Assembly (NCBI GenBank): GCA_963718855.1
Contig: CAVRAA010000006.1
Span: 214,988-278,987 of the forward strand
Reading direction: 5' to 3'
Length of the DNA: 64,000 nt
Origin: an uncultured Nitrospiraceae bacterium
GTDB taxonomy: Bacteria > Nitrospirota > Thermodesulfovibrionia > Thermodesulfovibrionales > SM23-35
This document shows, piece after piece, positions 1 to 64,000 of the stretch (position 1 is the stretch's first letter; each line of letters opens with the position of its first letter). A model generated the notes under the pieces. It was given only the letters and a program-made list of their open reading frames with translations, was not told the DNA's origin and did not search any database. Both the position numbers and the translations under genes were made by a program.

Positions 1-32
1 GCCCCCTTTATCTTTGAAGAGCGAAAGGGGGC
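1..32. repeat. GC-rich hairpin at window edge (GCCCCCTTT / AAAGGGGGC, 14-nt loop)
   Basis: Bases 1-9 are perfectly complementary to 24-32. A similar CCCCCTT/AAGGGGG hairpin occurs at 25069-25086. Confidence 0.4.
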
Positions 33-66
33 TGCATGAAAACCGTATACAGTATAATTTCTGCTG

Positions 67-456
67 ATGTATAATTATATGCATAGAAATTTTACGGAAT
101 ATATGAGACGATCAACCGTTTTTTTTGCTCTCATCATCGTTTTTGCCGGAGCTGCGGCGGAATATCTTTATGCGGAAACGCCCGCCCGCAAGGAAAGCGT
201 CGAATGTCAGCCTACCTATGGACATTATTGGCGGAGCAGTAAATGGGGTTGGTATGGCGCGAGGAAACAGGTGAAGACGCCTGTCGAGGCAAAACAGATA
301 ATCGAACAGGTTTTTATGCAGAATAATAATATCAAAGTCATAAGAATAACTGAGAGACCTCACTATTTCATTGCCGAAATGATCAACAGAAAAGGCGTTG
401 TCGTTGATTTAATCCTGATCGACAGAAGGACCGGCCGGATCCGGTCGATGTTCTAA
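67..456 (+). CDS. Hypothetical secreted protein (PepSY-like C-terminal half); start codon uncertain
   Basis: 129-aa ORF with a hydrophobic N-terminal signal-like segment (VFFALIIVFAGAAA). No better competing ORF. Confidence 0.5.
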   Translation: MYNYMHRNFTEYMRRSTVFFALIIVFAGAAAEYLYAETPARKESVECQPTYGHYWRSSKWGWYGARKQVKTPVEAKQIIEQVFMQNNNIKVIRITERPHYFIAEMINRKGVVVDLILIDRRTGRIRSMF

Positions 457-483
457 CATACCTGCCTTCGATCAATCTCCGGT

Positions 484-1287
484 CTATTTCAGTCCGAGAA
501 CATCCTGCATGTCATACAAGCCGGAAGGTTTTCCATGAAGCCATTGGGCTGCCCTCAAAGCTCCGCGCGCAAAGGTATCACGGCTGGATGCTTTGTGTAC
601 GATCTCGATCCTCTCCCCGAGTCCGCCGAAAATAACAGTATGTTCGCCGACAATGTCGCCGGCGCGGATTGTCTGGATGCCTATCTCCTTCGGTTTCCTC
701 TCGCCGATTATCCCTTTCCTCGCATAGACGGCAACTTCATCAAGGTTTCTGTCCACAGCGTCTGCAATGACCTGGGCCATTTTTAGTGCAGTGCCGCTCG
801 GAGCATCCTTCTTCATCCTGTGATGCGCTTCGATGATTTCAATATCATATCCATCGCCAAGGACCCTTGTTATATCCTGTAATACCTTCAAAAGCAGATT
901 TACCCCTGTGCTCATATTCGATGCCATTACGCAGGGGATTTTTTTTGTCAGGCCGGTGATTTCCTCTACATCATCTTTTGTAAATCCTGTTGTGCCTATC
1001 ACAATTGCCTTGCCTTTGCCTGATGCCAGCCGGAGATGCTCCTTCGATGCCTCTACCGTTGTGAAGGAAATGATCAGGTCGACAGTATCGATGACCGATT
1101 CCAGGTCATCGGCAAGAAGAACGCCGGTATCACCGATACCGATCAGCGGTCCGATGTCCTTTCCGATGTCTTTATGTCCTTTTCGCTCAAAAGCTCCTGT
1201 TAACTGAAGCCCTTCATATTCTCTTGAGAGTGCAGCTATTCTGCTTCCCATTCTGCCTGTTGCACCGGCAACCGCTATCCTGATCAT
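484..1287 (-). CDS. dapB: 4-hydroxy-tetrahydrodipicolinate reductase
   Basis: MIRIAVAGATGRMG Rossmann motif and the DapB hallmark EAHHRMKKDAPSGTA. I chose the internal ATG at 1287, preceded by AAAGGAGG. The 26 upstream codons of the track ORF were rejected. Confidence 0.9.
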   Translation of the reverse strand: MIRIAVAGATGRMGSRIAALSREYEGLQLTGAFERKGHKDIGKDIGPLIGIGDTGVLLADDLESVIDTVDLIISFTTVEASKEHLRLASGKGKAIVIGTTGFTKDDVEEITGLTKKIPCVMASNMSTGVNLLLKVLQDITRVLGDGYDIEIIEAHHRMKKDAPSGTALKMAQVIADAVDRNLDEVAVYARKGIIGERKPKEIGIQTIRAGDIVGEHTVIFGGLGERIEIVHKASSRDTFARGALRAAQWLHGKPSGLYDMQDVLGLK

Positions 1288-1374
1288 TAGAGCCTCCTTT
1301 GAAAGGCGCAGAGAATAGGGCAGGGAACAGTGAGCAAGATGCATTTGACCCTGTGCTCTGTGCATTCAGTTTTG

Positions 1375-1551
1375 TTACGGGTGTTCACTGTTTTCCTTGT
1401 CATCCCCCGCTGTTTCTTCGCCTTCTATTTTATACTCATCCGAGACCCATTTGCCAAGGTCAATGAGTTTGCACCTCTCGGAACAAAAAGGTCTCCAGGG
1501 ATTTTCCTCCCATGTAGTTTTGCTCTTGCAGATCGGACAAAATATGATCAT
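1375..1551 (-). CDS. yacG: DNA gyrase inhibitor YacG-like zinc-ribbon protein (58 aa, below the ORF-track cutoff)
   Basis: Hand translation gives [46 protein letters not shown]... This matches the YacG pattern CPxC...RPFCSxRCxLIDLGxW. Confidence 0.8.
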
Positions 1552-1569
1552 CGTATTTGAATGTGCCTC

Positions 1570-2100
1570 CTATCCGCTGACATTCTGAGTCTTTTTCAAG
1601 GATTTTTTCAAGTTCCTGATCAGAAGTTCAGATACAATGCCGTTTACCGCACCCGTCAACGTCCCGATGAGGACAATGAAGGGAGTTATGAGAAGCATCG
1701 GTTCAATGTTTTGTATGAACAGAAAATACGCGACAGAGAGCTGGGCAATATTATGAAAGAGTGCGCCGATAATGCTCAATCCAAGAGCGCTGAAAAGTCC
1801 TGGAGCCGCAGCATACATAAGCCCCATGGCCAGTGTTCCCGCAAGGCCACCGCCGAGGCTGAGGAAGAAAGCGGGGCCGAGAAATGTGCCTGCGAATAGT
1901 GATCCAAGCATTATGCGTATCAATGTTACCATCATGGCAGCACGAAATCCGTAGAGAAGGAGAGTCGTAAGCGTGATGATATTCGCAAGCCCGAGGCGCA
2001 GCCACGGGAGAGGTGTCGGCAGCAGGCCTTCGAAGCCGTGCAGTGCCAGAGCGTACGCGGAAAGCACCGCGATACGGTACTTATCCTGTAATTGCATCAA
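1570..2100 (-). CDS. Gx transporter family membrane protein (heptaprenyl diphosphate synthase component I-like)
   Basis: 176-aa polytopic Gly-rich membrane protein. It overlaps the upstream NusG_II gene by 20 nt, in the typical ApbE/NusG_II/Gx arrangement. Confidence 0.65.
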   Translation of the reverse strand: MMQLQDKYRIAVLSAYALALHGFEGLLPTPLPWLRLGLANIITLTTLLLYGFRAAMMVTLIRIMLGSLFAGTFLGPAFFLSLGGGLAGTLAMGLMYAAAPGLFSALGLSIIGALFHNIAQLSVAYFLFIQNIEPMLLITPFIVLIGTLTGAVNGIVSELLIRNLKKSLKKTQNVSG

Positions 2101-2470
2101 CTGTTCCGCGTTGCCGAGGCTGCCCTTCTATGGTTACGATAATTCTGTTCGGCAGGCAGATGATCGTTCCCTGTTGAGTCCAGCCCTGGTGGACGCACAG
2201 CTTGTTATTGCAGGGAGATTCCGTTATGCGTACCTTATGGTCCTTTATCTCGATCTGTGTTTTTCCCATGGGACCTTCGACGGATACGGAGTTATTGCGG
2301 TCAATCGGCAGAATATACACAGGCTTTCCGTCCATTTCGATCCGCACGGTTTGTCCCTGTGATACAACCTTATGAATCATAAACATCCCTGACAAGGATG
2401 CGAGCATAAGCAGGGAAAAGAGGACTGCATCGGCAATCGTAGTGTTATGAAACAGGCTTTTTAATTGCAA
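2081..2470 (-). CDS. NusG domain II-containing protein (DUF1312-like), N-terminal TM anchor
   Basis: 129 aa with a TM helix, then a beta-rich domain with CNNKLCVHQGW...IICLPNRI, characteristic of this family. Overlaps apbE by 26 nt. Confidence 0.65.
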   Translation of the reverse strand: MQLKSLFHNTTIADAVLFSLLMLASLSGMFMIHKVVSQGQTVRIEMDGKPVYILPIDRNNSVSVEGPMGKTQIEIKDHKVRITESPCNNKLCVHQGWTQQGTIICLPNRIIVTIEGQPRQRGTVDAITG

Positions 2471-3500
2471 CTTTTTCTCTCATCCCTGCTGTGAAATGCA
2501 TTTTCCCCTCGCTGTCAATGATGAGGCCGTCGAATCCCGCTGCATTGAGAACCTTTACCCCTTTTTCAGGTCCGAGAACAAAAACGGCGGTTGCAAAAGA
2601 ATCGGCAAAGGCGGCCTCGTTTGTGATAACGGTTACGCTGCGGCATCCTGATGCAGGGAATCCGGTTTTGGGATCAAGGAGGTGATGATATCGTACTCCG
2701 CCGACCAGGTAAAAACGTTCGTAGTCACCGGAGGTAGAAATTGCCATATCGCTGAGAGGCAGGGTTGCCATGATATCGTCATCCTGATCCGTACCCCGCG
2801 GATTCCGGATGCCTATTTGCCATGGTATTCCGTCCGGCTTTCGACCAAACGCCTTTATATCTCCTGCAATTGCGACGAGGCCCGAAGCTATCCCCTGTTT
2901 CTTTAATATCCCGACGGCCTTATCAGCAGCATATCCTTTTGCAATTCCTCCCGCATCGATAATCATGCCCTTCTTTTTGAGAAAAATAGTGGATGCTGAT
3001 CTGTCGATGCGCACATCCCTGAAATTCACCAGAGAGATGTTTTCGAGCAGGGTAATCTCTTCAGGTCTTACCTTTTTATGAAAATCATAGAGTCCTGATA
3101 CGGCCCCAATTGCTATGTCAAATGCGCCGTCGGTCATTTCAGAGACGGAGAGGGCTTTGCCAAGCAGTTCAAGGACTTCCGGGGAAACCTTGGTTGCGGC
3201 TAACCCGGCATTTTTATTTATGCGGGATAGTTCGCTGTCCACCGCATAGAAATTCGTCAAGGATGCAATTTTCTCTATTTCAGAGAAAGCTGCATCAATC
3301 GCCTTTTCTGCGCTGTCCCCGGAGGCGGATACAACAGTGACGGTGACCTGTGTATCCATCAATATTCTGCTTTTTTGGAACATTTTTACCTTCTGTGGAG
3401 CACACGCACAGACGGTAAAAAATAGACAGCAGAAGGTAGCCAGTAGACGAGACAGGACAACTGTTAACTTTTCACTTTTTACTTTTAACTGTTCGTTCAC
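2445..3500 (-). CDS. apbE: FAD:protein FMN transferase ApbE (probable lipoprotein)
   Basis: 351 aa with a signal/lipobox-like N-terminus (FFTVCACA) and ApbE motifs (MDTQVTV..., [28 protein letters not shown]). 4-nt overlap with the uvrA stop. Confidence 0.85.
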
Positions 3501-6016
3501 GCTGCTCCCACCGGGCTGGTCCCTCTGAGTTTGTCTTTCAGGAACTTTCCGGTATAGGACATCGGATTTTTGATGATCTCTTCCGGCGTGCCCTCCGCAA
3601 TAACCCTGCCGCCTTCGTCTCCTCCTTCAGGCCCGAGATCGATGACATAGTCCGCGGATTTCATGACGTCAAGGTTATGTTCGATGACAATGACCGTGTT
3701 GCCGGAATCGACAAGGCTGCTGATCACATTCAGCAATTTCTGTATGTCGGCGAAATGCAGCCCTGTTGTTGGTTCGTCGAGAATATACAGGGTATTTCCT
3801 GTCGCTTTTTTGGCGAGTTCCTTCGAAAGTTTCACCCTTTGTGCCTCGCCGCCCGATAACGTGGAGGCAGGCTGCCCCAACTGGAGATAGCCAAGTCCAA
3901 CGTCCTCAAGGATTTCAAGCTTGTGACGTATCGAAGGAATTGCCGCAAAGAACTGGAGTGCTTCTGATATCGTCATGTCAAGGACGCCGGCAATATTCTT
4001 TCCTTTGTATACGATATCGAGCGTCTCCCTGTTGTAGCGTTTTCCCTTGCACACATCGCACGGGATATAGACATCGGGGAGAAAATGCATCGCAACCTTT
4101 ATAAGCCCGTCTCCCCCGCAGGAATCACACCGTCCGCCTGAAATATTGAAGCTGAACCTGGAGGCGGAATATCCACGTATTTTCGCGTCGGAAACCTGTG
4201 AAAAAAGATTTCTTACAAATGAAAAGATACCCGTATAGGTTGCGGGATTCGATCTGGGTGTTTTTCCCAAAGGCGACTGATCAACGTTGATGATACGATC
4301 TATCCTGTCGGCTCCCGCTATTCCCTTATGTCTGCCGGGTGTGATCCTGCCCCCATAGAGTTTTTTAACAAGAGTTTTGTACAAGACCTCTACGACGAGG
4401 GTGCTTTTCCCGGAGCCTGAAACCCCTGTCACGCAGGTGAAAGCTCCGACCGGAATATCGACGTCGATATTTTTGAGATTGAATTCCTGCGCACCGATAA
4501 TCCGAATAAAATCATTCGGCTTTCTTCTCGCAGAAGGAATATCGATGGACAGAGTCCCGTTCAGGTATTTCCCCGTGAGAGAGTTCTTATTCCCGGCGAT
4601 CTCTCCGGGTGTGCCCGAAGCAGTAACCCAACCGCCGCGCATTCCCGCTCCGGGGCCCATATCAATGACATGGTCAGCCCACCGGATCGTTTCTTCATCA
4701 TGCTCTACGACAATAATGGTATTGCCCGCCTCTTTCATGGAGGAAAGACTTTTAAGGAGCTTGCTGCAGTCCTTCGGATGCATACCGATACTCGGCTCAT
4801 CGAGTATATAGAGGACCCCGGTGAGAGAAGAGCCGAGTTGCGTTGCAATGCGTATTCGCTGGGCTTCACCTCCGGAAAGCGTTAACGATGATCGGTCGAG
4901 CGTCAGGTATCCGAGTCCGACACTGTTGAGGAAAATGAGCCTGTCCCGTACCTCTTTCAGTACGCGTGAGGCGATGGTCATCTCTCTGTCGGTGAGGCTC
5001 AGGGTATTGATGAACAGCAGCGCGTCCTTTACCGGCATCCGTGCGAATTCACCGATATTGGTATCCTGTATCGTAATGCTCAATGCTTCTCTGCGAAGCC
5101 TCAAACCATTACAGCTTTTGCAGTAGGTGCGATCTTCGATTTCTACAGAATCTTCATCGATATTCAGAAACCCGAGACCGTTACATGACGGACAGGCCCC
5201 CTGTTTACTGTTGAACGAAAAAAACATGGGATTGATATCAGGATAGCTGATGCCGCAGGCGTGGCACACAGCGGTTTTTGAAAATATGATGTCCCTTTTC
5301 TCTGACAGGAGATTGATCGTCACGATATCGGAATACCCAAGGGCGGTTTCAATCGCCTCTTTCAATTGCCGCTCTACTCCGGGTTTTATGATCAGCCTGT
5401 CAATAACGATCTCGATGGTATGGCGCTTCTGTTTTTTAAGGCTGATGTCGTGCGTCAGGTCTGTCATCTCGCCGTCGATCCTTGCGCGTATGAATCCCTC
5501 ACGCCGCATCTCCTGCAATTCTTTTTTATACTCTCCCTTCCTGTCCCTGACAATCGGGGCGAGGACCTGTATCCTGTTTCCGTCCGGAAGGGACATGACG
5601 GAATGGATGATATTCTGCGAATCCTGCTTCGATATGGGAGCGCCGCATTTATAGCAGAATTGCCTGCCGATACGCGTATACAGTACGCGCATATAATCGT
5701 AAATCTCGGTTATGGTCCCCACTGTGGAACGGGGGTTTCTGTTGACTGTCTTCTGGTCGATCGCAATGGAGGGAGAAAGACCCTCTATATAATCGACATC
5801 AGGCTTGCGGAGCTGCTCGATGAACTGCCGCGCATAGGCGGAGAGGCTCTCAACGTAACGCCGTTGCCCCTCGGCATAAATGGTATCGATTGCGAGAGAT
5901 GATTTACCGGAACCCGAAGGCCCCGTGATAACCGTTACCGCCTCCCTCGGAATTGTGAGGTCGATGTTCTTCAGGTTATGTTCTCTGGCTCCCTTTATAA
6001 CAATAACGTTCTGCAT
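3497..6016 (-). CDS. uvrA: Excinuclease ABC subunit A, short form (839 aa) lacking the insertion domain
   Basis: N-terminus [20 protein letters not shown]...[11 protein letters not shown], both ABC modules, LSGGEAQR twice, and the zinc modules. Only 15 residues lie between CPSCNGLG and [12 protein letters not shown]. Confidence 0.9.
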
Positions 6017-6164
6017 TGGGTGTTATTCACTATAACCGAAAGAACGGAGAGAAGTTAAGCTGAAGAGTCGCTGTTTCCTCCTCTGATCATCCCGTTGGGA
6101 AGTCTGCTCTCGTTAGATTTGTTTCGTATCGCATCATTTTAAAGAATGATGTAAACTATACCGT

Positions 6165-6536
6165 ATGAAAAAGATTATTTTCCTCATGACAATTATTCTG
6201 CTGTTGCCGGTGCTTTCGTATGCCCAGCCGTCGATTGTTTTTGATTCTGAAGAGCACGATTTCGGGACCGTGGCGCCGGTGGAGACCATTGAACATGTTT
6301 TTGAGTTCACGAATGCGGGAGATCAGGATCTCCTTATCCAACAACTCGGCTCATCCTGAGGATGTGCAGCTGCGATGGCCAGTTCGAGCCATCTGAAACC
6401 CGGGGAGAAGGGAAGGATTACTGCAAAGATCGATATGAGGGGAAGGAGAGGCGCACTCCTCAAAACTGTGCAGGTATCTTCGAACGATCCCAAAAGACCT
6501 TCTGTTGTCCTTTCACTGAGAGCGACGATACAATAA
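6165..6536 (+). CDS. Secreted DUF1573-like protein with in-frame TGA (6357-6359) at the first Cys of the SCGC motif; candidate selenoprotein
   Basis: Signal peptide MKKIIFLMTIILLLPVLSYA, then HDFGTV...FEFTNAGDQDLLI..LGSS-[TGA]-GCAAA...KPGEKGRITAKID...VSSNDPKRPSVVLSL. The same frame stays open from 6360 to TAA at 6534-6536. Confidence 0.6.
6374..6393 (+). promoter_or_regulatory. SECIS-like hairpin (GATGGC / GCCATC, 8-nt loop) starting 14 nt after TGA 6357
   Basis: Perfect 6-bp stem read directly. The loop starts 21 nt after the TGA, within the range I recall for bacterial SECIS elements. Confidence 0.45.
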
Positions 6537-6729
6537 TAGTATTGTCTGTTGAGGCTTTCGCAAAAGTCATGTTCTGTATCCGCAGGCTTTGACTGCAAGG
6601 CACCGAACAAGAAAACACGCAAACTAAAGTTTGCGGCTACATAATGATTTCAAAACTTTTTGCAAAAACCTCTTCGGTCGATCAATCATTGGCATCTGCA
6701 AGCAGATATCAGAAGCAGAGGAGAACCTT

Positions 6730-6978
6730 ATGCTGAAGGAAAGTTGTCCGGGGAGCAGGGAAATCAGAACTCCTTATCCCGAAGAGATACAATGTTTCTG
6801 GTGTGATGCACTCTCAGAGATTTGGTCCGACGAGGCGGAGACCGTTTGCAGGGGATGCGGAAGGCAGATAGCGCGGGAGATGAAGCCGACGTGTATCGAA
6901 TGGTGCCCTGCAGCGAAAGAGTGCATCGGCGCCGGGAAATACGAGAGGCTCATGAAACAGAAGAAGAAAAAGATATGA
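6730..6978 (+). CDS. Small Cys-rich zinc-ribbon-like hypothetical protein (82 aa)
   Basis: ATG at 6730 preceded by GAGGAG. Cys pairs (CFWC, CRGC, CIEWC...C). The upstream part of the track ORF was rejected. Confidence 0.5.
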   Translation: MLKESCPGSREIRTPYPEEIQCFWCDALSEIWSDEAETVCRGCGRQIAREMKPTCIEWCPAAKECIGAGKYERLMKQKKKKI

Positions 6979-7004
6979 TCCCCGGTGTGATAAAACATTC
7001 CAGG

Positions 7005-7481
7005 TTAATCGCGGTCTCCCTGCGGACAGACGCGCCGGTATAAATCCTCGTGGGGCGTGTCAGGAGGTATTGGTTTCCACTGCGCGCTCTCTTTGTAGCT
7101 GTAATCGATTAGTGCCCCCCTGGAGTCATAGAAGGAAATCGATTTGACCTGAACCTGTCTGCTTCTGCAATTAAGTTCGATCAGGTGAAGAGACTCATAT
7201 ACGTCAGAATATTTCCCTCCAAGCCTCTCTGCCATACTGAATGAAGTGTCCTTATCAAAGACAATTTTTTGCCACAGGCTGATGGTCCCTTTATAGGGAG
7301 CCAATGGATAGGCAATGCTCTCGCTGTCATAATAATAATTGTCTTTATATGTGGTGAAATATCGCCAATCCCCGCCCTGTGCGGTATCGGCACTCAAAAA
7401 AAGGACAAAAAAGAAGAGAGGAACAAAGAGGGCGTGTTTCAAAGATGCATTCACTGGATAATTTCGATGGTCTTTGTGCAT
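7005..7481 (-). CDS. Hypothetical secreted protein
   Basis: 158 aa with a hydrophobic signal-like segment (LFVPLFFFVLFLSADTAQG). No recognisable catalytic motif. Confidence 0.5.
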   Translation of the reverse strand: MHKDHRNYPVNASLKHALFVPLFFFVLFLSADTAQGGDWRYFTTYKDNYYYDSESIAYPLAPYKGTISLWQKIVFDKDTSFSMAERLGGKYSDVYESLHLIELNCRSRQVQVKSISFYDSRGALIDYSYKESAQWKPIPPDTPHEDLYRRVCPQGDRD

Positions 7482-7854
7482 TTTCCGATGCCCGGAAAAA
7501 TCGACTTGACCGTTACGGCATGGATATAAGAGCTGTCAGGTATCCATACAACTGTTCTGTGATACTCTGTTCCCACTCCCCCCTCATGGTTGAAATGTCC
7601 ATTAAAGGACTGCGAAATGGCATACAGACGCGGATCAGAGGAATGGTACTGGATTGTTGTCTTGAACATGATATTTTTCGGTCTTTTGACAGGTACGGCG
7701 GCAACCAGAAAGACAATATCCGAGGACATTGCAGAGGAAATCTCATTACCGTGCCAGTCGACGACCGAACAGGCCAACTCTGCTCCCGCGCTTTCAGAGA
7801 GAGGAAGAGGAAGAAGGCAAGGACGTAAACAGGAAAAAGCATTGTTCTTTTCAT
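7451..7854 (-). pseudogene. Hypothetical secreted protein, signal peptide and body in different frames
   Basis: MKRTMLFPVYVLAFFLFLSL lies in one frame (ORF 7513..7872). The plausible continuation SESAGAELACSVVDWHGNE... is in the frame of ORF 7451..7777. The switch is near the CT-rich run at about 7785-7800. Confidence 0.3.
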
Positions 7855-7892
7855 GTCACCTATTAGGCTCATAAGCCGATAAAAAAATGGTA

Positions 7893-7969
7893 TGGCGGGG
7901 TGGACGGGACTTGAACCCGCGACCTCTGGCTTGACAGGCCAGCGTTCTAACCAGCTGAACTACCACCCC
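7893..7969 (-). tRNA. tRNA-Asp (GTC), CCA encoded
   Basis: Hand-folded cloverleaf: acceptor GGGGTGG/CCACCCC, D arm GTTC..GAAC, anticodon stem CTGGC/GCCAG with loop CTGTCAA, T arm GCGGG-TTCAAGT-CCCGT. Confidence 0.9.
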
Positions 7970-8034
7970 GTGGAAAATGTATTGAACAACTCTGACCTTT
8001 TAATTAATTCCGGTTTTGCCTGTGCAAAAGCGGA

Positions 8035-8110
8035 TGGTAGGCGGAACAGGGCTTGAACCTGTGACCCCAGCCTTGTAAGGGCTGTGCTCTCCCAACTGAG
8101 CTATCCGCCC
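8035..8110 (-). tRNA. tRNA-Val (TAC), CCA encoded
   Basis: Hand-folded: acceptor GGGCGGA/TCCGCCT, anticodon stem CAGCC/GGCTG with loop CTTACAA, T arm ACAGG-TTCAAGC-CCTGT. Confidence 0.9.
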
Positions 8111-8180
8111 AGGAAGTAATTTTATACTACATAAAAACGTCTTTTGTCAATTGCATACAGCGGAGACTTCTGCGATGGAC

Positions 8181-8495
8181 CTATTTTTTGAGAGAAACTT
8201 CGCCGGTCTCAGGGTTGTAATTGTATTTTGAAAAATCGACTTTACCGCCAATGAAATCACCCACATCCTCAAGGACGGCAGGGTATTGATCGTTGGCTGC
8301 CCGATAGGCCTGAACAGCTTTTTTCACCGCATCGAGGTTTGCTGCTTCTCCTGCCAGTTTTGCGCTTGCATGAGCACCAAGCAACGCATCGCTGTATTCC
8401 GATACCGGATTTTTTGGTTTCTCATCGCACGCAATTATCAGAAAGCTGCACAGAACCAATGCACAGCCCAAACGTCCGAAATTCCTCATGTTCAT
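8181..8495 (-). CDS. Hypothetical lipoprotein
   Basis: 104 aa with signal peptide and lipobox LIIAC. Confidence 0.55.
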   Translation of the reverse strand: MNMRNFGRLGCALVLCSFLIIACDEKPKNPVSEYSDALLGAHASAKLAGEAANLDAVKKAVQAYRAANDQYPAVLEDVGDFIGGKVDFSKYNYNPETGEVSLKK

Positions 8496-8646
8496 GAGAT
8501 TATTTTAATGAATGGTATTCTCTTAGTCAAATACTGCCGTCGGAAAAATAATATTCTGCATCCTCAAAACCCTATTTGAAAAATAACGTTTTTTCATTAA
8601 TAATAAAAAAAGGTCTTAGTGCGCACAGGAGACAGAATACACGATT

Positions 8647-10113
8647 ATGAAAGATTACAAAAAGAATATATCCCCGTTCTTCCTGATGGAACGCTATATG
8701 AGAGTCGCAGCAATTCTATGGACTCTTATTATTGCCGCTTCGCTGTCATGGAGCATTGTCCGGATACAAAAGGAGACCCTGGAAGGCGCCCGTATTCAGG
8801 CGCATATCAGTTATGTAAAGGATATCGTATACCGCCGATGGAATGCGGGACACGGAGGAGTCTACGTGCCGGTAAGCGAAGAAACCCCTCCCAACCCTTA
8901 CCTGGCAGAAATGCCTGAACGTGATATAACAACCCAGTCGGGCAAACATCTGACGTTAATTAATCCTGCTTATATGACCCGTCAGGTGTACGGGATGATG
9001 GCGGAGGAATATAACGTTTACGGGCACATCACAAGCCTGAATCCGATCCGTGCAGAAAATGCTGCTGATCCCTGGGAGGCTGAAGCGCTGCGTGCATTCG
9101 AACAGGGGGAGAAGGAGGTCAATGCGATGTCCAGAATAAACGGGAAGGAATATTTTCGCTTAATGCATTCTTTTGTTACAGAGGAGGGTTGTCTGAGATG
9201 CCATGCCAAACAGGGATACCGGGTGGGCGACGTGCGTGGAGGAATCAGTGTTTCGGTGCCAATGGAACCGTTGCTTTCCATGGAGCGACGGAACATACTG
9301 ACATTTTCCGTAGCCCATGGTCTGTTTTGGATAGCAGGACTGGCCGGGATAGGCATGAGCAGGCAGCGGATACGAAAGAGCGAGAAGGAGCGGCTGCAGG
9401 CAGAGGAAGAATTGAGGAAAACGTCGGATGATCTGGCACGTTCCAATGCCGAGTTGAAGCAGTTTGCGTACGTTGCCTCACATGATCTCCAGGAGCCACT
9501 CCGCGTAATTGCGGGCTTTGTAAAGCTGCTGGAGAAGCGCTATAAAGGCAGGCTCGACAACGATGCCGACGGTTTTATCACGCATACTGTTGACGGGGTA
9601 AAACGGATGCAGGCGCTCATTCAGGATCTGCTGGAATATTCACAGGTTGGCACAAAAAAGCGAGAATATAACCATACAGACAGCGCTTTCATTGTGCAGC
9701 AGGTGATGTTTAACCTGAAGTCTGCCATAGAAGAAACTCATGCACTTATAACCTTTGACAATTTGCCCGTTGTTATGGCGGACGACACACAAATGGTAAG
9801 ATTGTTTCAGAATCTCATAGGCAATGCCATTAAATTCAGGGGCAGTGAAGCGCCGATAGTTCATATAGCTGCCGATAAGAGAGAAAATGAATGGGTTTTC
9901 ACTGTGAGCGATAACGGCATCGGAATAGAGCCGGAGCATGCGAAGAAAATATTTGTCATTTTCCAGCGTCTGCAAAAAAGGGATAAGTATCCCGGCACGG
10001 GCATCGGCCTGGCTATCTGCAAGAAAATTGTAGAACACCATGGGGGGCGCATATGGGTTGAGTCAGAGCCGGGGAAAGGCGCGACGTTTTACTTTACGCT
10101 TCCAGGTATATGA
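8647..10113 (+). CDS. Sensor histidine kinase with DUF3365/Tll0287-like heme-c sensor domain
   Basis: N-terminal TM, CLRCH (9190-9204) followed by GDVRGGISVSVP, a second TM, the HisKA H-box ASHDLQEPLR, and HATPase N/G boxes (NAIKF, DNGIGI, GTGIGLAICKK). Confidence 0.85.
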   Translation: MKDYKKNISPFFLMERYMRVAAILWTLIIAASLSWSIVRIQKETLEGARIQAHISYVKDIVYRRWNAGHGGVYVPVSEETPPNPYLAEMPERDITTQSGKHLTLINPAYMTRQVYGMMAEEYNVYGHITSLNPIRAENAADPWEAEALRAFEQGEKEVNAMSRINGKEYFRLMHSFVTEEGCLRCHAKQGYRVGDVRGGISVSVPMEPLLSMERRNILTFSVAHGLFWIAGLAGIGMSRQRIRKSEKERLQAEEELRKTSDDLARSNAELKQFAYVASHDLQEPLRVIAGFVKLLEKRYKGRLDNDADGFITHTVDGVKRMQALIQDLLEYSQVGTKKREYNHTDSAFIVQQVMFNLKSAIEETHALITFDNLPVVMADDTQMVRLFQNLIGNAIKFRGSEAPIVHIAADKRENEWVFTVSDNGIGIEPEHAKKIFVIFQRLQKRDKYPGTGIGLAICKKIVEHHGGRIWVESEPGKGATFYFTLPGI

Positions 10114-10144
10114 CGAATTTCAACTTCTGGTATTCTAAATAGTT

Positions 10145-11122
10145 GTGATCGCGGGAATGATTCGTGCATGGCTTATTCGATGCCTTATGGCGGCCGCCTT
10201 AAGCGGTTTCTTTTTTCCTGACAGAGTGCCGGCGCAGGAAGGGAACCTTCTAAGAGAGGCCATTGAAGGCGCTGTCTTTATTTATGATTCATCCGCAGCG
10301 CCATGCGCTCCTGTCGTGGAATCTGTTCCACCCCGTAAAACGCTGCGCCCCATAGGGAGTGGATTCATCGTAGTCTTGAAGCCTTATCCCGATGCAGTAT
10401 CAGCGGGCGACAGAATGCAGACATATCCCTTTTTGATAACAGCCCATCACGTTATTGGCAATCGTGATGCCATTATCGTCAGGATGAACAGGTCTGACAG
10501 GCCGGAACTTGTCTGTTTTCCCGTCAAATTAATAACAGAGGGAAAAAATCAGAATGTTTTTGCAAGCCAAAGGGCAGAAGTAGATCTGATTGCAATACGT
10601 TTGCCGGACATTCATAATACTGCCTTTGCAGAATATAATTACTCCATGATCATGGATGAAGATCTCATGAAGAAGGAAGGAGTCTGCGAAGGGACGGATA
10701 TTTTTACTGTTGGATACTTATTTGGTTACACGGGCGAGAGACAGAATTTATCGGTCGTCAGGTTCGGAAAAGTGGCTTTACTGTCACATGAAGCCTGGTA
10801 TCACAGTGATTCTCCCCGGAATATGGATGAACACGCATACCTTGCAGAACTGCAAAGCGAGCGCGGGCTCAGCGGCACACCTGTCATGCTTCGGAACCCA
10901 CGGCTTCGTCTCGACAGAGACGGTATATACCGCTATCAGCAGGTTAAACCGTATGTCATAGGAGTGCTGAAAGGGGGACTGCGTTCATGGGTCGGAGGGG
11001 ATCAGGGAATGGCAGCGATTGAGCCTGCATACCATCTGCGGGCACTCCTGAAGAGGATTGCTGACCAATTGGCGGCATCGGGCATTCCGATAGACTTAGG
11101 GTCGCCGGGGTCGGACAAGTAA
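10145..11122 (+). CDS. Secreted trypsin-like (S1/Trypsin_2-like) serine peptidase, putative
   Basis: Signal-like N-terminus with a candidate triad context: ITAHHV (His), VDLIAIRL (Asp), GLSGTPV (Ser). Confidence 0.55.
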   Translation: MIAGMIRAWLIRCLMAAALSGFFFPDRVPAQEGNLLREAIEGAVFIYDSSAAPCAPVVESVPPRKTLRPIGSGFIVVLKPYPDAVSAGDRMQTYPFLITAHHVIGNRDAIIVRMNRSDRPELVCFPVKLITEGKNQNVFASQRAEVDLIAIRLPDIHNTAFAEYNYSMIMDEDLMKKEGVCEGTDIFTVGYLFGYTGERQNLSVVRFGKVALLSHEAWYHSDSPRNMDEHAYLAELQSERGLSGTPVMLRNPRLRLDRDGIYRYQQVKPYVIGVLKGGLRSWVGGDQGMAAIEPAYHLRALLKRIADQLAASGIPIDLGSPGSDK

Positions 11123-11232
11123 TCATTGGGGATAGTATGGCAAAGGTCGAAATCCTCGCGACGAAAGAGGCAGCAAGAACGGTCTGACCGGGTTTTGCGA
11201 ATGTCTGAAGAAAGGCGGGTGAGTTCAGCTTT

Positions 11233-11997
11233 TTACGGAATAGTGAGCGCATCGAGTATGCTGAAAAGCGCTTTTACTGCAGTTGAATCGCCGGGAAGTA
11301 CGCAGACCGCTTTTCCCTGAAGATCGAACTCTGAGATTGCAGGGTCCTGCGGGATAATGCCCGCAACTGTGAGGCCGGCATCTTTCGCCAATGCTTCAAG
11401 TTCGGGTGCTCCCTTCGTCACTCTGTTAATGATAACAACGTTTTTTTTAATTTCGAGCTGAAGTTCATCGACAAGCCTATCGATCCTTTTCGCAGTCTGA
11501 ATCCCTTTTACCGTGGGATCGCTTATGATGAGAAGCAGGTTGACCTTATGAGTCGTTCTTCTGCTTAAATGTTCCATTCCCGCCTCGTTATCGATAACGA
11601 CATAGTGATACGATTCGGAAAGGGCATCGGTATATTTGCGTATGATATTATTTGCAGCGCAGTAACAGCCGGGACCTTCGGGCCTTCCCATCACCATCAG
11701 ATCAAATCCTTTTGATTCAACGAGCGACTGCTGTACCTGGTAGTCGAAAATCTGTTCCATCGACATGCCGCCTGGTCGTTCAGCGCCGCTTCTTATCAAC
11801 TCGAGGGATTCCTCCCGCAATGTCCCTATCGTTGTATGGACGTCCACTCCGAGCGCCTCATTCAGGCAGCTGTTGGAATCGGCGTCCACGGCAAGCACGG
11901 GTTTATTTCTTTTCTCGACGAGATAGCGGACAGTCAGCCCCGCGACAGTCGTCTTGCCTGTGCCGCCTTTCCCCGCCAGTGCGATGATAAAAGCCAT
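11233..11997 (-). CDS. CooC/MinD-family P-loop ATPase
   Basis: Deviant Walker A at the N-terminus (ALAGKGGTGKTT), VDADSNSCL, CYCAANN. Typical of CooC-type nickel-insertion/accessory ATPases. Confidence 0.75.
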   Translation of the reverse strand: MAFIIALAGKGGTGKTTVAGLTVRYLVEKRNKPVLAVDADSNSCLNEALGVDVHTTIGTLREESLELIRSGAERPGGMSMEQIFDYQVQQSLVESKGFDLMVMGRPEGPGCYCAANNIIRKYTDALSESYHYVVIDNEAGMEHLSRRTTHKVNLLLIISDPTVKGIQTAKRIDRLVDELQLEIKKNVVIINRVTKGAPELEALAKDAGLTVAGIIPQDPAISEFDLQGKAVCVLPGDSTAVKALFSILDALTIP

Positions 11998-12054
11998 TTA
12001 GTATTATAAGAGACTTGTTGCAAATTTTCCCCTAATGACGGAAAATATGAAAAT

Positions 12055-12555
12055 ATGGAACAGTTGCGTAAGAGATTCAGATGTACTATGCGCTATGCCC
12101 TCTTTTTTTTAATCCTCTCGTTTATACTTCTTTCAGGAATGCAATCCGGTTTTGCTCTGGCAATAAGTACCCCATCTTATGTCGGATCAGATGCATGCAG
12201 TGGCTGTCACGAACAGGAATATAACGGCTTCGTGAAGTATGCAAAGAAAAGTAAATCCTTCAACAGCATCGAAAGAGTAAAAAAGGGTTTGACCGAAGAA
12301 GAAATAAAAGGCTGCTATGTCTGTCATACCACGGGATTCGGTAAACCCGGAGGATTTATCAGTATCGAAAAGACCCCCCATCTCAAGAACGCAGGGTGTG
12401 AAGTATGTCATGGCCCCGGCGGGGTTCATATAAAAACAACAAACCGGCAGGACATTAAGAGGAAGATGACATTGAAAGACTGTGAGGTATGCCACACGTC
12501 TGAGCGGGTCCGTGCATTCAGATATAAGCCAATGATTCACGGAGGAGCGCATTAG
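12055..12555 (+). CDS. Periplasmic tetraheme cytochrome c
   Basis: Signal peptide and four CxxCH motifs (CSGCH, CYVCH, CEVCH, CEVCH). The start may be the internal Met at 12088. Confidence 0.85.
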   Translation: MEQLRKRFRCTMRYALFFLILSFILLSGMQSGFALAISTPSYVGSDACSGCHEQEYNGFVKYAKKSKSFNSIERVKKGLTEEEIKGCYVCHTTGFGKPGGFISIEKTPHLKNAGCEVCHGPGGVHIKTTNRQDIKRKMTLKDCEVCHTSERVRAFRYKPMIHGGAH

Positions 12556-12593
12556 TCACGCTGAGCAGTTGAAAATCAGGGAATAAGAGAAAA

Positions 12594-15293
12594 ATGTTTG
12601 GTGTAATCAGAAAGAGACTGGGCTACAAGATCATGTTTGCCATGCTGGCCATCATTTTGCTGGTGCTGCTTGCTGAAATCTATATGCGCATCTATTTCGG
12701 CACAAAAGACAGGCTCGAAATTGCAGCAACGTTAAGTGCCGAACTGGCGGACTCTGTATATGCCGGAATCAAGCATCCTATGGAAATTGGCGACAGTGAA
12801 GCGATTAAGCGAGAGTTATCGGACATAAGAGACAAGATGAAGGATATCGAGGTATTTATCTGTGATTTCAACAAGGAGGTTGTCTATTCCACACATACGG
12901 ATAAAATAAAAGCAAATCTTCAGGATTTAATTAATAACAAGACCATTTCGTATAACCTGACAGAGAGCCTGAAAACAGGGGTCGAACCCCACATCGACCA
13001 GCGTAAGCCCTTTGAGGACGTTGTCTCAGGCAGAAGACAAATTGTTGTCATGCGGCCTATCCTGAATGAAAAGGAATGCTATCACTGCCATGGGTCATCG
13101 AGAAAGGTCCTCGGCGGGATTGTGGTGAGACTTGATGCAGAGCGGACCTATGCACAGGTTGTCGCGCAGCGGAACCGCACGATAATGATAGTTATATTCC
13201 TCATCCCGATCGCAATCGTCCTTGTCTATCTTATGGTGAACAGGTTAGTCAGGCATCCTGTGGAGAGCCTTGCAGACAAGGCGAATAAATTTGCAGAGGG
13301 AGACATGGCTGTGAAGGTGGACGTGAATACTGACGATGAAATCGGCATTCTTGGACGAACCTTCAACTATATGGTTGACAGTGTTTCATCGTTCAGCAAA
13401 AAACTGGAAGAGGAAGTAAAGAGAAAAACTGCTTTGCTGAATGAAAGAACGCGACTGATGACTTTACTGGAAAGGGCGAATAAGGACCTCCGGGAGATGG
13501 ATAAAATGAAGTCAACATTTCTTGCAAACATGTCTCATGAGCTTCGTACTCCCATGAATGCCATTATCGGCTATACCGATCTTTTGATAGACGGGGTGGA
13601 TGGTCCGATCAACGAAGAGCAGGACAAGAGCCTTAACAAGGTCGCAACGAATGCGAGGCATCTCCTCCAGTTGATCAATGACGTCCTCGATATTTCAAAG
13701 ATTGAAGCCGGCAAGATGAAGATCAATCCTAAAGAACTTGACCTGAGATGGTTGATTGAATCTGCAACGCCTACATTTGAACCCCAAATAAAGATGAAAG
13801 GGATTTCCCTTACGGTCAATATCCCTGATGAGTTGCCCCATGTCTATGGTGATGAAGCCAGGCTGAAAGAGGTTCTGATCAATCTGTTATCCAATGCGAT
13901 TAAGTTCACCCATGAGGGTGGAATAGTCGTATCTGCAAGGCTTTCGGAAAGGGGAGTAAAACCCGGTGAAGCGCCACTGTTTATGGAAATTTGCGTTGCG
14001 GATACAGGGATAGGAATAAACGAAGAAGACGTCGGAAAGATCTTTGATAAATTTGTGCAGGCAGACCTCACAACAGTACGTCAGTATGAAGGTACAGGGC
14101 TTGGCCTGAGCATTGCGAGGGGACTGATATCGCTCCATAAGGGCATGATCTGGGTGACAAGCACATTAGGAAAAGGAAGCACGTTCTGCTTTACCCTTCC
14201 TTTGAAGAAAGAGATGCTTGAAACATCTGCTGAACCGGTGGTTGAAACAAGAATGGCAGAATCCCTTGCCGATTATTTTGGAAAGCCGGTAGAGGATTTT
14301 CTGAAGGAACCGGAATACTCAGGGAAGCCGATACGGTGCTGGGAGTATGTCCGGTGCGGACAACCGAGTTGCCCGGCATACGGGAGCAAGGAAGGAAGAT
14401 GCTGGATGATTATGGGAACGCATTGTGCGGGAATGAAGATTGCTGCGTATCCGGAGAAGGCAGATTTTTGCAAGGGGTGCGACCTCATGAAAAGCATTCT
14501 GCAAAAAACTGATGAAGAGTATCGAACAGAGCCTGTGCTTACCGTAAAGGCTGACAAAAAAATCATTATGGCGATTGACGACAATCCAGAGGCAATTGAT
14601 ATTATCTGCAAATATCTTGGTGATGAGTATGCGGTGGTCGGGCTCCTTGGCGGCGAGGATGCAGTCGAAAAGGCAAAGCAGCTAAAACCGATGGCAATTA
14701 CCCTTGATATTATGATGCCGAGGAAGGATGGATGGCAGGTCTTGCGGGAGCTGAAACATGATCCCGATACGCAGGATATTCCGGTAATTATCATGTCTAT
14801 CGTCGACGACAAGAGGATGGGATTCAGCCTCGGTGCAGCTGAGTATATTGTAAAGCCTGTTGAAAAGGAAATTTTATTAAGAAAGCTGAAGACGCTCGAG
14901 AGGATGACAAAGATCAAGAGAATCCTCATAGTCGATGATGATCCGGGCACGGTGCGATTGATAGGCAATGTGCTTGAAGAGGCTGAATACCAGGTAACGA
15001 CTGCGTTTAACAGTGAAGATGCGGTAAAGTCCATTGAGAATTTCAGGCCGGATCTCATCGTTCTCAATCTTACGATGCCGAAGACCGGCTTTGATGTCAT
15101 TGAATATATTAAGGCTGCACAGGGGGCTAAAGACATCCCATTAATTGTACTCACCCAGAAGGATCTTTCTGAAAAAGAGGCCGGCGAACTGAACGAAAGA
15201 ATACAGGGCATATTGAACAAGGTTGTTCTGACAAAAGAAGACCTCTTGCAGGAATTGAAGAATACCATCACAAGGATGAGCGGCGCTCCATGA
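12594..15293 (+). CDS. Hybrid sensor histidine kinase: periplasmic CxxCH domain-HAMP-HisKA-HATPase-7-Cys module-REC-REC
   Basis: TM / periplasmic segment with CYHCH (13077-13091) / TM / HAMP. H-box MSHELRTPMN, G-boxes, Cys-rich module at 14337-14480, and two receiver domains (DIMMPRKDG, NLTMPKTG). Confidence 0.9.
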   Translation: MFGVIRKRLGYKIMFAMLAIILLVLLAEIYMRIYFGTKDRLEIAATLSAELADSVYAGIKHPMEIGDSEAIKRELSDIRDKMKDIEVFICDFNKEVVYSTHTDKIKANLQDLINNKTISYNLTESLKTGVEPHIDQRKPFEDVVSGRRQIVVMRPILNEKECYHCHGSSRKVLGGIVVRLDAERTYAQVVAQRNRTIMIVIFLIPIAIVLVYLMVNRLVRHPVESLADKANKFAEGDMAVKVDVNTDDEIGILGRTFNYMVDSVSSFSKKLEEEVKRKTALLNERTRLMTLLERANKDLREMDKMKSTFLANMSHELRTPMNAIIGYTDLLIDGVDGPINEEQDKSLNKVATNARHLLQLINDVLDISKIEAGKMKINPKELDLRWLIESATPTFEPQIKMKGISLTVNIPDELPHVYGDEARLKEVLINLLSNAIKFTHEGGIVVSARLSERGVKPGEAPLFMEICVADTGIGINEEDVGKIFDKFVQADLTTVRQYEGTGLGLSIARGLISLHKGMIWVTSTLGKGSTFCFTLPLKKEMLETSAEPVVETRMAESLADYFGKPVEDFLKEPEYSGKPIRCWEYVRCGQPSCPAYGSKEGRCWMIMGTHCAGMKIAAYPEKADFCKGCDLMKSILQKTDEEYRTEPVLTVKADKKIIMAIDDNPEAIDIICKYLGDEYAVVGLLGGEDAVEKAKQLKPMAITLDIMMPRKDGWQVLRELKHDPDTQDIPVIIMSIVDDKRMGFSLGAAEYIVKPVEKEILLRKLKTLERMTKIKRILIVDDDPGTVRLIGNVLEEAEYQVTTAFNSEDAVKSIENFRPDLIVLNLTMPKTGFDVIEYIKAAQGAKDIPLIVLTQKDLSEKEAGELNERIQGILNKVVLTKEDLLQELKNTITRMSGAP

Positions 15294-15300
15294 ACAACGT

Positions 15301-16935
15301 ATGACATTTCTCTTGACCCTCCTTTTTATTATTCTCCTTCCTTTTGACGCGTGGGCTTTCGTCTCTCATGAATATCCGGCGATTTATGTCCATATGCTTT
15401 CGCTGATTTTCTGCTTTGTTGCTCTGCTTGTTGTTTTGTGGGCTTTTATCCGTCGGGGCTTATATAAAGAGAGGAGATGGAAATACCTTTTTCTCTCCGC
15501 GATATTTCATGCCCTATGGAATGCAGACGTGATCATCGGTCGCATTGCTGAGGCCTTGTGGATAGAGAAGTCACAGATAACAGGCGCTGCAGAGGGCTGG
15601 CAGTATTTTGCGCGGCACATAACAATTGAAGGGGCGGAATATTTCTATTACATAGGAAGGCTCGATTTTATACTGCTGAATGCAGCGATGCTGTTTTTCT
15701 ACATTTGGCTGAGAGAGCATCTTCAAAAAGAGCCCGAAGAGCGCGGCATATCAACAGCGGCTTTTTTGCCGTTGTTTCCGATCTTATTTACAGAAATAGC
15801 AGGCAATATACTTTTTATTGTGCTCTCTGCGCTATGCTTCGTTACCAGCATTAAGCTCTATAAAAGAGAGCGGGCAAATGTGCTTTGGAGATATATGGTC
15901 GGGCTTTCTTCAACGTATTTTATGTTTTCCATTTCAAGGTCCTTTGGTCATATTTTTAAAAATATCCTTCTGCCGACAGGGAACCAGGGTATTTGGGATA
16001 CTCTTTATCTCGATGCGATCGGCGGAAGCCTCAACACCGTCATTCGCTTCTTAGTGGCAACACTGACCCTCTTCTTTGTATGGATCTATGAGACCTATCT
16101 CGGCATATCTGAAGACAAAAGAAAATTGCAGGTAAGCGTGGAGGAAAGGACCGGCCTCATTGAGCAACTGGAAAGAGACAAAACAGAACTTCAGGAGCTT
16201 GATAGAATGAAATCAGCCTTCATGGCAAACATGTCTCATGAACTTCGGACTCCCATGAATACCATTATCGGTTATAGTGAGATGTTGATCGACAGGGTAG
16301 ATGGTCCTCTCAACAAGGAACAGGAAGGGAGTCTCAAAAAGGTAAAAGAGAGCGCCAGGCACCTTCTCAAATTGATCGACGACGTCCTGAATATATCAAG
16401 GATAGAATCGGCAAAAATGCACCTGGAGGTAAAAGAACTGAACATGAAACATATTGTGGAATCGGTCATTCCTGCATTTGAGCCCCTGATTACACAAAAA
16501 GGGTTGACCCTGTCGCTCAAGGTAAGTGAACAATTGCCAACTGTCTATGGTGACGCAGAAAAAATTAAACAGATTTTGACAAACCTGCTGTCGAACGCAG
16601 TAAAATTCACCCATAAGGGCGGGATAACCATCACTGCTTCGGTTTCCGATACAGGTGTTAACCCCGGAGAAACGCCGCTTTTTCTGGAGGTATGCATCTC
16701 AGATACAGGGATAGGGATAAAAGAAGACGATCTTGGCAGGATTTTCGACAAGTTTGTACAGGTGGATTTCAGTTTAGTAAGATCGTATGAGGGTACAGGA
16801 CTTGGACTGAGTATTGCCAATGGACTTGTGAAATTGCATAATGGAACTATCCGGGTCGCCAGCACGTATGGAGAGGGAAGCACATTCTGTTTCACCCTGC
16901 CATTAAAAAAAGAAATCTTTGAGAAAACAACGTAA
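15301..16935 (+). CDS. Membrane sensor histidine kinase (multi-TM N-terminus), transmitter paralog of the upstream kinase
   Basis: At least 6 predicted TM helices, then HisKA/HATPase. By-eye alignment to 12594..15293 is roughly 55-60% identical over about 245 aa (MSHELRTPMN..., FCFTLPLKKE). Confidence 0.85.
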   Translation: MTFLLTLLFIILLPFDAWAFVSHEYPAIYVHMLSLIFCFVALLVVLWAFIRRGLYKERRWKYLFLSAIFHALWNADVIIGRIAEALWIEKSQITGAAEGWQYFARHITIEGAEYFYYIGRLDFILLNAAMLFFYIWLREHLQKEPEERGISTAAFLPLFPILFTEIAGNILFIVLSALCFVTSIKLYKRERANVLWRYMVGLSSTYFMFSISRSFGHIFKNILLPTGNQGIWDTLYLDAIGGSLNTVIRFLVATLTLFFVWIYETYLGISEDKRKLQVSVEERTGLIEQLERDKTELQELDRMKSAFMANMSHELRTPMNTIIGYSEMLIDRVDGPLNKEQEGSLKKVKESARHLLKLIDDVLNISRIESAKMHLEVKELNMKHIVESVIPAFEPLITQKGLTLSLKVSEQLPTVYGDAEKIKQILTNLLSNAVKFTHKGGITITASVSDTGVNPGETPLFLEVCISDTGIGIKEDDLGRIFDKFVQVDFSLVRSYEGTGLGLSIANGLVKLHNGTIRVASTYGEGSTFCFTLPLKKEIFEKTT

Positions 16936-16992
16936 CTATTTATAATAGATGATGCAAAAATAGTATGCGAACAGCAAAGACCAGGAGATGAC

Positions 16993-17409
16993 ATGCCAAG
17001 GAAACTATTGATCGTTGAAGACAATCAGGACAACCGTGAACTTGCAATCAAGGTCCTGAAAAATAAAGGCTATGAGATTATTGAGGCTGTCGACGGTGAG
17101 GAGGCCATAGAAAAGGCGATTTCGGAAAGACCCGACCTGATACTGCTCGATATCTCGCTCCCGAAATTGGATGGGTATGAAGTAGCCAAACGACTGAAGA
17201 GCATGGAAGAATTCCAGGAAATTCCGATCGTAGCCTTTACCGCACATGCCATGAAAGGGGACAGGGAAAAGGTAATAGTGGTAGGGTTCGAGGGATACAT
17301 CTCAAAGCCTATTAACGTGCGTGAATTTCCGGACCAAATAAGGGCATATCTCAGGGGAAAAAGGGAGAGCGTGTTAGGTGGAGAAGAAAAGCAAGATATT
17401 GATCGTTGA
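16993..17409 (+). CDS. Single-domain response regulator (CheY-like receiver)
   Basis: KLLIVEDN...LLDISLPKLDG...AHAMKGD...KP receiver motifs. Confidence 0.85.
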   Translation: MPRKLLIVEDNQDNRELAIKVLKNKGYEIIEAVDGEEAIEKAISERPDLILLDISLPKLDGYEVAKRLKSMEEFQEIPIVAFTAHAMKGDREKVIVVGFEGYISKPINVREFPDQIRAYLRGKRESVLGGEEKQDIDR

Positions 17410-18449
17410 TGATGCAGAAGATACCGTAGAACTCCTGAAGAAGAGATTTCGCGCCGAAGGGTATGAGACATCGGAGGCCTATAACGGGGAGGAGGCACTG
17501 CAGAGGGTGCCTGAATACGAGCCTGATTTAATCGTCCTTGATGTCATGATGCCGAAGATAGACGGCTATGAAGTCTGCCAGAGGCTTAAGGCAGATGAAA
17601 AGACAAAATACATCCCCATTCTGATGTTAACTGCAAAAGGCGAGGTCGAGCATAAGATCAAAGGGCTTGATATCGGCGCCGATGATTACATGGGAAAACC
17701 CTTTCGATTACAAAGAACTATCAGCCAGAATCCGCTCCCTGCTTTCCATAAAGGCTACGCATGAAAAAAAGGTGGTAGAGGAAAAAACCGGCGCGCTTGA
17801 ACAGATGATTGACGAAGTCGCCCACGAGATACGAAATCCCCTGACTTCCATTGGAGGATTTGCACGGAAGGTCTTCAACAAACTGCCGGAAGATGATCCG
17901 AATAGAAAATATATGCAGATGATCATTGAAGATGTTGCCGTACTTGAAAATATGATAAAGCAGCTTATCGAACTGAAATCCATGGAGATATCACAGAAGG
18001 AATCCGCGAATATAAATGAAATCATCAGCGACGCGCTAAAGGTTTTTGAGAAAGAGACCTCAGAGAAAAACATTCAGGTGTCCACGGATTTTCTGGATAA
18101 CCCGCCTTTGCTTTTCATAGACAAAAAGCTTATGAAGAGAGCACTTTGCAACATGATCAAAAATGCCATCGAGGCAATGGAGGCCACTGATTTAAAAGAA
18201 CTTGTGCTCAGGACTGTCCTGAGCGGAGATCATATTGACATTACGATGGTTGATACCGGAAAAGGTATTGAAAAGGATAAAATCAGGAATATCTTTGACC
18301 CGATGGTCTCTTCCAAGATGTTTAGTCCCGGCTTAGGTCTTACCTTTGCATTGAAAATAGTTCAATATCATGACGGCACCATTTCAGTCGAGAGCGAACC
18401 CGGCAAGGGCACAATTTTTACCATCAGATTGCCAGTCGGAAAACCTTGA
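17378..18449 (+). CDS. Receiver-HisKA-HATPase hybrid kinase, frame interrupted at about 17694-17706 as assembled
   Basis: ORF 17378..17764 reads ...GADDYMGKPF and then nonsense. ORF 17667..18449 continues ...PFDYKELSARIRSLL, then VAHEIRNPLTSIGG (H-box) and the HATPase. The switch lies in an AAAACCCTTTC run. Confidence 0.75.
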
Positions 18450-18458
18450 CGGAATGCT

Positions 18459-19195
18459 TTATTTTACAGTTTTCAGCGTCCTGATCCGCGCGATCTCTTC
18501 CTGGTAGCCGTAGATATGGGCGCCTGCGCTGTAGGCATACATTGGGCCGTTTCTCAGTGCTGACTCGCCTGCGACGTACTGTTTTAGAAGTTCTATCCCG
18601 CCGAGATTGGTGGGAAATCCTGCCCAGAGGTCCCATGACCGGAAATAAGCGCTTACGGTAAGGAAAAGATCATCGCCGGAGGGAATGACCTTGAAATCCA
18701 GAATTCTCAGGCATGGTGGGTCAATCTTGCCGTCTTTTCCATAGCAGACATCAAGGTCTTCAGGGGTGGCGATTTCGATCACCGCCTGATTGGTCAATGG
18801 AGTCTCCCTCAGCATATCAATAACACGTTCAAGCTGAGTGCCTCCCTTCGGCATGCTGTGTTGTATCCTGCTCGCATAGGTATATGTTTCATTTTCGGCA
18901 AGCTCAGGGTTCATGAGGTAGTGCGCGAAATAATCTTCGATATACTCCATGGTTGTCGGAGAGGGTATTCCTAACCCCGGCGGAATATCGGGACCAAATC
19001 GTAATAGGGATGTTCGATAAATACCGCGATACCGGGATATTGGAGGCGATATTGTTCGTTTTCGAAAGAGCCTTTCTGAATTTTTTGGGAATATGTTTTA
19101 TCAAACAGATTGTATATGAGCTGAAACCAGGCATCGGAAATAGTCTTGGCCGACAGACAGAACGGGAGCATGTGTTCCTCCTTTTTTCGAATCAT
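18459..19195 (-). CDS. Thymidylate synthase family protein (archaeal-type ThyA-like), frame interrupted near 18988-18996
   Basis: C-terminal part has DPPCLRILDF (catalytic Cys context) and YFRSWDLWAGFPTNLGG (compare ThyA QRSxDxxLGxPFN). The N-terminal 74 aa are in another frame (ORF 18971..19195). Confidence 0.65.
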
Positions 19196-19307
19196 AGTTT
19201 ATCATTTCAATGTGCTGCATGAGAAGAGGATAAAATTTGTGCTGGAGGTAGACAACTGACGTTCCAGGGGATAAACTTTATATATAGAAACAACGAGAGT
19301 CTATACT

Positions 19308-19433
19308 ATTAACCCGGCAATTATAGTTGTCATCCTGAACGGAGTGAAGGATCTCGTAACAGCATGAAAAGGCGAGATTCTTCGCATTGCTCAGAATGAC
19401 AGCATTGATCTGTTTAGTTGCTGGGTTAATAAT
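19308..19433 (+). repeat. MITE-like element, variant core, with ATTAACCCGGCAA / TTGCTGGGTTAAT terminal inverted repeats
   Basis: The termini are related to the repeat family at 33607 and 45508. Long internal hairpin: GTCATCCTGAACGGAGTGAAGGATCTCG ... CGAGATTCTTCGCATTGCTCAGAATGAC. Confidence 0.55.
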
Positions 19434-19455
19434 GCTCTCCCTGGTAATTAAATAA

Positions 19456-21365
19456 ATGACGAAGAAAACATCACACCAAGAAAAGAAAAAAACAAGCTGC
19501 GCGGAAGTGTTCCAGTGTAAGGAGACTTCCTGCCCCGCATATGAATCCGCAAATCATGCATGCTGGCTGATTTCGGGGACGCATTGTCATCAGCAGATTC
19601 AGGGCAAATTTCTGGACAAGATGGGATGTGCATTGACTGCACATTCTTTAATGAAAACGTAGACACCGACTCAATCAAAAAAACACTTAAGATTGTCAAT
19701 ACACAACTCAAGCAGTTCAGGCAGATGGTGGGAGAGAGGGACAGGGAACTGGAAACAATCGGCATGGAATTGGCAATCGGCCTTTCAGAGTCGTTTGAGG
19801 CCCTCAAAAAGATAGCTTCAGGAGACCCCCTTGTGAGGATACCCGTAGCCTCGAAGATAGAGTTGATAGAGAAATTAAAACAACTGATTAATCTTACCGC
19901 CGAGGAATTTGGGGAGTTGGTTGACTTGTCTCATGAGTTTGCAATTGGGATAGCGGAACAATTTGATGTATTGCACAGAGTTTCACTGGGTGATCGGACT
20001 GCCAGGGTTTCAGGAACATCTTCTGTAGAGCTTCTGGAAGCTCTCAGGAATATTTCCAATGCAATGATAGAGAGTGTAGACAGAGAGATCACAGAACGCA
20101 AAAAAATTGAAAAGGAGTTACAGGAGAGCGAGGAAAAATTCAGGACAATCAGTGACGCAGCGAGAGATGCCATAGTAATGATTGACGATGAAGGAAATGC
20201 TTCATTCTGGAACCAGGGCGCAGAAAGAATATTCGGCTATACCGCACAGGAGATTGCAGGGAAAGAACTACATTCGGTTATTGTTCCTTCCAAATACCGG
20301 TCTCTTTCACAGGAAGGTTTCAGTAAATTCAAATTCACAGGTCAGGGCCCGGTTCTCGGCAAGACATTGGAACTGACAGCGTTACGGAAAGACGGAACAG
20401 AATTTCCGGTATCGTTGCCTGTTTCCGCAGTAAAACTGCAGGACAAATGGCATGCGATTGGAATAGTACGGGATATCACCGAACGAAAGAAAGCAGAACA
20501 GGTCATACGGGAGAGTGAAAGGAAATTCAGGGATTTGTTTGAAAATACCACGGATCTGATTCAGATTATTACACCCGACGGACGCTTTCTCCTGGTGAAT
20601 CCTTCATGGATGGTTACCCTCGGCTATTTTGACGACGACATTGGGCATATATCTTTGTGGGACATCATCCATCCGGAAAGTATGCCGCACTGCAAAGAGA
20701 TATTTCAGCAGGTACTCAGCGGCAAAAGTGTACAGAATGTAGAAACTGTCTTGGTTGCAAAAGATGGCAGACCTGTTGTTTTAGAAGGCAATATATCCTG
20801 TTTTTTCAAAGGCGACACACTTGAGTATATACGATGTATTTTTCATGATATTACAGAGCGCAAACGGATGGAAGAAGAGTTGCTGACCCTGTCGCTAAGA
20901 GATGGATTGACATCCCTTTACAACCGCAGGGGTATTGTTACCCTTGCTGAACAGCAGTTAAAGATAGCTGACCGCATGAAAAAAGAAATGCTGATGATTT
21001 ATATTGATCTGGACAAAATGAAGCATATTAATGATACATTTGGCCATCAGGAAGGCGACAGGGCATTAATTGACACAGCGCATATTCTGGAGAACACGTT
21101 TCGCAGTTCGGACATTATTGCACGCCTTGGCGGAGACGAGTTTGCGATACTGGCACTGGAAACCGGTGAGATGTATTCCGAAACGCTGGTAAACCGGCTA
21201 AAGGCAAATGTGGAGACCCACAACGACAAATCAGGCCGCAGTTACACTCTTTCTTTAAGTGTGGGCGTTACTCATTATGATCCTGATGCGCCTTGTTCCA
21301 TAGAAGAACTATTATCTCGTGCAGACGCGCTGATGTACGAGCAGAAAAAAAGAAGAAAACCGTAG
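19456..21365 (+). CDS. 7-Cys module-PAS-PAS-GGDEF diguanylate cyclase, frame interrupted near 19615-19625
   Basis: ORF 19456..19662 encodes the Cys module up to ...GKFLDKMG. ORF 19560..21365 continues ...GMCIDC, then two PAS domains and RLGGDEFAIL (GGDEF). Confidence 0.75.
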
Positions 21366-21380
21366 CGGATTGTTTTTTCA

Positions 21381-22143
21381 CTATCCTTTTCTCTCAAATG
21401 CCTTTCCGGCAAGAAGCACGAACACAATTGATGAAATGATGATGACAAGCGCGCTCGTCATGAGCGAAAAATCAGGGGCCATATGTCCTGTCGCATCCGG
21501 AAAGATCACATACTTCATGGCGTCGATTCCGTAGGTGAGGGGGTTCAGTTTGCCACGAACCTGAGGATGTCCGGCAGGAGCCGCACGGGATACATGGCGC
21601 CTGAGAGAAAGAACATCGGCATGACGATGAAGTTCATAATGACGCTGAAGCTCTCATAGCTGTCGTAAAAGTCGCCAGAACGATGCCGAAGGCGGATATG
21701 CAGAATGACACCGAGGCGCAGATGACGATCAATAGGATGATCTGCAGCACACTGAGGTGAAATCCGACGAAAGGGAAGAGAGCGAGGATGATGGCCGCCT
21801 GGATGGTGGATACAATCGTACCGCTTAACGCCTTGCCGATCACAATCGACAACCTCGATACGGGGGCAACCAGGATCTCCTTCATGAAACCGAATTCCTT
21901 GTCCCAGATGATCGATATTGACGAAAAGATTGAACTGAAGAGGATCGTCATGCCGATAATGCCGGGAAATATGAACTGAGTATAGGAGACGCCTGTATCG
22001 CGCGGAACAAGCCTTGACATTCCCGCTCCGACAATGAAAAGCCAGAGAAGGGGTCGTGCAATGGCAGAAAAAAGCCGGCTCTTCTCACGGATGAATTTCT
22101 TGAACTCCCTGGCTACAATGACGTAGATTGCATTGAATTCCAT
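21381..22143 (-). pseudogene. ABC-2 type transporter permease with two frame interruptions (about 21662-21668 and 21538-21552)
   Basis: The 176-aa N-terminal ORF is followed, in other frames, by DSYESFSVIMNFIVMPMFFLSGAMYPVRLLPDILRFVA and then KLNPLTYGIDAMKYVIF...GKAFERKG-stop. The pieces together form a normal ABC-2 permease. Confidence 0.7.
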
Positions 22144-22160
22144 AGTCGAATTATAAAGAG

Positions 22161-22243
22161 TCAAGGATTCGAGGGGTCAAGGATTCAAGGGTTCCAGTGG
22201 ACAAGACACTCGAATCCTTGAATCCTTGAATCCTCGAACCCTT
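22161..22243. repeat. Inverted arrays of an 8-9 nt unit (CAAGGATTC / GAATCCTTG) forming a long imperfect hairpin
   Basis: Read directly in the 81-nt spacer between the ABC ATPase stop and the permease start. Confidence 0.7.
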
Positions 22244-22245
22244 TC

Positions 22246-23226
22246 TCACTGATGTCTTCTCCTGTATGAGCGAATCGATGCCTTTATCGTCTCATCTCCG
22301 GACAGCTCTTCTTCCCGTATTGTCTTACCGGTGAGTTTCAGAAAAACATCGTTCAGGGACGGCCTCTGTACCCTGACAGAGGTGACTTTATCACCTAATG
22401 TCCTTATTAGTTCGGGGATACAGGTATCCCCTTTGCTGCATGTCATATACAGATCGTTTCCTTTTTCGGAAACACTGAGGTTGAATAATCGTTCAATCTC
22501 GCTCTTTACGTTTACATTGTCGGTGGTGCTCAGCGATACTACATCTCCACCGATAGTTTTTTTCAGCTCTTCAGGGGTTCCTATAACGATAATCTTTCCG
22601 TTATCAATGATTGCGATCCTGTCACAGACCTCTGCCTCTTCCATGTAATGCGTCGTCATAAAAATCGTGACATTCCGACTTTTTGGAAGTTCCGTGATAG
22701 ATTCCCACAGGTTGCTTCTGCTCTGCGGGTCAAGCCCGAGCGTAGGTTCATCAAGAAAAAGGACTCTCGGTTGGTGTATCAATCCCCTCGCCACTTCAAG
22801 CCTGCGTTTCATCCCTCCCGAGAATTTCTTGACGAGGTCGTTTCTCCGGTCAAACAGGTCCGCGAATTTGAGAACAGCCTCCACGCGCTCTTTCATTTCA
22901 CTCTTGGGAACATCGTAGAGATACGCATGAAAGATGAGGTTTTCATAGGCGGTAAGGTCCTTGTCGAGTGTTGTGTCCTGAAAGACGATTCCGATCGCCT
23001 TTCTCACTTCGGACGGCTCCCTCATGCAGTCATGCCCGGCGATAAACGCTTTCCCGGAGGTAGGGGAGAGGAGGGTGCAGAGGATATTGATCGTTGTTGT
23101 TTTTCCGGCTCCGTTCGGACCGAGGAAGCCGAAAATCGAACCTTCTTCAACTTCAAAGGAGATATCATCGACAGCGGTAATGCTGCCGAATTTCTTTGAG
23201 AGTTGCTCTACCTGTATGATTGACAT
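22246..23226 (-). CDS. ABC transporter ATP-binding protein (ABC-2/DrrA-like)
   Basis: Walker A GPNGAGKTT, signature FSGGMKRRL, Walker B LFLDEPT. Confidence 0.9.
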   Translation of the reverse strand: MSIIQVEQLSKKFGSITAVDDISFEVEEGSIFGFLGPNGAGKTTTINILCTLLSPTSGKAFIAGHDCMREPSEVRKAIGIVFQDTTLDKDLTAYENLIFHAYLYDVPKSEMKERVEAVLKFADLFDRRNDLVKKFSGGMKRRLEVARGLIHQPRVLFLDEPTLGLDPQSRSNLWESITELPKSRNVTIFMTTHYMEEAEVCDRIAIIDNGKIIVIGTPEELKKTIGGDVVSLSTTDNVNVKSEIERLFNLSVSEKGNDLYMTCSKGDTCIPELIRTLGDKVTSVRVQRPSLNDVFLKLTGKTIREEELSGDETIKASIRSYRRRHQ

Positions 23227-23272
23227 CTTTCGTTACAAGTCCTAAATATGTGAGATTCTAAGGATGTTGTTC

Positions 23273-23346
23273 CTGTCATTCCCCGACTTGATCGGGGAAT
23301 CCAGAGCAAGAACCTGGATTATCCGGTCAAGCCGGATAATGACAAC
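23273..23346 (-). repeat. MITE-family core copy (inverted orientation, shorter spacer)
   Basis: CTGTCATTCCCCGACTTGATCGGGGAATCCAG...CTGGATTATCCGGTCAAGCCGGATAATGAC is the reverse complement of the cores at 33641-33718 and 45543-45620. Confidence 0.7.
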
Positions 23347-23393
23347 ATTCAGACAGATTTTGCTATATCTATAATTTGAAAAAGATGTTTGCC

Positions 23394-25010
23394 TTAATTG
23401 TACCACTCTATTGTATTCTTCGGCACCTTCCAATGGATAAAATCGTACCAGATGCCGATAGGCGCTTTTTCGACTCCCCTGAACCTTTTGTGGAGCACTG
23501 GCAGGGCATCGGGAACATAGAGGAATGTGTAGGGCTGGTCTTCCGAGAGAATCTCATGGATCCTGTGATAGATTTTTTTTCTTTTTTCGATATCGAAGGT
23601 ACGCCTCCCTTCGAGCAAGAGCCTGTCAACCTCGTCATTTCTGTACGAGATGAAGTTAAAATCGCCCTCCTTTGTTTTGGAGGAATGCCAGATGTCATAC
23701 ATATCAGGGTCTCTGGACAACCCCCATCCCATGATGATCGCTTCAAATCGTTTTTGGTCGATAAACTGATGGAGCATGGCCTGCCATTCGAGAACCTTAA
23801 TATGCATGATAATACCGGTTTTCTTAAGATTCTCTTTGATGATCTGTGCTGTTTTCAGCCTTGCATCGTTTCCCTGGTTCACCAGAACCGTAAATTCAAA
23901 GGGTTTCCCATCCTTTTCGAGAATACCCTCCCGCCCCATTTCCCAGCCGGCTTCCTTCAGCAGAGCCTTTGCCTTTTCAGGATTGTATTCCGAATCCCGG
24001 ACATCCGGGTTATATGCCCATGATTCCGGAGGGAAGGGGCCTGTGCAAGGAGTTCCATATCCGAGAAGGACCCCTGCAATGATATCTTTCTTATTGATAG
24101 CATGTGTTATTGCTTTCCTGATTCTTCTATCCGAGAATCTCGGATCCCGGAGATTATAGCCTAAATAGGTATATCCAAAGGCAGGATATCTGAATTTTTG
24201 AAAGTAATTTTTGAATAGTTCCGTATCAGCCTGAAGTTTGTACTGCGGAGGTGTGAGTGCCATAACATCGATCCCGCCGAACTTCAATTCCAGAAACATG
24301 GTTGCTGTATCGGGGATGACCCTTGCAATGTAGGTGTCGATTTTTGGTCTTCCCTCAAAGTAGGCTTCGTTTGCCTGCAGGACGATTTTCTGCCCCGTTA
24401 CCCATTCCTTCAATTTATACGGACCCGTACCAATGGGATTTCTGCTGTAATATTCTTTTGTTATATCATTTCCATTAAGTATATGTTTAGGTAATATCCC
24501 CATGCCCCATGACTCGAGGGCGGGCGCATACGGCTCATTATACGTTATCCTGACCGTATATTTGTCCAATGTCTCGACTTTCTCAACAGGGCCATAGTTG
24601 CTGCTGTACGGTGAGGGGACCTTCGGGTCGTTTACGGTGTTATAGGTAAAGACAACATCATCTGCTGTAAACTCGATTCCGTCATGCCACAGGACGCCTT
24701 TTCGCAGATGAAAGATGATCTGCAGACCGTCAGACGAGATGTCCCAGGATTCAGCGAGGTCTCCGGTTATTTGTATGTTTTTGTCGTATTTAGTCAGCCC
24801 ATTATAAATCCAGCCGCTGATGTCCCCGGAGGCGCTGTCGGAGGCGAGCAAAGGGATCAGTCTCTTTGCATCGGCGAGAGAGCCGATGGTGATCGCATTC
24901 GGCTTCTTGATCTCAGGCTCGCGTGAACAAGAAAGAATAAGGAAGCACGACAGGGCGAGGGCGATAACAAATCTGAGTTGTATGCGAGGAGACAATAATA
25001 ATCGTTTCAC
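23394..25010 (-). CDS. ABC transporter substrate-binding protein, family 5 (peptide/nickel, OppA/DppA-like)
   Basis: 538 aa with signal peptide/lipobox (LILSC). Typical SBP_bac_5 length and motifs (e.g. WHDG, GTGPYKL). Confidence 0.85.
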   Translation of the reverse strand: MKRLLLSPRIQLRFVIALALSCFLILSCSREPEIKKPNAITIGSLADAKRLIPLLASDSASGDISGWIYNGLTKYDKNIQITGDLAESWDISSDGLQIIFHLRKGVLWHDGIEFTADDVVFTYNTVNDPKVPSPYSSNYGPVEKVETLDKYTVRITYNEPYAPALESWGMGILPKHILNGNDITKEYYSRNPIGTGPYKLKEWVTGQKIVLQANEAYFEGRPKIDTYIARVIPDTATMFLELKFGGIDVMALTPPQYKLQADTELFKNYFQKFRYPAFGYTYLGYNLRDPRFSDRRIRKAITHAINKKDIIAGVLLGYGTPCTGPFPPESWAYNPDVRDSEYNPEKAKALLKEAGWEMGREGILEKDGKPFEFTVLVNQGNDARLKTAQIIKENLKKTGIIMHIKVLEWQAMLHQFIDQKRFEAIIMGWGLSRDPDMYDIWHSSKTKEGDFNFISYRNDEVDRLLLEGRRTFDIEKRKKIYHRIHEILSEDQPYTFLYVPDALPVLHKRFRGVEKAPIGIWYDFIHWKVPKNTIEWYN

Positions 25011-25039
25011 CAGTGGCTAACCTGTTCTCTATCTTTCAC

Positions 25040-25165
25040 GCCAGTTGGCCCGAAGGATTAGGATTATTCCCCCTTAGGAAAGGGGGTTAGGGGGTTGTTT
25101 ACGGAAAAGGATTCTCTCCTCGGCGAGTCGCCCGAGGCGACCGGACAAGCCGGAATGACTGCAAA
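25040..25165. repeat. Composite palindromic repeat region (CCCCCTT-AGGA-AAGGGGG hairpin, TCGCCCGAGGCGA, CCGGACAAGCCGGAATGAC)
   Basis: Shares the CCGG-N-CAAGCCGG-AATGAC half-site with the MITE family. The track ORFs across it (25064..25312, 25095..25295) look spurious. Confidence 0.5.
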
Positions 25166-25230
25166 CACTAAAAATTCATTCACCATCAGCACTTTTTCTT
25201 TGGAGTACCCGACCCCTTCCGGTTCACCCT

Positions 25231-25320
25231 TCAGGTGGGCACGCCAAGCTTCGGGAGCACGATGTACTGGAGCACTCCCCATACGACGACAATAATCAGT
25301 ATGATCAGCCAATCGCTCAT
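25231..25320 (-). CDS. Candidate 29-aa hydrophobic peptide (MSDWLIILIIVVVWGVLQYIVLPKLGVPT), ATGA-coupled to the upstream DsbC-like gene
   Basis: Its ATG (25320-25318) overlaps the TGA stop (25319-25317) of the DsbC-like gene. Single predicted TM helix. Below the track cutoff. Confidence 0.35.
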   Translation of the reverse strand: MSDWLIILIIVVVWGVLQYIVLPKLGVPT

Positions 25321-26084
25321 TTCCTTAGTATCAACTCCTTCAGGGCATTGGCATCCTTAAACCCTGAGACGACCCTTCCGTCCGGCATAACCAGCGTCGG
25401 GGCGCTGGTAATACCTAATTTCCCGGCAAGCTTGATAGTATCATCGACTGCCGTGGTTTTGCATTTGGGAGCAGGCAAAGATTTATTCTCAAAGGCACTT
25501 TCAAGAAGGGCAAGTGATTTTTCGCAGACGATCGCCTTTGCCTTATTGTACGCACCGGCATGCATTTTCAGGGGGAACATCTTGATATGGAACGAGATAT
25601 CTTTTCTTTCTTTGACGACCTTCTTCATCTCCTGATGAAGTTTGGCGCAGAAGGGTCATTCCGGGTCATCGAAGACGATCACCCTGTATTTAGCGTTCTT
25701 CTCTCCGAGAACAATGGCGTCGCCGAGAGGGATTTGAGAGACATTGACTTTGTTGATTTCCGACAGACTCTCCTGCGTCAGATTCCTCTTCCCGTTAATC
25801 TGGTAGAGTGAACCCGTAAAGAGATGTTTTTTGGGGAAATCGATATACACGACCCCTTTCTTTCCGTTCGATTCGACCGATACTTCAAAAAGATACTTTG
25901 CAGCACTGACGCTGATATTTTTTATTGTAATGGCCTGGTCGAAGTCTTTCAGCAGCTTCGCGGCCTCGTCTTTTTTCAGGGTATGGCATTTCGAACAGTC
26001 CTGTCCCTTTGTCGAAAAACCCGATGAATCTGCAGCAAATGACATCATCGATACAGCGAGAAATATGACAAAGGCTCTCCTCAT
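25317..26084 (-). CDS. DsbC/DsbG-like thiol:disulfide interchange protein with in-frame TGA in place of the first Cys of the CxxC motif; candidate selenoprotein with N-terminal CxxCH
   Basis: ORFs 25656..26084 and 25317..25628 are in the same frame, joined by ...VFDDPE-[TGA]-PFCAKLHQE-MKKV... DsbC has FTDxxCPYCxxLH at this position. The C-terminal GITSAPTLVMPDGRVVSG matches the thioredoxin-fold cis-Pro region. Signal peptide and CSKCH near the N-terminus. RBS GGAGG before ATG 26084. Confidence 0.7.
25623..25640 (-). promoter_or_regulatory. SECIS-like hairpin (CUUCAUC-AGGA-GAUGAAG) starting 15 nt after the TGA at 25658-25656
   Basis: Perfect 7-bp stem with a 4-nt loop containing GG, read directly on the minus strand. 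Confidence 0.45.
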
Positions 26085-26157
26085 GCCAACCTCCTTTTCT
26101 CTTCATATTACCATAAAAAAAGTTTTGTCTGCATGCCCCGGAATGCTAATATACAAT

Positions 26158-27951
26158 ATGGTCGAAAAGGGAAAGGCGGCATTGCTCGATATCTTGTCTG
26201 CGGATGGGCTCCTGAGTGAAGAACAGATACGGATGATCAAATCAAAAGAAGCCCTGCAGCGTTCAAAGATATTGAAGTCCAAGACGCAGGGAGTGCGCCA
26301 TATGGTCGTCGACCAGTCGTTCATATCATTGGTGGACGTCATAGAATCGCTGAAAATGTCGTCTCCTAAAGACGGCTCACCCATCACTGCCGATCTAGTT
26401 ATGGCTTCGGTAGCAAAACACCTGCATCTGCCTTTTCTCAAAATCGATCCGCTGAAACTGAATTATGAAATAGTCACCCGGATTATGTCGCGCCCCTATG
26501 CAATAAAACACCAGGTCGTACCCATTGCGCTGTCGGACAATACGCTGACCGTCGCTGCCGCAGACCCTTTCGACAGGGAAGCGGCCGACTGGATCGAGAG
26601 GGTAATGGGGTACAAGGTGGATATTGTATTAACAACAAAAGCGGATATCCTCAAGATCATTACGGAATTCTATGGTTTTAAGTCTGCCATTACTTCCGCG
26701 AATAAGGAAATCGACACGGCGACGGACCTCGGGAACCTCGAACAATTCATAAAGCTGAAGTCTATCGGTGAACTTGAGGCAACAGACCAGTATATCGTCA
26801 ATGCCGTGGAGTTCCTTTTGCATTACGCCTATTCGAGCAGGGCCTCTGACATCCATATCGAGCCGAAGAGAGATGTTACCCTCATCCGCTTCCGCATCGA
26901 CGGTATCTTGCATAACATCCATAAGATACCGAAGACTGTTCATGCCCCCATTGTTTCGCGGATAAAGATGCTTGCACGGATGGATATCACTGAAAAGAGG
27001 AAGCCCCAGGACGGAAGGATCAAAACAGAGCATGAGGGCAAAGAAGTGGAACTGCGCATATCGTCTATCCCAGTTGCCTTCGGAGAGAAGATCGTTATGA
27101 GGATATTCGACCCCGCCATATTAATGCAGGATATCGACAACCTTGGTTTTTTTCCGAAGGAGATGAAGCTCGTAAAATCGTTCATCGCAAACACCAACGG
27201 CATTATCCTCGTCACCGGTCCCACAGGAAGCGGCAAGACCACGACGCTCTATTCTCTCCTGAAAGTTCTCTCGACATCCGAGGTCAATATATCGACGATT
27301 GAGGACCCTATCGAGATGGTCTATGAAGGATTTAATCAGACCGCCGTGCATCCGCAGATTGACCTCACGTTCGCAAATTGTCTCAGGATGCTCCTCAGGC
27401 AGGACCCCGACATTATTATGGTCGGAGAAATTCGGGACCTTGAGACAGCAGATAACGCTATCCAGGCAGCCCTTACAGGTCATCTTGTACTGTCGACCCT
27501 CCATACCAACGATGCGCCGAGTTCAATCGCGCGCCTCATAGACCTCGGGGTTCAGCCTTTTCTCATTAATGCGACCCTCCTGGGGGTGATTGCCCAGCGT
27601 CTTGTAAGAAAAGTCTGTCCCTACTGCAAAGAAGAATATAATCTGACGAAAGACGAGTGTTATCTTCTGAAAATAGATTACGAAAAAGTGAAAAATTACA
27701 GAGTTTCGCTTGGCAGGGGTTGTGAAGAATGCAGGGGGACGGGATACTTTGGGAGGACAGGCGTTTTTGAGATCATGGAGATGACGGAGAAGGTCAGGAA
27801 CGAGGTGGATGCAAAGGCAATCCCCTCGATAATCAAAAAGGTTGCCCAGGGGCAGGGAATGAATACCTTGAGAGAAAACGCGATAAAGCAACTCATTCAC
27901 GGAATCACCACAGTCGACGAGGTGATCCGTGTCACAGGGTTGTCATCGTAA
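26158..27951 (+). CDS. GspE/PilB-family type II/IV secretion ATPase (orphan in this window)
   Basis: N-terminal GspE_N/MshEN-like region, Walker A GPTGSGKTT, Asp/His boxes, and a tetracysteine motif (CPYC...CEEC). I chose ATG 26158. The 109 upstream codons of the track ORF overlap the divergent DsbC-like gene. Confidence 0.85.
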   Translation: MVEKGKAALLDILSADGLLSEEQIRMIKSKEALQRSKILKSKTQGVRHMVVDQSFISLVDVIESLKMSSPKDGSPITADLVMASVAKHLHLPFLKIDPLKLNYEIVTRIMSRPYAIKHQVVPIALSDNTLTVAAADPFDREAADWIERVMGYKVDIVLTTKADILKIITEFYGFKSAITSANKEIDTATDLGNLEQFIKLKSIGELEATDQYIVNAVEFLLHYAYSSRASDIHIEPKRDVTLIRFRIDGILHNIHKIPKTVHAPIVSRIKMLARMDITEKRKPQDGRIKTEHEGKEVELRISSIPVAFGEKIVMRIFDPAILMQDIDNLGFFPKEMKLVKSFIANTNGIILVTGPTGSGKTTTLYSLLKVLSTSEVNISTIEDPIEMVYEGFNQTAVHPQIDLTFANCLRMLLRQDPDIIMVGEIRDLETADNAIQAALTGHLVLSTLHTNDAPSSIARLIDLGVQPFLINATLLGVIAQRLVRKVCPYCKEEYNLTKDECYLLKIDYEKVKNYRVSLGRGCEECRGTGYFGRTGVFEIMEMTEKVRNEVDAKAIPSIIKKVAQGQGMNTLRENAIKQLIHGITTVDEVIRVTGLSS

Positions 27952-27991
27952 TCGTGAGTATTATCAGAAATGTTGATGGGGGAGGTTTATC

Positions 27992-28564
27992 ATGAAAGTA
28001 GTCGCCTTTAACGGAAGTCCGAGGAAAAACGGCAACACCTATCACTCGATCAAGACCGTGTGCGGGGAACTCAATAAAGAGGGTATAAAAACCGAGATCA
28101 TCCAACTCGGCGGCGCAGATATCAAGGGATGCAGGGCGTGCTATAAGTGTTTTGAAAAGCAGAACAGTCGCTGCATCCAGAACGATGACATGAACCTGTT
28201 TATGGAACACATGATTGGGGCGGAGGGAATTATCATCGGCTCTCCGACCTATTTCGCCAATGTCTCCACTGAAGTGAAGGCCCTGATCGACCGCGCCGGT
28301 CTTGTTGCGATTGCCAATAATCATCTGTTGCGAAGGAAAGTGGGTGCGGCTGTGGTGGCTGTGAGAAGGGCAGGCGGAACGGACGTCTATTCCGCCATCA
28401 ACTACTTCTTTGGCATCAATCATATGATCATGCCTGGTTCATCCTACTGGAATCTCGCTGTCGGCCTCAATCCCGGAGATGTCCTGAATGACAAGGAGGG
28501 CATGTCAACGATGAGGGACCTCGGACAGAATATGGCATGGCTGATGGAGAAGCTTTTCGGGTAG
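27992..28564 (+). CDS. NADPH-dependent FMN reductase / iron-sulfur flavoprotein (Isf-like)
   Basis: MKVVAFNGSPRKNGNT flavodoxin-like start, the compact Cys cluster CRACYKC...C, and GSPTYF. Confidence 0.8.
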   Translation: MKVVAFNGSPRKNGNTYHSIKTVCGELNKEGIKTEIIQLGGADIKGCRACYKCFEKQNSRCIQNDDMNLFMEHMIGAEGIIIGSPTYFANVSTEVKALIDRAGLVAIANNHLLRRKVGAAVVAVRRAGGTDVYSAINYFFGINHMIMPGSSYWNLAVGLNPGDVLNDKEGMSTMRDLGQNMAWLMEKLFG

Positions 28565-28576
28565 GGAATGCGGCGT

Positions 28577-30571
28577 TTATGTATCCAATACCTCTCTGAC
28601 TTTGGCGAGCAGTTCCCCCGGTGCAACAGGTTTAGAGATAAAGTTCAATCCAACCTCCAACATCCCCTTTTTATGAATGACGTCTTCGTTATATCCACTT
28701 ATAAAAATAACTTTTATATCAGGCCTCATCTGGATTATCTTTTTGTATGTTTCTTTTCCATTCATCTTCGGCATTATAACGTCGAGGATAAGGAGATTGA
28801 TGTCGTCTCTCTTCTTGTGAAATACCTCTACGGCTTCACTGCCGTCAGATACTTCGTTCACGTGATACCCTGCCTTTGAGAGTATTTCTTTCAGGAGGTT
28901 CCTCACCTGAGCATCATCCTCCGCAAGGAGTATTGTTTCAGTGCCGCTTTGTACCTTGAGAGAGTCCCCATGTTTTATTTCTTCAGCCTTTGTTTGAATG
29001 AGCGGTAATAATATCCTGAAGGTTGTGCCTCTTCCAGGTTCACTGTATACATTGATATATCCATCATGCTGCTTGATGATCCCATATACCATTGAAAGAC
29101 CGAGCCCCGTGCCTTTGCCGACTTCCTTCGTGGTAAAAAAAGGCTCAAAGATCCTTTCCTTTGTCTTTTCATCCATGCCGGTCCCTGTGTCTTCCACTGA
29201 CAGGAGGGCATAATCCCCCGGTCTTCCATACCCATATGCCTCGACATACTCGATGTCTAATTCCATTTTGTCTGTGCGGATAGTTACTCTCCCTCCCGAC
29301 GGCATCGCATCCTGCGCGTTTGTGGCGAGGTTCATGAGTATCTGATCGATCTGGGTACTGTCAGCCATAATAGTCAGGTCAGCATCTGTCAAAACGGTAG
29401 ATAGCTCTATATCCTCACCGATGACCCTCGATAAAAGGCTTTCCATATTTTTAATGATCGTGTTCAGATTGACCGGCTGAGGATTCATAATCTGTTTCCT
29501 GCTGAAGGTCAGGAGGTCATTTGTTAAACTAGCAGCCCTATCGGCAGCGGTTAAGATGTGCCCCACATAAGCGCTCATGATGGCATCATGGCGCGCATCA
29601 TTTTTCAAAAGATGTCCATACCCTATGATTGCCGTGAGGAGATTGTTAAAATCGTGGGCAATCCCCCCTGCAAGCTGACCTATGGCCTCCATCTTCTGCG
29701 CCTGAAGGAGCTGTTCTTCTATTTTTTTCTGATGGGTAATATCTCTCAAAAAACTGAGCGTTGCAGGCCTTCCCTCCCATGTAATGAGTACCTTATTGAC
29801 CTCGACCCACAATATCTCCCCTGATTTTGTTATGGCCCTGAAGGAATAGACTGTTGGAACATCATGCCCCTGCAGCCTGCTTTTGTGTCTTTCCACGACC
29901 ATGGCACTGTCATCAGGATGAATGAAATTCCTGAAAGGCGTGCTGGTCAATTCCTCATATGAATAACCCAGGAGACGGGACAGCTGGGGATTGGGAAACT
30001 GCAGCATTTCATCCTGTGCAACAAAAATAGCGTCTGTTGCATTCTCGAAAAGGAGACGGTATCTTTCCTCTGAGACCCTCAGCGCCTTTTCAGCATGTCT
30101 GCGCTCGGTGATGTCCCTGCAAAGAGTCAGGATGTTGACTGTTTTTCCCTTCTTCAAAACAGTAGCATTTATCTCGACAGGGGTCACCTGTCCAATTTCC
30201 TTTTTATAGTCGATTTCGAGAGCTTTGACGCAACCGGTCTCCAGGCACTTTTTCACCTCTTCAGCATTTCGCCCGATATCGTATTCAGCTGTCCAATCGA
30301 GTACGCTTTTCCCGATGATATCATCGAGTGAGGTATGACCCGTCAGTCTAACATACTCCATGTTGGCGTCAATCACTCTCCCCTGGATATCCAGAATGAC
30401 ATAACCGGTGCTGGTTGTCTCAATAAGGGCTTTGTATCTCTCTTCACTATCACGCAACTCCTCATCCGATTGTTGGTGCTCTGCATCTGATTTCTCCAGT
30501 TCACTGATACGCTGCCGCAGTTCGGCAAGTTCCTTGATGAGGCGCTCTATTTCGGTATTGTGGTCTTTCAT
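28577..30571 (-). CDS. Hybrid sensor histidine kinase: coiled coil-PAS-PAS-HisKA-HATPase-REC
   Basis: Two PAS domains, H-box IAHDFNNLLT, HATPase (NLATNAQDAM, DTGTGM, GTGLGLSMVYG), and a receiver (ILLAEDD...LDVIMPKMNG). ATG 30571 chosen. The first 59 codons of the track ORF were rejected. Confidence 0.85.
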   Translation of the reverse strand: MKDHNTEIERLIKELAELRQRISELEKSDAEHQQSDEELRDSEERYKALIETTSTGYVILDIQGRVIDANMEYVRLTGHTSLDDIIGKSVLDWTAEYDIGRNAEEVKKCLETGCVKALEIDYKKEIGQVTPVEINATVLKKGKTVNILTLCRDITERRHAEKALRVSEERYRLLFENATDAIFVAQDEMLQFPNPQLSRLLGYSYEELTSTPFRNFIHPDDSAMVVERHKSRLQGHDVPTVYSFRAITKSGEILWVEVNKVLITWEGRPATLSFLRDITHQKKIEEQLLQAQKMEAIGQLAGGIAHDFNNLLTAIIGYGHLLKNDARHDAIMSAYVGHILTAADRAASLTNDLLTFSRKQIMNPQPVNLNTIIKNMESLLSRVIGEDIELSTVLTDADLTIMADSTQIDQILMNLATNAQDAMPSGGRVTIRTDKMELDIEYVEAYGYGRPGDYALLSVEDTGTGMDEKTKERIFEPFFTTKEVGKGTGLGLSMVYGIIKQHDGYINVYSEPGRGTTFRILLPLIQTKAEEIKHGDSLKVQSGTETILLAEDDAQVRNLLKEILSKAGYHVNEVSDGSEAVEVFHKKRDDINLLILDVIMPKMNGKETYKKIIQMRPDIKVIFISGYNEDVIHKKGMLEVGLNFISKPVAPGELLAKVREVLDT

Positions 30572-30610
30572 TGTACGGTAATTGTAATCCCACTCAGCAG
30601 GAATTGCAAT

Positions 30611-30646
30611 GAATCGAATTGATTGTGTCAAGAAGCGAATTGATTG
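30611..30646. promoter_or_regulatory. Two direct repeats GAAnCGAATTGATTG spaced 21 bp, 40-75 nt upstream of the kinase start
   Basis: Copies at 30611-30625 and 30632-30646, identical in 14 of 15 positions. Confidence 0.35.
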
Positions 30647-30774
30647 ATAAAACCATATGAAATGAATTGCCTGCTTGCGTTGGGAATCTATTCGAAATAC
30701 AGGTATTGTCTGAAAATAGCAGGTGTCATTGATGAGTGAGCCGGTCAACGGGGAAAGAAAGCAACATGATCACG

Positions 30775-31025
30775 TTACAGTATTATTAATTCTGCGCTTC
30801 TGTTTTGAAACTCTGTATTTCGCTTTCTGTTGAAAGCGCCCATACTGTCAGTGGAAACTACTTTCCAATAATACGTTGTCTGCCGCTTGAGACCTGATGC
30901 TTTATAGGTGACCTCATCGAAAGACCCGGATTTAACATTATTCCCTCCGCTGCCACCTCCACCGCAGGAAATGAGAAACGCAATCGTCAAAACAGGCAGT
31001 GCAACAGCCGATGAGATTCTCGCAT
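30775..31025 (-). pseudogene. Small lipoprotein with Fn3-like domain, at least two frame interruptions
   Basis: ATG at 31025, then after a shift RISSAVALPVLTIAFLISCGGGGSGG (lipobox), TTYYWKVVSTD. The C-terminus TESEIQSFKTEAQN-stop is in another frame, ending at 30786. Confidence 0.4.
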
Positions 31026-31038
31026 CTTGATCGAACTA

Positions 31039-32256
31039 TCACAGGTGACAGAAAAAACCCGCATATACTCAACAGAATAAAAGAGCCGCCGATGCCTGCA
31101 TATGAAATTTCCTTGTTTATAAATGAGGTCATAAGCAACGGAGAACAACCGTTGAAATTTGTATTATCACAGAGATAAAGCTGATAACTGATCGCATCAT
31201 TCTCAGGGTCGATACTTTCCTCCCACCGTAAAGTTACGGATGATCCCGAAACGTTCTGGTTGTTTAATGGAAAAATGAGTTTGGGCTGAGAGGGAGATCA
31301 TTGCTGACAACGCAAGGGGATCTGATTGGACAATGCCCTGGGGACCAATAGCAACAAAAGTGCCTTTCCCGTAGGTGACCCGCCAGAGAGTAGCCTGCGG
31401 GTGTTTTTACAGACCAGTTTGTTCCGTCAAGAGAAGTCAGTATGCATTGATTGGCTGATCCGACGGCTACGAAAATGTTATTCCCGTAAGCGATATCGTC
31501 TATATCTTGAACACAGGGAGCAGGAAATTGGTCATTCAGACGCTGAACAGTCCAATCGGTGCCATTAGGCGTGGTCCAGAGCTGGCCGAAAAAGTCCCGG
31601 TATAAAAGGAGTCTTCCGACAAATATCAGAGGCCCTAATGAGGGCTTCGTTCCCTGTGAAATCCTGGTCCAATGGATGCCGTCATGGATGTAAGGATTAC
31701 CTCGGCTGAAGGAACGGAAGACTGACCCTACAATCAAATAAGTATCATTGCCGAATGCGGCATCATTGAGAAATTCATTCATCGGAAAGGGCGTGCGGTC
31801 AGTCCACGTTATTCCGTCCGGCGAGGTAAGAATGGTTCCCGGGGCTCCTCCTACCGCAATAAACAGACCTTTTATATATCTTACATTCGCGAGCACTGCG
31901 TCGCTTCCGGATTTCCTTGAAGTCCATGTCATTCCATCCGGCGAGGTGAGAATTTTCCGGACCGTCCGACAGCCACATAGATATTTTTTCCGTAGGTAAT
32001 CCTGAAAGGCCTTCCGATGTGCCGGATTCTCCGGGAGTCCAATTCGTACCGTCAGGCGAGGTATAAAATAATCCCATTTACTCCGACTACAACAAAGAGG
32101 CCGTTACCAAAGGTTATGCCGTCGAGGCGCGTTATCTTCTGAGAAGACTTTTCTCACCTGCCAATTGTCAAGAGGGTCGGCATTTGCACTGAAGGGAATA
32201 TACATTGACAATGCAAAAATAAGGAAGAAAGAAAAGGCCTTAAGCGTCTTCATCAT
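31039..32256 (-). pseudogene. Secreted beta-propeller repeat protein (repeat unit G.TYG...FVAVG..G.ILTS.DG..WT) with C-terminal Fn3-like region and TM anchor; at least 4 frame interruptions
   Basis: The signal peptide MMKTLKAFSFFLIFALSMYIPFSANA and the repeats are spread over ORFs 32104..32313, 31799..32077, 31264..31932 and 30938..31138, in different frames. Confidence 0.5.
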
Positions 32257-32380
32257 AGTATCCATTGGGGTGTTCATTGTGATAAACATATAGCATATAA
32301 TAATGTTTGTCAAGCCAATCTAAATGAGTGTAAATAAGAGTGAATTCAGTGGTAATTGAGATATGCAGGATAATGCACCT

Positions 32381-33527
32381 TCAAAGCCCCATGATTTCAA
32401 ATAGTCTTACGATAATGGTATTTGAAATCACAATCCCTTTTCGTGTGAGTCTCAGAAAATCGCCAGAACGTTCGAGATATCCCTCGGCGATAAGTTCTTG
32501 GCTTGCATGGGAAAGTCTTTTTTGGGCTGATAGACCGGTGTCCACGCCGAGAGGCATTGGTTGAATTTGATGCCTTCTGTTTTTCTCAGCCCAAGGAATA
32601 TGTATTCTTTTAAGGCGTCTTCAGGAGTGAGCTTCATTGACTGAATCTCCGGGATATGACCGTGATTCAACTTTGCACTATATTCGTTAATATCGGTCGT
32701 ATTGATTGAACGTACGGCACTGATGAAGGAATGCGCTCCGGCGCCTGCTCCGATGTAATCTCCTCTGTTCCAGTAGTTGAGGTTGTGGACGCATTGAAAT
32801 TCAGGCCTTGCGAAGTTAGAGATCTCATAATGCGTATATCCACTGCCTGCAAGATAATCGATTGCATAATTATACATTTCCAAGGACCAGCTCTTCATGC
32901 AGCATGGTGATTGTATGTGATTTGATTAATGGATAGAGTGGCGTGTTTTCCTCAGGCGTCAGTTCATACGCAGAAATATGAGACGGCGACAATTCTGCTG
33001 CTTTTGTCAAAGAGTTCTTCCATGATTCCATTGTCTGACCGGGGATTCCGTACATCAGGTCGATCGAGAAATTTGTCAATCCCGCTGTCTTTATCAACTC
33101 AATCGATCTCAGTGCTTCCTCCGATGAATGAATTCTTCCAAGCACAGCCAGTTCCCTGTCACTGAATGACTGAACGCCGACACTCAGCCTGTTCACTTCG
33201 AGCGACAGCAATGTTTCGATCTTCGCCGCGTCGATCGTTCCGGGGTTCGCCTCGACGGTTATCTCAATTTCAGGGGAGAAGCGGTAGTTGTGTTTTCAGA
33301 CACGCGAAGATCTGCCTGAAACATTCATCGGGAAGGAGGGTAGGGGTGCCGCCCCCGAAATAGACGGTCTTTAGTATACCTGCATGGTCTTTCTTCAGGG
33401 ACAGTTCTTCGCATAATGCCTCAACATACCTATTTATTGACGACTCGTCATAGGGCACGGAGAAGAAATCGCAGTAGATACATTTCCTAACGCAGAAGGG
33501 GATGTGGATATAGAGGTAATCGGCCAT
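32381..33527 (-). pseudogene. hemW: Radical SAM heme chaperone/coproporphyrinogen III oxidase-like protein (HemW/HemN family), about 3 frame interruptions
   Basis: YIHIPFCVRKCIYCDF (CxxxCxxC), GGGTPT, LSVGVQSF, HISAYELT, NYWNRGDYIGAGAGAHS. The C-terminus LTRKGIVISNTII is in a further frame. The pieces are ORFs 33270..33527, 32870..33211 and 32452..32898. Confidence 0.75.
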
Positions 33528-33606
33528 AGCAGTATTCTAAAGCAAGATGTTACATTCCTGCAGGGTGTATTTGGCACGAAGATACGTTTAATGTAGTTAA
33601 ACGATA

Positions 33607-33747
33607 ATTAGTAAACCGGCAAACTAATACTTCAAAAAATCGTCATTGTCCGGCTTGACCGGACAATCCAGAACCTATTGAAAAAACTGGATTCCCCGAT
33701 CAAGTCGGGGAATGACAGAGTTCATATATTTACTTGTGGGTTTAATA
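33607..33747 (+). repeat. MITE-like nested-palindrome element, full copy
   Basis: About 140 bp, nearly identical to 45508-45660. Two internal hairpins (CATTGTCCGG-CTTGA-CCGGACAATC and TTCCCCGA-TCAAG-TCGGGGAA) and AAACCGGCAA-type termini. Confidence 0.75.
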
Positions 33748-33821
33748 GATGGAAAGATCCTTATTTAAGAGGATGTATTCCAGGTATACTTTATAGCGCG
33801 TTAGACAGCACCATATGACTA

Positions 33822-34100
33822 TCAGCTCAGATGTTTATTGACTAATTTAGTCATCTCGAACATTGAGACTTGCTTCTTTCCGTCGAATACCGCCAAGAGG
33901 TTTTCGTCAGCATTGATATTCCTCTTATTCTCTGCATCCTGGAGGTTGTTCTTCTTTATATAGTCCCAAAGCTTTTTGGTCATTTCTGACCGTGGCAAGG
34001 GTTCCTTCCCCACTATCTTAGCCAGCGCATCGCTGGGTTTCATAGCTTTCATAAATGCTGAGTTAGGGTTCACAGCTCTTTTCTTCTTCTCTTCCATCAT
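33822..34100 (-). CDS. SWIB/MDM2 domain protein
   Basis: 92 aa. ...LAKIVGKEPLPRSEMTKKLWDYIKKNNLQD...NINADENLLAVFG...VSMFEMTKLVNKHL is the typical SWIB pattern. Confidence 0.8.
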   Translation of the reverse strand: MMEEKKKRAVNPNSAFMKAMKPSDALAKIVGKEPLPRSEMTKKLWDYIKKNNLQDAENKRNINADENLLAVFDGKKQVSMFEMTKLVNKHLS

Positions 34101-34273
34101 TCTTCTCCTTATGGTTACGGATCTATAATCTGAATTCCTGAGTTTCAGGATGCACGCCTTTAAGAGTATACACTAATTCGCCAAATCCAGACATTCTTAT
34201 ATCGAACAGGATCGCTCAAGGTCTATCCGGATCTCAGCCGGCGGGTGCGAGGCAAATGTCTCTCTCCTTTTTC

Positions 34274-34639
34274 TTAATATACCCGCTTTATAGGGTTGCG
34301 TTTTTTGTTTTTTATCATCTCGTTGTTTTTATCCAGCATTTTGTCCAGGCGTTTCTGTTCATTCTGAGTCAGTCTGCCGTCAGTTGTCATCCGTGCATAT
34401 CTGTCCCTTATCCAGCTTAAATTGTCCTGCAGTATCCCTGCCTCCTTCCGGGTCAACTTGCCGGATTTTATATCCTGATTGATGCGCCTCTGCTGGTTTT
34501 CGATTCGTTCATAAAACATGCCCTGCTTATTATTATAGGCAGACCTCTCCTGATAAACAGGCTCCTGGCTCGATACAACACACGATGCGACCATAGACAA
34601 CAGACCGAGAACAATGAAAAGAAAAGATGTTTTTTTCAT
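34274..34639 (-). CDS. Hypothetical lipoprotein
   Basis: Signal peptide with lipobox MVASC. Charged helical remainder. Confidence 0.55.
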   Translation of the reverse strand: MKKTSFLFIVLGLLSMVASCVVSSQEPVYQERSAYNNKQGMFYERIENQQRRINQDIKSGKLTRKEAGILQDNLSWIRDRYARMTTDGRLTQNEQKRLDKMLDKNNEMIKNKKRNPIKRVY

Positions 34640-34799
34640 GATTTCCTCCTTTTAATAAAATGGTAGCCGAAATGAAGGCGAGTTGCAAATCCTGCAATAA
34701 CGACATCGCCAACGTTGTCGCAATGTTTCTTCTATTTTTTTACGTCAAATCCTTCAAGCGATTTCTGAAGAAATAGCGCTGAAGCAGTTTCTTTCTTTC

Positions 34800-35000
34800 T
34801 TCCTCCTACATACAGATGTGATATAAAAAGAGAAGGGTAAGGCAGGAGAGCTTAGTACTTCCTGGGTCTCTGAACCCTTGCTACAGTCTGTTCCCTGCCT
34901 CCTTAAGCCATGATAAGTTGATTGGGTCTTGAACCCTCGTAACGCGGGAGGATTGGCTTGGAGGCATACCCTGCCTGATCCTGGAGAAAACCAAGAGGAG
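34800..35000 (+). ncRNA. Candidate IS110 bridge (guide) RNA in the 5' leader
   Basis: Internally duplicated modules GGGTCTCTGAACCC (34864-34877) / GGGTCTTGAACCC (34924-34936) and CCCTGCCT (34893-34900, 34969-34976), with complementary AGGCAGG at 34840-34846. The location matches published IS110 bridge RNAs. Confidence 0.35.
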
Positions 35001-35007
35001 GTATTGT

Positions 35008-36192
35008 ATGGGAAAAATGTATGTGGGAATCGATATCGCAAAGGATAAGTCCTCTGCATATGGTATCGAAGAGAGCGGGAGAAGTCTTTTCGAGCTAACA
35101 TTTACGATGGATGGCGCCGGGTTTGCTGCACTCCTAAAGGCAATTGAGGCAAATGGCGGCAGCACAGGGAATGTCGTCGCTGCAATGGAATCTACGGCGT
35201 GCTATCACATTAACCTGTATTCATTTCTTTCAGCAAAGGGGATCGAGGCTGTCATTATAAACCCGCTTCTCATTGCAAACTACGCCAAGCTCTCGTTGAG
35301 AAAAACAAAGACAGACAAGAAGGATGCAAAAACCATAGCCCAGTTTATCCTTGCGCATAAGGATTCAGTAACACAGCTTGCCATTTCTCAGGATATGCAG
35401 GATATGAGAGACATGGCCAGGGAGCGAGAATCTCTGTGCCATCAAATATCGGCAGCAAAGGTGGAGATACAGCGGGTTTTACAGACAACATTTCCCGAGT
35501 TAGCGGCCATGACCAATCCGCTTACGAAGGTAATGTTACATTTCATCCAGCGATTTCCTTCTGCGCGTCTGGTGAGCATCGCAAAGCCAAGGGTTATCGA
35601 AAAAACACTCAAGGAGAAGCCATGCAGTTGCCGGCTACGGTTTACTCCGAAGGACCTTATAGAAGCGGCCCGCACATCGATTGCAACGGTAAGCCCGGCA
35701 AAAGAGCTTATTCTGTCAGGGAAGATTGAGACACTTGTACATCTTCAGAAGAGACGTGATGAACTCACAAAGGCACTTACAAAGTATTGCGAATCGACGA
35801 TTGTAGAGGATCTGCGCATTGTGACCTCTATTTCCGGCATCAACAACATTATGGCTACCGCACTGCTGGCAGAAATTGGGCAGATCGGCAATTATCTTTC
35901 ACACAAACACTTGATTGCATTTGCAGGTATTGATCCGACAGTGTATCAGTCAGGCAAATATGAAGGGGCAAGCAGGATATCCAAGAGGGGGAATCGTCAT
36001 CTCAGGAGAGTTATATGGCTCATGACGATCAGTGTCATCCACCATAATTCTGTATTCAAAAATTACTTTTTAAAGAGACGCAACGACGGACAACCGTTTA
36101 AGAAGGCCGTCTTTGCAACAGCTCATAAGCTTATGAGAGTTATCTTCGCAATGTTATCGAAGAAAACTTCTTTTGTAGCGGAGTGCGTATAG
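35008..36192 (+). CDS. IS110 family transposase/recombinase
   Basis: MYVGIDIAKD (DEDD N-terminal motif), ESTACYH, and the C-terminal Transposase_20 region (GID..TA..LLAEIG, SGK...ISKRGN..LR). RBS GGAGG. Confidence 0.85.
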   Translation: MGKMYVGIDIAKDKSSAYGIEESGRSLFELTFTMDGAGFAALLKAIEANGGSTGNVVAAMESTACYHINLYSFLSAKGIEAVIINPLLIANYAKLSLRKTKTDKKDAKTIAQFILAHKDSVTQLAISQDMQDMRDMARERESLCHQISAAKVEIQRVLQTTFPELAAMTNPLTKVMLHFIQRFPSARLVSIAKPRVIEKTLKEKPCSCRLRFTPKDLIEAARTSIATVSPAKELILSGKIETLVHLQKRRDELTKALTKYCESTIVEDLRIVTSISGINNIMATALLAEIGQIGNYLSHKHLIAFAGIDPTVYQSGKYEGASRISKRGNRHLRRVIWLMTISVIHHNSVFKNYFLKRRNDGQPFKKAVFATAHKLMRVIFAMLSKKTSFVAECV

Positions 36193-36271
36193 TTGACTGT
36201 AACACTCCGCCATCAATCCTGATATAATTGTGCATAGTACGACAGCAAATCAATAGCGGGAAGACTTCTCA

Positions 36272-36790
36272 TTGGGGGAGATTAAATCAGTGCCTAACCA
36301 AGATCAAGAAGAACTTAGGAAAGACAAAAGATTTCATTTTAGGGAGGATATATCTATAGATGGTGCGCGGTGTACGTGTATGGATATTAGTGAAAGCGGA
36401 ATATATGTTGCAGCCCAATATTTTGCAACGGGTGACATAGTTGATATAACTTTGCCTTTCAAGGGCAGACATATAACCATTAAAGGACAAGTCCACCATT
36501 GCGAAAATGGATTTGGAGCCGGTATCAATTTCATAGACTTAAACGACGATAATAGAGTCATAATTAAACAATTAATCGACAGCCTCAGCAAAACGTACAT
36601 ATCGAATCCAATTAACGATGTTGATAATGCTTCTCATATCTCCTTATCAATGTATAAGCAAAATATCATTTTAGAGACTCTTATTGCTCTATTAAATAAG
36701 AAACAAATAATAAGTGAAGAGGAATTACTTTCTGAGTTGAAGAAAAAACCAAATATGAATCAAAGACAAAGGGGTAAAAGAAGGAAATAA
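36272..36790 (+). CDS. PilZ domain protein (start may be GTG 36290)
   Basis: RKDKRF (RxxxR) and DISESG (DxSxxG) c-di-GMP binding motifs. Lys-rich tail. AT-rich gene. Confidence 0.7.
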   Translation: MGEIKSVPNQDQEELRKDKRFHFREDISIDGARCTCMDISESGIYVAAQYFATGDIVDITLPFKGRHITIKGQVHHCENGFGAGINFIDLNDDNRVIIKQLIDSLSKTYISNPINDVDNASHISLSMYKQNIILETLIALLNKKQIISEEELLSELKKKPNMNQRQRGKRRK

Positions 36791-36862
36791 TCCTTCCTGA
36801 TAGCCAAGGAGAACGCATTTTGCTAAAATAGTCTATATTTCTAACCGAAATCAATAATAGCA

Positions 36863-37189
36863 ATGGATAACCAAGCGCAAAGAGGACAGAGACAATATGA
36901 ACGATATCCCTTCAGGGAAGATATCTTGATAGATGGGAGAAAGAAAGCGTATAGTCAGAATATTTGTGAAACAGGTATGTTTGTGAGTACTCTTCACCCA
37001 CCTCAACAAGGAAGTGTGATTCATGTAACTATCCCCTCAAATTTGACGGTGAAAGCAGAGGTCAATAATTCACAACCGGGGATTGGAATTGGCATCGAGT
37101 TTATTGATTTAAGTGATGATCAGAAGAGAGAGATTAAACAACTGATCGAAGACATCAAGCGTGGCGACTCTAAACATTCAACTCAGTAA
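36863..37189 (+). CDS. PilZ domain protein, paralog of 36272..36790
   Basis: RQYERYPFRED (RxxxR) and NICETG. Shares the ...G.GI.FIDL.DD....IKQLI... block with the upstream gene. Confidence 0.7.
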   Translation: MDNQAQRGQRQYERYPFREDILIDGRKKAYSQNICETGMFVSTLHPPQQGSVIHVTIPSNLTVKAEVNNSQPGIGIGIEFIDLSDDQKREIKQLIEDIKRGDSKHSTQ

Positions 37190-37308
37190 TTCACATTGAC
37201 TCCTTCCTGTTATAAACACACTATAATGTATTGATAGGGGGTAAACCAGAGGTGGCCGGGTTTGTTTGGACAACCTAAAGCAGTTTTTAAGTGATAAGCT
37301 ACTCCGGT

Positions 37309-38139
37309 TCATGCCGCTACCTCTATCTGAGGTAGTGTACTCCAGTAAACCTCATCCGGCGTCCTGTCGTCAAGCCCTTGATGACGCCGCTTCTGATTAT
37401 AAAACTCGAAATACGCTGCAAGTCCTCGCCTGGCCTCGGTAAGAGAACCGTAGGCCTTCAGATACACTTCTTCATACTTCACGCTTCTCCACAGTCTTTC
37501 TATGAAGACATTGTCTATCCAGCGTCCTCTGCTATCCATACTGATATTGATACCGTGTGTGTCGAGGATTTCTATAAAAGCGCCTGAGGTGAACTGACTG
37601 CCCTGATCGGTATTGAATATCTCCGGTATTCCATGCTTGCTGATTGCTTCTTCAAGCGCTTCTGTGCAGAACGAGGCATCCAGTGTGTTTGATAGCCGCC
37701 ACGCCAGTACCCGACGGCTTGCCCAGTCCATGACCGCCATGAGATAGCAGAACCCTCTGGCCATCGGTAGATATGTAATGTCTGCCGCCCAGCAATGATT
37801 GGCTCTGTTGATCTCCACGCCACGCAGCAGATACGGATATACTTTATGATCCGGATGAGGAGCTGAGAGACGAGGCTTCTGGTATAAAGCCCTTATCCCC
37901 ATCTTCTGCATGAGCGTAGTTACATGTCCGCGTCCTACTTCGTGGCCGAGGTCCCGAAGCTCGTTGCGCATCCTCCGACTGCCGTAGAATGGATACTTCA
38001 GGTGAATCTCGTCGATCAGACGCATAAGTTCCAGATCACGCTCGCTGACTGAGACTGCCTTGTAGGAGAGGCTTGACCGGGAGAGACCAAGAATCCTGCC
38101 CTGCTGGATCAATGGCAATGCATGCTCCGGCTCTATCAT
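37309..38139 (-). CDS. IS3 family transposase OrfB (rve/DDE integrase domain)
   Basis: Typical IS3 OrfB sequence (WAADITY, NTDQGSQFTS, ERLWRSVKYEEVY). Lies in the -1 frame relative to OrfA. Confidence 0.85.
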   Translation of the reverse strand: MIEPEHALPLIQQGRILGLSRSSLSYKAVSVSERDLELMRLIDEIHLKYPFYGSRRMRNELRDLGHEVGRGHVTTLMQKMGIRALYQKPRLSAPHPDHKVYPYLLRGVEINRANHCWAADITYLPMARGFCYLMAVMDWASRRVLAWRLSNTLDASFCTEALEEAISKHGIPEIFNTDQGSQFTSGAFIEILDTHGINISMDSRGRWIDNVFIERLWRSVKYEEVYLKAYGSLTEARRGLAAYFEFYNQKRRHQGLDDRTPDEVYWSTLPQIEVAA

Positions 38140-38435
38140 TTTCTTGCGCTCGGCTCGCCTATTCGCCCGAGCGCGACTGATAAAAAATCGTTCTCCATGG
38201 CAAGTTGTCCAATCTTGGCATGGAGTTCCTTGATACTCGGACCCTCTGTGTTCTTCTTATCCCTGGAAAACACTTCCTCTGCCCGTTCCAAAAGCTGCTT
38301 CTTCCACTCTGTGATCTGGTTCGGATGCACCTGGAAGCGTTCTGCTAACTCAACGAGGGTCTGTTCTCCTTTGATTGCTTCTAATGCCACTTTTGCTTTG
38401 AATGTTGCCCCGTGGTTCCTTCTCGGTCTTTTCAT
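38136..38435 (-). CDS. IS3 family transposase OrfA (HTH)
   Basis: MKRPRRNHGATFKAKVALEAIKGEQTLVELAERFQVHPNQITEWKK is a typical IS3 OrfA. The slippery T TTT TTA sits at 38187-38181 in the zero frame. Confidence 0.85.
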   Translation of the reverse strand: MKRPRRNHGATFKAKVALEAIKGEQTLVELAERFQVHPNQITEWKKQLLERAEEVFSRDKKNTEGPSIKELHAKIGQLAMENDFLSVALGRIGEPSARK

Positions 38436-38914
38436 CTTAGCCGCTCCTTTTCGGTCTTTATAGGGTCAAAGAGCAAAAATCGGCTTCGCCATTTCCCCTA
38501 TACGGGGTGATCAGAGTCCTACGCGATCTCTGATATCCCCTCCTGTTCCTATTTTAGAGCAGCATTATCACTTATAGCACTGTTCAGTTTTTCCCGGCCA
38601 GCTCTACCTTCACATTGAATTCAATGAAAATTTAGAACACTTGAAAAAGTTTAGTAGGTGTCTCTAAGAAAAATGGTATGCGTCTTATAGGGCGAAAGAA
38701 ACATCGCATGCTAGAGAGCCTTTGAACAGCAGGCAACCTTCCTGTATTTCAAGTTTCAAAAATGGCACAAATAGTGTAAATTAAACACGGAAATCTATAG
38801 ATGGAATATTACAAGCTGGTTCAGATATCATAGCAACGGAGGAGGTTGTTAGGAAACTAGCGGATATTAATATATGGTGAATTTACAAGAATAATTTTCT
38901 TAGGAGGGAGAATC

Positions 38915-39433
38915 ATGAAAAAATTAGTTTTCTTTTTGTTGATTATTGCATTTGTTTTAACATTTTCGTCTATTTGTGCAGCGCAAAAATCTTCTCTCGG
39001 CCTTGGCAATCTTGCGGTAAAACTAAATTATATCACCTTTACTGAGGATGAAGATACAGGCATTTATGCTGGACTTGAAGGATATGTCGAACTCAGACCT
39101 AATTTATATCTCGGTGCGGAGGTCGGCTATGCCAATTCTATTAGTGAGACAGATACATTTGTCCCGATCGAGTTAAACCTGAAATACGCGATAAAGGCTG
39201 GACCCGACTTTATCATCGACCTCGGTGCTGGCGGCTCTTATAATTATGTTGAAGAAGGACACAAAGACAACGATTGGCTATTGGGCATACAATTCTTTAT
39301 AGATTTGAACTACACAATAAACAAGTTTTTTATAGGTATCAATGCAAAATATCAACAAACTGAGCATTACAAAGATTCGAGTATTGATTTCAACAACTGG
39401 AGATTCGGTGGGCAGATAGGCATGATATTTTAA
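38915..39433 (+). CDS. Small outer-membrane beta-barrel protein (OmpW/OmpA-beta-barrel-like)
   Basis: Signal peptide, alternating beta-strand pattern, C-terminal ...GGQIGMIF with terminal Phe. RBS GGAGGGAG. Confidence 0.65.
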   Translation: MKKLVFFLLIIAFVLTFSSICAAQKSSLGLGNLAVKLNYITFTEDEDTGIYAGLEGYVELRPNLYLGAEVGYANSISETDTFVPIELNLKYAIKAGPDFIIDLGAGGSYNYVEEGHKDNDWLLGIQFFIDLNYTINKFFIGINAKYQQTEHYKDSSIDFNNWRFGGQIGMIF

Positions 39434-39778
39434 GTCTTTTGACAATTTGAGGCAGATCCATAATATGTGGCTCTTCTTTTTTAAAGATGATAATTGAACC
39501 TTAAACCCTATTGATGGCTCGGAAACCATACTGATTCCGCTTCAGCAAAAGGGAGAAGAAAGGATGAACATATAACAAGAGGTTCATACGGTCAGGTTTT
39601 GAAATATAAATGAGCAACAAGCTGGCTACTTTACAAGTTTCTGCGGACATACCACAGTATAAATGGAAAGCGTCATTTTAAATAGTTTGTTTGCTATGCG
39701 CATAAGTAGGTGGAGGTCGCACCGCCACGAGATCATTCAGCATTCTCCTTTTCTGAGGAAGCAGATATAATTATTGCA

Positions 39779-40054
39779 TCAGCGATACACTTCATCATGG
39801 CTGCCGATATCGAGCAGGACAATCTCCTTATCCGTGATCAGGAGCGTTAAAGTAATGCGATAGGTTCCTGCAAGACTTACCGAATGGCATCCTTTCAACT
39901 TGCCGGCTAATGGATGGAGTTCGAGATGAGGCTGGAAGGGGTCATGGCAGAGATCGTCAACAATCTTCACAAAACGGGGATTCAGAGCAGGAATTTTTTT
40001 AAAGAATTTGCGGGCCTGACGAAGAAAAAGTTGCGAAGTAATGATGGAATACAC
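39779..40054 (-). CDS. Type II toxin, RelE/ParE superfamily
   Basis: 91 aa in a 1-nt overlap operon with an upstream Phd/YefM-like gene. ...L.G.LKG.HS..L.G.YRI......D.EI.LL.IG.HDEVY pattern. Confidence 0.7.
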   Translation of the reverse strand: MYSIITSQLFLRQARKFFKKIPALNPRFVKIVDDLCHDPFQPHLELHPLAGKLKGCHSVSLAGTYRITLTLLITDKEIVLLDIGSHDEVYR

Positions 40055-40323
40055 TACTTATCTTCCTGTTCAATAGCCTTGAGCAACTCCCGCGCATTTT
40101 TGAACCTGGAAACACGACCCGCCTTGACGTCCTCAAGCGAGGCGCGTACTCTCGCCAAATATGCCTCGGTCTCTGTTGCCAGCAATTCCTGATACCGATC
40201 CTCAGTCAGAACAACATACTGAGGCTGGTTGTTCTTAATGACATAGACGGCTCCGTTCTTCAGGGGTTCATCTACGACAGATATCCCTCTTCTCTTTATT
40301 TCCTGGGCCGCAACGGTATTCAT
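40054..40323 (-). CDS. Type II antitoxin, Phd/YefM family
   Basis: 89 aa with an N-terminal Phd-like fold signature (..VYVIKNNQPQYVVLTEDRYQEL). Confidence 0.7.
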   Translation of the reverse strand: MNTVAAQEIKRRGISVVDEPLKNGAVYVIKNNQPQYVVLTEDRYQELLATETEAYLARVRASLEDVKAGRVSRFKNARELLKAIEQEDK

Positions 40324-40469
40324 ATAGCACTCCTTTCAGTATCTATAATAGTACTTAAATTATAAATAAAAAAGAACCTTTTTATCAATAAAAAGAAGGA
40401 AGCGGCCTGCTGCGCAGCCTGTGAAAGAAAAATTGAAGAGCAAAGAGAAGAAACTATTTGCGTGCTGCT

Positions 40470-42257
40470 TTACTTCACCTTCAGTACTGCGAGGAACGCC
40501 TCCTGCGGGAGTTCGAGTTTGCCGAACTGCTTCATCCTTTTCTTGCCTTCTTTCTGCTTTTCGAGCAGTTTCCTTTTGCGGGTAATATCACCGCCGTAGC
40601 ATTTGGCAAGGACATCTTTTCTTAACGCCTTTACGCTTTCCCGTGCGATGATCTTGTTGCCGATGGCAGCCTGAATGGCAACCTCATACATTTGCCTCGG
40701 AATGATCTGCCTGAGTTTTTCCGCCAGCTCCCGGCCTTTATAGTATGCCTTGTCCTTATGGACGATCATGGAAAGCGCGTCAACCACTTCACCGTTCAGC
40801 AGGATATTTAGTTTAATGAGGTCTGATTCCCGGTAGCCGATGAATTCATAATCCATGGAGGCATAGCCTCTTGAGAGAGACTTTAAACTGTCGTAGAAAT
40901 CCCAGAGTATCTCATTGAGGGGGAGTTCATATTCAACCTTTATCCTGTCTTTGCCGATGTAGGAAAAATTTTTCTGGGTTCCCCTTTTTTCCTGGCAGAG
41001 ATCGAGAATGGGACCGATAAAGCCGGAAGGAACAAAGATGGTCGCAAGGACGAACGGTTCTTCTATAAGCTCAAACTGTTCCGGCAGGAGCGAGGGGTTT
41101 TCGATATGGATGACCGCTCCGTCTGTTTTTGTCACCCGGTAAACCACAGTCGGCGCAGTGCTTAACAGGAGAAGATCAAACTCACGCTCTAACCGTTCTT
41201 TGACAATCTCCATATGGAGAAGTCCGAGGAAACCGCACCTGAAACCGAAGCCGAGGGCCAGTGATGTTTCAGGCTCGAACACAAAAGAGGCATCGTTCAG
41301 CCGCAGTTTATTGAGCGCATCTCTCAGGTTCTCATACTGATGGGACTGGGTCGGATAGAGTCCGCAAAAAACCATAGGCTTGATGTCTTTGTAACCGGGG
41401 CAGGGTGTGTCGACCGGATTGTCGGCATCGGTTATCGTATCGCCTATCTTCGTGTCCGTAAGGCTCCTTACGCCCGCAATGATGTATCCTGCCTCGCCCG
41501 CGGTTAATGAGGCGGTCGGCGTCATCTTGGGGGAAAATATTCCGACCTGCGCTACTTCGTAGACGCCTTCCGTTGCCATGAAACGGACCTTTTCCCCGGG
41601 TACTACCTTTCCGTCGAACAACCTCACCAGGACGATAACTCCCTGATAATTGTCGAACCATGAATCGAATATGAGCGCCTTCAGCGGGTTACTTTCGTCA
41701 CCCAGCGGCGGAGGTATCCTTTTTACGATGGCTTCAAGGATTTCTTTCGTACCGATTCCCTCTTTTGCGCTCGCAAGAATGGCGTCGGAACAGCTGATGC
41801 CGACGGCATCCTCGATCTGCTCCTTTGTTTTTTCGGTATCTGCGCTCGGAAGGTCTATCTTGTTGATGACCGGAATTATTTCAAGGTTATTCTCTGCCGC
41901 GAGATACGCATTGGCGAGCGTCTGTGCCTCAACTCCCTGGGAGGCGTCGACAACAAGCAGCGCACCCTCGCAGGAAGCAAGGCTCCGGGAAACTTCATAG
42001 GAGAAGTCCACATGGCCCGGTGTATCGATGAGGTTAAGGATATAGTCGTGCCCGTCGTCGGCGGTATAGTTGAGACGGACCGCGTGGGCTTTTATGGTAA
42101 TGCCCCGCTCTTTTTCGAGGTCCATCGTATCGAGGACCTGGGCGCTCATCTCCCTCGCGCTCAGGGCGCCTGTGTACTCAAGGAGCCTGTCGGCAAGCGT
42201 CGACTTCCCGTGGTCAATATGGGCGATGATGGAGAAATTGCGTATTCTTTTGGTCAT
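40470..42257 (-). CDS. lepA: Translation elongation factor 4
   Basis: [35 protein letters not shown], and a C-terminal LepA-specific domain ending in a Lys-rich tail. Confidence 0.95.
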
Positions 42258-42382
42258 AATTCTATGCTGAGCCTTTTATTTTATCATAAACAGCGAAATC
42301 GTTTTCGGTTTCTGATTTCGCGTGCGTACGGCGTTTGCTTTCGAAGGTCGTGCCATGATAAACTAGCAGAACATTTTGGTAA

Positions 42383-43850
<1,468 letters not shown>

Positions 43851-43860
43851 GCACGACAAA

Positions 43861-43893
43861 TAGTAGGTAGTAGGTAGTAGGCAGTAGGTAGGT
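43861..43893 (+). repeat. Heptanucleotide tandem repeat (TAGTAGG x about 4.5)
   Basis: Read directly in the guaB-guaA spacer. Confidence 0.7.
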
Positions 43894-43958
43894 GAAACCA
43901 AGACGGACGGCAACAGCAAAAAGACCGGCCATTATCTCATACAAAATACATTCAGAAC

Positions 43959-45496
43959 ATGCATGAAGAAAAAATATTAGTCCTCGATTTCGGCTCTCAG
44001 TATACCCAGTTGATTGCGCGACGGGTAAGGGAGGGCAAAGTCTACTCCGAGATTTTTCCGTTCAACGCGTCAATCGAAAAGATCAGGGCCTTTCACCCGA
44101 AAGGGATTATCCTCTCAGGCGGTCCGTCGAGTGTTTATGACAAAATCGCTCCGATACCGGATCTGAAGATATTCGACCTCGGCGTTCCGATCCTCGGAAT
44201 CTGTTACGGGATGCAGTTGATGGCCCACTGCCTTGGAGGCAAAGTCGCAAAGGCCCAGAAGAGGGAATATGGAAGGGCGGAACTCATTACGACAGAAGAC
44301 CGAATATTTTTAAAGGGATTCCCAAAAAGACTACTGTTTGGATGAGCCACGGCGACCGAATCGAACGGTACCCTTTGGGGTTCCAGCCTGTAGCGCATAC
44401 GGATAACTCACCTGTTGCCGCAATGGCCAATACATCGAGACAATTCTACGCGTTGCAATTTCATCCCGAAGTGGCTCATACCCCGCTGGGCTCCCGGATT
44501 ATCAGAAACTTTGTGTTCGGGATATGTGAATGCAGGCCGCTGTGGACGATGAAGTCCTTTATTGACGGGGTTACGCAGGAGATCAGGGAGCGGGTGGGGG
44601 ACAAAAGGGTGGTATGCGGCATAAGCGGCGGGGTGGATTCGACTGTCGCCGCTGTTCTCGTGCACCGGGCCGTAGGGAAACAGCTCACGTGTATTTTTGT
44701 CGACAACGGGGTGCTCAGGACAGGAGAGGCGGATAAGGTCGAAAAAACGCTGAGGAAGCATTTTCACATGAACATCGATTGCGTGGATGCATCCGAACGG
44801 TTCTTGAAAAAATTAAAAGGTGTTATTGATCCGGAAAAAAAGAGAAAGATCATAGGCAATGAATTCATACATGTGTTTGAGGAAGAGGCGAAAAAGATCA
44901 GGGGAGTTGAATTTCTCGCCCAGGGCACGCTCTACCCGGATGTCATCGAAAGCGTCTCTTTTAAGGGCCCGTCCGCAACAATAAAGAGCCATCACAATGT
45001 CGGCGGACTTCTGAAGAGGATGCGTCTGAAGCTTGTCGAACCGCTGAGAGAGCTGTTCAAGGACGAGGTAAGAGTGCTCGGAAAGGACCTTAACATCCCG
45101 GAGGAGATAATCAACCGTCAGCCCTTTCCCGGGCCGGGCCTTGCGATAAGGATCATCGGCGAAGTGACCGGAGAACGCTGCGATATTCTGAGGAAGGCGG
45201 ACACGATAGTTCTGGACGAGATCAGAAAGGCCGGCCTCTATACGAAACTCTGGCAGTCCTTTGCTGTTCTCCTGCCTGTGAAGAGCGTTGGCGTCATGGG
45301 AGACGAGAGGACGTACGAAAATGTCATTGCAGTGAGAGCGGTCAACAGCCTGGACGGGATGACTGCCGACTGGGCAAAGGTCCCCTATGAGGTGTTGGGA
45401 ATCATTTCCAGCAGGATTATCAATGAAGTAAGAGGCGTCAACAGGGTGGTCTACGACATAAGCTCCAAACCGCCGAGCACGATAGAGTGGGAATGA
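43959..45496 (+). CDS. guaA: GMP synthase (glutamine-hydrolysing), single frame interruption at the A5 run 44324-44328
   Basis: GATase (ILGICYGMQ) ends ...LKGFPK. The next frame gives [11 protein letters not shown]..., the ATP-PPase SGGVDSTV, and the C-terminal PPSTIEWE. Confidence 0.9.
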
Positions 45497-45507
45497 TCTG
45501 TTGGTGT

Positions 45508-45660
45508 TACTAATAAACCCGGCAAGCAAATACTTTAAAAAATCGTCATTGTCCGGCATGACCGGACAATCCAGAACCTATTGGAAATACTGGATTCCCC
45601 GATCAAGTCGGGGAATGACAGAATTCATATATTTACTTGCCAAGTTAATAATAAACCGGT
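45508..45660 (+). repeat. MITE-like nested-palindrome element, full copy
   Basis: Near-identical to 33607-33747. Terminal inverted repeats TAATAAACCCGGCAAGCAAATA / TATTTACTTGCCAAGTTAATAATAAACCGG. Confidence 0.75.
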
Positions 45661-45688
45661 AAGTATGAACTTATTAGTATAATGTTAA

Positions 45689-46090
45689 ATGGACAAAGAA
45701 AAAAAAGTTGCATACTGGATAAAAACAGCAGAAAATGACTCGAATGACTCGGTGGTAACAGGTCATCTTTTTGAAAAGGGTGATTATCCTTATGCCCTGT
45801 TTTTCGGACATTTGACCATTGAGAAGCTCTTAAAGGCGATTTTTGTCCGAAAATTTGATGAACCTCCTCCTTATACCCACAGACTGACCTATTTAGCTGA
45901 AAAAGCAGGATTAGACATATCTCCCGAAAGAATGGAGGCACTGGAGATAATCACGGACTTCAATCTTGAGGCGCGATATCCGGATGAGAAGTTTTCATTT
46001 CATAAGAAGTGCACAAAGGATTTTACTGAGAAAAATCTCATGAAGATTGAGGAAATAAAAGAGTGGCTGTTACAACTGAGTCAACGGTAG
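45689..46090 (+). CDS. HEPN domain protein
   Basis: 133 aa helical protein with HL.IEKLLKA...THRL..L, typical of small HEPN partners of minimal nucleotidyltransferases. Overlaps the NTase gene. Confidence 0.7.
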   Translation: MDKEKKVAYWIKTAENDSNDSVVTGHLFEKGDYPYALFFGHLTIEKLLKAIFVRKFDEPPPYTHRLTYLAEKAGLDISPERMEALEIITDFNLEARYPDEKFSFHKKCTKDFTEKNLMKIEEIKEWLLQLSQR

Positions 46091-46383
46091 AATTAGTTAA
46101 GAGATATATTAAGGAGCTTGAGAATAATAATATCCCTGTTCAGGAAGTTATTATCTTTGGCTCTTATGCAAAGGGAACCCCAAAGGAAGAAAGCGACATT
46201 GATATTGCTTTGATCTCGACCGTATTTACCGGCGACAGATACGAAGACAGGAGGAAGTTGATTCCTTTAAGAAGGAAGATAGATAACAGAATTGAGCCGA
46301 TGCCGTTCAGACCTGAGGATTTTCAAAAGGGCGGAATACTTGTTGATGAGATCAAGAAGACGGGCAAGGCAATAAGCATTTAG
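46063..46383 (+). CDS. Minimal nucleotidyltransferase (MNT) domain protein
   Basis: IIFGSYAKGTPKEESDIDIAL (GS-x9-DxD NTase motif). GTG start, 28-nt overlap with the HEPN gene. Confidence 0.7.
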   Translation: MAVTTESTVELVKRYIKELENNNIPVQEVIIFGSYAKGTPKEESDIDIALISTVFTGDRYEDRRKLIPLRRKIDNRIEPMPFRPEDFQKGGILVDEIKKTGKAISI

Positions 46384-46397
46384 ATTACTATACGACG

Positions 46398-47324
46398 ATG
46401 GACATAAAACCCTATCTAACCGAAAAGCGTGAATTAATCGATTCGTATCTGAAGACGTATTTCGACAGGCCGGCGTCTCCGGCCCTGCTTCATGACGCCC
46501 TGAAATATTCGCTTTTTGCAGGAGGAAAGAGGATTAGGCCTATACTCGCACTGGCTTCCTATGAGGCATGTGGAGGGGGCGCGGTGGATGTCCTCCCGCA
46601 GGCCGCGGCCCTTGAACTGATCCACACCTATTCGCTTATCCATGACGATCTCCCTGCAATGGACGATGACGACCTGAGGCGCGGAAAGCCGACGAACCAT
46701 AAGGTTTTCGGTGAAGCGATGGCAATCCTCGCAGGGGACGCTCTCCTTACAGAGGCTTTTTCCATGTTGACGAGCACGGACCCGTTGCTCCACTTCAGCA
46801 GTGGCGGTATGGGTGCTCTGAAAGGCAAGAAGATCACCCGATCTTCTCTTCTGAAAATTGTGAGGGAAATCGCTTTTTCATCGGGCATGCATGGTATGGT
46901 CGGTGGTCAGGCGGAAGACATCCTTTCCGAGGATTCTGTTCCTGACCCGCAGAAGATCGAATTCATTCACCGTCACAAGACCGCAGCGCTCATAGCGGCA
47001 TCCGTCAAAATGGGGCCCATTCTCGCAAACAGCAGTAAAAAAATGTTGAAGTCGATGACGAAATATGGTGAAAATATCGGGCTGGCGTTTCAGATCATTG
47101 ATGATATACTGGATATTGAAGGTACCACCGAAGAGCTTGGGAAACCGGCGGGTTCAGACCGGCGAAAGAAGAAGATGACCTATCCCGGCTTGTTCGGCGT
47201 GGAAGGCGCCCGGCAGAAAGCAGGCAACCTGATAACCGGAGCGATTGAAGCCATCAGTGTGTTCTCGTCCGGAGCCGATCCCTTACGGGAAATTGCGCGG
47301 TACCTTTTTGAGAGGAGGGCCTGA
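46398..47324 (+). CDS. ispA: Polyprenyl (farnesyl/geranylgeranyl) diphosphate synthase
   Basis: First and second Asp-rich motifs: LIHDDLPAMDDDDLRRG and FQIIDDILD. Confidence 0.9.
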   Translation: MDIKPYLTEKRELIDSYLKTYFDRPASPALLHDALKYSLFAGGKRIRPILALASYEACGGGAVDVLPQAAALELIHTYSLIHDDLPAMDDDDLRRGKPTNHKVFGEAMAILAGDALLTEAFSMLTSTDPLLHFSSGGMGALKGKKITRSSLLKIVREIAFSSGMHGMVGGQAEDILSEDSVPDPQKIEFIHRHKTAALIAASVKMGPILANSSKKMLKSMTKYGENIGLAFQIIDDILDIEGTTEELGKPAGSDRRKKKMTYPGLFGVEGARQKAGNLITGAIEAISVFSSGADPLREIARYLFERRA

Positions 47325-49222
47325 TGTATATTGAACAGATAGCATCTCCTGCTGACCTGAAGAAACTCTCACCCCATGAGCTGCAGAAACTAAAGAGAGA
47401 GATCAGGACTATCATCATCGAGCGCGTTTCCAAAAACGGGGGACACCTCGCCTCAAACCTCGGGGTGATAGAGCTCACGATAGCCCTCCACTATGTACTT
47501 GATTCTCCGAGGGATAAAATTATCTGGGATGTCGGTCATCAGACATATCCGCATAAACTCCTGACCGGACGATTCGGACGTTTTTCAGAAATACGGAAAT
47601 TGAATGGGATTTCCGGATTTCCGAAAAGGGATGAGAGCGAGCACGACGCTTTCGGAACAGGTCATAGTTCAACATCGATTTCAGCAGCTCTCGGAATCAT
47701 TGAAGGAAGAGACAGGAATAAAGAAGATTTCAAGGTTGTTGCCGTTATCGGCGACGGTGCGTTGACGGGCGGGATTGCCTTCGAGGGCCTCAATAATGCC
47801 GGACACCTGAAAAAAGATCTCATCGTCATCCTGAACGACAACGAAATGTCGATATCAAAGAATGTCGGAGCGCTGCCTGCTTATCTCAACAGGATACTGA
47901 CCGGAGACCTCTATCAGCGATTCAAGAAAGAGACGAAGTCCCGGCTCGAAAAAATACCCAAAGTAGGCGGCAAAGCTGCCGAGATCGCCGAAAAGACTGA
48001 AGACATGCTGAAGAGGCTTTTTCTTCCCGGCATCCTTTTCGAAGAACTCGGATTCAATTACGTCGGACCAATCGACGGTCATGACATCGATCTTCTCATC
48101 GGGACGTTAAAAAGGATAAAAACGGAAACCTCTCCAACGCTTGTGCATGTTATTACAAAGAAGGGGAGAGGGTATGCGTTTTCGGAACAGAACCCCTCCC
48201 TCTTTCACGGGATTGGTCCGTTCAAGCTTGAAACAGGATCTCCCATCAGCGGAAATCTTCCGACGTATAGTGAGGTATTCGGCACTATGCTGACGGGACT
48301 GGCAGAAAAAGATGACAAAATCGTGGCCATAACCGCTGCCATGAAGGAAGGCACAGGGCTCGTACAATTTGCAAAGAGATTTCCTGACCGTTTTTATGAT
48401 GTCGGTATTGCCGAGGCACATGCAGTGACGTTTGCCGCAGGACTTGCGACGCAGGGGCTGAGACCTGTTGTTGCGGTCTATTCGACATTTCTTCAGAGGG
48501 CGTACGATGAAATAGTGCACGACGTCTGTCTTCAGAATCTCCCCGTTATATTTTCCATCGACAGAGCCGGCCTTGTCGGAGAAGATGGACCGACACACCA
48601 CGGAGTATTCGACCTGTCCTACCTGCGGCACATACCGAACATCATAATTATGGAGCCAAAAGACGAAATCGAAATGAAAGAGATGTTCGAATGTGCACTC
48701 TCTCATAAGGGCCCTGTTGCAATACGCTTTCAGAGAGGGAAAGCACGCCCGGCAATCGACAGGTATCCCGATATCGCAGGTAACGTGCCGGTATCATTCA
48801 GGATCGGTGAAGCTGAGGTGCTGAAGGACGGCAAAGACGTGGCGCTGATAGCGCTGGGAAGCACTGTTTACCCTGCCCTGTCGGCAGCGCACAGACTCGA
48901 AAAAGAAGGGGTTTCAGCGATGGTCGTCAACGCACGTTTTGTAAAACCGATAGACCGTGCCCTTATCACGTCTGTTGCGGCAATCGTTCCAAAGATCATT
49001 ACTGTTGAAGAGAATGTGCTCCAGGGAGGGTTTGGCAGCGCAGTTCTCGAATTCTTAAACGAACGCGATATACCTTCCGTAAGAGTGAAACGTATCGGGA
49101 TTCCGGATATCTTTATCGAGCAGGGAACACAGGCTGAGCTGAGGAAAAGATACGGCCTTGATGAAGACGGGATAGCCAGTGCGGTACTCTCCCTGCACAA
49201 GGAGCCGACATTCAGCTTTTGA
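47324..49222 (+). CDS. dxs: 1-deoxy-D-xylulose-5-phosphate synthase
   Basis: GGHLASNLGVIELT, DVGHQTYPHK, GDGALTGG, IAEAHAVTFAAGLA. Its ATG overlaps the ispA TGA. Confidence 0.95.
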   Translation: MYIEQIASPADLKKLSPHELQKLKREIRTIIIERVSKNGGHLASNLGVIELTIALHYVLDSPRDKIIWDVGHQTYPHKLLTGRFGRFSEIRKLNGISGFPKRDESEHDAFGTGHSSTSISAALGIIEGRDRNKEDFKVVAVIGDGALTGGIAFEGLNNAGHLKKDLIVILNDNEMSISKNVGALPAYLNRILTGDLYQRFKKETKSRLEKIPKVGGKAAEIAEKTEDMLKRLFLPGILFEELGFNYVGPIDGHDIDLLIGTLKRIKTETSPTLVHVITKKGRGYAFSEQNPSLFHGIGPFKLETGSPISGNLPTYSEVFGTMLTGLAEKDDKIVAITAAMKEGTGLVQFAKRFPDRFYDVGIAEAHAVTFAAGLATQGLRPVVAVYSTFLQRAYDEIVHDVCLQNLPVIFSIDRAGLVGEDGPTHHGVFDLSYLRHIPNIIIMEPKDEIEMKEMFECALSHKGPVAIRFQRGKARPAIDRYPDIAGNVPVSFRIGEAEVLKDGKDVALIALGSTVYPALSAAHRLEKEGVSAMVVNARFVKPIDRALITSVAAIVPKIITVEENVLQGGFGSAVLEFLNERDIPSVRVKRIGIPDIFIEQGTQAELRKRYGLDEDGIASAVLSLHKEPTFSF

Positions 49223-50004
49223 AAGAAAGGCTTGACAAGATACTCGTTGCAAAAGGGCTGGTAAAAAGCAGAGAGCTTGCGCGGGCGCTCATCATGGAAG
49301 GCAATGTTTTTGTCGGCGGTTTGCAGGTCACAAAGGCCGGCTCTTTGGTCCATGACACCGCCGACATCGATCTCAGGAAAACCGGCATCCCCTATGTAAG
49401 CAGGGGAGGCCTTAAAATTGAAGCAGCGCTCGATTTTTTTCATTGTGCTGTGCAGGATAAGATTATTATGGATGTCGGGGCTTCAACGGGCGGGTTTACG
49501 GATTGTTTATTGCAGAGAGGGGCCCGAAAGATCTACTGTATTGATGTAGGATACGGACAGCTTGCATGGTCTTTGCGACAGGACCCGAGAGTGATTCTCC
49601 TCGAAAGGACCAATATACGTTACCTCAGCGAAACACTAAAAGAGCGGGGAGAGAAGGGCAGGGAGCAGGGAATGGAAGACCTCATTGAAAGAAGGGTAGC
49701 TATGGCTGTGGTTGATGTATCATTTATCTCCCTGAAGACAGTTATTCCTGCCGTAGTACCGTTCCTTCATGCCGGGGCTGAAATACTCGCACTTGTCAAA
49801 CCGCAGTTTGAAGTGGGGAAGGGAGAACTGGGGAAAGGCGGGATTGTGAAAGATGAGGAGAAAAGGCTGTCTGCTGTGGAGGATGTCAGATGTGCGCTTG
49901 AAGGGCAGAGACTTGCTACCATCGGCGTTTTCCAGTCGCCGACACCTGGACAAAAGGGAAACAGGGAGTACTTTTTATACATGAGGAGGGAATCTCATGG
50001 ATGA
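49219..50004 (+). CDS. tlyA: TlyA family rRNA 2'-O-methyltransferase (S4 + FtsJ domains)
   Basis: RLDKILVAKGLVKSRELARALI (S4), DVGASTGGFTDCLLQRGA (SAM motif). TTG start overlapping the dxs stop. Confidence 0.8.
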   Translation: MKERLDKILVAKGLVKSRELARALIMEGNVFVGGLQVTKAGSLVHDTADIDLRKTGIPYVSRGGLKIEAALDFFHCAVQDKIIMDVGASTGGFTDCLLQRGARKIYCIDVGYGQLAWSLRQDPRVILLERTNIRYLSETLKERGEKGREQGMEDLIERRVAMAVVDVSFISLKTVIPAVVPFLHAGAEILALVKPQFEVGKGELGKGGIVKDEEKRLSAVEDVRCALEGQRLATIGVFQSPTPGQKGNREYFLYMRRESHG

Positions 50005-50674
50005 AGAAAAAATTCTCATAGGCATTGATCTTTCCACGGCATCCGAGGTGCTGGTTGAGTTGATTATTGAAGATGCGGTTGACGCTTCAGTCTTTGAAGA
50101 GATCGCCAGGGCAAATGTCCACAGGCCTGAGATTTTAAGGCTTCTCCTCGACAGTCCCGAGACGCCCGACGAAGCAAGAGCATTGGTGTCCGGCATGTTG
50201 AGTACTCCCGCAAAGCCGAAATCCGAGATCGTGCGGGCGCAGAAAACGCCCGAGGCCCGCACCCACGGGATTCTCCAGAGGATTCAGAAGCTGAACGTTT
50301 CCGAAAAAATACAACTCGCACTGAGGGGCGGCAAGGAAATCAGGACAATCCTTATGCGCGACCCAAACAAGGAAGTGTGTCTCACAGTCCTTGAAAACCC
50401 TAAACTTACCGACACTGAAGTCGAAATTATCGCACGGTCGCGTTCGATTCCGGACGAAGCACTCAGGAAGATAACCAAGAAAAGGGAATGGATGAAGAAT
50501 TACAATGTAATGCTGGCTCTCCTGACGAATCCAAAAATGCCGACCGGCATTGCGCTTCCACTGGTAAGCGAGCTCAAAACAAAAGATCTCTCTCTGCTCG
50601 AGAAGAACAAAAATGTCTCTGAGGGTTTGCGCGGGACCGCCAAGAAAATTCTCAGAGCAAGGAAAGCCCACTGA
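49997..50674 (+). CDS. Hypothetical helical-repeat protein
   Basis: 225-aa ORF with repeated ...NP..P..I...L... helical units. No catalytic motif recognised. Confidence 0.45.
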   Translation: MDEEKILIGIDLSTASEVLVELIIEDAVDASVFEEIARANVHRPEILRLLLDSPETPDEARALVSGMLSTPAKPKSEIVRAQKTPEARTHGILQRIQKLNVSEKIQLALRGGKEIRTILMRDPNKEVCLTVLENPKLTDTEVEIIARSRSIPDEALRKITKKREWMKNYNVMLALLTNPKMPTGIALPLVSELKTKDLSLLEKNKNVSEGLRGTAKKILRARKAH

Positions 50675-50729
50675 CGCAGCCTCTGAGATATGTTAGTATA
50701 GAAAAAGGATTACGGGAGGATTTGCAGGA

Positions 50730-51014
50730 ATGCCTATATACGAGTATGAATGCCTCAGCTGCGGCAGGCAGTGCGAGGTGATTCAAAAATTCAGCGATGA
50801 GCCATTGAATTGCTGCCCCGAATGCGGCGGGCATATGCATAAGCTGATATCGCAATCATCCTTTATCCTGAAGGGGACCGGATGGTATGTGACCGACTAC
50901 GCATCACCTGACAGAAAAAAAGCCATTGAAGCGAAAACCAAAACACATCCCAAGACAGAAAATAAGACAGAAGTTAAGAAAGAGTCAAAGACAGAAGCTG
51001 TTTCAAAAAATTAA
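50730..51014 (+). CDS. FmdB-family zinc-ribbon regulatory protein
   Basis: [12 protein letters not shown]...CPECGG, the signature of the CxxC_CxxC_SSSS family. Confidence 0.8.
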
Positions 51015-51769
51015 TGAAAGAGCCTCATGTCCATGTGCCCTTCACCAGGATTGAGGAGTATCTCGCATTTATAAAAGAACACCGCATTAACCCGGAACTG
51101 TACTTTTCTTCACATTCGCTTGACCGCCTAACCATAACCGATATCAAGACACTCAAGGATAGTCTTGACTACAATCCCTCTTTTTCGATCCATGCGCCGT
51201 TTATGGACCTCTCACCCGGTGCAGTCGACGAGAAAATCCGTGCAATCACTCTTGAACGGTTTTTCGCTGTTTTTGATATCGCCGACATCCTTCAGCCAAA
51301 AACGATTGTGTTTCATTCAGGATACGAGAAATGGAAATATGCGCACAGCATAGGCCTATGGCTTGAGGGCAGTCTCCCCACGTGGGAAGTACTGCTGAAA
51401 AAGGCTGAGGCAATAAATGTCAGTATTGCGATAGAAAATATCTTTGAGGATAATCCGGAGAACCTCAGAATGCTTATGGAGAAAATAAATTCGGAGCATT
51501 TCGGAGTCTGCTTTGACACAGGACATTTCAACCTTTTCTCCACGCTATCTCTCAGCGAGTGGTTAAGCGAGTTGAAGCCGTATATTCTGGAACTGCATCT
51601 CCATGACAACCACAAGACATCCGATGCTCATATTGCCATAGGGGAGGGGACCTTCGACTTTGATGCGTTGTTTGCAGCGGTGAAGGGCAAAGAGGTGATT
51701 TACACGATCGAAGGACATACACCTGATGATGTCATGAAGAGCATTGTACGACTGAAGGAGTATCTCTGA
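51014..51769 (+). CDS. Sugar phosphate isomerase/epimerase (xylose isomerase-like TIM barrel)
   Basis: 251 aa with IVFHSGY, IAIENIFE, FDTGH, LHLHDN metal-ligand style motifs. Confidence 0.7.
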   Translation: MKEPHVHVPFTRIEEYLAFIKEHRINPELYFSSHSLDRLTITDIKTLKDSLDYNPSFSIHAPFMDLSPGAVDEKIRAITLERFFAVFDIADILQPKTIVFHSGYEKWKYAHSIGLWLEGSLPTWEVLLKKAEAINVSIAIENIFEDNPENLRMLMEKINSEHFGVCFDTGHFNLFSTLSLSEWLSELKPYILELHLHDNHKTSDAHIAIGEGTFDFDALFAAVKGKEVIYTIEGHTPDDVMKSIVRLKEYL

Positions 51770-51825
51770 GCATACCTTTGCATTGAATTATCATCGACTA
51801 TTTCCCGCAGAACCATCCTCACAAA

Positions 51826-51866
51826 ATCTTTACACATAAAAGCCCAATCTTTGCACTATCTTTATC
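51826..51866 (+). promoter_or_regulatory. Three direct repeats ATCTTTnCA/ATC (51826, 51847, 51858) upstream of the kdp operon; candidate KdpE operator
   Basis: Spacing is 21 and 11 nt. OmpR-family regulators bind direct repeats about one helical turn apart. T-rich region and a TGTTATGCT -10-like element follow. Confidence 0.35.
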
Positions 51867-51901
51867 CGATTTTTTGTTATGCTTTGAAAAAGGAGCTGAG
51901 A

Positions 51902-51985
51902 ATGGATCTGATATATATAGGAATTATCGCAGGTTTTTTTGGCGTCACATGGCTGCTGGTAAGGCTTGCGGAAAAAGTGAAGTAA
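51902..51985 (+). CDS. Candidate 27-aa membrane peptide (MDLIYIGIIAGFFGVTWLLVRLAEKVK) upstream of kdpF
   Basis: ATG preceded by AAAGGAG. Single TM helix. Below the track cutoff. Confidence 0.3.
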   Translation: MDLIYIGIIAGFFGVTWLLVRLAEKVK

Positions 51986-52017
51986 GAAATAAAGCAAATG
52001 GAGACCAGGAGGTAACA

Positions 52018-52110
52018 GTGGAAACTCTCTATTGGATAAGCGGCATTATTGCTGTCGGTCTTTTGATCTATCTTGCAATCGCGCTTATGAAGCCGGAGAT
52101 ATTTTCATGA
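52018..52110 (+). CDS. kdpF: K+-transporting ATPase subunit F
   Basis: GTG start after [35 protein letters not shown] matches the KdpF pattern. ATGA overlap with kdpA. Confidence 0.7.
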   Translation: METLYWISGIIAVGLLIYLAIALMKPEIFS

Positions 52111-53910
52111 CAGCGAATGGTATTCTGCAGATATTAGTATACCTGGTCGTTCTTTTTGCGCTTGTCAAACCGCTCGGCGTCTATATGGCAAGGGTGTATC
52201 AGTACCGAGCCATGCGGGCTTGATCGTATCCTCGGTCCGCTGGAACGTCTGATTTATTGCATGTTCGGCATACGTCCGGACGATGAAATGTCCTGGAAGG
52301 CGTATGCAGGGGCCGCGATTCTTTTCAAGCTCGCCTTTTTCTTCCTTTTGTATATGATTCTGCGCCTTCAGGGAGTGCTGCCGCTGAACCCGCAGGGTTT
52401 TCCGGGAGTCGCGCCGGACCTGGCCTTCAATACCGCAGTCAGTTTCATCACGAACACAAACTGGCAGGCGTATGGCGGCGAATCGACCATGAGTTATCTG
52501 TCCCAGATGATGGGACTCGGCGTTCAGAATTTCGTTTCGGCGGCTCAGGGAATGGCTGTTTTAGTCGCCCTCATCCGGGGATTTACACGGAGGACAGCTG
52601 GCACAATCGGCAACTTCTGGGTAGATCTGACACGCTCTGTACTGTATATCCTGCTGCCACTTTCTCTTATAATGGCCGTTCTGCTGGTATCGCAGGGAGT
52701 GGTGCAAAACTTCAGTCCCTATAAAAATGTGCCGCTCCTGCAAACGATCATCTATGACAATCCCAAACTCGATGCTGATGGAAAGCCCGCCATGTCTGCC
52801 GATGGAAAGCCGGTCACGGAGTCCGCTCAAACTACTGAACAGACATTGCCGATGGGGCCTGCGGCCTCCCAGATTGCAATCAAGCAGCTCGGAACAAATG
52901 GAGGCGGTTTTTTCAACGTGAACTCCGCCCACCCTTTTGAAAACCCTACGCCTCTCTCGAATTTTCTCGAGTTATTGGCAATCCTGCTCATTCCTGCAGC
53001 GCTTTGTTATACCTTCGGCAGGATGGTTGGCGATAAGCGACAGGGCTGGGCAGTACTCGCTGCCATGTTTATGATATTTATCCCGCTCCTGATAGTATGT
53101 TATTCCGGTGAACAGGCCGGGAATCCGCTTCTTACCGCGGCAGGTGTAGATCAAACTTCAGGCAATCTCCAGACCGGCGGCAACATGGAAGGCAAGGAGG
53201 TGCGTTTCGGCATTGCGAATTCGGCTCTCTGGGCAATTGCTACAACTGCCGCATCAAACGGTTCCGTCAATTCGATGCACGATTCCTTCAGCCCGCTAGG
53301 AGGTTTGGCGCCCATAGTTATGATACAGCTGGGCGAGGTAGTTTTCGGAGGCGTCGGCTCAGGTCTCTACGGCATGCTTGCTTTTGTTATTGTGGCGGTC
53401 TTTATCTCCGGCCTTATGGTCGGCCGGACACCGGAATATCTCGGCAAAAAAATAGAGGCATTTGAGATGAAAATGGCTTCAATAGTTATCCTGGTGCCTT
53501 GCTGTTTTGTTCTGCTCGGGACCGCTGTCGCATCCGTTACCAGCTCAGGCGTGTTAAGTATCTCCAACCCCGGGCCGCACGGGTTCTCACAGATGCTCTA
53601 CGCCTTTTCATCGATGTCAAACAATAACGGCAGCGCCTTCGGCGGCCTCAATGCCAATACGCCGTTCTACAACACCCTTGGTGGTATAGCCATGCTTTTC
53701 GGAAGGTTCTGGACCATGATACCGGTGCTCGCCGTAGCCGGCTCTCTGGCTGCAAAAAAATATGTGCCGCCCGGAGCAGGCACACTGCCCACGCATACAC
53801 CTCTCTTTATCCTGTTTTTGGCAAGCGTGGTCATAATAGTCGGCGCACTGACGTTCTTTCCCGCCCTTGGGCTGGGACCGATAGCCGAACACCTGATGCT
53901 CTATAAGTAG
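52107..53910 (+). CDS. kdpA: K+-transporting ATPase subunit A, frame interruption near 52198-52206
   Basis: [32 protein letters not shown], then after a shift [17 protein letters not shown]... continuing for 560 aa with NTNWQ, TNGGGF and SNNGSAF selectivity-filter-like motifs. Confidence 0.9.
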
Positions 53911-53925
53911 ACAGGAGGCGTGTTT

Positions 53926-55999
53926 ATGAATCATAAGAAGAAAGAGCGCACCCTTTTTGATCCGCGGATTATCCGGCGCGCGTTCATCGATGCGCTAGTT
54001 AAGCTCAATCCGAAAAACCAGGTACGCAACCCGGTAATGTTTGTAGTTGAGGTGGGCAGTGCACTGACGACGCTCCTTTTCTTCAGGTCTCTTTTCATCC
54101 CCGGCACGGAGTCGTCCTGGTTCATCCTCCATATTTCAATCTGGCTGTGGGCAACCGTTCTCTTCGCCAATTTTGCGGAATCAGTAGCGGAAGGCCGGGG
54201 CAAGGCACAGGCAGAGGCGCTTCGTTCATCACGCAGAGACGTGCAGGCAAAGAAGCTCTCACAACCCGAAAGGGATGCGAAGATCACCGTTCTTCCGTCT
54301 TCCCAGCTGAGTAAAGGTGATTTCTTTCTTGTTGAAGCCGGAGATATTATCCCGGGTGACGGCGAAGTTGTCGTCGGCGTTGCCTCGGTTAATGAAAGCG
54401 CCATAACCGGCGAAAGCGCACCGGTCATCCGCGAAAGCGGCGGCGACCGCTCTGCTGTGACCGGTGGAACGCTCGTGCTGTCTGATTGGTTAGTGGTGCG
54501 GATCACGGCAAACCCCGGGGAAACCTTCCTCGACCGTATGATCTCGATGGTCGAAGGGGCAAAACGGCAGAAAACACCGAATGAGATTGCTCTCGACATT
54601 CTTCTTGCCGGAATGACGATCATCTTTCTGGTTGCAGTCGCAACACTGCTGCCCTTTTCGATATTCAGCGTTACAGCAGCCGGACAGGGGACACCGGTCT
54701 CTATTGTGGTACTCGTATCGCTTCTTGTTTGTCTTATCCCGACAACGATCGGCGGACTCCTTTCCGCAATCGGAATTGCAGGAATGGACCGAATGATCCA
54801 GGCAAACGTCATCGCCATGTCCGGACGCGCCGTGGAAGCTGCGGGAGACGTTGACGTGCTGCTCCTTGATAAAACGGGAACGATAACGCTTGGTGACAGA
54901 CAGGCGACCGCTTTTATCCCTGCTCCAGGCGTAAAGGCGGAAATACTTGTCAATGCAGCACAATTTTCATCACTGGCAGATGAAACGCCAGAGGGGCGCA
55001 GTATAGTTGTTCTTGCCAAAAAAAAATATGGCCTGAGAGAACGAGATATTCATTCTCTGAAGGCTCAATTCATTCCTTTTTCTGCCCATACGCGAATGAG
55101 TGGCGTAGATCTCGACGGGAGGGAAATCCGCAAAGGGTCGGCAGATGCGGTGGAAGCATATGTGAACAAACATGGGGGCATCTTCCCTCAAGACGTAAGA
55201 GATATCGTCAAAGAAATCAGCAGGGCGGGTGGAACGCCATTGGTAGTCGCCGAAGGAAAAGAGGCGCTCGGTGTAATTCGTCTTGATGATATTATTAAGG
55301 GAGGCATACGGGAGCGGTTTGCAGAGCTTAGAGAAATGGGTATTACAACAATCATGATTACCGGGGACAATCCGCTTACTGCGGCCACTGTGGCAGCGGA
55401 GGCCGGAGTGGATGATTTTCTGGCTAATGCTACGCCGCAGGCAAAGCTGGAATTGATCCGGGAGTATCAGGCAGGGGGCAGGCTGGTTGCGATGACCGGT
55501 GACGGAACAAACGACGCCCCGGCTCTTGCCCAGGCTGATGTGGCAGTTGCTATGAATACGGGAACGCAGGCGGCAAAAGAAGCAGGCAATATGGTGGACC
55601 TTGACTCGAATCCGACCAAACTGCTTCAGATCGTTGAAATCGGCAAGCAGCTCCTGATGACGCGCGGCTCGCTGACGACATTCAGTATTGCCAATGACGT
55701 GGCAAAATACTTTGCGATCCTCCCTGCTGCATTTATTTTCATCTATCCTCAGCTCGCTATACTTAACATCATGGGGCTCTCGACTCCTCAAAGCGCCATA
55801 CTGTCAGCAGTTATATTCAACGCATTAATCATCATTGCACTGATACCGTTGGCGCTGCGAGGCGTCTCCTATCGACCGCTCAGGGCCGGCGTTGTAATGC
55901 GCAACAATCTTCTCATTTACGGTGCTCGGGGGTCTTATCGTTCCGTTCATCGGTATCAAACTGATCGATATGATCATAACTTTATTGCATTTGGCGTGA
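53926..55999 (+). CDS. kdpB: K+-transporting ATPase subunit B (P-type), frame interruption near 55921-55931
   Basis: DKTGTIT phosphorylation site, [17 protein letters not shown]. The C-terminus in the shifted frame, [24 protein letters not shown]-stop (55997-55999), is the canonical KdpB end. Confidence 0.9.
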
Positions 56000-56008
56000 G
56001 GTGATGAA

Positions 56009-56585
56009 ATGTCAAAAATACTACGACCTGTAATAGTTTCATTATTCGTATTCACTGTAATAACGGGAATCCTCTATCCACTCGCTGTAACCGGGATTGC
56101 GCAATTGTTTTTCCCGGATCAGGCGAATGGGAGTGTTATTGTTTAAAAACGGAAAGCCTGCGGGATGCTCTCTCATCGGACAGACATTTGATAATCCTAA
56201 ATATTTTTGGGGAAGACTGTCGGCAACCTCTCCCTTTCCGTATAATTCAGCCGCTTCAAGCGGCTCTAATCGGTCACAAACTAACCCTGACCTCATAAAG
56301 CAGGTGAAGGACCGGATATCGGCATTGCGCGAAGCCGACCCGCAAGCCTCTGCGCCAAGTGCCCGTCAGACCTGGTTACCGCATCCGGCAGCGGCCTTGA
56401 TCCGGATATCAGCCCTGCTGCGGCAGAATATCAAATACGGCGTGTTGCGAAAGCCCGGGGGTTGGATGAGGCAGAGGTGCGCATGCTGGTGACGAACCAT
56501 ACCGAAGGCCGTCAACTCGGCTTCCTCGGCGAGCCAAGGGTTAATGTGCTTGAGTTGAATACGAGCACTCGACGGAATCAAATAA
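56009..56585 (+). pseudogene. kdpC: K+-transporting ATPase subunit C with at least 4 frame interruptions
   Basis: [45 protein letters not shown] | KNGKPAGCSLIGQTFDNPKYFWGR...SGSN | [44 protein letters not shown]...[11 protein letters not shown] | ALDGIK-stop. The pieces lie in three frames. Confidence 0.8.
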
Positions 56586-56643
56586 TCCTGCCTTCCCCTC
56601 CTTCAATAAAGGTGGGGAGGATTGCTCTAAGGAGGGACAAAAG

Positions 56644-57040
56644 ATGAAAAGAAGGATTGTCAGTATAGTAATCATGATTCTGTTTTTATTCGCTGCAGTG
56701 AATCCTTTGACTGTCATCGCAGCTTCGTATCTGCCGGCTTCTCTTTACCATAAGGAGCACATTGCTGAAACAGTCATGAAGGCCGGCCAGACAGTATACT
56801 TGTTCCATAGCGGGACAGAAGACATAAGGAGGACTATCCATGTCAACGACATCCTGATTGTTTATCGAATAAGCCCGTTATGCGAAGTAAAGGCAGTGGG
56901 TACAATCAGAGTCGATATCCCATATTGCAGATACCTATTTAAAGGCTGAGATCGTCGAAGGTGAGATCATCCCTAATGACATTGCAAAAAAAGGTAATGT
57001 ATCATGCCTGGTAATCTCTGCCGGCTTATGTAACCCGTAG
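56644..57040 (+). pseudogene. Hypothetical secreted protein between kdpC and kdpD, probable frame interruption near 56900-56930
   Basis: Signal peptide [28 protein letters not shown] plausible continuation ...TYLKAEIVEGEIIPNDIAKKGNVSCLVISAGLCNP-stop lies in another frame. Confidence 0.35.
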
Positions 57041-57178
57041 ACTTTAGAAAGTAGTCGCAGGCTTCAGCCTGCGTTGACTGACGGGACCAAAGGCTGCGGC
57101 TGCCACCAGGGCCTGAATGGATTATTTGCTCATAGTTCTGAAAAGTGCAAAAATATAGGTAAGCACAGAGTCATATAA

Positions 57179-59867
57179 ATGGAAGAGAAAAAAAGACCAA
57201 GTCCTGATCTGCTTATCGATCATGATGCGGAGTGAAGCCGAGCGGAGTCGGGAAGGGAAGCTCAAGATATTTTTCGGCGCTGCACCCGGAGTGGGGAAGA
57301 CTTATGCGATGCTTGCGTCTGCACAACAAAAACTGGCAGAGGGGGTCGATGTCGTTGCAGGCATTGTAGAGACGCACGAACGGAAGGAAACGGAAGCGCT
57401 CCTCGTGGGACTTGAAGTGATTCCACGCCGTCCCGTTGAATACCGCGGAACAACATTAAATGAATTCGATATCGACGCAGCTCTCAGTCGTAAACCCGCG
57501 CTCATTCTGGTTGACGAGCTGGCTCACACAAATACTCCGGGCTCACGACATAAAAACCGGTGGCAGGACATATACGAACTGCTTGGCGCCGGGATCTCCG
57601 TGTATACCACGATGAATGTGCAGCACCTTGAAAGTCTGAATGATGTAGTCACCCAGATCACGGGCATCCAGGTGCGTGAAACTGTTCCCGATTTTCTCCT
57701 CGACCGTGCAGACGAGATAGAACTCATAGACCTTCCGCCCGAGGAACTTCTGCAGACGGCTAAAGGAAGGGAAGGTATATGTAGCTGAATTGGCCGAGCG
57801 GCGAGAACAAATTTCTTTCGCAAGGGAAACTTGCTTGCCCTGAGAGAGCTGGCATTGCGCCGTACTGCTGAAAGGGTGGATGAACAGATGCAGGATTACC
57901 GGCGAGTCAAAGGGGTAAGGGAAGTTTGGCCCGCAGCTGAGCGGATAATGGTCTGCATTGGGGCAAACCCCCGTTCAATCCGCCTGATCCGGGCAGCGAA
58001 GCGAATGGCAGCCGGACTTCGGGCGGACTGGATTTCCGTATACGTTGAAGCTCCGACAGCGGTTAGGCCGTCTGAAAGTGATCTCAGGCACCTGTCCGAC
58101 CATATGCGTTTGGCCGAAAGCCTTGGAGCAGAAACCGTGACGCTCTCCGGTCACAATGCCAGTGAGGAAATTCTCAATTATGCCCGCACCCGTAATGTAA
58201 CTAAAATCATTGTAGGTAAGCCGACTCATCCGAGATGGAAAGATAAGCTGTTCGGGTCATTGCTTGACGACGTTGTGCGCGGCAGCGGGGACATAGACGT
58301 CTATGTCATTTCAGGTGATTCAGGTCATGCTGAACCAAAGCTCGCAGTCAAGCCGGTCCCTCGGAAGACTGACATGAAAGGCTGGCTTCTTTGTGCGGGA
58401 ATTGTTATAGCTTGTACGGGTATTTCTGCCCTGATGTTCCCCTATTTAAATCTCGTGGATCTCGCCATGGTCTATCTCCTGGGCATTATGATCGTCGCAA
58501 GCCATACCGGTAAGGGACCAGCATTATTGGCAGCACTGCTCAGCGTAGCATCGTTTGATTTCTTTTTTGTTCCTCCTTACCATACCTTTGCGGTCAGCGA
58601 TGTAAAATATCTCGTCACTTTTGTCGTCATGTTCATCGTTGCCTTTGTCATCGGCAATTTGACCTTCCGCATACGTGAGCAGGCGAATGCAGCCCGGCTC
58701 CGTGAAAGAAGAACGGCAGCTCTTTATAACCTCAGCAAAGAACTTGTGCACGAGCAGGAGGTCAAAATCTTAAGTTCAATTGCTGAAAAACATATCAACG
58801 ATGTTTTCCCGAGCAAGGTCGTCATCCTGATGCCTGATGAGAAGGGAAACCTGACTGTTCCCATTACTGCCGAGGAAACATTCGCTTTGGATCAGAGCGA
58901 GTTGGGGGTTGCCCAATGGACGTTTGATCACCGCCAGCAGGCCGGTCTGGGCACTGATACGGTTCCGGGAGCAAAGGCGCTTTATCTGCCGTTGGTCACT
59001 TCATCGCGGACAGTAGGAGTGCTGGGTATTTTACCCGGCTCCTCTCCGGGACTGTTTGATCCGGAGCAGATGCATATGCTCGAAAGTTTCGCAAACCAGA
59101 CTGCTATTGCCATCGAAAGAGCGCTCCTTGCAGAAGAGGCGCAAAATGCCCTTCTAAAAGCAGAAACTGAAACCTTGCGCAATACCCTCCTCAGTTCTGT
59201 TTCACATGATCTGCGTACTCCGTTGGCAGCAATCACAGGGGCTTCATCAACATTGCTTCAGCCTGATATATCTCTGGACAAGCACAGCAAGAAAGAACTT
59301 ATAAAGACCATTTATGAAGAAGCAGAGCGTTTGAATCAAATTATTCGCAATGTGCTTGATATGACGCGTCTTGAGTCAGGTGCGATAGTGGTAAAAAAAG
59401 AGTGGCAGTCTCTTGAAGAGATTGTTGGAGTTGTAATGAACCGATTTTCTGAAAAACTGAAGGAACACCCGATTTCCATCAATCTTTCCGTTGATTTGCC
59501 TCTTGTTCCTTTTGATGCCCTCCTCATTGAACAGGTTTTAATGAATCTTCTTGATAATGCTATAAAATATACGCCAAAGGAGACTCCCCTGGAGCTTTCT
59601 GCGATGTTGAAAGGAGATAGTTTGCTTGTGGAATTTGCAGATCGGGGTCCTGGGATTCCTCATGGAGAGGAGAAGCAGATATTTGAGAAATTTGTTCATG
59701 GTTCCACGGCAAAAGGGGGGATCGGTTTAGGCCTGACTATCTGTCATGCAATTATCACTGCCCACGGGGGAGATATTTGGGCTGAAAACAGGTTGGGTGG
59801 AGGGGCCGTTTTTCGATTTACTCTGCCCATTACCGGGAAGCCAAAATTGCTGGAAATGGAAGAATAA
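57179..59867 (+). pseudogene. kdpD: Sensor kinase KdpD with about 3 frame interruptions in the first 650 nt (about 57225, 57758, 57815)
   Basis: MEEKKRPSPDLLIDH | GKLKIFFGAAPGVGKTYAM...NVQHLESLNDVV...PEELLQ | RLKEGKVYVAELAER | FFRKGNLLALRELALRRTAERVD..., then intact USP, 4-TM, GAF, HisKA (VSHDLRTPLA) and HATPase domains. Confidence 0.9.
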
Positions 59868-60574
59868 TGTCACAAGATAAAGGAATAATTCTTCTCATTG
59901 AAGATGAACCCCAGATGCAGCGATTTCTTCGCATCGTCCTGCAAGGCCAGGGGTATAGCTCTATTGAAGCGCAAACAGGACAAGAGGGGCTTATGCAGGC
60001 TGCGACGCGTTCTCCGGATATCATATTACTTGATCTCGGTCTCCCTGATATTGACGGATTAGAAGTAACAAGGCGATTACGCGAATGGAGCGATATTCCG
60101 ATAATAGTACTTTCCGCGCGGGAACAGGAACAGGATAAGATTAAGGCGCTTGATGCGGGTGCAGACGACTATCTGACAAAACCTTTTGGCGCCGGTGAAC
60201 TGTTGGCACGTATCCGCGTTGCCATACGTCACAAAGTAATGAGACAGGCCCCTGCGGCAGAACCGGTATTTATTCTCGACAATCTCCGTGTCGATATGTC
60301 ACGACGCCAGGTATTTTTACATGAGCAGGAAGTTCACTTGACTCCTATTGAATACAAACTTTTGATGGTACTCATTCAAAATGCGGGAAAAGTTGTTACT
60401 CACACCCATCTTTTAAAAGAAGTATGGGGACCTCCTTACTCAAATGAGACGCAGTATTTAAGGGTCTATATGACCCAGTTGCGCCATAAGCTTGAATCAG
60501 ATCCGGCAAGGCCTCGTTTCCTGATCAATGAGCCCGGTATTGGATACAGACTAAAAACTGAGATGGAAGAATAG
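59867..60574 (+). CDS. kdpE: OmpR-family response regulator KdpE
   Basis: ILLIEDEPQ...LLDLGLPDIDG...KPF receiver, plus a winged-helix C-terminus (LTPIEYKLLMVL, GIGYRL). Its ATG overlaps the kdpD TAA. Confidence 0.9.
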   Translation: MSQDKGIILLIEDEPQMQRFLRIVLQGQGYSSIEAQTGQEGLMQAATRSPDIILLDLGLPDIDGLEVTRRLREWSDIPIIVLSAREQEQDKIKALDAGADDYLTKPFGAGELLARIRVAIRHKVMRQAPAAEPVFILDNLRVDMSRRQVFLHEQEVHLTPIEYKLLMVLIQNAGKVVTHTHLLKEVWGPPYSNETQYLRVYMTQLRHKLESDPARPRFLINEPGIGYRLKTEMEE

Positions 60575-60597
60575 ATTTCATAAGAAATGAGAATGAC

Positions 60598-60626
60598 TTG
60601 ACATGCATGATGTCAGGGTATAGTAT
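60598..60626 (+). promoter_or_regulatory. Sigma70-type promoter: TTGACA (60598-60603), 17-nt spacer, TAGTAT (60621-60626)
   Basis: Read directly. Sits just upstream of the riboswitch aptamer. Confidence 0.65.
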
Positions 60627-60632
60627 GAAACG

Positions 60633-60790
60633 AATAGAAATTGCAGCCGAAATCCATTGAAAGAATGGATGCGGGGGACCCAAATAGAAGGGGCGTATTT
60701 CGCGGGATATCCGGGAATAGGGCACTTCCAGGCCCGAGCCCGACAGCTAACCTCGCAGGCATGTGGAAGGGCACTGGACAGGGATGTGGA
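60633..60790 (+). promoter_or_regulatory. c-di-AMP riboswitch (ydaO/kimA class) leader of kup
   Basis: Contains GCGGGGGACCCA and CCCGAGCCCGACAGCUAACCUCGCAGGC. These correspond to the two most conserved blocks I recall from B. subtilis ydaO (GCGGGGGACCCA ... CCCGAAUCCGUCAGCUAACCUCGUAAGC). Confidence 0.8.
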
Positions 60791-60814
60791 CCGCTGCCAG
60801 CCGGCGGTTTTTTT
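60791..60814 (+). terminator. Intrinsic terminator (CCGCTG-CCAGC-CGGCGG + T7), expression platform of the riboswitch
   Basis: 6-bp stem with one G-U pair, followed by TTTTTTT. An RBS-sequestering hairpin CCTCCTT/AAGGAGG follows at 60820-60841. Confidence 0.7.
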
Positions 60815-60846
60815 ATGCTCCTCCTTTGCCCCCGAAGGAGGCAGCG

Positions 60847-62661
60847 ATGCTGAAGAGAGAATCTCCTGCTAAGGGAATCATCAAATCCCTCGGTCTTGTT
60901 TTTGGCGATATCGGAACGAGCCCTATCTACACGCTTACCGTTATTTTTCTGCTTATGAAACCGACGGAGGACAATGTGATCGGAGTTCTTTCCCTCATTG
61001 TCTGGACATTGGTTATCCTTGTGACCATTGAATATGCATGGCTCGCCATGAGCCTTGGGAAGAGGGGCGAAGGCGGCACTATTGTCTTGAAAGAAATCCT
61101 TGCCCCTCTGCTGAAATCAGGGAGGCAGGTCTCGTTTGTCACTTTTCTCTCTTTTGTCGGGATATCACTCCTGATCGGTGACGGTGTTATCACTCCATCA
61201 ATAAGTATTCTCAGTGCGGTTGAAGGCTCATTGCTGATCCCCGGGCTTGAACATACGCGACGGGAAATCCTCATTTTTGCGGCGGCTGTTATCGCAATTA
61301 TATTATTCGTCTTTCAGAGAAAGGGGACTGAAAAGGTGGCCGTCGCATTCGGCCCTCTGATGATTATTTGGTTCTCTTCTCTGACGATATCGGGAATTAT
61401 ATCCATCAGCCATGTCCCATCGGTATTGACGGCGCTGAACCCTTACAATGCCGTTCGGTTTGTTGCTGATCAGGGCCTTTTCGGGTTCTTCGTGCTTTCT
61501 GAAGTAATCCTCTGCGCGACAGGAGGAGAAGCATTATACGCGGATATGGGTCATCTTGGCAGAAAACCCATCATAAGGGCATGGTCGTTCGTTTTTGTAG
61601 CGCTCCTCCTGAATTATCTCGGACAGGGCGCTTTTCTCGTTCAGCATCCGGAGGCAAAAAATGTGCTTTTCGAGATGATATTCCACCAGGCGCAGTTTCT
61701 CTATATCCCTTTTCTTGTCCTCAGCATCATTGCTACGGTCATTGCGTCACAGGCGATGATCAGCGGAATGTTTTCCATTGTTTATCAGGGGATTACTACG
61801 CATATCATCCCCCTCTTTAAAATCGACTATACCTCAACGGAAATGAGGTCCCAGATATACATAGGTTTTGTGAACTGGTTTCTCCTCGCATCGGTGCTGT
61901 TCGTCCTGGTTGAGTTCAGAGAATCCCAGCGCCTTGCCTATGCATACGGCCTCGCGGTGACCGGAACGATGTCTCTGACCGGCATCTTTATGACGTGGAT
62001 TTTTTATAAAAGGAATAACAGGGGCAGGGCGTTTGTCTCGATCATAGTGACTATTGTGGACCTGGCATTTCTTTTTTCGAATATGGTTAAGATACCGCAC
62101 GGCGGTTACTGGTCTCTTATCATAGCAGCGTTCCCTCTCGCGGTAATCCTTATCTATACCAAAGGGCAAAGAAGGCTTTACATGGCGTTGAAGCCGATCG
62201 CCATCAATGAATTCCTCGAACGATACATCGTCGCGTATAAAAGAACAAACAGGATAGAGGGAACCGCCCTTTATTTTTTGAAAGATGCAAAAGAAATCCC
62301 TCCGTACATGCTGCGCAGCATGCTGGTGAACGGAATTATTTATGACGAAAACATTATTGTGACTATCGTCAAGCGTGTTGACCCGTACGGGGCCATCGGT
62401 TTTTTTAAGGAAGATATTGGCCCCGGTCTCAGGGTGTTTGAAATCCAGGCAGGGTATATGGAATTTCCTGATATTGAGGAAATATTGAAAGAAGCGGGCA
62501 TCGATGAAAAAACAATCTTTTACGGCATAGAAGATATCGTTACGGGAAATATATTCTGGCGGATATTTTCAAGTATTAAACGATTAACGCCCAACTTTGT
62601 CCAGTTCCATAAGCTTCCGTCTCATAAGCTGCACGGTGTAATGACAAGGGTGGAATTATGA
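60847..62661 (+). CDS. kup: KUP/HAK/KT family potassium transporter
   Basis: MLKRESPAKGIIKSLGLVFGDIGTSPIYT is the canonical Kup N-terminus; GGEALYADMGH. ATG 60847 follows AAGGAGG. The upstream 28 codons of the track ORF overlap the riboswitch and were rejected. Confidence 0.9.
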   Translation: MLKRESPAKGIIKSLGLVFGDIGTSPIYTLTVIFLLMKPTEDNVIGVLSLIVWTLVILVTIEYAWLAMSLGKRGEGGTIVLKEILAPLLKSGRQVSFVTFLSFVGISLLIGDGVITPSISILSAVEGSLLIPGLEHTRREILIFAAAVIAIILFVFQRKGTEKVAVAFGPLMIIWFSSLTISGIISISHVPSVLTALNPYNAVRFVADQGLFGFFVLSEVILCATGGEALYADMGHLGRKPIIRAWSFVFVALLLNYLGQGAFLVQHPEAKNVLFEMIFHQAQFLYIPFLVLSIIATVIASQAMISGMFSIVYQGITTHIIPLFKIDYTSTEMRSQIYIGFVNWFLLASVLFVLVEFRESQRLAYAYGLAVTGTMSLTGIFMTWIFYKRNNRGRAFVSIIVTIVDLAFLFSNMVKIPHGGYWSLIIAAFPLAVILIYTKGQRRLYMALKPIAINEFLERYIVAYKRTNRIEGTALYFLKDAKEIPPYMLRSMLVNGIIYDENIIVTIVKRVDPYGAIGFFKEDIGPGLRVFEIQAGYMEFPDIEEILKEAGIDEKTIFYGIEDIVTGNIFWRIFSSIKRLTPNFVQFHKLPSHKLHGVMTRVEL

Positions 62662-62813
62662 AGCGTCTTTTGAAAAAGACCAGAGAGTGAGTATTTTCGC
62701 TCATTCTCGGTCGTTCCTCCCTGCGAGGCTTTTGCCTCTTTGTTTCAAATATATAGTTGACTATCGGCAAAAAAATCCGCTCAAATACTCCCTCGCCGGT
62801 CTTTTTCCCCCGG

Positions 62814-63931
62814 TCAAAGCCTGTCTCTTTGATTCTTTATTGCAAATCCCCTGAGGATCGGATTGTCTGTGCCTTTATACTGGACCATCACTTTATGGGT
62901 TTCACCGATCGTGCCCGGCAAGATAAGCCTCTTGATCTTGGCGATCTCAAAGAGATAGTCGCTGGAATTTGTATAAAGTTCGCTCATGACCTCGTCGATG
63001 CCGAGTGAAACGAAAAACACACCCTGGTTGCAGAACCCGAGTGTCTTCAGCCCGAACTCTTCCCCCCATTTTTTTACCGATGAGAAATTCACATGGGCAG
63101 TGATATCCTGAACGCCTATATTCTGATAGGGGTTTTCGTTCACCTGGTGGCGGTAATAGCAGAGCAGGGTCCCCCTGTTTCTCTCATCACTGTAATATTC
63201 CTGCGCCGGATACCCGTAGTCGATGGTGAGGATAAACCCTTCGACAGTATTTCACTTGATGACGCGAGCCAATCCCTGATCCTGAGATTTATTTCAGTCC
63301 TGTATCCGACCGGAAGTTCTATGGAAAATTCCTTCAGGTACGAGGCCAGGGAATCTGTGCTCAACGCTCCTTTTATTTCTGTGAAATGTCCGTCGGCAAC
63401 CGCAACGTAAATCTCTTTCAGTTCTTCATCCATCTCGACGAGATGCACAGGGAAGGCATCGAGCAGTTCATTCGAGAGGACACAGCCCTGGATTGTGCCA
63501 AGTTCCCGCAAGGAAGAGATCCAATTGACCTTACCGGAATAGGTATGAAGCAGTTTGCTCTGTTTGTCCCGCAGAAAGGGATTGATTTCTACTATTACAT
63601 AGGCAAGTGCTCCAAAGAGCGCTTTGTCGCGCAGATAATTCATGATATCCAGACAGAGAAGGCCTGTCCCTGCTCCGAATTCTACGGCATGAAAAACAGA
63701 AGGTTTCCCGAGTATTTCCCACATCTCCTCAAGTTGTCTGCCGATCATTACTCCGAAGACCGGGTGGAGATGCTGGCTGGTAAAGAAATCTCCAGCCTTT
63801 CCTATATCGATATTCTCTGAAGCGTAATAGCCGAGCCGAGGTTCATAGAGGGCCATTTCCATGAAGGCTTCGAAAGGCATCGGACCCTCGTTTTTGATTG
63901 TATCGCTTATCTTCTGTTCAAGGACACTCAC
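62814..63931 (-). CDS. SAM-dependent methyltransferase, MidA/NDUFAF7 (DUF185) family, frame interruption at the T3 run about 63233-63237
   Basis: YYASENIDIGKAGDFFTS, EFGAGTGLL, SNELLDAFPVH, then after a shift FILTIDYGYPAQEYYSDERNRGTLLCYYRHQVNENPYQNIGVQDITAHVNF. Confidence 0.75.
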
Positions 63932-64000
63932 GTTTCCAATTTTTCAAGGTCCTTATTAAACCCGATGAGGACAAGAACATCTCCTTCCTGCATAATATCC
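63928..64000 (-). CDS. 3' end of a truncated gene (last 23 codons; ...DIMQEGDVLVLIGFNKDLEKLET, TrkA-C/RCK_C-like ending)
   Basis: Open frame to the window edge. GTGA overlap with the downstream methyltransferase start. The domain guess rests on a short motif only. Confidence 0.25.
   Translation of the reverse strand, partial: DIMQEGDVLVLIGFNKDLEKLET

Follow-up and report, generated by a model that had tools for sequence, protein, structure and literature searches.

The closest described system is OS_HP2, a selenoprotein family that was predicted in 2007 from Olavius symbiont metagenomes (Zhang & Gladyshev, PMC1976440), listed in the 2008 GOS survey as 'OS_HP2 pfam07610 UxC' (PMC2398784), and carried in reviews as the selenoprotein family 'DUF1573 PF07610 UGC' (PMC9312934, PMC13188914). 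Published support for OS_HP2 selenoproteins is computational (PMC1976440, PMC2398784). We analyzed a 64-kb stretch of DNA (hereafter the window) and found that a gene at its positions 6165-6536 shows each element by which OS_HP2 is defined in the literature—namely the DUF1573 domain, a codon that is Sec in some homologs and Cys in others, and a SECIS-like hairpin. Judged by its sequence, this gene is a new member, from a Nitrospirota (Thermodesulfovibrionales) clade, of the already catalogued OS_HP2/DUF1573-UGC family, and its in-frame UGA at 6357-6359 very probably encodes selenocysteine, which would make it a selenoprotein gene.

The open reading frame 6165-6359 begins at ATG 6165 and stops at TGA 6357-6359, after which the same frame stays open for 58 codons to a TAA at 6534-6536; the first-pass annotation had described this frame, and all of its parts lie where it placed them. 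Read through, the candidate selenoprotein coding sequence (6165..6536, + strand) comprises 123 residues plus the stop and a single DUF1573/PapD-like Ig domain, with UGA at codon 65 read as Sec. This proposed selenocysteine codon (6357..6359, + strand) provides the first position of a U-G-C motif (6357-6365), while the TAA (6534..6536, + strand) appears to be the true terminator of the gene, the Pfam match ending at residue 120 of 123. The peptide around the TGA reads ...QQLGSS[TGA]GCAAAMASSSHLKPGEKG..., giving the local motif S-S-[TGA]-G-C-A. The first-pass annotation gave the family motif as A-S-C-G-C-T, which is essentially right, as the Cys-form DUF1573 consensus at this place is S-C-G-C-T; in DUF1573 at large the Gly of C-G-C is invariant and each Cys is at least 90% conserved. 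The 64-kb window has around 74 places where a TGA is flanked on either side by 40 or more open codons, and the frame geometry and hairpin of this gene, taken alone, are within chance. The gene is significant because one Pfam domain spans the junction and because its features are conserved in other genomes.

With U written as C, the read-through product matches Pfam DUF1573 (PF07610) with 83.4 bits (E=1.2e-23) over profile positions 1-96 of 98, a near full-length match that runs across the TGA and lies above the gathering threshold of 26.1 bits. The protein also matches a HYDIN/VesB-like Ig model. Its best NCBIfam match is NF041425, 'OS_HP2 family (seleno)protein' (positions 3-97 of 98), with 69.5 bits against a curated cutoff of 100 bits. 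Scores for five Nitrospirota relatives likewise stay under this cutoff (65-88 bits), and the Desulfoluna butyratoxydans protein (L045), a curated NF041425 member, passes the cutoff with 121.6 bits. The OS_HP2 model of NCBI thus misses the tested Nitrospirota members, leaving the selenoprotein of every examined Thermodesulfovibrionales-type locus unrecognized. In public protein sets the Nitrospirota clade is present only as truncated or Trp-containing calls, probably because its scores fall below the NF041425 cutoff, and the value of the present assignment for annotation is that it concerns a gene which public data split in two or give Trp in place of Sec.

Protein searches returned three kinds of match, namely full-length homologs, many fragments of ~67-70 residues that end just before the TGA, and fragments that start just after it. 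The two closest full-length matches carry Trp at the TGA position. At the DNA level, these two and a third metagenome contig all contain an in-frame TGA with both flanks conserved (~51-63% identity), so the Trp at the Sec position is an artefact, because the DNA has TGA and the genes were called with code 4. We then scanned species-representative genomes using an alignment of the C-terminal halves, and obtained 43 loci. The aligned codon is TGA in 23 of 23 loci from Nitrospirota/Thermodesulfovibrionales/Dissulfurispiraceae and in Desulfoluna butyratoxydans, and TGC or TGT in the other 19, which are more distant homologs (Holophagaceae/Geothrix, Vampirovibrionales, Bacteroidota, an Acidobacteria MAG and a Thermodesulfobacteriota MAG); none of the 23 Nitrospirota loci has TGY at the Sec codon. 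All 27 TGA-bearing homologous loci (3 metagenome contigs, 23 Nitrospirota and Desulfoluna) have the TGA at precisely the codon where the window gene has it. The proposal of the first-pass annotation that TGA stands as Sec for the first Cys of C-G-C is thereby supported, with TGA in 27 of 27 TGA-bearing loci and a Cys codon in 19.

These comparisons bear directly on a rival reading, in which TGC/TGT was turned into TGA by faulty sequencing or assembly, or the TGA arose recently by nonsense mutation, so that the gene would be an ordinary Cys gene or a pseudogene. A single base change converts TGC or TGT to TGA, and the window has other suspect places: guaA is split across two frames near 44340, a probable assembly frameshift, and kdpD contains a locally garbled stretch with an in-frame TGA at 57786. 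Because the assembly has these probable errors, the single window sequence would be untrustworthy without comparative data. One relative, L035, is moreover frameshifted after the hairpin. Against this reading, however, the same TGA is found in 27 other sequences that were assembled independently from different samples and species, which excludes the miscall of TGC/TGT that had been named earlier as a point to check, and no Nitrospirota member has TGY. A pseudogene, in turn, would show neither the purifying selection downstream of the TGA nor the RNA-level constraint on the hairpin that are described below. We therefore regard error or recent mutation as extremely improbable.

The sequence beyond the TGA evolves like a coding region. 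Entropies at the three codon positions are 0.82/0.73/1.58 downstream of the hairpin, a pattern that matches the 1.05/0.85/1.49 of the upstream half. Read from the alignment, these values are the signature of translated sequence, and point to protein-level selection on the downstream half; conservation of this region among homologs, which the first-pass annotation had proposed to examine, is thus seen together with coding-like entropy. Every one of the 26 extracted genes has TGA as its internal codon (28 of 28 when L002 and L003 are counted), and the terminal stops of the extracted TGA genes vary (TAA in 13, TGA in 8 and TAG in 3).

If the UGA were instead a real stop, the locus would encode two separate polypeptides, an exported N-terminal one of 64 residues and one of 53 residues made by re-initiation at ATG 6375. 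Public gene callers do produce exactly such fragments (P0003, P0011 and P0025; P0023, P0027 and P0031), and the invariant UGA-GG creates a GAGG ~12 nt before ATG 6375. This putative restart codon is not conserved, however, as many relatives have GUG, UUG or CUG there, and the fragment made from it would lack a signal peptide. Since the junction lies within a single Pfam domain and a single predicted beta-sandwich, neither half could fold by itself, and in distant homologs the gene runs on without interruption and has Cys at the site. An ordinary stop would also be expected to vary as the true terminators do, but the internal one is always TGA. Taken together, these observations make two separate products highly improbable, and favor a single gene read through the UGA.

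We next considered the RNA downstream of the UGA. The predicted SECIS-type hairpin lies within the coding sequence (6374..6393, + strand), beginning about 14-15 nt after the TGA, and its arms GAUGGC (6374-6379) and GCCAUC (6388-6393; GATGGC and GCCATC in DNA) pair perfectly around an 8-nt loop at 6380-6387 (DNA CAGTTCGA, RNA CAGUUCGA). We aligned 63 nt from the UGA onward in 25 sequences, for which RNAalifold independently returned one helix of 7 bp (columns 18-24 with 31-37) that matches window 6374-6393. The hairpin coordinates given by the first-pass annotation thus correspond to a conserved, covarying element of the clade. Pairing is found in 92.6% of cells of this helix, compared with 14-46% after the 3' arm is shifted by 1-3 columns, and compensatory double changes occur in 4 of the 7 pairs, such as GCU...AGC to GUC...GAC in L012 and A-U to G-C at 19-36. 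None of 500 shuffles reached the observed pairing or covariation score.

Constraint on this element is also visible in the codons that encode it. Loop bases G26 and U27 (window 6382-6383) are invariant in the alignment, and the GU is supplied by the first Ser codon of the hairpin peptide, for which all 23 genes (23 of 23) use AGU; elsewhere in those genes, by contrast, no Ser codon is rarer than AGU (21 of 249 Ser codons, 8.4%). Third-position entropy falls to 0.69 within the hairpin. The peptide that it encodes, M-A-S-S-S-H, is conserved only in the Sec clade, with the Cys homologs being unrelated there. The 25-sequence alignment presents an unusually clear case of a candidate coding-region SECIS that constrains both codon choice and peptide (M-A-S-S-S-H).

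Published criteria for bacterial SECIS elements (PMC13188914) comprise an upper stem of 4-16 bp capped by an apical loop of 3-9 nt, a G in the first two loop positions that is usually followed by G or U, a distance of 16-37 nt from the UGA to the apical loop, and an MFE of -7.5 kcal/mol or lower. All four are passed by 16 of the 25 relatives. The first-pass annotation had held that the window hairpin matches bacterial SECIS geometry, and for three of the four criteria it does: the 6-bp stem and 8-nt loop fall within the stated sizes (the clade consensus being a 7-bp stem and 6-nt loop), the UGA-to-loop spacing of 20 nt is within range (21 nt in most relatives), and the MFE of -7.8 kcal/mol passes marginally (relatives ranging from -3.2 to -11.1 kcal/mol). 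The remaining criterion concerns the loop G, which is third in the window loop CAGUUCGA rather than among its first two bases, while the clade consensus loop AGUUCR follows the rule. The G comes third because a C24.A31 mismatch widens the loop, a C.A variant that the window shares with L006, L008, L011 and L014.

Generic searches and folding energies were less informative. No Rfam SECIS family was found over 6100-6700 at E<=10 in the covariance scan that had been suggested as a check, and the whole window contained no Rfam SECIS match at the gathering score; this miss is weak evidence, coding-region bacterial SECIS elements being diverse. The 64 nt that follow the TGA are no more stably folded than their own shuffles (z=+0.34), and mean local MFE is alike in Sec and Cys homologs (-11.3 and -11.0 kcal/mol, respectively); the GC-rich Cys genes of Geothrix/Holophagaceae likewise form hairpins of 9-11 bp at the same place. 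Because such thermodynamic tests are uninformative, the case for a SECIS rests on conservation and covariation, not on stability.

The window contains a second selenoprotein candidate, which the first-pass annotation had cited in support of the first. This is a putative DsbC-like selenoprotein gene (25320-26084, - strand, TGA at 25656) with a DsbC_N and a thioredoxin domain, its CxxC site reading U-P-F-C. In contrast to the gene at 6165-6536, conservation of the TGA is not seen in the nearest homologs: Cys is found in 103 of the 103 homologs whose motif could be placed, including one at 90% identity, and the nearest homolog DNA has TGT at the TGA codon. The hairpin, on the other hand, looks newly evolved, as the window differs from this nearest homolog by three nearby substitutions, each of which adds a base pair to a 7-bp post-UGA hairpin. 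From these sequences, the TGA at 25656 looks like a recent, genuine Cys-to-Sec change and not an error.

With regard to decoding, TGA is also an ordinary stop codon in this DNA, terminating 15 of 31 long window genes, including uvrA, dxs and kup, all of which have full-length Pfam matches. Since TGA ends about half of the window genes, the code is standard and any recoding is local and site-specific; genome-wide reassignment of TGA, which we had also considered, is ruled out by the same 15 of 31. The conserved TGA, the coding-like downstream entropies and the standard code therefore jointly rule out four readings of the locus: miscall, pseudogene, split gene and code reassignment. Retention of the TGA in every one of ~25 species, with selection downstream of it, implies that the UGA is decoded.

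We also searched for components of the Sec-decoding machinery. No tRNA-Sec was found within the 64-kb window or in the DNA that flanks 24 related loci, and no selA, selB or selD in the window, where the 10 large ORFs scanned were housekeeping genes. Indirect support for the decoding trait comes from the lineage: complete selA/B/C/D sets have been reported in Thermodesulfovibrio genomes (Mukai et al., PMC5389517), SelB/selC have been described in a groundwater Nitrospirae lineage (PMC8124441), and the Sec-dependent MccSep family is reported chiefly from Desulfobacterota and Thermodesulfovibrionia (PMC13510729). We propose that window 6165-6536 would function as one gene for a small exported selenoprotein, whose UGA at 6357 would be recoded as selenocysteine during translation. 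The hairpin at 6374-6393, with its conserved G-U loop ~20 nt past the UGA, would act as a bacterial SECIS and recruit SelB carrying Sec-tRNA(Sec), allowing the ribosome to insert Sec and go on to the TAA at 6534. The product would be a mature protein of ~103 residues with a PapD-like Ig beta-sandwich, in which U-G-C sits in a tight turn between two strands. SelB-dependent Sec insertion at the window UGA is, we infer, the likely mechanism, and our understanding of Sec decoding is unchanged by this gene.

A related reading accepts that the UGA is recoded, but not always as Sec: it could be read as Cys via SelB-delivered selC* tRNA(Cys) when selenium is scarce, as Trp or Gly via a reassigned code, or by near-cognate read-through. 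For the first of these routes, selC* tRNA(Cys) genes have been reported in Thermodesulfovibrio and in Nitrospirae-like contigs, and a deltaproteobacterial selC* with a UCA anticodon, when tested in E. coli, placed Cys at a Sec UGA (PMC5389517). However, selC* with an opal anticodon together with a dedicated CysRS* has been described only for a Desulfobacterales subgroup (PMC5389517), and we found no selC* gene in the window or in the flanks of the 24 related loci. For Trp, two database entries translate the codon as W, but the frequent use of TGA to end window genes excludes a code 4/25 reassignment, and the residue in aligned homologs is Cys, never Trp or Gly. We consider this group of alternatives quite improbable. 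The selC* reading would in any case use the same SECIS/SelB route and so complement Sec insertion, and SelB might decode the UGA as Sec or as Cys (with selC* tRNA(Cys)) depending on selenium supply.

The N-terminus of the Sec-containing product, MKKIIFLMTIILLLPVLSYA|QPS, has a basic start, a hydrophobic core and an A-x-A-like 'SYA'. We predict from this sequence a Sec-type signal peptide, MKKIIFLMTIILLLPVLSYA (6165..6224, + strand), with cleavage before QPS, and relatives share both the signal-peptide layout and a conserved A[YW][AS]-QP junction. The window protein is therefore probably exported to the periplasm. In the AlphaFold model of a homolog of 63% identity (P0001, pLDDT 90.7), the protein folds as an eight-strand beta-sandwich, and the U-G-C position lies in the turn between strands 55-62 and 66-70, with local geometry that is approximate, as this model has Trp at the Sec site. 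Foldseek matches are to generic PapD-like/ASH Ig domains, such as HYDIN, the P. gingivalis protein 2qsv and the Ig domains of VesB/VesC, none of which is known to be catalytic.

Gene context provides further hints of function. Six Nitrospirota relatives (L012, L013, L015, L018, L020 and L025) fuse the domain to a C-terminal cytochrome c domain, an extension that contains two CxxCH motifs in the 4 sequences read and that is assigned to PF13442 in L013 (E=8.5e-12). In the closest relatives the gene lies divergently beside uvrA, and in four loci (L004, L006, L008 and L025) a small Cys-rich ORF comes after it; this ORF is highly conserved and has no Pfam or NCBIfam match. A promoter and terminator scan around the window gene gave nothing above chance.

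The signal peptide, together with the cytochrome c fusions in relatives, suggests a periplasmic redox role for the window protein, and these fusions offer a first testable functional hint for the large DUF1573 family. CxC motifs can be redox-active. By analogy, we propose that U-G-C may form a redox-active selenol/thiol pair that can pass reversibly into a selenenylsulfide, and that this pair might act on periplasmic thiol, sulfur or selenium substrates or pass electrons to a haem partner. A more specific reading, which we put forward tentatively and consider unlikely, is that the Nitrospirota U-G-C Ig proteins would constitute a periplasmic selenium redox module of sulfur metabolism, handling polysulfide, sulfane sulfur or selenite and exchanging electrons with c-type haem. 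Under this same doubtful reading, the module could stand alone, as it does in the window, or be joined to a dihaem cytochrome c in the manner of the six relatives listed above.

Several known systems invite comparison on these grounds. The closest precedent in architecture is MccSep, a periplasmic pentahaem cytochrome c selenoprotein of Geobacter sulfurreducens and a polysulfide reductase whose family is reported mainly in Desulfobacterota and Thermodesulfovibrionia (PMC13510729). Its Sec projects from an Ig-like beta-sandwich and works with c-type haem, an arrangement reminiscent of the six cytochrome c-fused relatives of the window protein. The Sec context is nevertheless different (G-U-P in MccSep vs. 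U-G-C in the window), the domain order is reversed, and MccSep carries haem whereas the window protein has no haem domain. A PDB sequence search showed no similarity between MccSep and the window protein, in a copy of the database that perhaps contained no MccSep chains. The likeness is one of analogy in architecture only, and not of homology.

The UxxC selenoproteins of thioredoxin fold (DsbG/DsbC-like and DsbA-like; PMC2398784) are likewise exported thiol-disulfide proteins with Sec in place of the first redox Cys, and the candidate at 25320-26084 in the window is of this kind, but they differ from the product of 6165-6536 in fold (thioredoxin vs. Ig-like) and in spacing (UxxC vs. UxC). The C-G-C site of the YphP/YqiW bacilliredoxins (PDB 7rzb) reads S-T-C-G-C-A-A-G-L-A where the window has S-S-U-G-C-A-A-A-M-A; kinship was rejected in this case, with a non-significant E=0.56 over ~38 residues and an unrelated thioredoxin-like fold, leaving a chance or convergent motif.

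Among these systems, OS_HP2 shares with the window protein the PF07610 domain, the U-G-C (UxC) motif and Sec at the first Cys of C-G-C, and at the level of the gene a stem-loop just 3' of the UGA; both also have a signal peptide at the N-terminus and numerous homologs of the Cys form. The Desulfoluna OS_HP2 member has TGA at the same aligned codon as the window gene. Its hairpin occupies the same place but differs in sequence, with CGCUUCG/UUUA/CGAAGCG in Desulfoluna compared with GAUGGCY/AGUUCR/RGCCAUC in Nitrospirota, and while the Nitrospirota proteins are single-domain or fused to cytochrome c, the Desulfoluna protein bears a different C-terminal extension.

Besides the selenoprotein gene (6165-6536, + strand; DUF1573 family, with UGA 6357-6359 as the proposed Sec codon), the window holds a gene on the minus strand (25320-26084) for a DsbC-like protein with DsbC_N and thioredoxin domains, which is interrupted by an in-frame TGA at 25656-25658, such that its CxxC site reads U-P-F-C and a 7-bp hairpin begins 16 nt past the UGA. 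Every one of the 103 DsbC-like homologs with a recognisable motif carries Cys at this site, including one that is 90% identical and whose DNA has TGT where the window has TGA. Relative to this homolog, the window gene carries three additional substitutions, each of which adds a base pair to the hairpin. Together, the TGT of the homolog and the three pairing substitutions in the window suggest a recent Cys-to-Sec conversion of the DsbC-like gene, as judged from these sequence comparisons.

A further in-frame TGA (57786-57788) lies within the sensor domain of kdpD (57222-59867, + strand), ending an N-terminal ORF of 57222-57788, and the frame beyond it stays open through the Usp, DUF4118, GAF and HisKA domains. 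Because the residues flanking this TGA look locally garbled relative to the usual KdpD sequence, recoding seems a less likely explanation here than a pseudogene or a pair of indel errors. guaA (43959-45496, + strand) is divided over two reading frames near 44340: the first ORF matches the GATase profile at positions 1-108, and the second matches it at 127-188 and also contains the synthase domains. Either a frameshift or an indel in the assembly accounts for this split. The IMP dehydrogenase ORF (42612-43850, + strand) may lack its N-terminus or be interrupted upstream, given that its Pfam match begins only at profile position 67 of 345. The window also contains a c-di-AMP riboswitch (RF00379; 60635-60776, + strand; 81.8 bits in Rfam) immediately 5' of a Kup-type potassium transporter gene (60763-62661).

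Gene order around the selenoprotein gene is syntenic with Thermodesulfovibrionales genomes, with dapB, apbE and uvrA upstream and, downstream, a tRNA-Asp(GTC)/tRNA-Val(TAC) pair that recurs in two relatives (7893-8110, - strand, in the window; 9978-10144 in L008 and 13338-13491 in L011, two of the homologous loci from the scan of species-representative genomes). UvrA identity between the window and its relatives is about 75-80% in most and 69% in L025, and no identical copy of the window was found among the relatives compared. Just 3' of the selenoprotein gene, a short ORF (6730-6978, + strand) encodes an 82-residue Cys-rich protein with several CxxC-like pairs and no match in Pfam or NCBIfam. 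It recurs 150-1700 nt downstream in L004, L006, L008 and L025 and at greater distance in L011 and L013, and its 71-85% identity across these six related loci places its conservation at roughly that of uvrA.

Folding the Cys codon (7998-8000) and the following 60 nt in four Cys-form loci from Geothrix/Holophagaceae and an Acidobacteria MAG (L026, L031, L032, L041) gave hairpins of 9-11 bp after the TGC, at the same distance as in the Sec forms; these could have arisen by chance in GC-rich DNA, or could be relics of a former SECIS. Among other relatives, the L035 orthologue (7773-8153) shifts frame shortly past the hairpin, so that it is a pseudogene or contains an error of assembly, and the L011 orthologue enters a masked N stretch at about 8170-8280. 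Finally, in a sub-clade of six loci (L012, L013, L015, L018, L020, L025) the Sec-containing DUF1573 domain is followed by a cytochrome c domain at the C-terminal end of the same protein, with the fusion genes at about 7790-8490 in L012, L013 and L015. One protein-search match, P0030, represents such a fusion cut short by the gene call. In the four sequences read, two CxxCH motifs lie in the C-terminal extension, and the L013 protein matches the Pfam family PF13442 (E=8.5e-12).

Follow-up and report, generated by a model that had tools for sequence, protein, structure and literature searches.

Small cytoplasmic inputs for O2, NO or redox state in which Cys residues ligate a metal centre are represented by the [4Fe-4S] PAS domain of NreB, by FNR and by the WhiB-like proteins, whose centres are held by four Cys in spacings and folds other than those of the two-CW domain considered here. 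Further comparison is offered by the zinc-thiolate switches of the RsrA/ZAS anti-sigma factors and Hsp33, and by the C4HC3 fingers of the PHD and RING types. On the periplasmic side, the Mcp40H-20_sensor (PF21563) is a haem-c PAS-like domain of Geobacter chemoreceptors. The two-CW domain itself is represented by NCBIfam NF045718 ('two_CW_domain'), an 80-position domain model with a curated cut-off of 35 bits and no assigned function, and NCBI also uses the name for Asgard archaeal proteins. Most canonical members, scoring 100 to 123 bits, either stand alone at a length of about 100 aa or form tandem pairs of domains in proteins of about 186 aa.

Two copies of a module assigned below to a short-loop form of this domain are present in the window, a 64,000-nucleotide stretch of the genome of an uncultured Nitrospiraceae bacterium. 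The first is carried by a hybrid sensor histidine kinase whose parts are arranged in the order TM, periplasmic Mcp40H-20-like sensor, TM, HAMP, HisKA, HATPase, connector, two-CW module, variable linker, REC1 and pseudo-REC2:

12055..12555 (+), small periplasmic tetrahaem cytochrome c with 4 x CxxCH, an ORF 39 nt upstream of the kinase
12594..15293 (+), hybrid sensor histidine kinase of 899 aa (ORF and Pfam; 316 orthologues of the same architecture)
13077..13091 (+), aa 162-166, haem-c attachment motif C-Y-H-C-H of the periplasmic sensor (C[YHF]HCH in 110/110 orthologues)
13848..14207 (+), aa 419-538, HATPase_c catalytic domain (Pfam PF02518, 94.6 bits)
14208..14324 (+), aa 539-577, semi-conserved connector from HATPase to module (mean column entropy 0.73 bits)
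14337..14480 (+), aa 582-629, two-CW module of the short-loop 'type A', 48 aa (seven Cys and a His; NF045718 match)
14493..14549 (+), aa 634-652, hypervariable linker from module to REC1 (mean entropy 2.09 bits, 110 orthologues)
14559..14903 (+), REC1, receiver with phospho-acceptor Asp705 (Pfam Response_reg, two stretches; Asp705 in 110/110 orthologues)
14922..15257 (+), REC2, pseudo-receiver in which Asn825 replaces the acceptor Asp (Pfam, aa 777-888; Asn in 109/110 orthologues)

Translation of positions 14337-14480 (+) gives CWEYVRCGQPSCPAYGSKEGRCWMIMGTHCAGMKIAAYPEKADFCKGC, which follows the pattern C-x5-C-x4-CPAY-x6-CW-x5-HC-x14-C-x2-C and has both Cys-Trp dipeptides (CWEY and CWMI). With HATPase_c (419-538) before it and two receiver domains after it, this is the seven-Cys module of fixed spacing that a sequence-only reading of the window had placed between the kinase core and the receivers. 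The connector (aa 539-577) carries invariant residues at regular spacing, and its second half also precedes the type A module in a 102-aa protein (P0178). The kinase's periplasmic domain resembles the Geobacter haem-c sensor, matching PF21563 over aa 60-178 (28.4 bits) with one CxxCH in 110/110 orthologues, whereas the two-CW module lies in another compartment and is a domain of its own. As the kinase already has this PF21563-type sensor, the module would be a second, cytoplasmic element beside an existing sensor of redox type.

The surroundings of the kinase were also found to be conserved. In 37 of 51 related loci with an identified orthologue of the kinase, a protein of 157-207 aa with four CxxCH is encoded directly 5' of it, and the remaining loci are mostly devoid of any upstream ORF within the stretch examined. 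The post-kinase form of the module (type A) is a single clade (support 100/97) that is tied to, and invariably found in, a conserved operon of tetrahaem cytochrome c, haem-c sensor kinase and CheY-like receiver, and a module-less paralogous kinase with multiple TM segments neighbours the two-CW kinase. In receiver-less orthologues (loci L042, L045-L047, L051 and L055) the C-terminus lies 15-30 residues past the module; together with the single clade and the operon, these sequences indicate that the module belongs with the kinase core. Placement after the HATPase domain, which had been called unusual, is indeed uncommon for the family, as its modules are mostly N-terminal, but it is no oddity of one gene, being fixed and strongly conserved in more than 300 orthologues from two phyla. 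To our knowledge, known kinase sensors are not sited after the ATP-binding domain.

The second copy is found in a diguanylate cyclase gene that is divided between two reading frames:

19456..19662 (+), 5' ORF of the split PAS-PAS-GGDEF gene; C1 to C5 of a 'type B' (N-terminal) two-CW module are encoded at 19498-19623
19621..19626 (+), place where loss of one base splits the cyclase module, beside a GGG run (DNA alignment)
19626..21365 (+), remainder of the cyclase gene, with M-C-I-D-C, a helical region of about 170 aa, two PAS domains and GGDEF

Frame 1 translation of 19498-19623 gives CAEVFQCKETSCPAYESANHACWLISGTHCHQQIQGKFLDKM, and the last two Cys are located in M-C-I-D-C (19626-19640), in the frame of ORF 19560..21365. 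From a DNA alignment with two paralogues of the same genome and one relative, it was found that exactly one base is missing at AAGAT-GGGATG (also drawn as ATGGG-ATG), and in protein alignments an intact homologue of 643 aa (P0131) aligns across the frame junction. Adding one base yields the spacing of the kinase module, as had been claimed for this N-terminal copy, with the correction that its first position reads C-A rather than C-W, leaving one of the two Cys-Trp dipeptides (CAEV, CWLI). The closest DNA match from a search for near cyclase orthologues with which to judge the frameshift has 69% identity. A HAMP domain in the helical region that follows the N-terminal modules was considered and set aside, as the two paralogues concerned reach 21 bits against a cut-off of 25; the helical region of the window's cyclase has no HAMP match.

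NF045718 was the sole NCBIfam or Pfam family matching the module in an HMM search, so the name two-CW, given in the sequence-only reading, was correct. The kinase copy scores 30.1 bits (E 4.5e-7) and the cyclase copy 21.9 bits (E 1.7e-4), with 28.2 and 21.1 bits, respectively, in the genome search; both lie under the 35-bit cut-off and so fall outside the family by score. The cut-off is exceeded by two paralogues from the source genome whose loops are equally short (38.2 and 37.1 bits), and only two loop gaps are needed to align short and canonical forms with the seven Cys, the second Trp, G-T and one Lys in register. Homology to two-CW is concluded from these paralogues and this alignment. 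Canonical members and the window copies share the seven Cys in order and identical C1-x5-C2, C4-x7-C5, C5-x14-C6 and C6-x2-C7 spacings; the canonical and short forms also have in common a Trp after C1 and C4, C3-P-A, G-T before C5 and a Lys four residues before C6, and each is represented in Nitrospirota and Desulfobacterota. In contrast, the canonical loops are of 14 and 20 residues (C2-x14-C3 and C3-x20-C4), compared with x4 and x9 in the window copies, leaving canonical members with two extra loops of 10-11 residues; the 55-56 residues of the window copies span model positions 2-78 at less than the canonical loop lengths. The window copies also have G-T-H-C where canonical members have G-T-[FL]-C, and form part of large signalling proteins. 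Loop lengths of 14/20/14 were seen in 138 of the 155 domain instances tallied among the best small-protein matches, and a series of lengths (14/20, 14/10, 14/9, 13/10, 5/10 and 4/9) connects the two forms. The window copies are therefore best described, as far as alignments and scores can place them, as a compact short-loop variant of the two-CW domain and not as canonical members. While two-CW is already catalogued, this short-loop form, at 48 residues the smallest version, is unannotated; because the one available database model misses it, two-CW does not feature in the annotation of its hosts, which appear in public records as just 'response regulator' or 'PAS domain S-box protein'.

To compare conservation across the family, 419 distinct domain instances were considered, in which each of the seven Cys is kept in at least 98%, the Trp after C1 in 96% and the Trp after C4 in 99%; the exact spacing is kept by 137 of the best 150 cluster representatives. 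Loss of the Cys spacing among homologs had been named beforehand as evidence that would count against the module, and the pattern is invariant in 120/120 orthologues among the matches listed. In 110 kinase orthologues the module core has an entropy of 0.27 bits, the lowest of the kinase segments measured (HisKA 0.28, HATPase 0.48, receivers 0.54-0.69, following linker 2.09), and the module is as conserved as the phospho-acceptor domain. The His of G-T-H-C is specific to the subfamily, with F, L, Y, Q, M, R or K found at this position in relatives; as it is not conserved family-wide, only the seven Cys count as candidate ligands. Seven is an odd number of ligands for two tetrahedral Zn sites, and the His that would complete them (C4HC3) is variable outside the subfamily.

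Profile searches returned 1375 two-CW clusters at 50% identity and 6909 small proteins. The domain was identified in 151 of 301 Nitrospirota genomes and in 67 of 151 genomes (44%) of the Desulfobacterota-side phylum; it is thus common, occurring in about half of the sampled Nitrospirota, extending to Asgard archaea and numbering thousands of protein clusters, and the signalling outputs to which it is joined cover most classes. Its fusion partners include HisKA, HisKA_3 and HisKA_2 kinases, GGDEF, HD-GYP, MCP signalling, CheW, GAF, PAS and HAMP domains, and every partner recognised by Pfam was a signalling domain; an XRE-type HTH, judged by eye, is also fused to it. Two-CW proteins that stand alone measure about 100 aa, and a single genome can have as many as 15 matches; no such protein was identified in the source genome by a profile and pattern search of that genome. 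In its N-terminal form the domain occupies residues 4-38 of proteins without a Pfam membrane-sensor or HAMP domain, and the pattern of fusions fits what would be predicted of a cytoplasmic input domain.

Searches for a described structure or function gave no lead. Sequence searches of the module against PDB returned noise alone (e.g., urokinase at E of about 0.5-1), a profile search against PDB gave no match, Foldseek against PDB gave 0 matches, and a literature search on the two-CW domain and NF045718 found no relevant paper, a preprint on heliorhodopsins that mentions seven cysteines being unrelated. The earlier description of the cofactor (Zn or Fe-S) and signal as uncharacterised accordingly stands. 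AlphaFold2 models of the module had a pLDDT of 48 (21-sequence alignment) or 62 (101 sequences, short and long forms mixed), with little predicted secondary structure and confidence too low to read the fold, Cys geometry or clustering, or a docking surface from them. Pfam has no model matching the module at E <= 0.1 or canonical two-CW proteins at E <= 1, and at the same respective limits neither matches the eukaryotic zf-CW (PF07496). The ferredoxin-type [4Fe-4S] motif CxxCxxCxxxCP is absent from the module, which has no Pfam Fer4 match, and we know of no Fe-S motif with its spacing. No sequence or profile similarity was found to NreB, FNR or WhiB-like proteins, compared with which Fe-S binding by two-CW is putative. 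The order C-C-C-C-H-C-C-C in this subfamily is that of PHD fingers; however, the first half lacks the C-x2-C knuckles of PHD/RING domains and the His adjoins Cys rather than forming H-x2-C. A PHD/RING-type C4HC3 cross-brace finger was rejected as an assignment on the variable His, the first pairs (C-x5-C and C-x4-C) and the lack of a Pfam match.

On balance, we favour a reading in which both copies are a small, independently evolving cytoplasmic two-CW domain that acts as a putative metal-holding input or regulatory module of signalling proteins. Metal binding by the module is likely, with Fe-S and Zn about equally probable as its identity, and we lean towards a role in sensing over a purely structural one. 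The seven invariant Cys would hold one or two metal centres, which could be Zn or, with the ligands divided 4+3, Fe-S. The cyclase and its two kinase paralogues elsewhere in the genome carry the module as the N-terminal domain of a soluble protein, in the place usually taken by a transmembrane sensor, from which it would feed the following helices, the PAS domains and the output. The hybrid kinase has it tethered through the connector to the C-terminus of the ATP-binding domain, with the free variable linker parting it from the receivers. A change in the state of the centre (oxidation, loss or ligand binding) may alter the fold or self-association of the module and, in turn, the reach of the ATP-binding domain to the phospho-acceptor helix or the passage of phosphate to REC1, a transmission path from behind the ATP-binding domain that is conjecture. 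A conformational change upon oxidation of metal-bound thiolates, as in the zinc-thiolate switches, would fit the module, and the kinase might in this way integrate two signals, the periplasmic one from haem c and a cytoplasmic one of redox state or metal.

A purely structural zinc knot, cross-brace or ribbon-like, that serves as a rigid spacer, dimerisation or docking element without sensing is a credible but doubtful alternative. The module is a short, Cys-rich stretch for which little secondary structure is predicted, its C4-H-C3 ligand order in the subfamily recalls two-Zn cross-brace fingers, two-CW is tolerated at many positions, even within other domains, and a position after the kinase would suit docking. 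However, replacement of the His across the family leaves seven ligands for two Zn, the N-terminal half lacks C-x2-C knuckle pairs, none of the Pfam zinc-finger models matches significantly, and signalling domains as the sole Pfam-recognised partners, together with many stand-alone paralogues, are the pattern typical of an input domain. It is also improbable that the module is only a docking site, organising the phosphorelay through the downstream CheY-like receiver, the paralogous multi-TM kinase or free two-CW proteins. The conserved operon partners, the invariant surface residues that type A adds to the family core (GQPS, G-x-K and YPEK-x-DF) and the numerous free two-CW proteins in many other genomes would agree with docking; against this, the source genome has no such free protein, and many unrelated outputs are combined with the N-terminal type outside the operon.

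A metal-free switch, with free thiols when reduced and disulfides under oxidative stress, is very unlikely. Many Cys in cytoplasmic signalling proteins of lineages that, going by their names, mostly avoid oxygen could be so explained, but seven invariant Cys at fixed spacing far exceed known thiol switches, the odd number leaves one unpaired, and the invariant Trp, Thr and Lys beside the Cys resemble a shell round a bound centre. That the module is a chance Cys-rich linker or an artefact of frame choice has a negligible probability, with nothing beyond the sub-threshold NCBIfam scores in its favour, and this reading is already refuted by the conservation data, in the orthologues among the matches listed as in the clusters from profile searches. 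Moreover, the strict seven-Cys pattern is expected 1.6e-4 times by chance in a six-frame translation of the 2.72-Mb source genome, compared with three intact copies and one split copy observed, all in signalling proteins.

A more far-reaching form of the favoured metal-holding input module, which we regard as rather unlikely, is that two-CW constitutes a novel class of Fe-S sensors for redox state or gases with 4+3 Cys (e.g., a cubane and a second centre with one open coordination site), portable as a cytoplasmic input to every class of prokaryotic signalling output. The kinase would then be a two-compartment comparator, which weighs the haem-c signal from the periplasm, supplied by the tetrahaem cytochrome, against the cytoplasmic redox state before REC1 is phosphorylated. 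This kinase provides a clean experimental system, with its conserved operon, natural receiver-less orthologues that carry the module, a neighbouring module-less paralogue and a defined phosphorelay readout. The ligand of two-CW, once found, would supply the input of many orphan signalling proteins in sulfate reducers, magnetotactic and subsurface bacteria and Asgard archaea.

The 13 partial matches in a WD40/STAND protein (P0253) are a false positive of the profile, and the in-frame TGA that suggested a selenocysteine variant in one genome (G315) is the stop codon of an HTH-two-CW gene. As a proxy for a link to strict anaerobes, COX1 (PF00115) proved uninformative and gave no support to such a link: the richest Nitrospirota family, with two-CW in 58 of 64 genomes, has COX1-family genes in 62 of the 64; a two-CW-free family (0/50) is mostly without COX1-family genes.

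The seven-Cys module that the sequence-only reading had described in the hybrid histidine kinase was located by translation, and the name suggested for it, two-CW, proved to be the right one, as NF045718 ("two_CW_domain", NCBIfam) was the only family identified in HMM searches. The kinase copy matched this model with an E value of 4.5e-7 (30.1 bits) and the fragment of the second copy, which is split within a PAS-PAS-GGDEF diguanylate cyclase gene, with 1.7e-4 (21.9 bits), both below the curated cut-off of 35 bits. A Pfam search of the 899-aa kinase assigned no domain to the module; the features of the kinase and the gene that follows it are listed below.

12594..15293, + strand: ORF, hybrid histidine kinase, 899 aa
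Kinase residues 215-264: HAMP (Pfam)
Kinase residues 305-373: HisKA (Pfam)
Kinase residues 419-538: HATPase_c (Pfam)
14337-14480, + strand: seven-Cys module CWEYVRCGQPSCPAYGSKEGRCWMIMGTHCAGMKIAAYPEKADFCKGC, residues 582-629 (translation)
Kinase, beyond residue 650: two receiver matches, REC1 and REC2 (Pfam)
14922-15257: REC2, aa 777-888 (receiver match), with Asn825 at 15066-15068
15301-16935: ORF, multi-TM paralogous kinase, the next gene after the hybrid kinase

Four copies of the module were identified in the genome, two in the window and one on each of the contigs C13 and C9, where they form the N-terminal domains of soluble PAS-HisKA_3 kinases and score just over the cut-off (38.2 and 37.1 bits, respectively). 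The strict seven-Cys pattern has a chance expectation of 1.6e-4 in a six-frame translation of the 2.72-Mb genome; three intact instances and the split cyclase copy were observed. Canonical two-CW members, defined by an NF045718 search of 301 genomes of the phylum Nitrospirota, are small open frames of approximately 100 to 140 aa that score 100 to 123 bits along the full 80-position model; as many as 15 matches occurred in a single genome. One example, CWEVKKCGREPGGVNVKELGVCPAATEDRLDGVHEGKNAGRACWVVAGTFCKGEVQGFFAKKYKDCEKC, has the same seven Cys as the window copies and two extra loops of 10 and 11 residues. Among relatives, intermediate lengths of the C2-C3 and C3-C4 loops were found (14/10, 14/9, 13/10, and 5/10). 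Thus, judged by shared Cys and loop-length intermediates, the window copies are short-loop (4/9) homologues of canonical two-CW domains that the database model barely detects. Public records label the host proteins merely "response regulator," "PAS domain S-box protein," or "hypothetical."

To examine conservation, 120 listed kinase orthologues were compared, and the 48-residue module with its seven Cys and the His was retained in all 120, so the Cys spacing proposed earlier does hold among homologues. Across 110 near-full-length orthologues, the module core had the lowest mean column entropy of the kinase segments measured (0.27 bits), followed by HisKA (0.28), HATPase (0.48), REC1 (0.54), and REC2 (0.69). 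The phospho-acceptor Asp of REC2 is replaced by Asn in 109 of the 110 orthologues, whereas Asp705 of REC1 is kept in all 110, indicating that REC2 is a conserved pseudo-receiver. The 39-residue connector preceding the module is semi-conserved (0.73 bits), and the 19 residues past it are hypervariable (2.09 bits). A profile built from 21 short-form modules matched 1375 clusters (50% identity) at an E value of ≤1e-3, with the exact spacing kept in 137 of the best 150. When all forms were pooled (419 distinct domain instances), every Cys was at least 98% conserved, as were, at 99% each, the Trp after C4, the Thr at C5-2, and the Lys at C6-4. The His preceding C5 is limited to the subfamily of the window copies, with F, L, Y, Q, M, R, or K found in other relatives.

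The post-HATPase short-loop form, designated type A, carries the signature CWEY-x-RCGQPSCPAYGS...RCW...GTHC-G-K-A-YPEK-DFCKGC and formed one clade with support of 100/97 in a tree of 103 modules, built from only 48 columns, in which deeper branches are unreliable. It always lies C-terminal to the HATPase of a membrane kinase whose periplasmic sensor is of the PF21563 type. Most orthologues have two receivers after the module, while several receiver-less proteins (loci L042, L045-L047, L051, and L055) stop 15 to 30 residues past it. A four-CxxCH protein of 157 to 207 aa precedes the kinase in 37 of the 51 related loci in which the kinase was found, and in each of the 48 loci that include the N-terminal part of the kinase, the kinase itself has a single CxxCH close to residue 160. 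Downstream in the related loci is either a CheY-like receiver or a module-less multi-TM paralogous kinase, the latter (526 to 578 aa, N-terminus …NAWGYVPHEY) in 16 of 51. The same cytochrome, kinase, and downstream gene order is present at window 12055-17409, where the paralogous kinase has a closely similar HisKA-HATPase core and stops right after the HATPase, with neither connector nor module. Within the type A clade (L005-L058), modules from Nitrospirota are intermixed with those from Desulfobacterales, Desulfobulbaceae, and Syntrophobacteraceae records, and the window module pairs in the tree with one from Syntrophobacteraceae. This intermixing suggests that the cytochrome-kinase operon has moved laterally as a whole, or that contigs were mis-binned.

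The N-terminal form, type B, comprises the cyclase copy and its two paralogues in the genome, with the module at residues 4 to 38 of soluble proteins. After the module come a conserved helical stretch of approximately 170 residues, PAS domains, and an output domain, which may be HisKA, HisKA_3, HisKA_2, GGDEF, or HD-GYP. The helical stretch (window 19641-20150) matched no Pfam family; its resemblance to HAMP is weak, as only two paralogues gave a score, and this (21 bits) fell short of the cut-off of 25. It also occurs in the genome without a preceding module (C13:444571-444878).

The cyclase gene is interrupted within the module, and the affected region is as follows.

19456..19662, + strand: ORF, 5' part of the PAS-PAS-GGDEF gene, reads CAEVFQCKETSCPAYESANHACWLISGTHCHQQIQGKFLDKM, then sense is lost
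17690-17710: further one-base frame break, REC-kinase (initial sequence reading)
18459-19195: further one-base frame break, ThyA-like gene (initial sequence reading)

The M-C-I-D-C motif and the remaining cyclase protein are read in the same frame as ORF 19560..21365. When the DNA was aligned with the two paralogues and one relative, one base proved to be missing at AAGAT-GGGATG (19621-19625), and an intact homologue (P0131, 643 aa) spans the junction, aligning to both halves. With this base restored, the Cys spacing is the same as in the kinase copy, as had been claimed after frameshift repair, except that the first C-W is C-A. The gap may be a mistake of assembly or may mark a true pseudogene. 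Two more one-base frame breaks were noted in the initial sequence reading within 2 kb. As the three breaks lie close together and the cyclase break, the one that was checked, adjoins a G run, their density over 17690-19626 looks like local assembly error. P0206, an unrelated protein from a metagenome, resembles an orthologue of the C9 paralogue, and its frame is lost within one to two codons of the same spot (…GKFLEKLSCALTAKRL…), just 5' of the sixth-Cys ATG-TGC. The match may be coincidental, may reflect a spot prone to sequencing errors in both, or may have a biological cause.

All Pfam-recognised fusion partners observed were signalling domains, with one additional HTH read by eye. Other family members are found in chemoreceptors, adjoining CheW, GAF, and HAMP segments, and one follows an XRE-type HTH. 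Independent evolution, signalling fusion partners, and free paralogues are features typical of input domains, and the module is most likely one. Because the connector is semi-conserved, the following linker is hypervariable, and receiver-less orthologues keep the module, it appears tied to the catalytic core rather than the receivers; from this position it might modulate the ATP-binding domain or phosphotransfer, and a cytoplasmic input from it may add to the periplasmic haem-c input of the kinase. Seven invariant Cys at fixed spacing with invariant Trp, Thr, and Lys flanks point to a bound metal, not disulfides. Either Zn or Fe-S would suit, with seven ligands fitting a 4+3 split, either as an Fe-S cubane with an additional three-Cys site or as two Zn sharing, or short of, one ligand. 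The spacing corresponded to no known motif, PDB sequence, profile, and fold searches found no solved-structure relative of the module, and two AlphaFold2 runs on it gave low pLDDT values of 48 and 62. A literature search found no paper mentioning the two-CW domain; the family is catalogued in NCBIfam yet unstudied, and the earlier view that cofactor and signal are uncharacterised stands. New here are the explicit relation of short-loop to canonical forms, the subfamily specificity of the His preceding C5, the recognition of type A as a single clade locked to one conserved operon, the profile of selection over the length of the kinase, and the precise site at which the cyclase copy is broken.

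Several individual proteins were also inspected. In genome G315, a small one-component-type protein (L103:500-1000, - strand) pairs an XRE-like HTH at its N-terminus, identified by eye, with a short-loop two-CW domain (loops 5/10) at its C-terminus; an in-frame TGA in its gene was found to be a plain stop codon. Loci L090 and L091 (genomes G236 and G256) each contain an open frame (638 and 771 aa) that is chemoreceptor-like in appearance, with an N-terminal membrane anchor and a full-length canonical two-CW match. The H-x3-W … C-G-F-G-K-W-Y motifs in their N-terminal parts resemble those of chemoreceptor zinc-binding (CZB) domains.

NF045718 matches were found in 151 of the 301 sampled Nitrospirota genomes, over the cut-off in 127, and were absent from whole families (0/50, 0/28, and 0/24 genomes). 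A comparison using COX1 as a proxy gave no information on a restriction to anaerobes. In the phylum of a Desulfobacterota-type locus, a combined short and long profile matched 67 of 151 genomes. A total of 6909 small-protein clusters matched, including Chloroflexi and Polyangia records. Proteins of approximately 186 aa with two tandem canonical domains, already named "two-CW domain-containing protein" by NCBI, were identified in the Asgard archaea Thorarchaeota and Hodarchaeota (P0390-P0419); these are without the loop-2 His present in bacterial canonical members.
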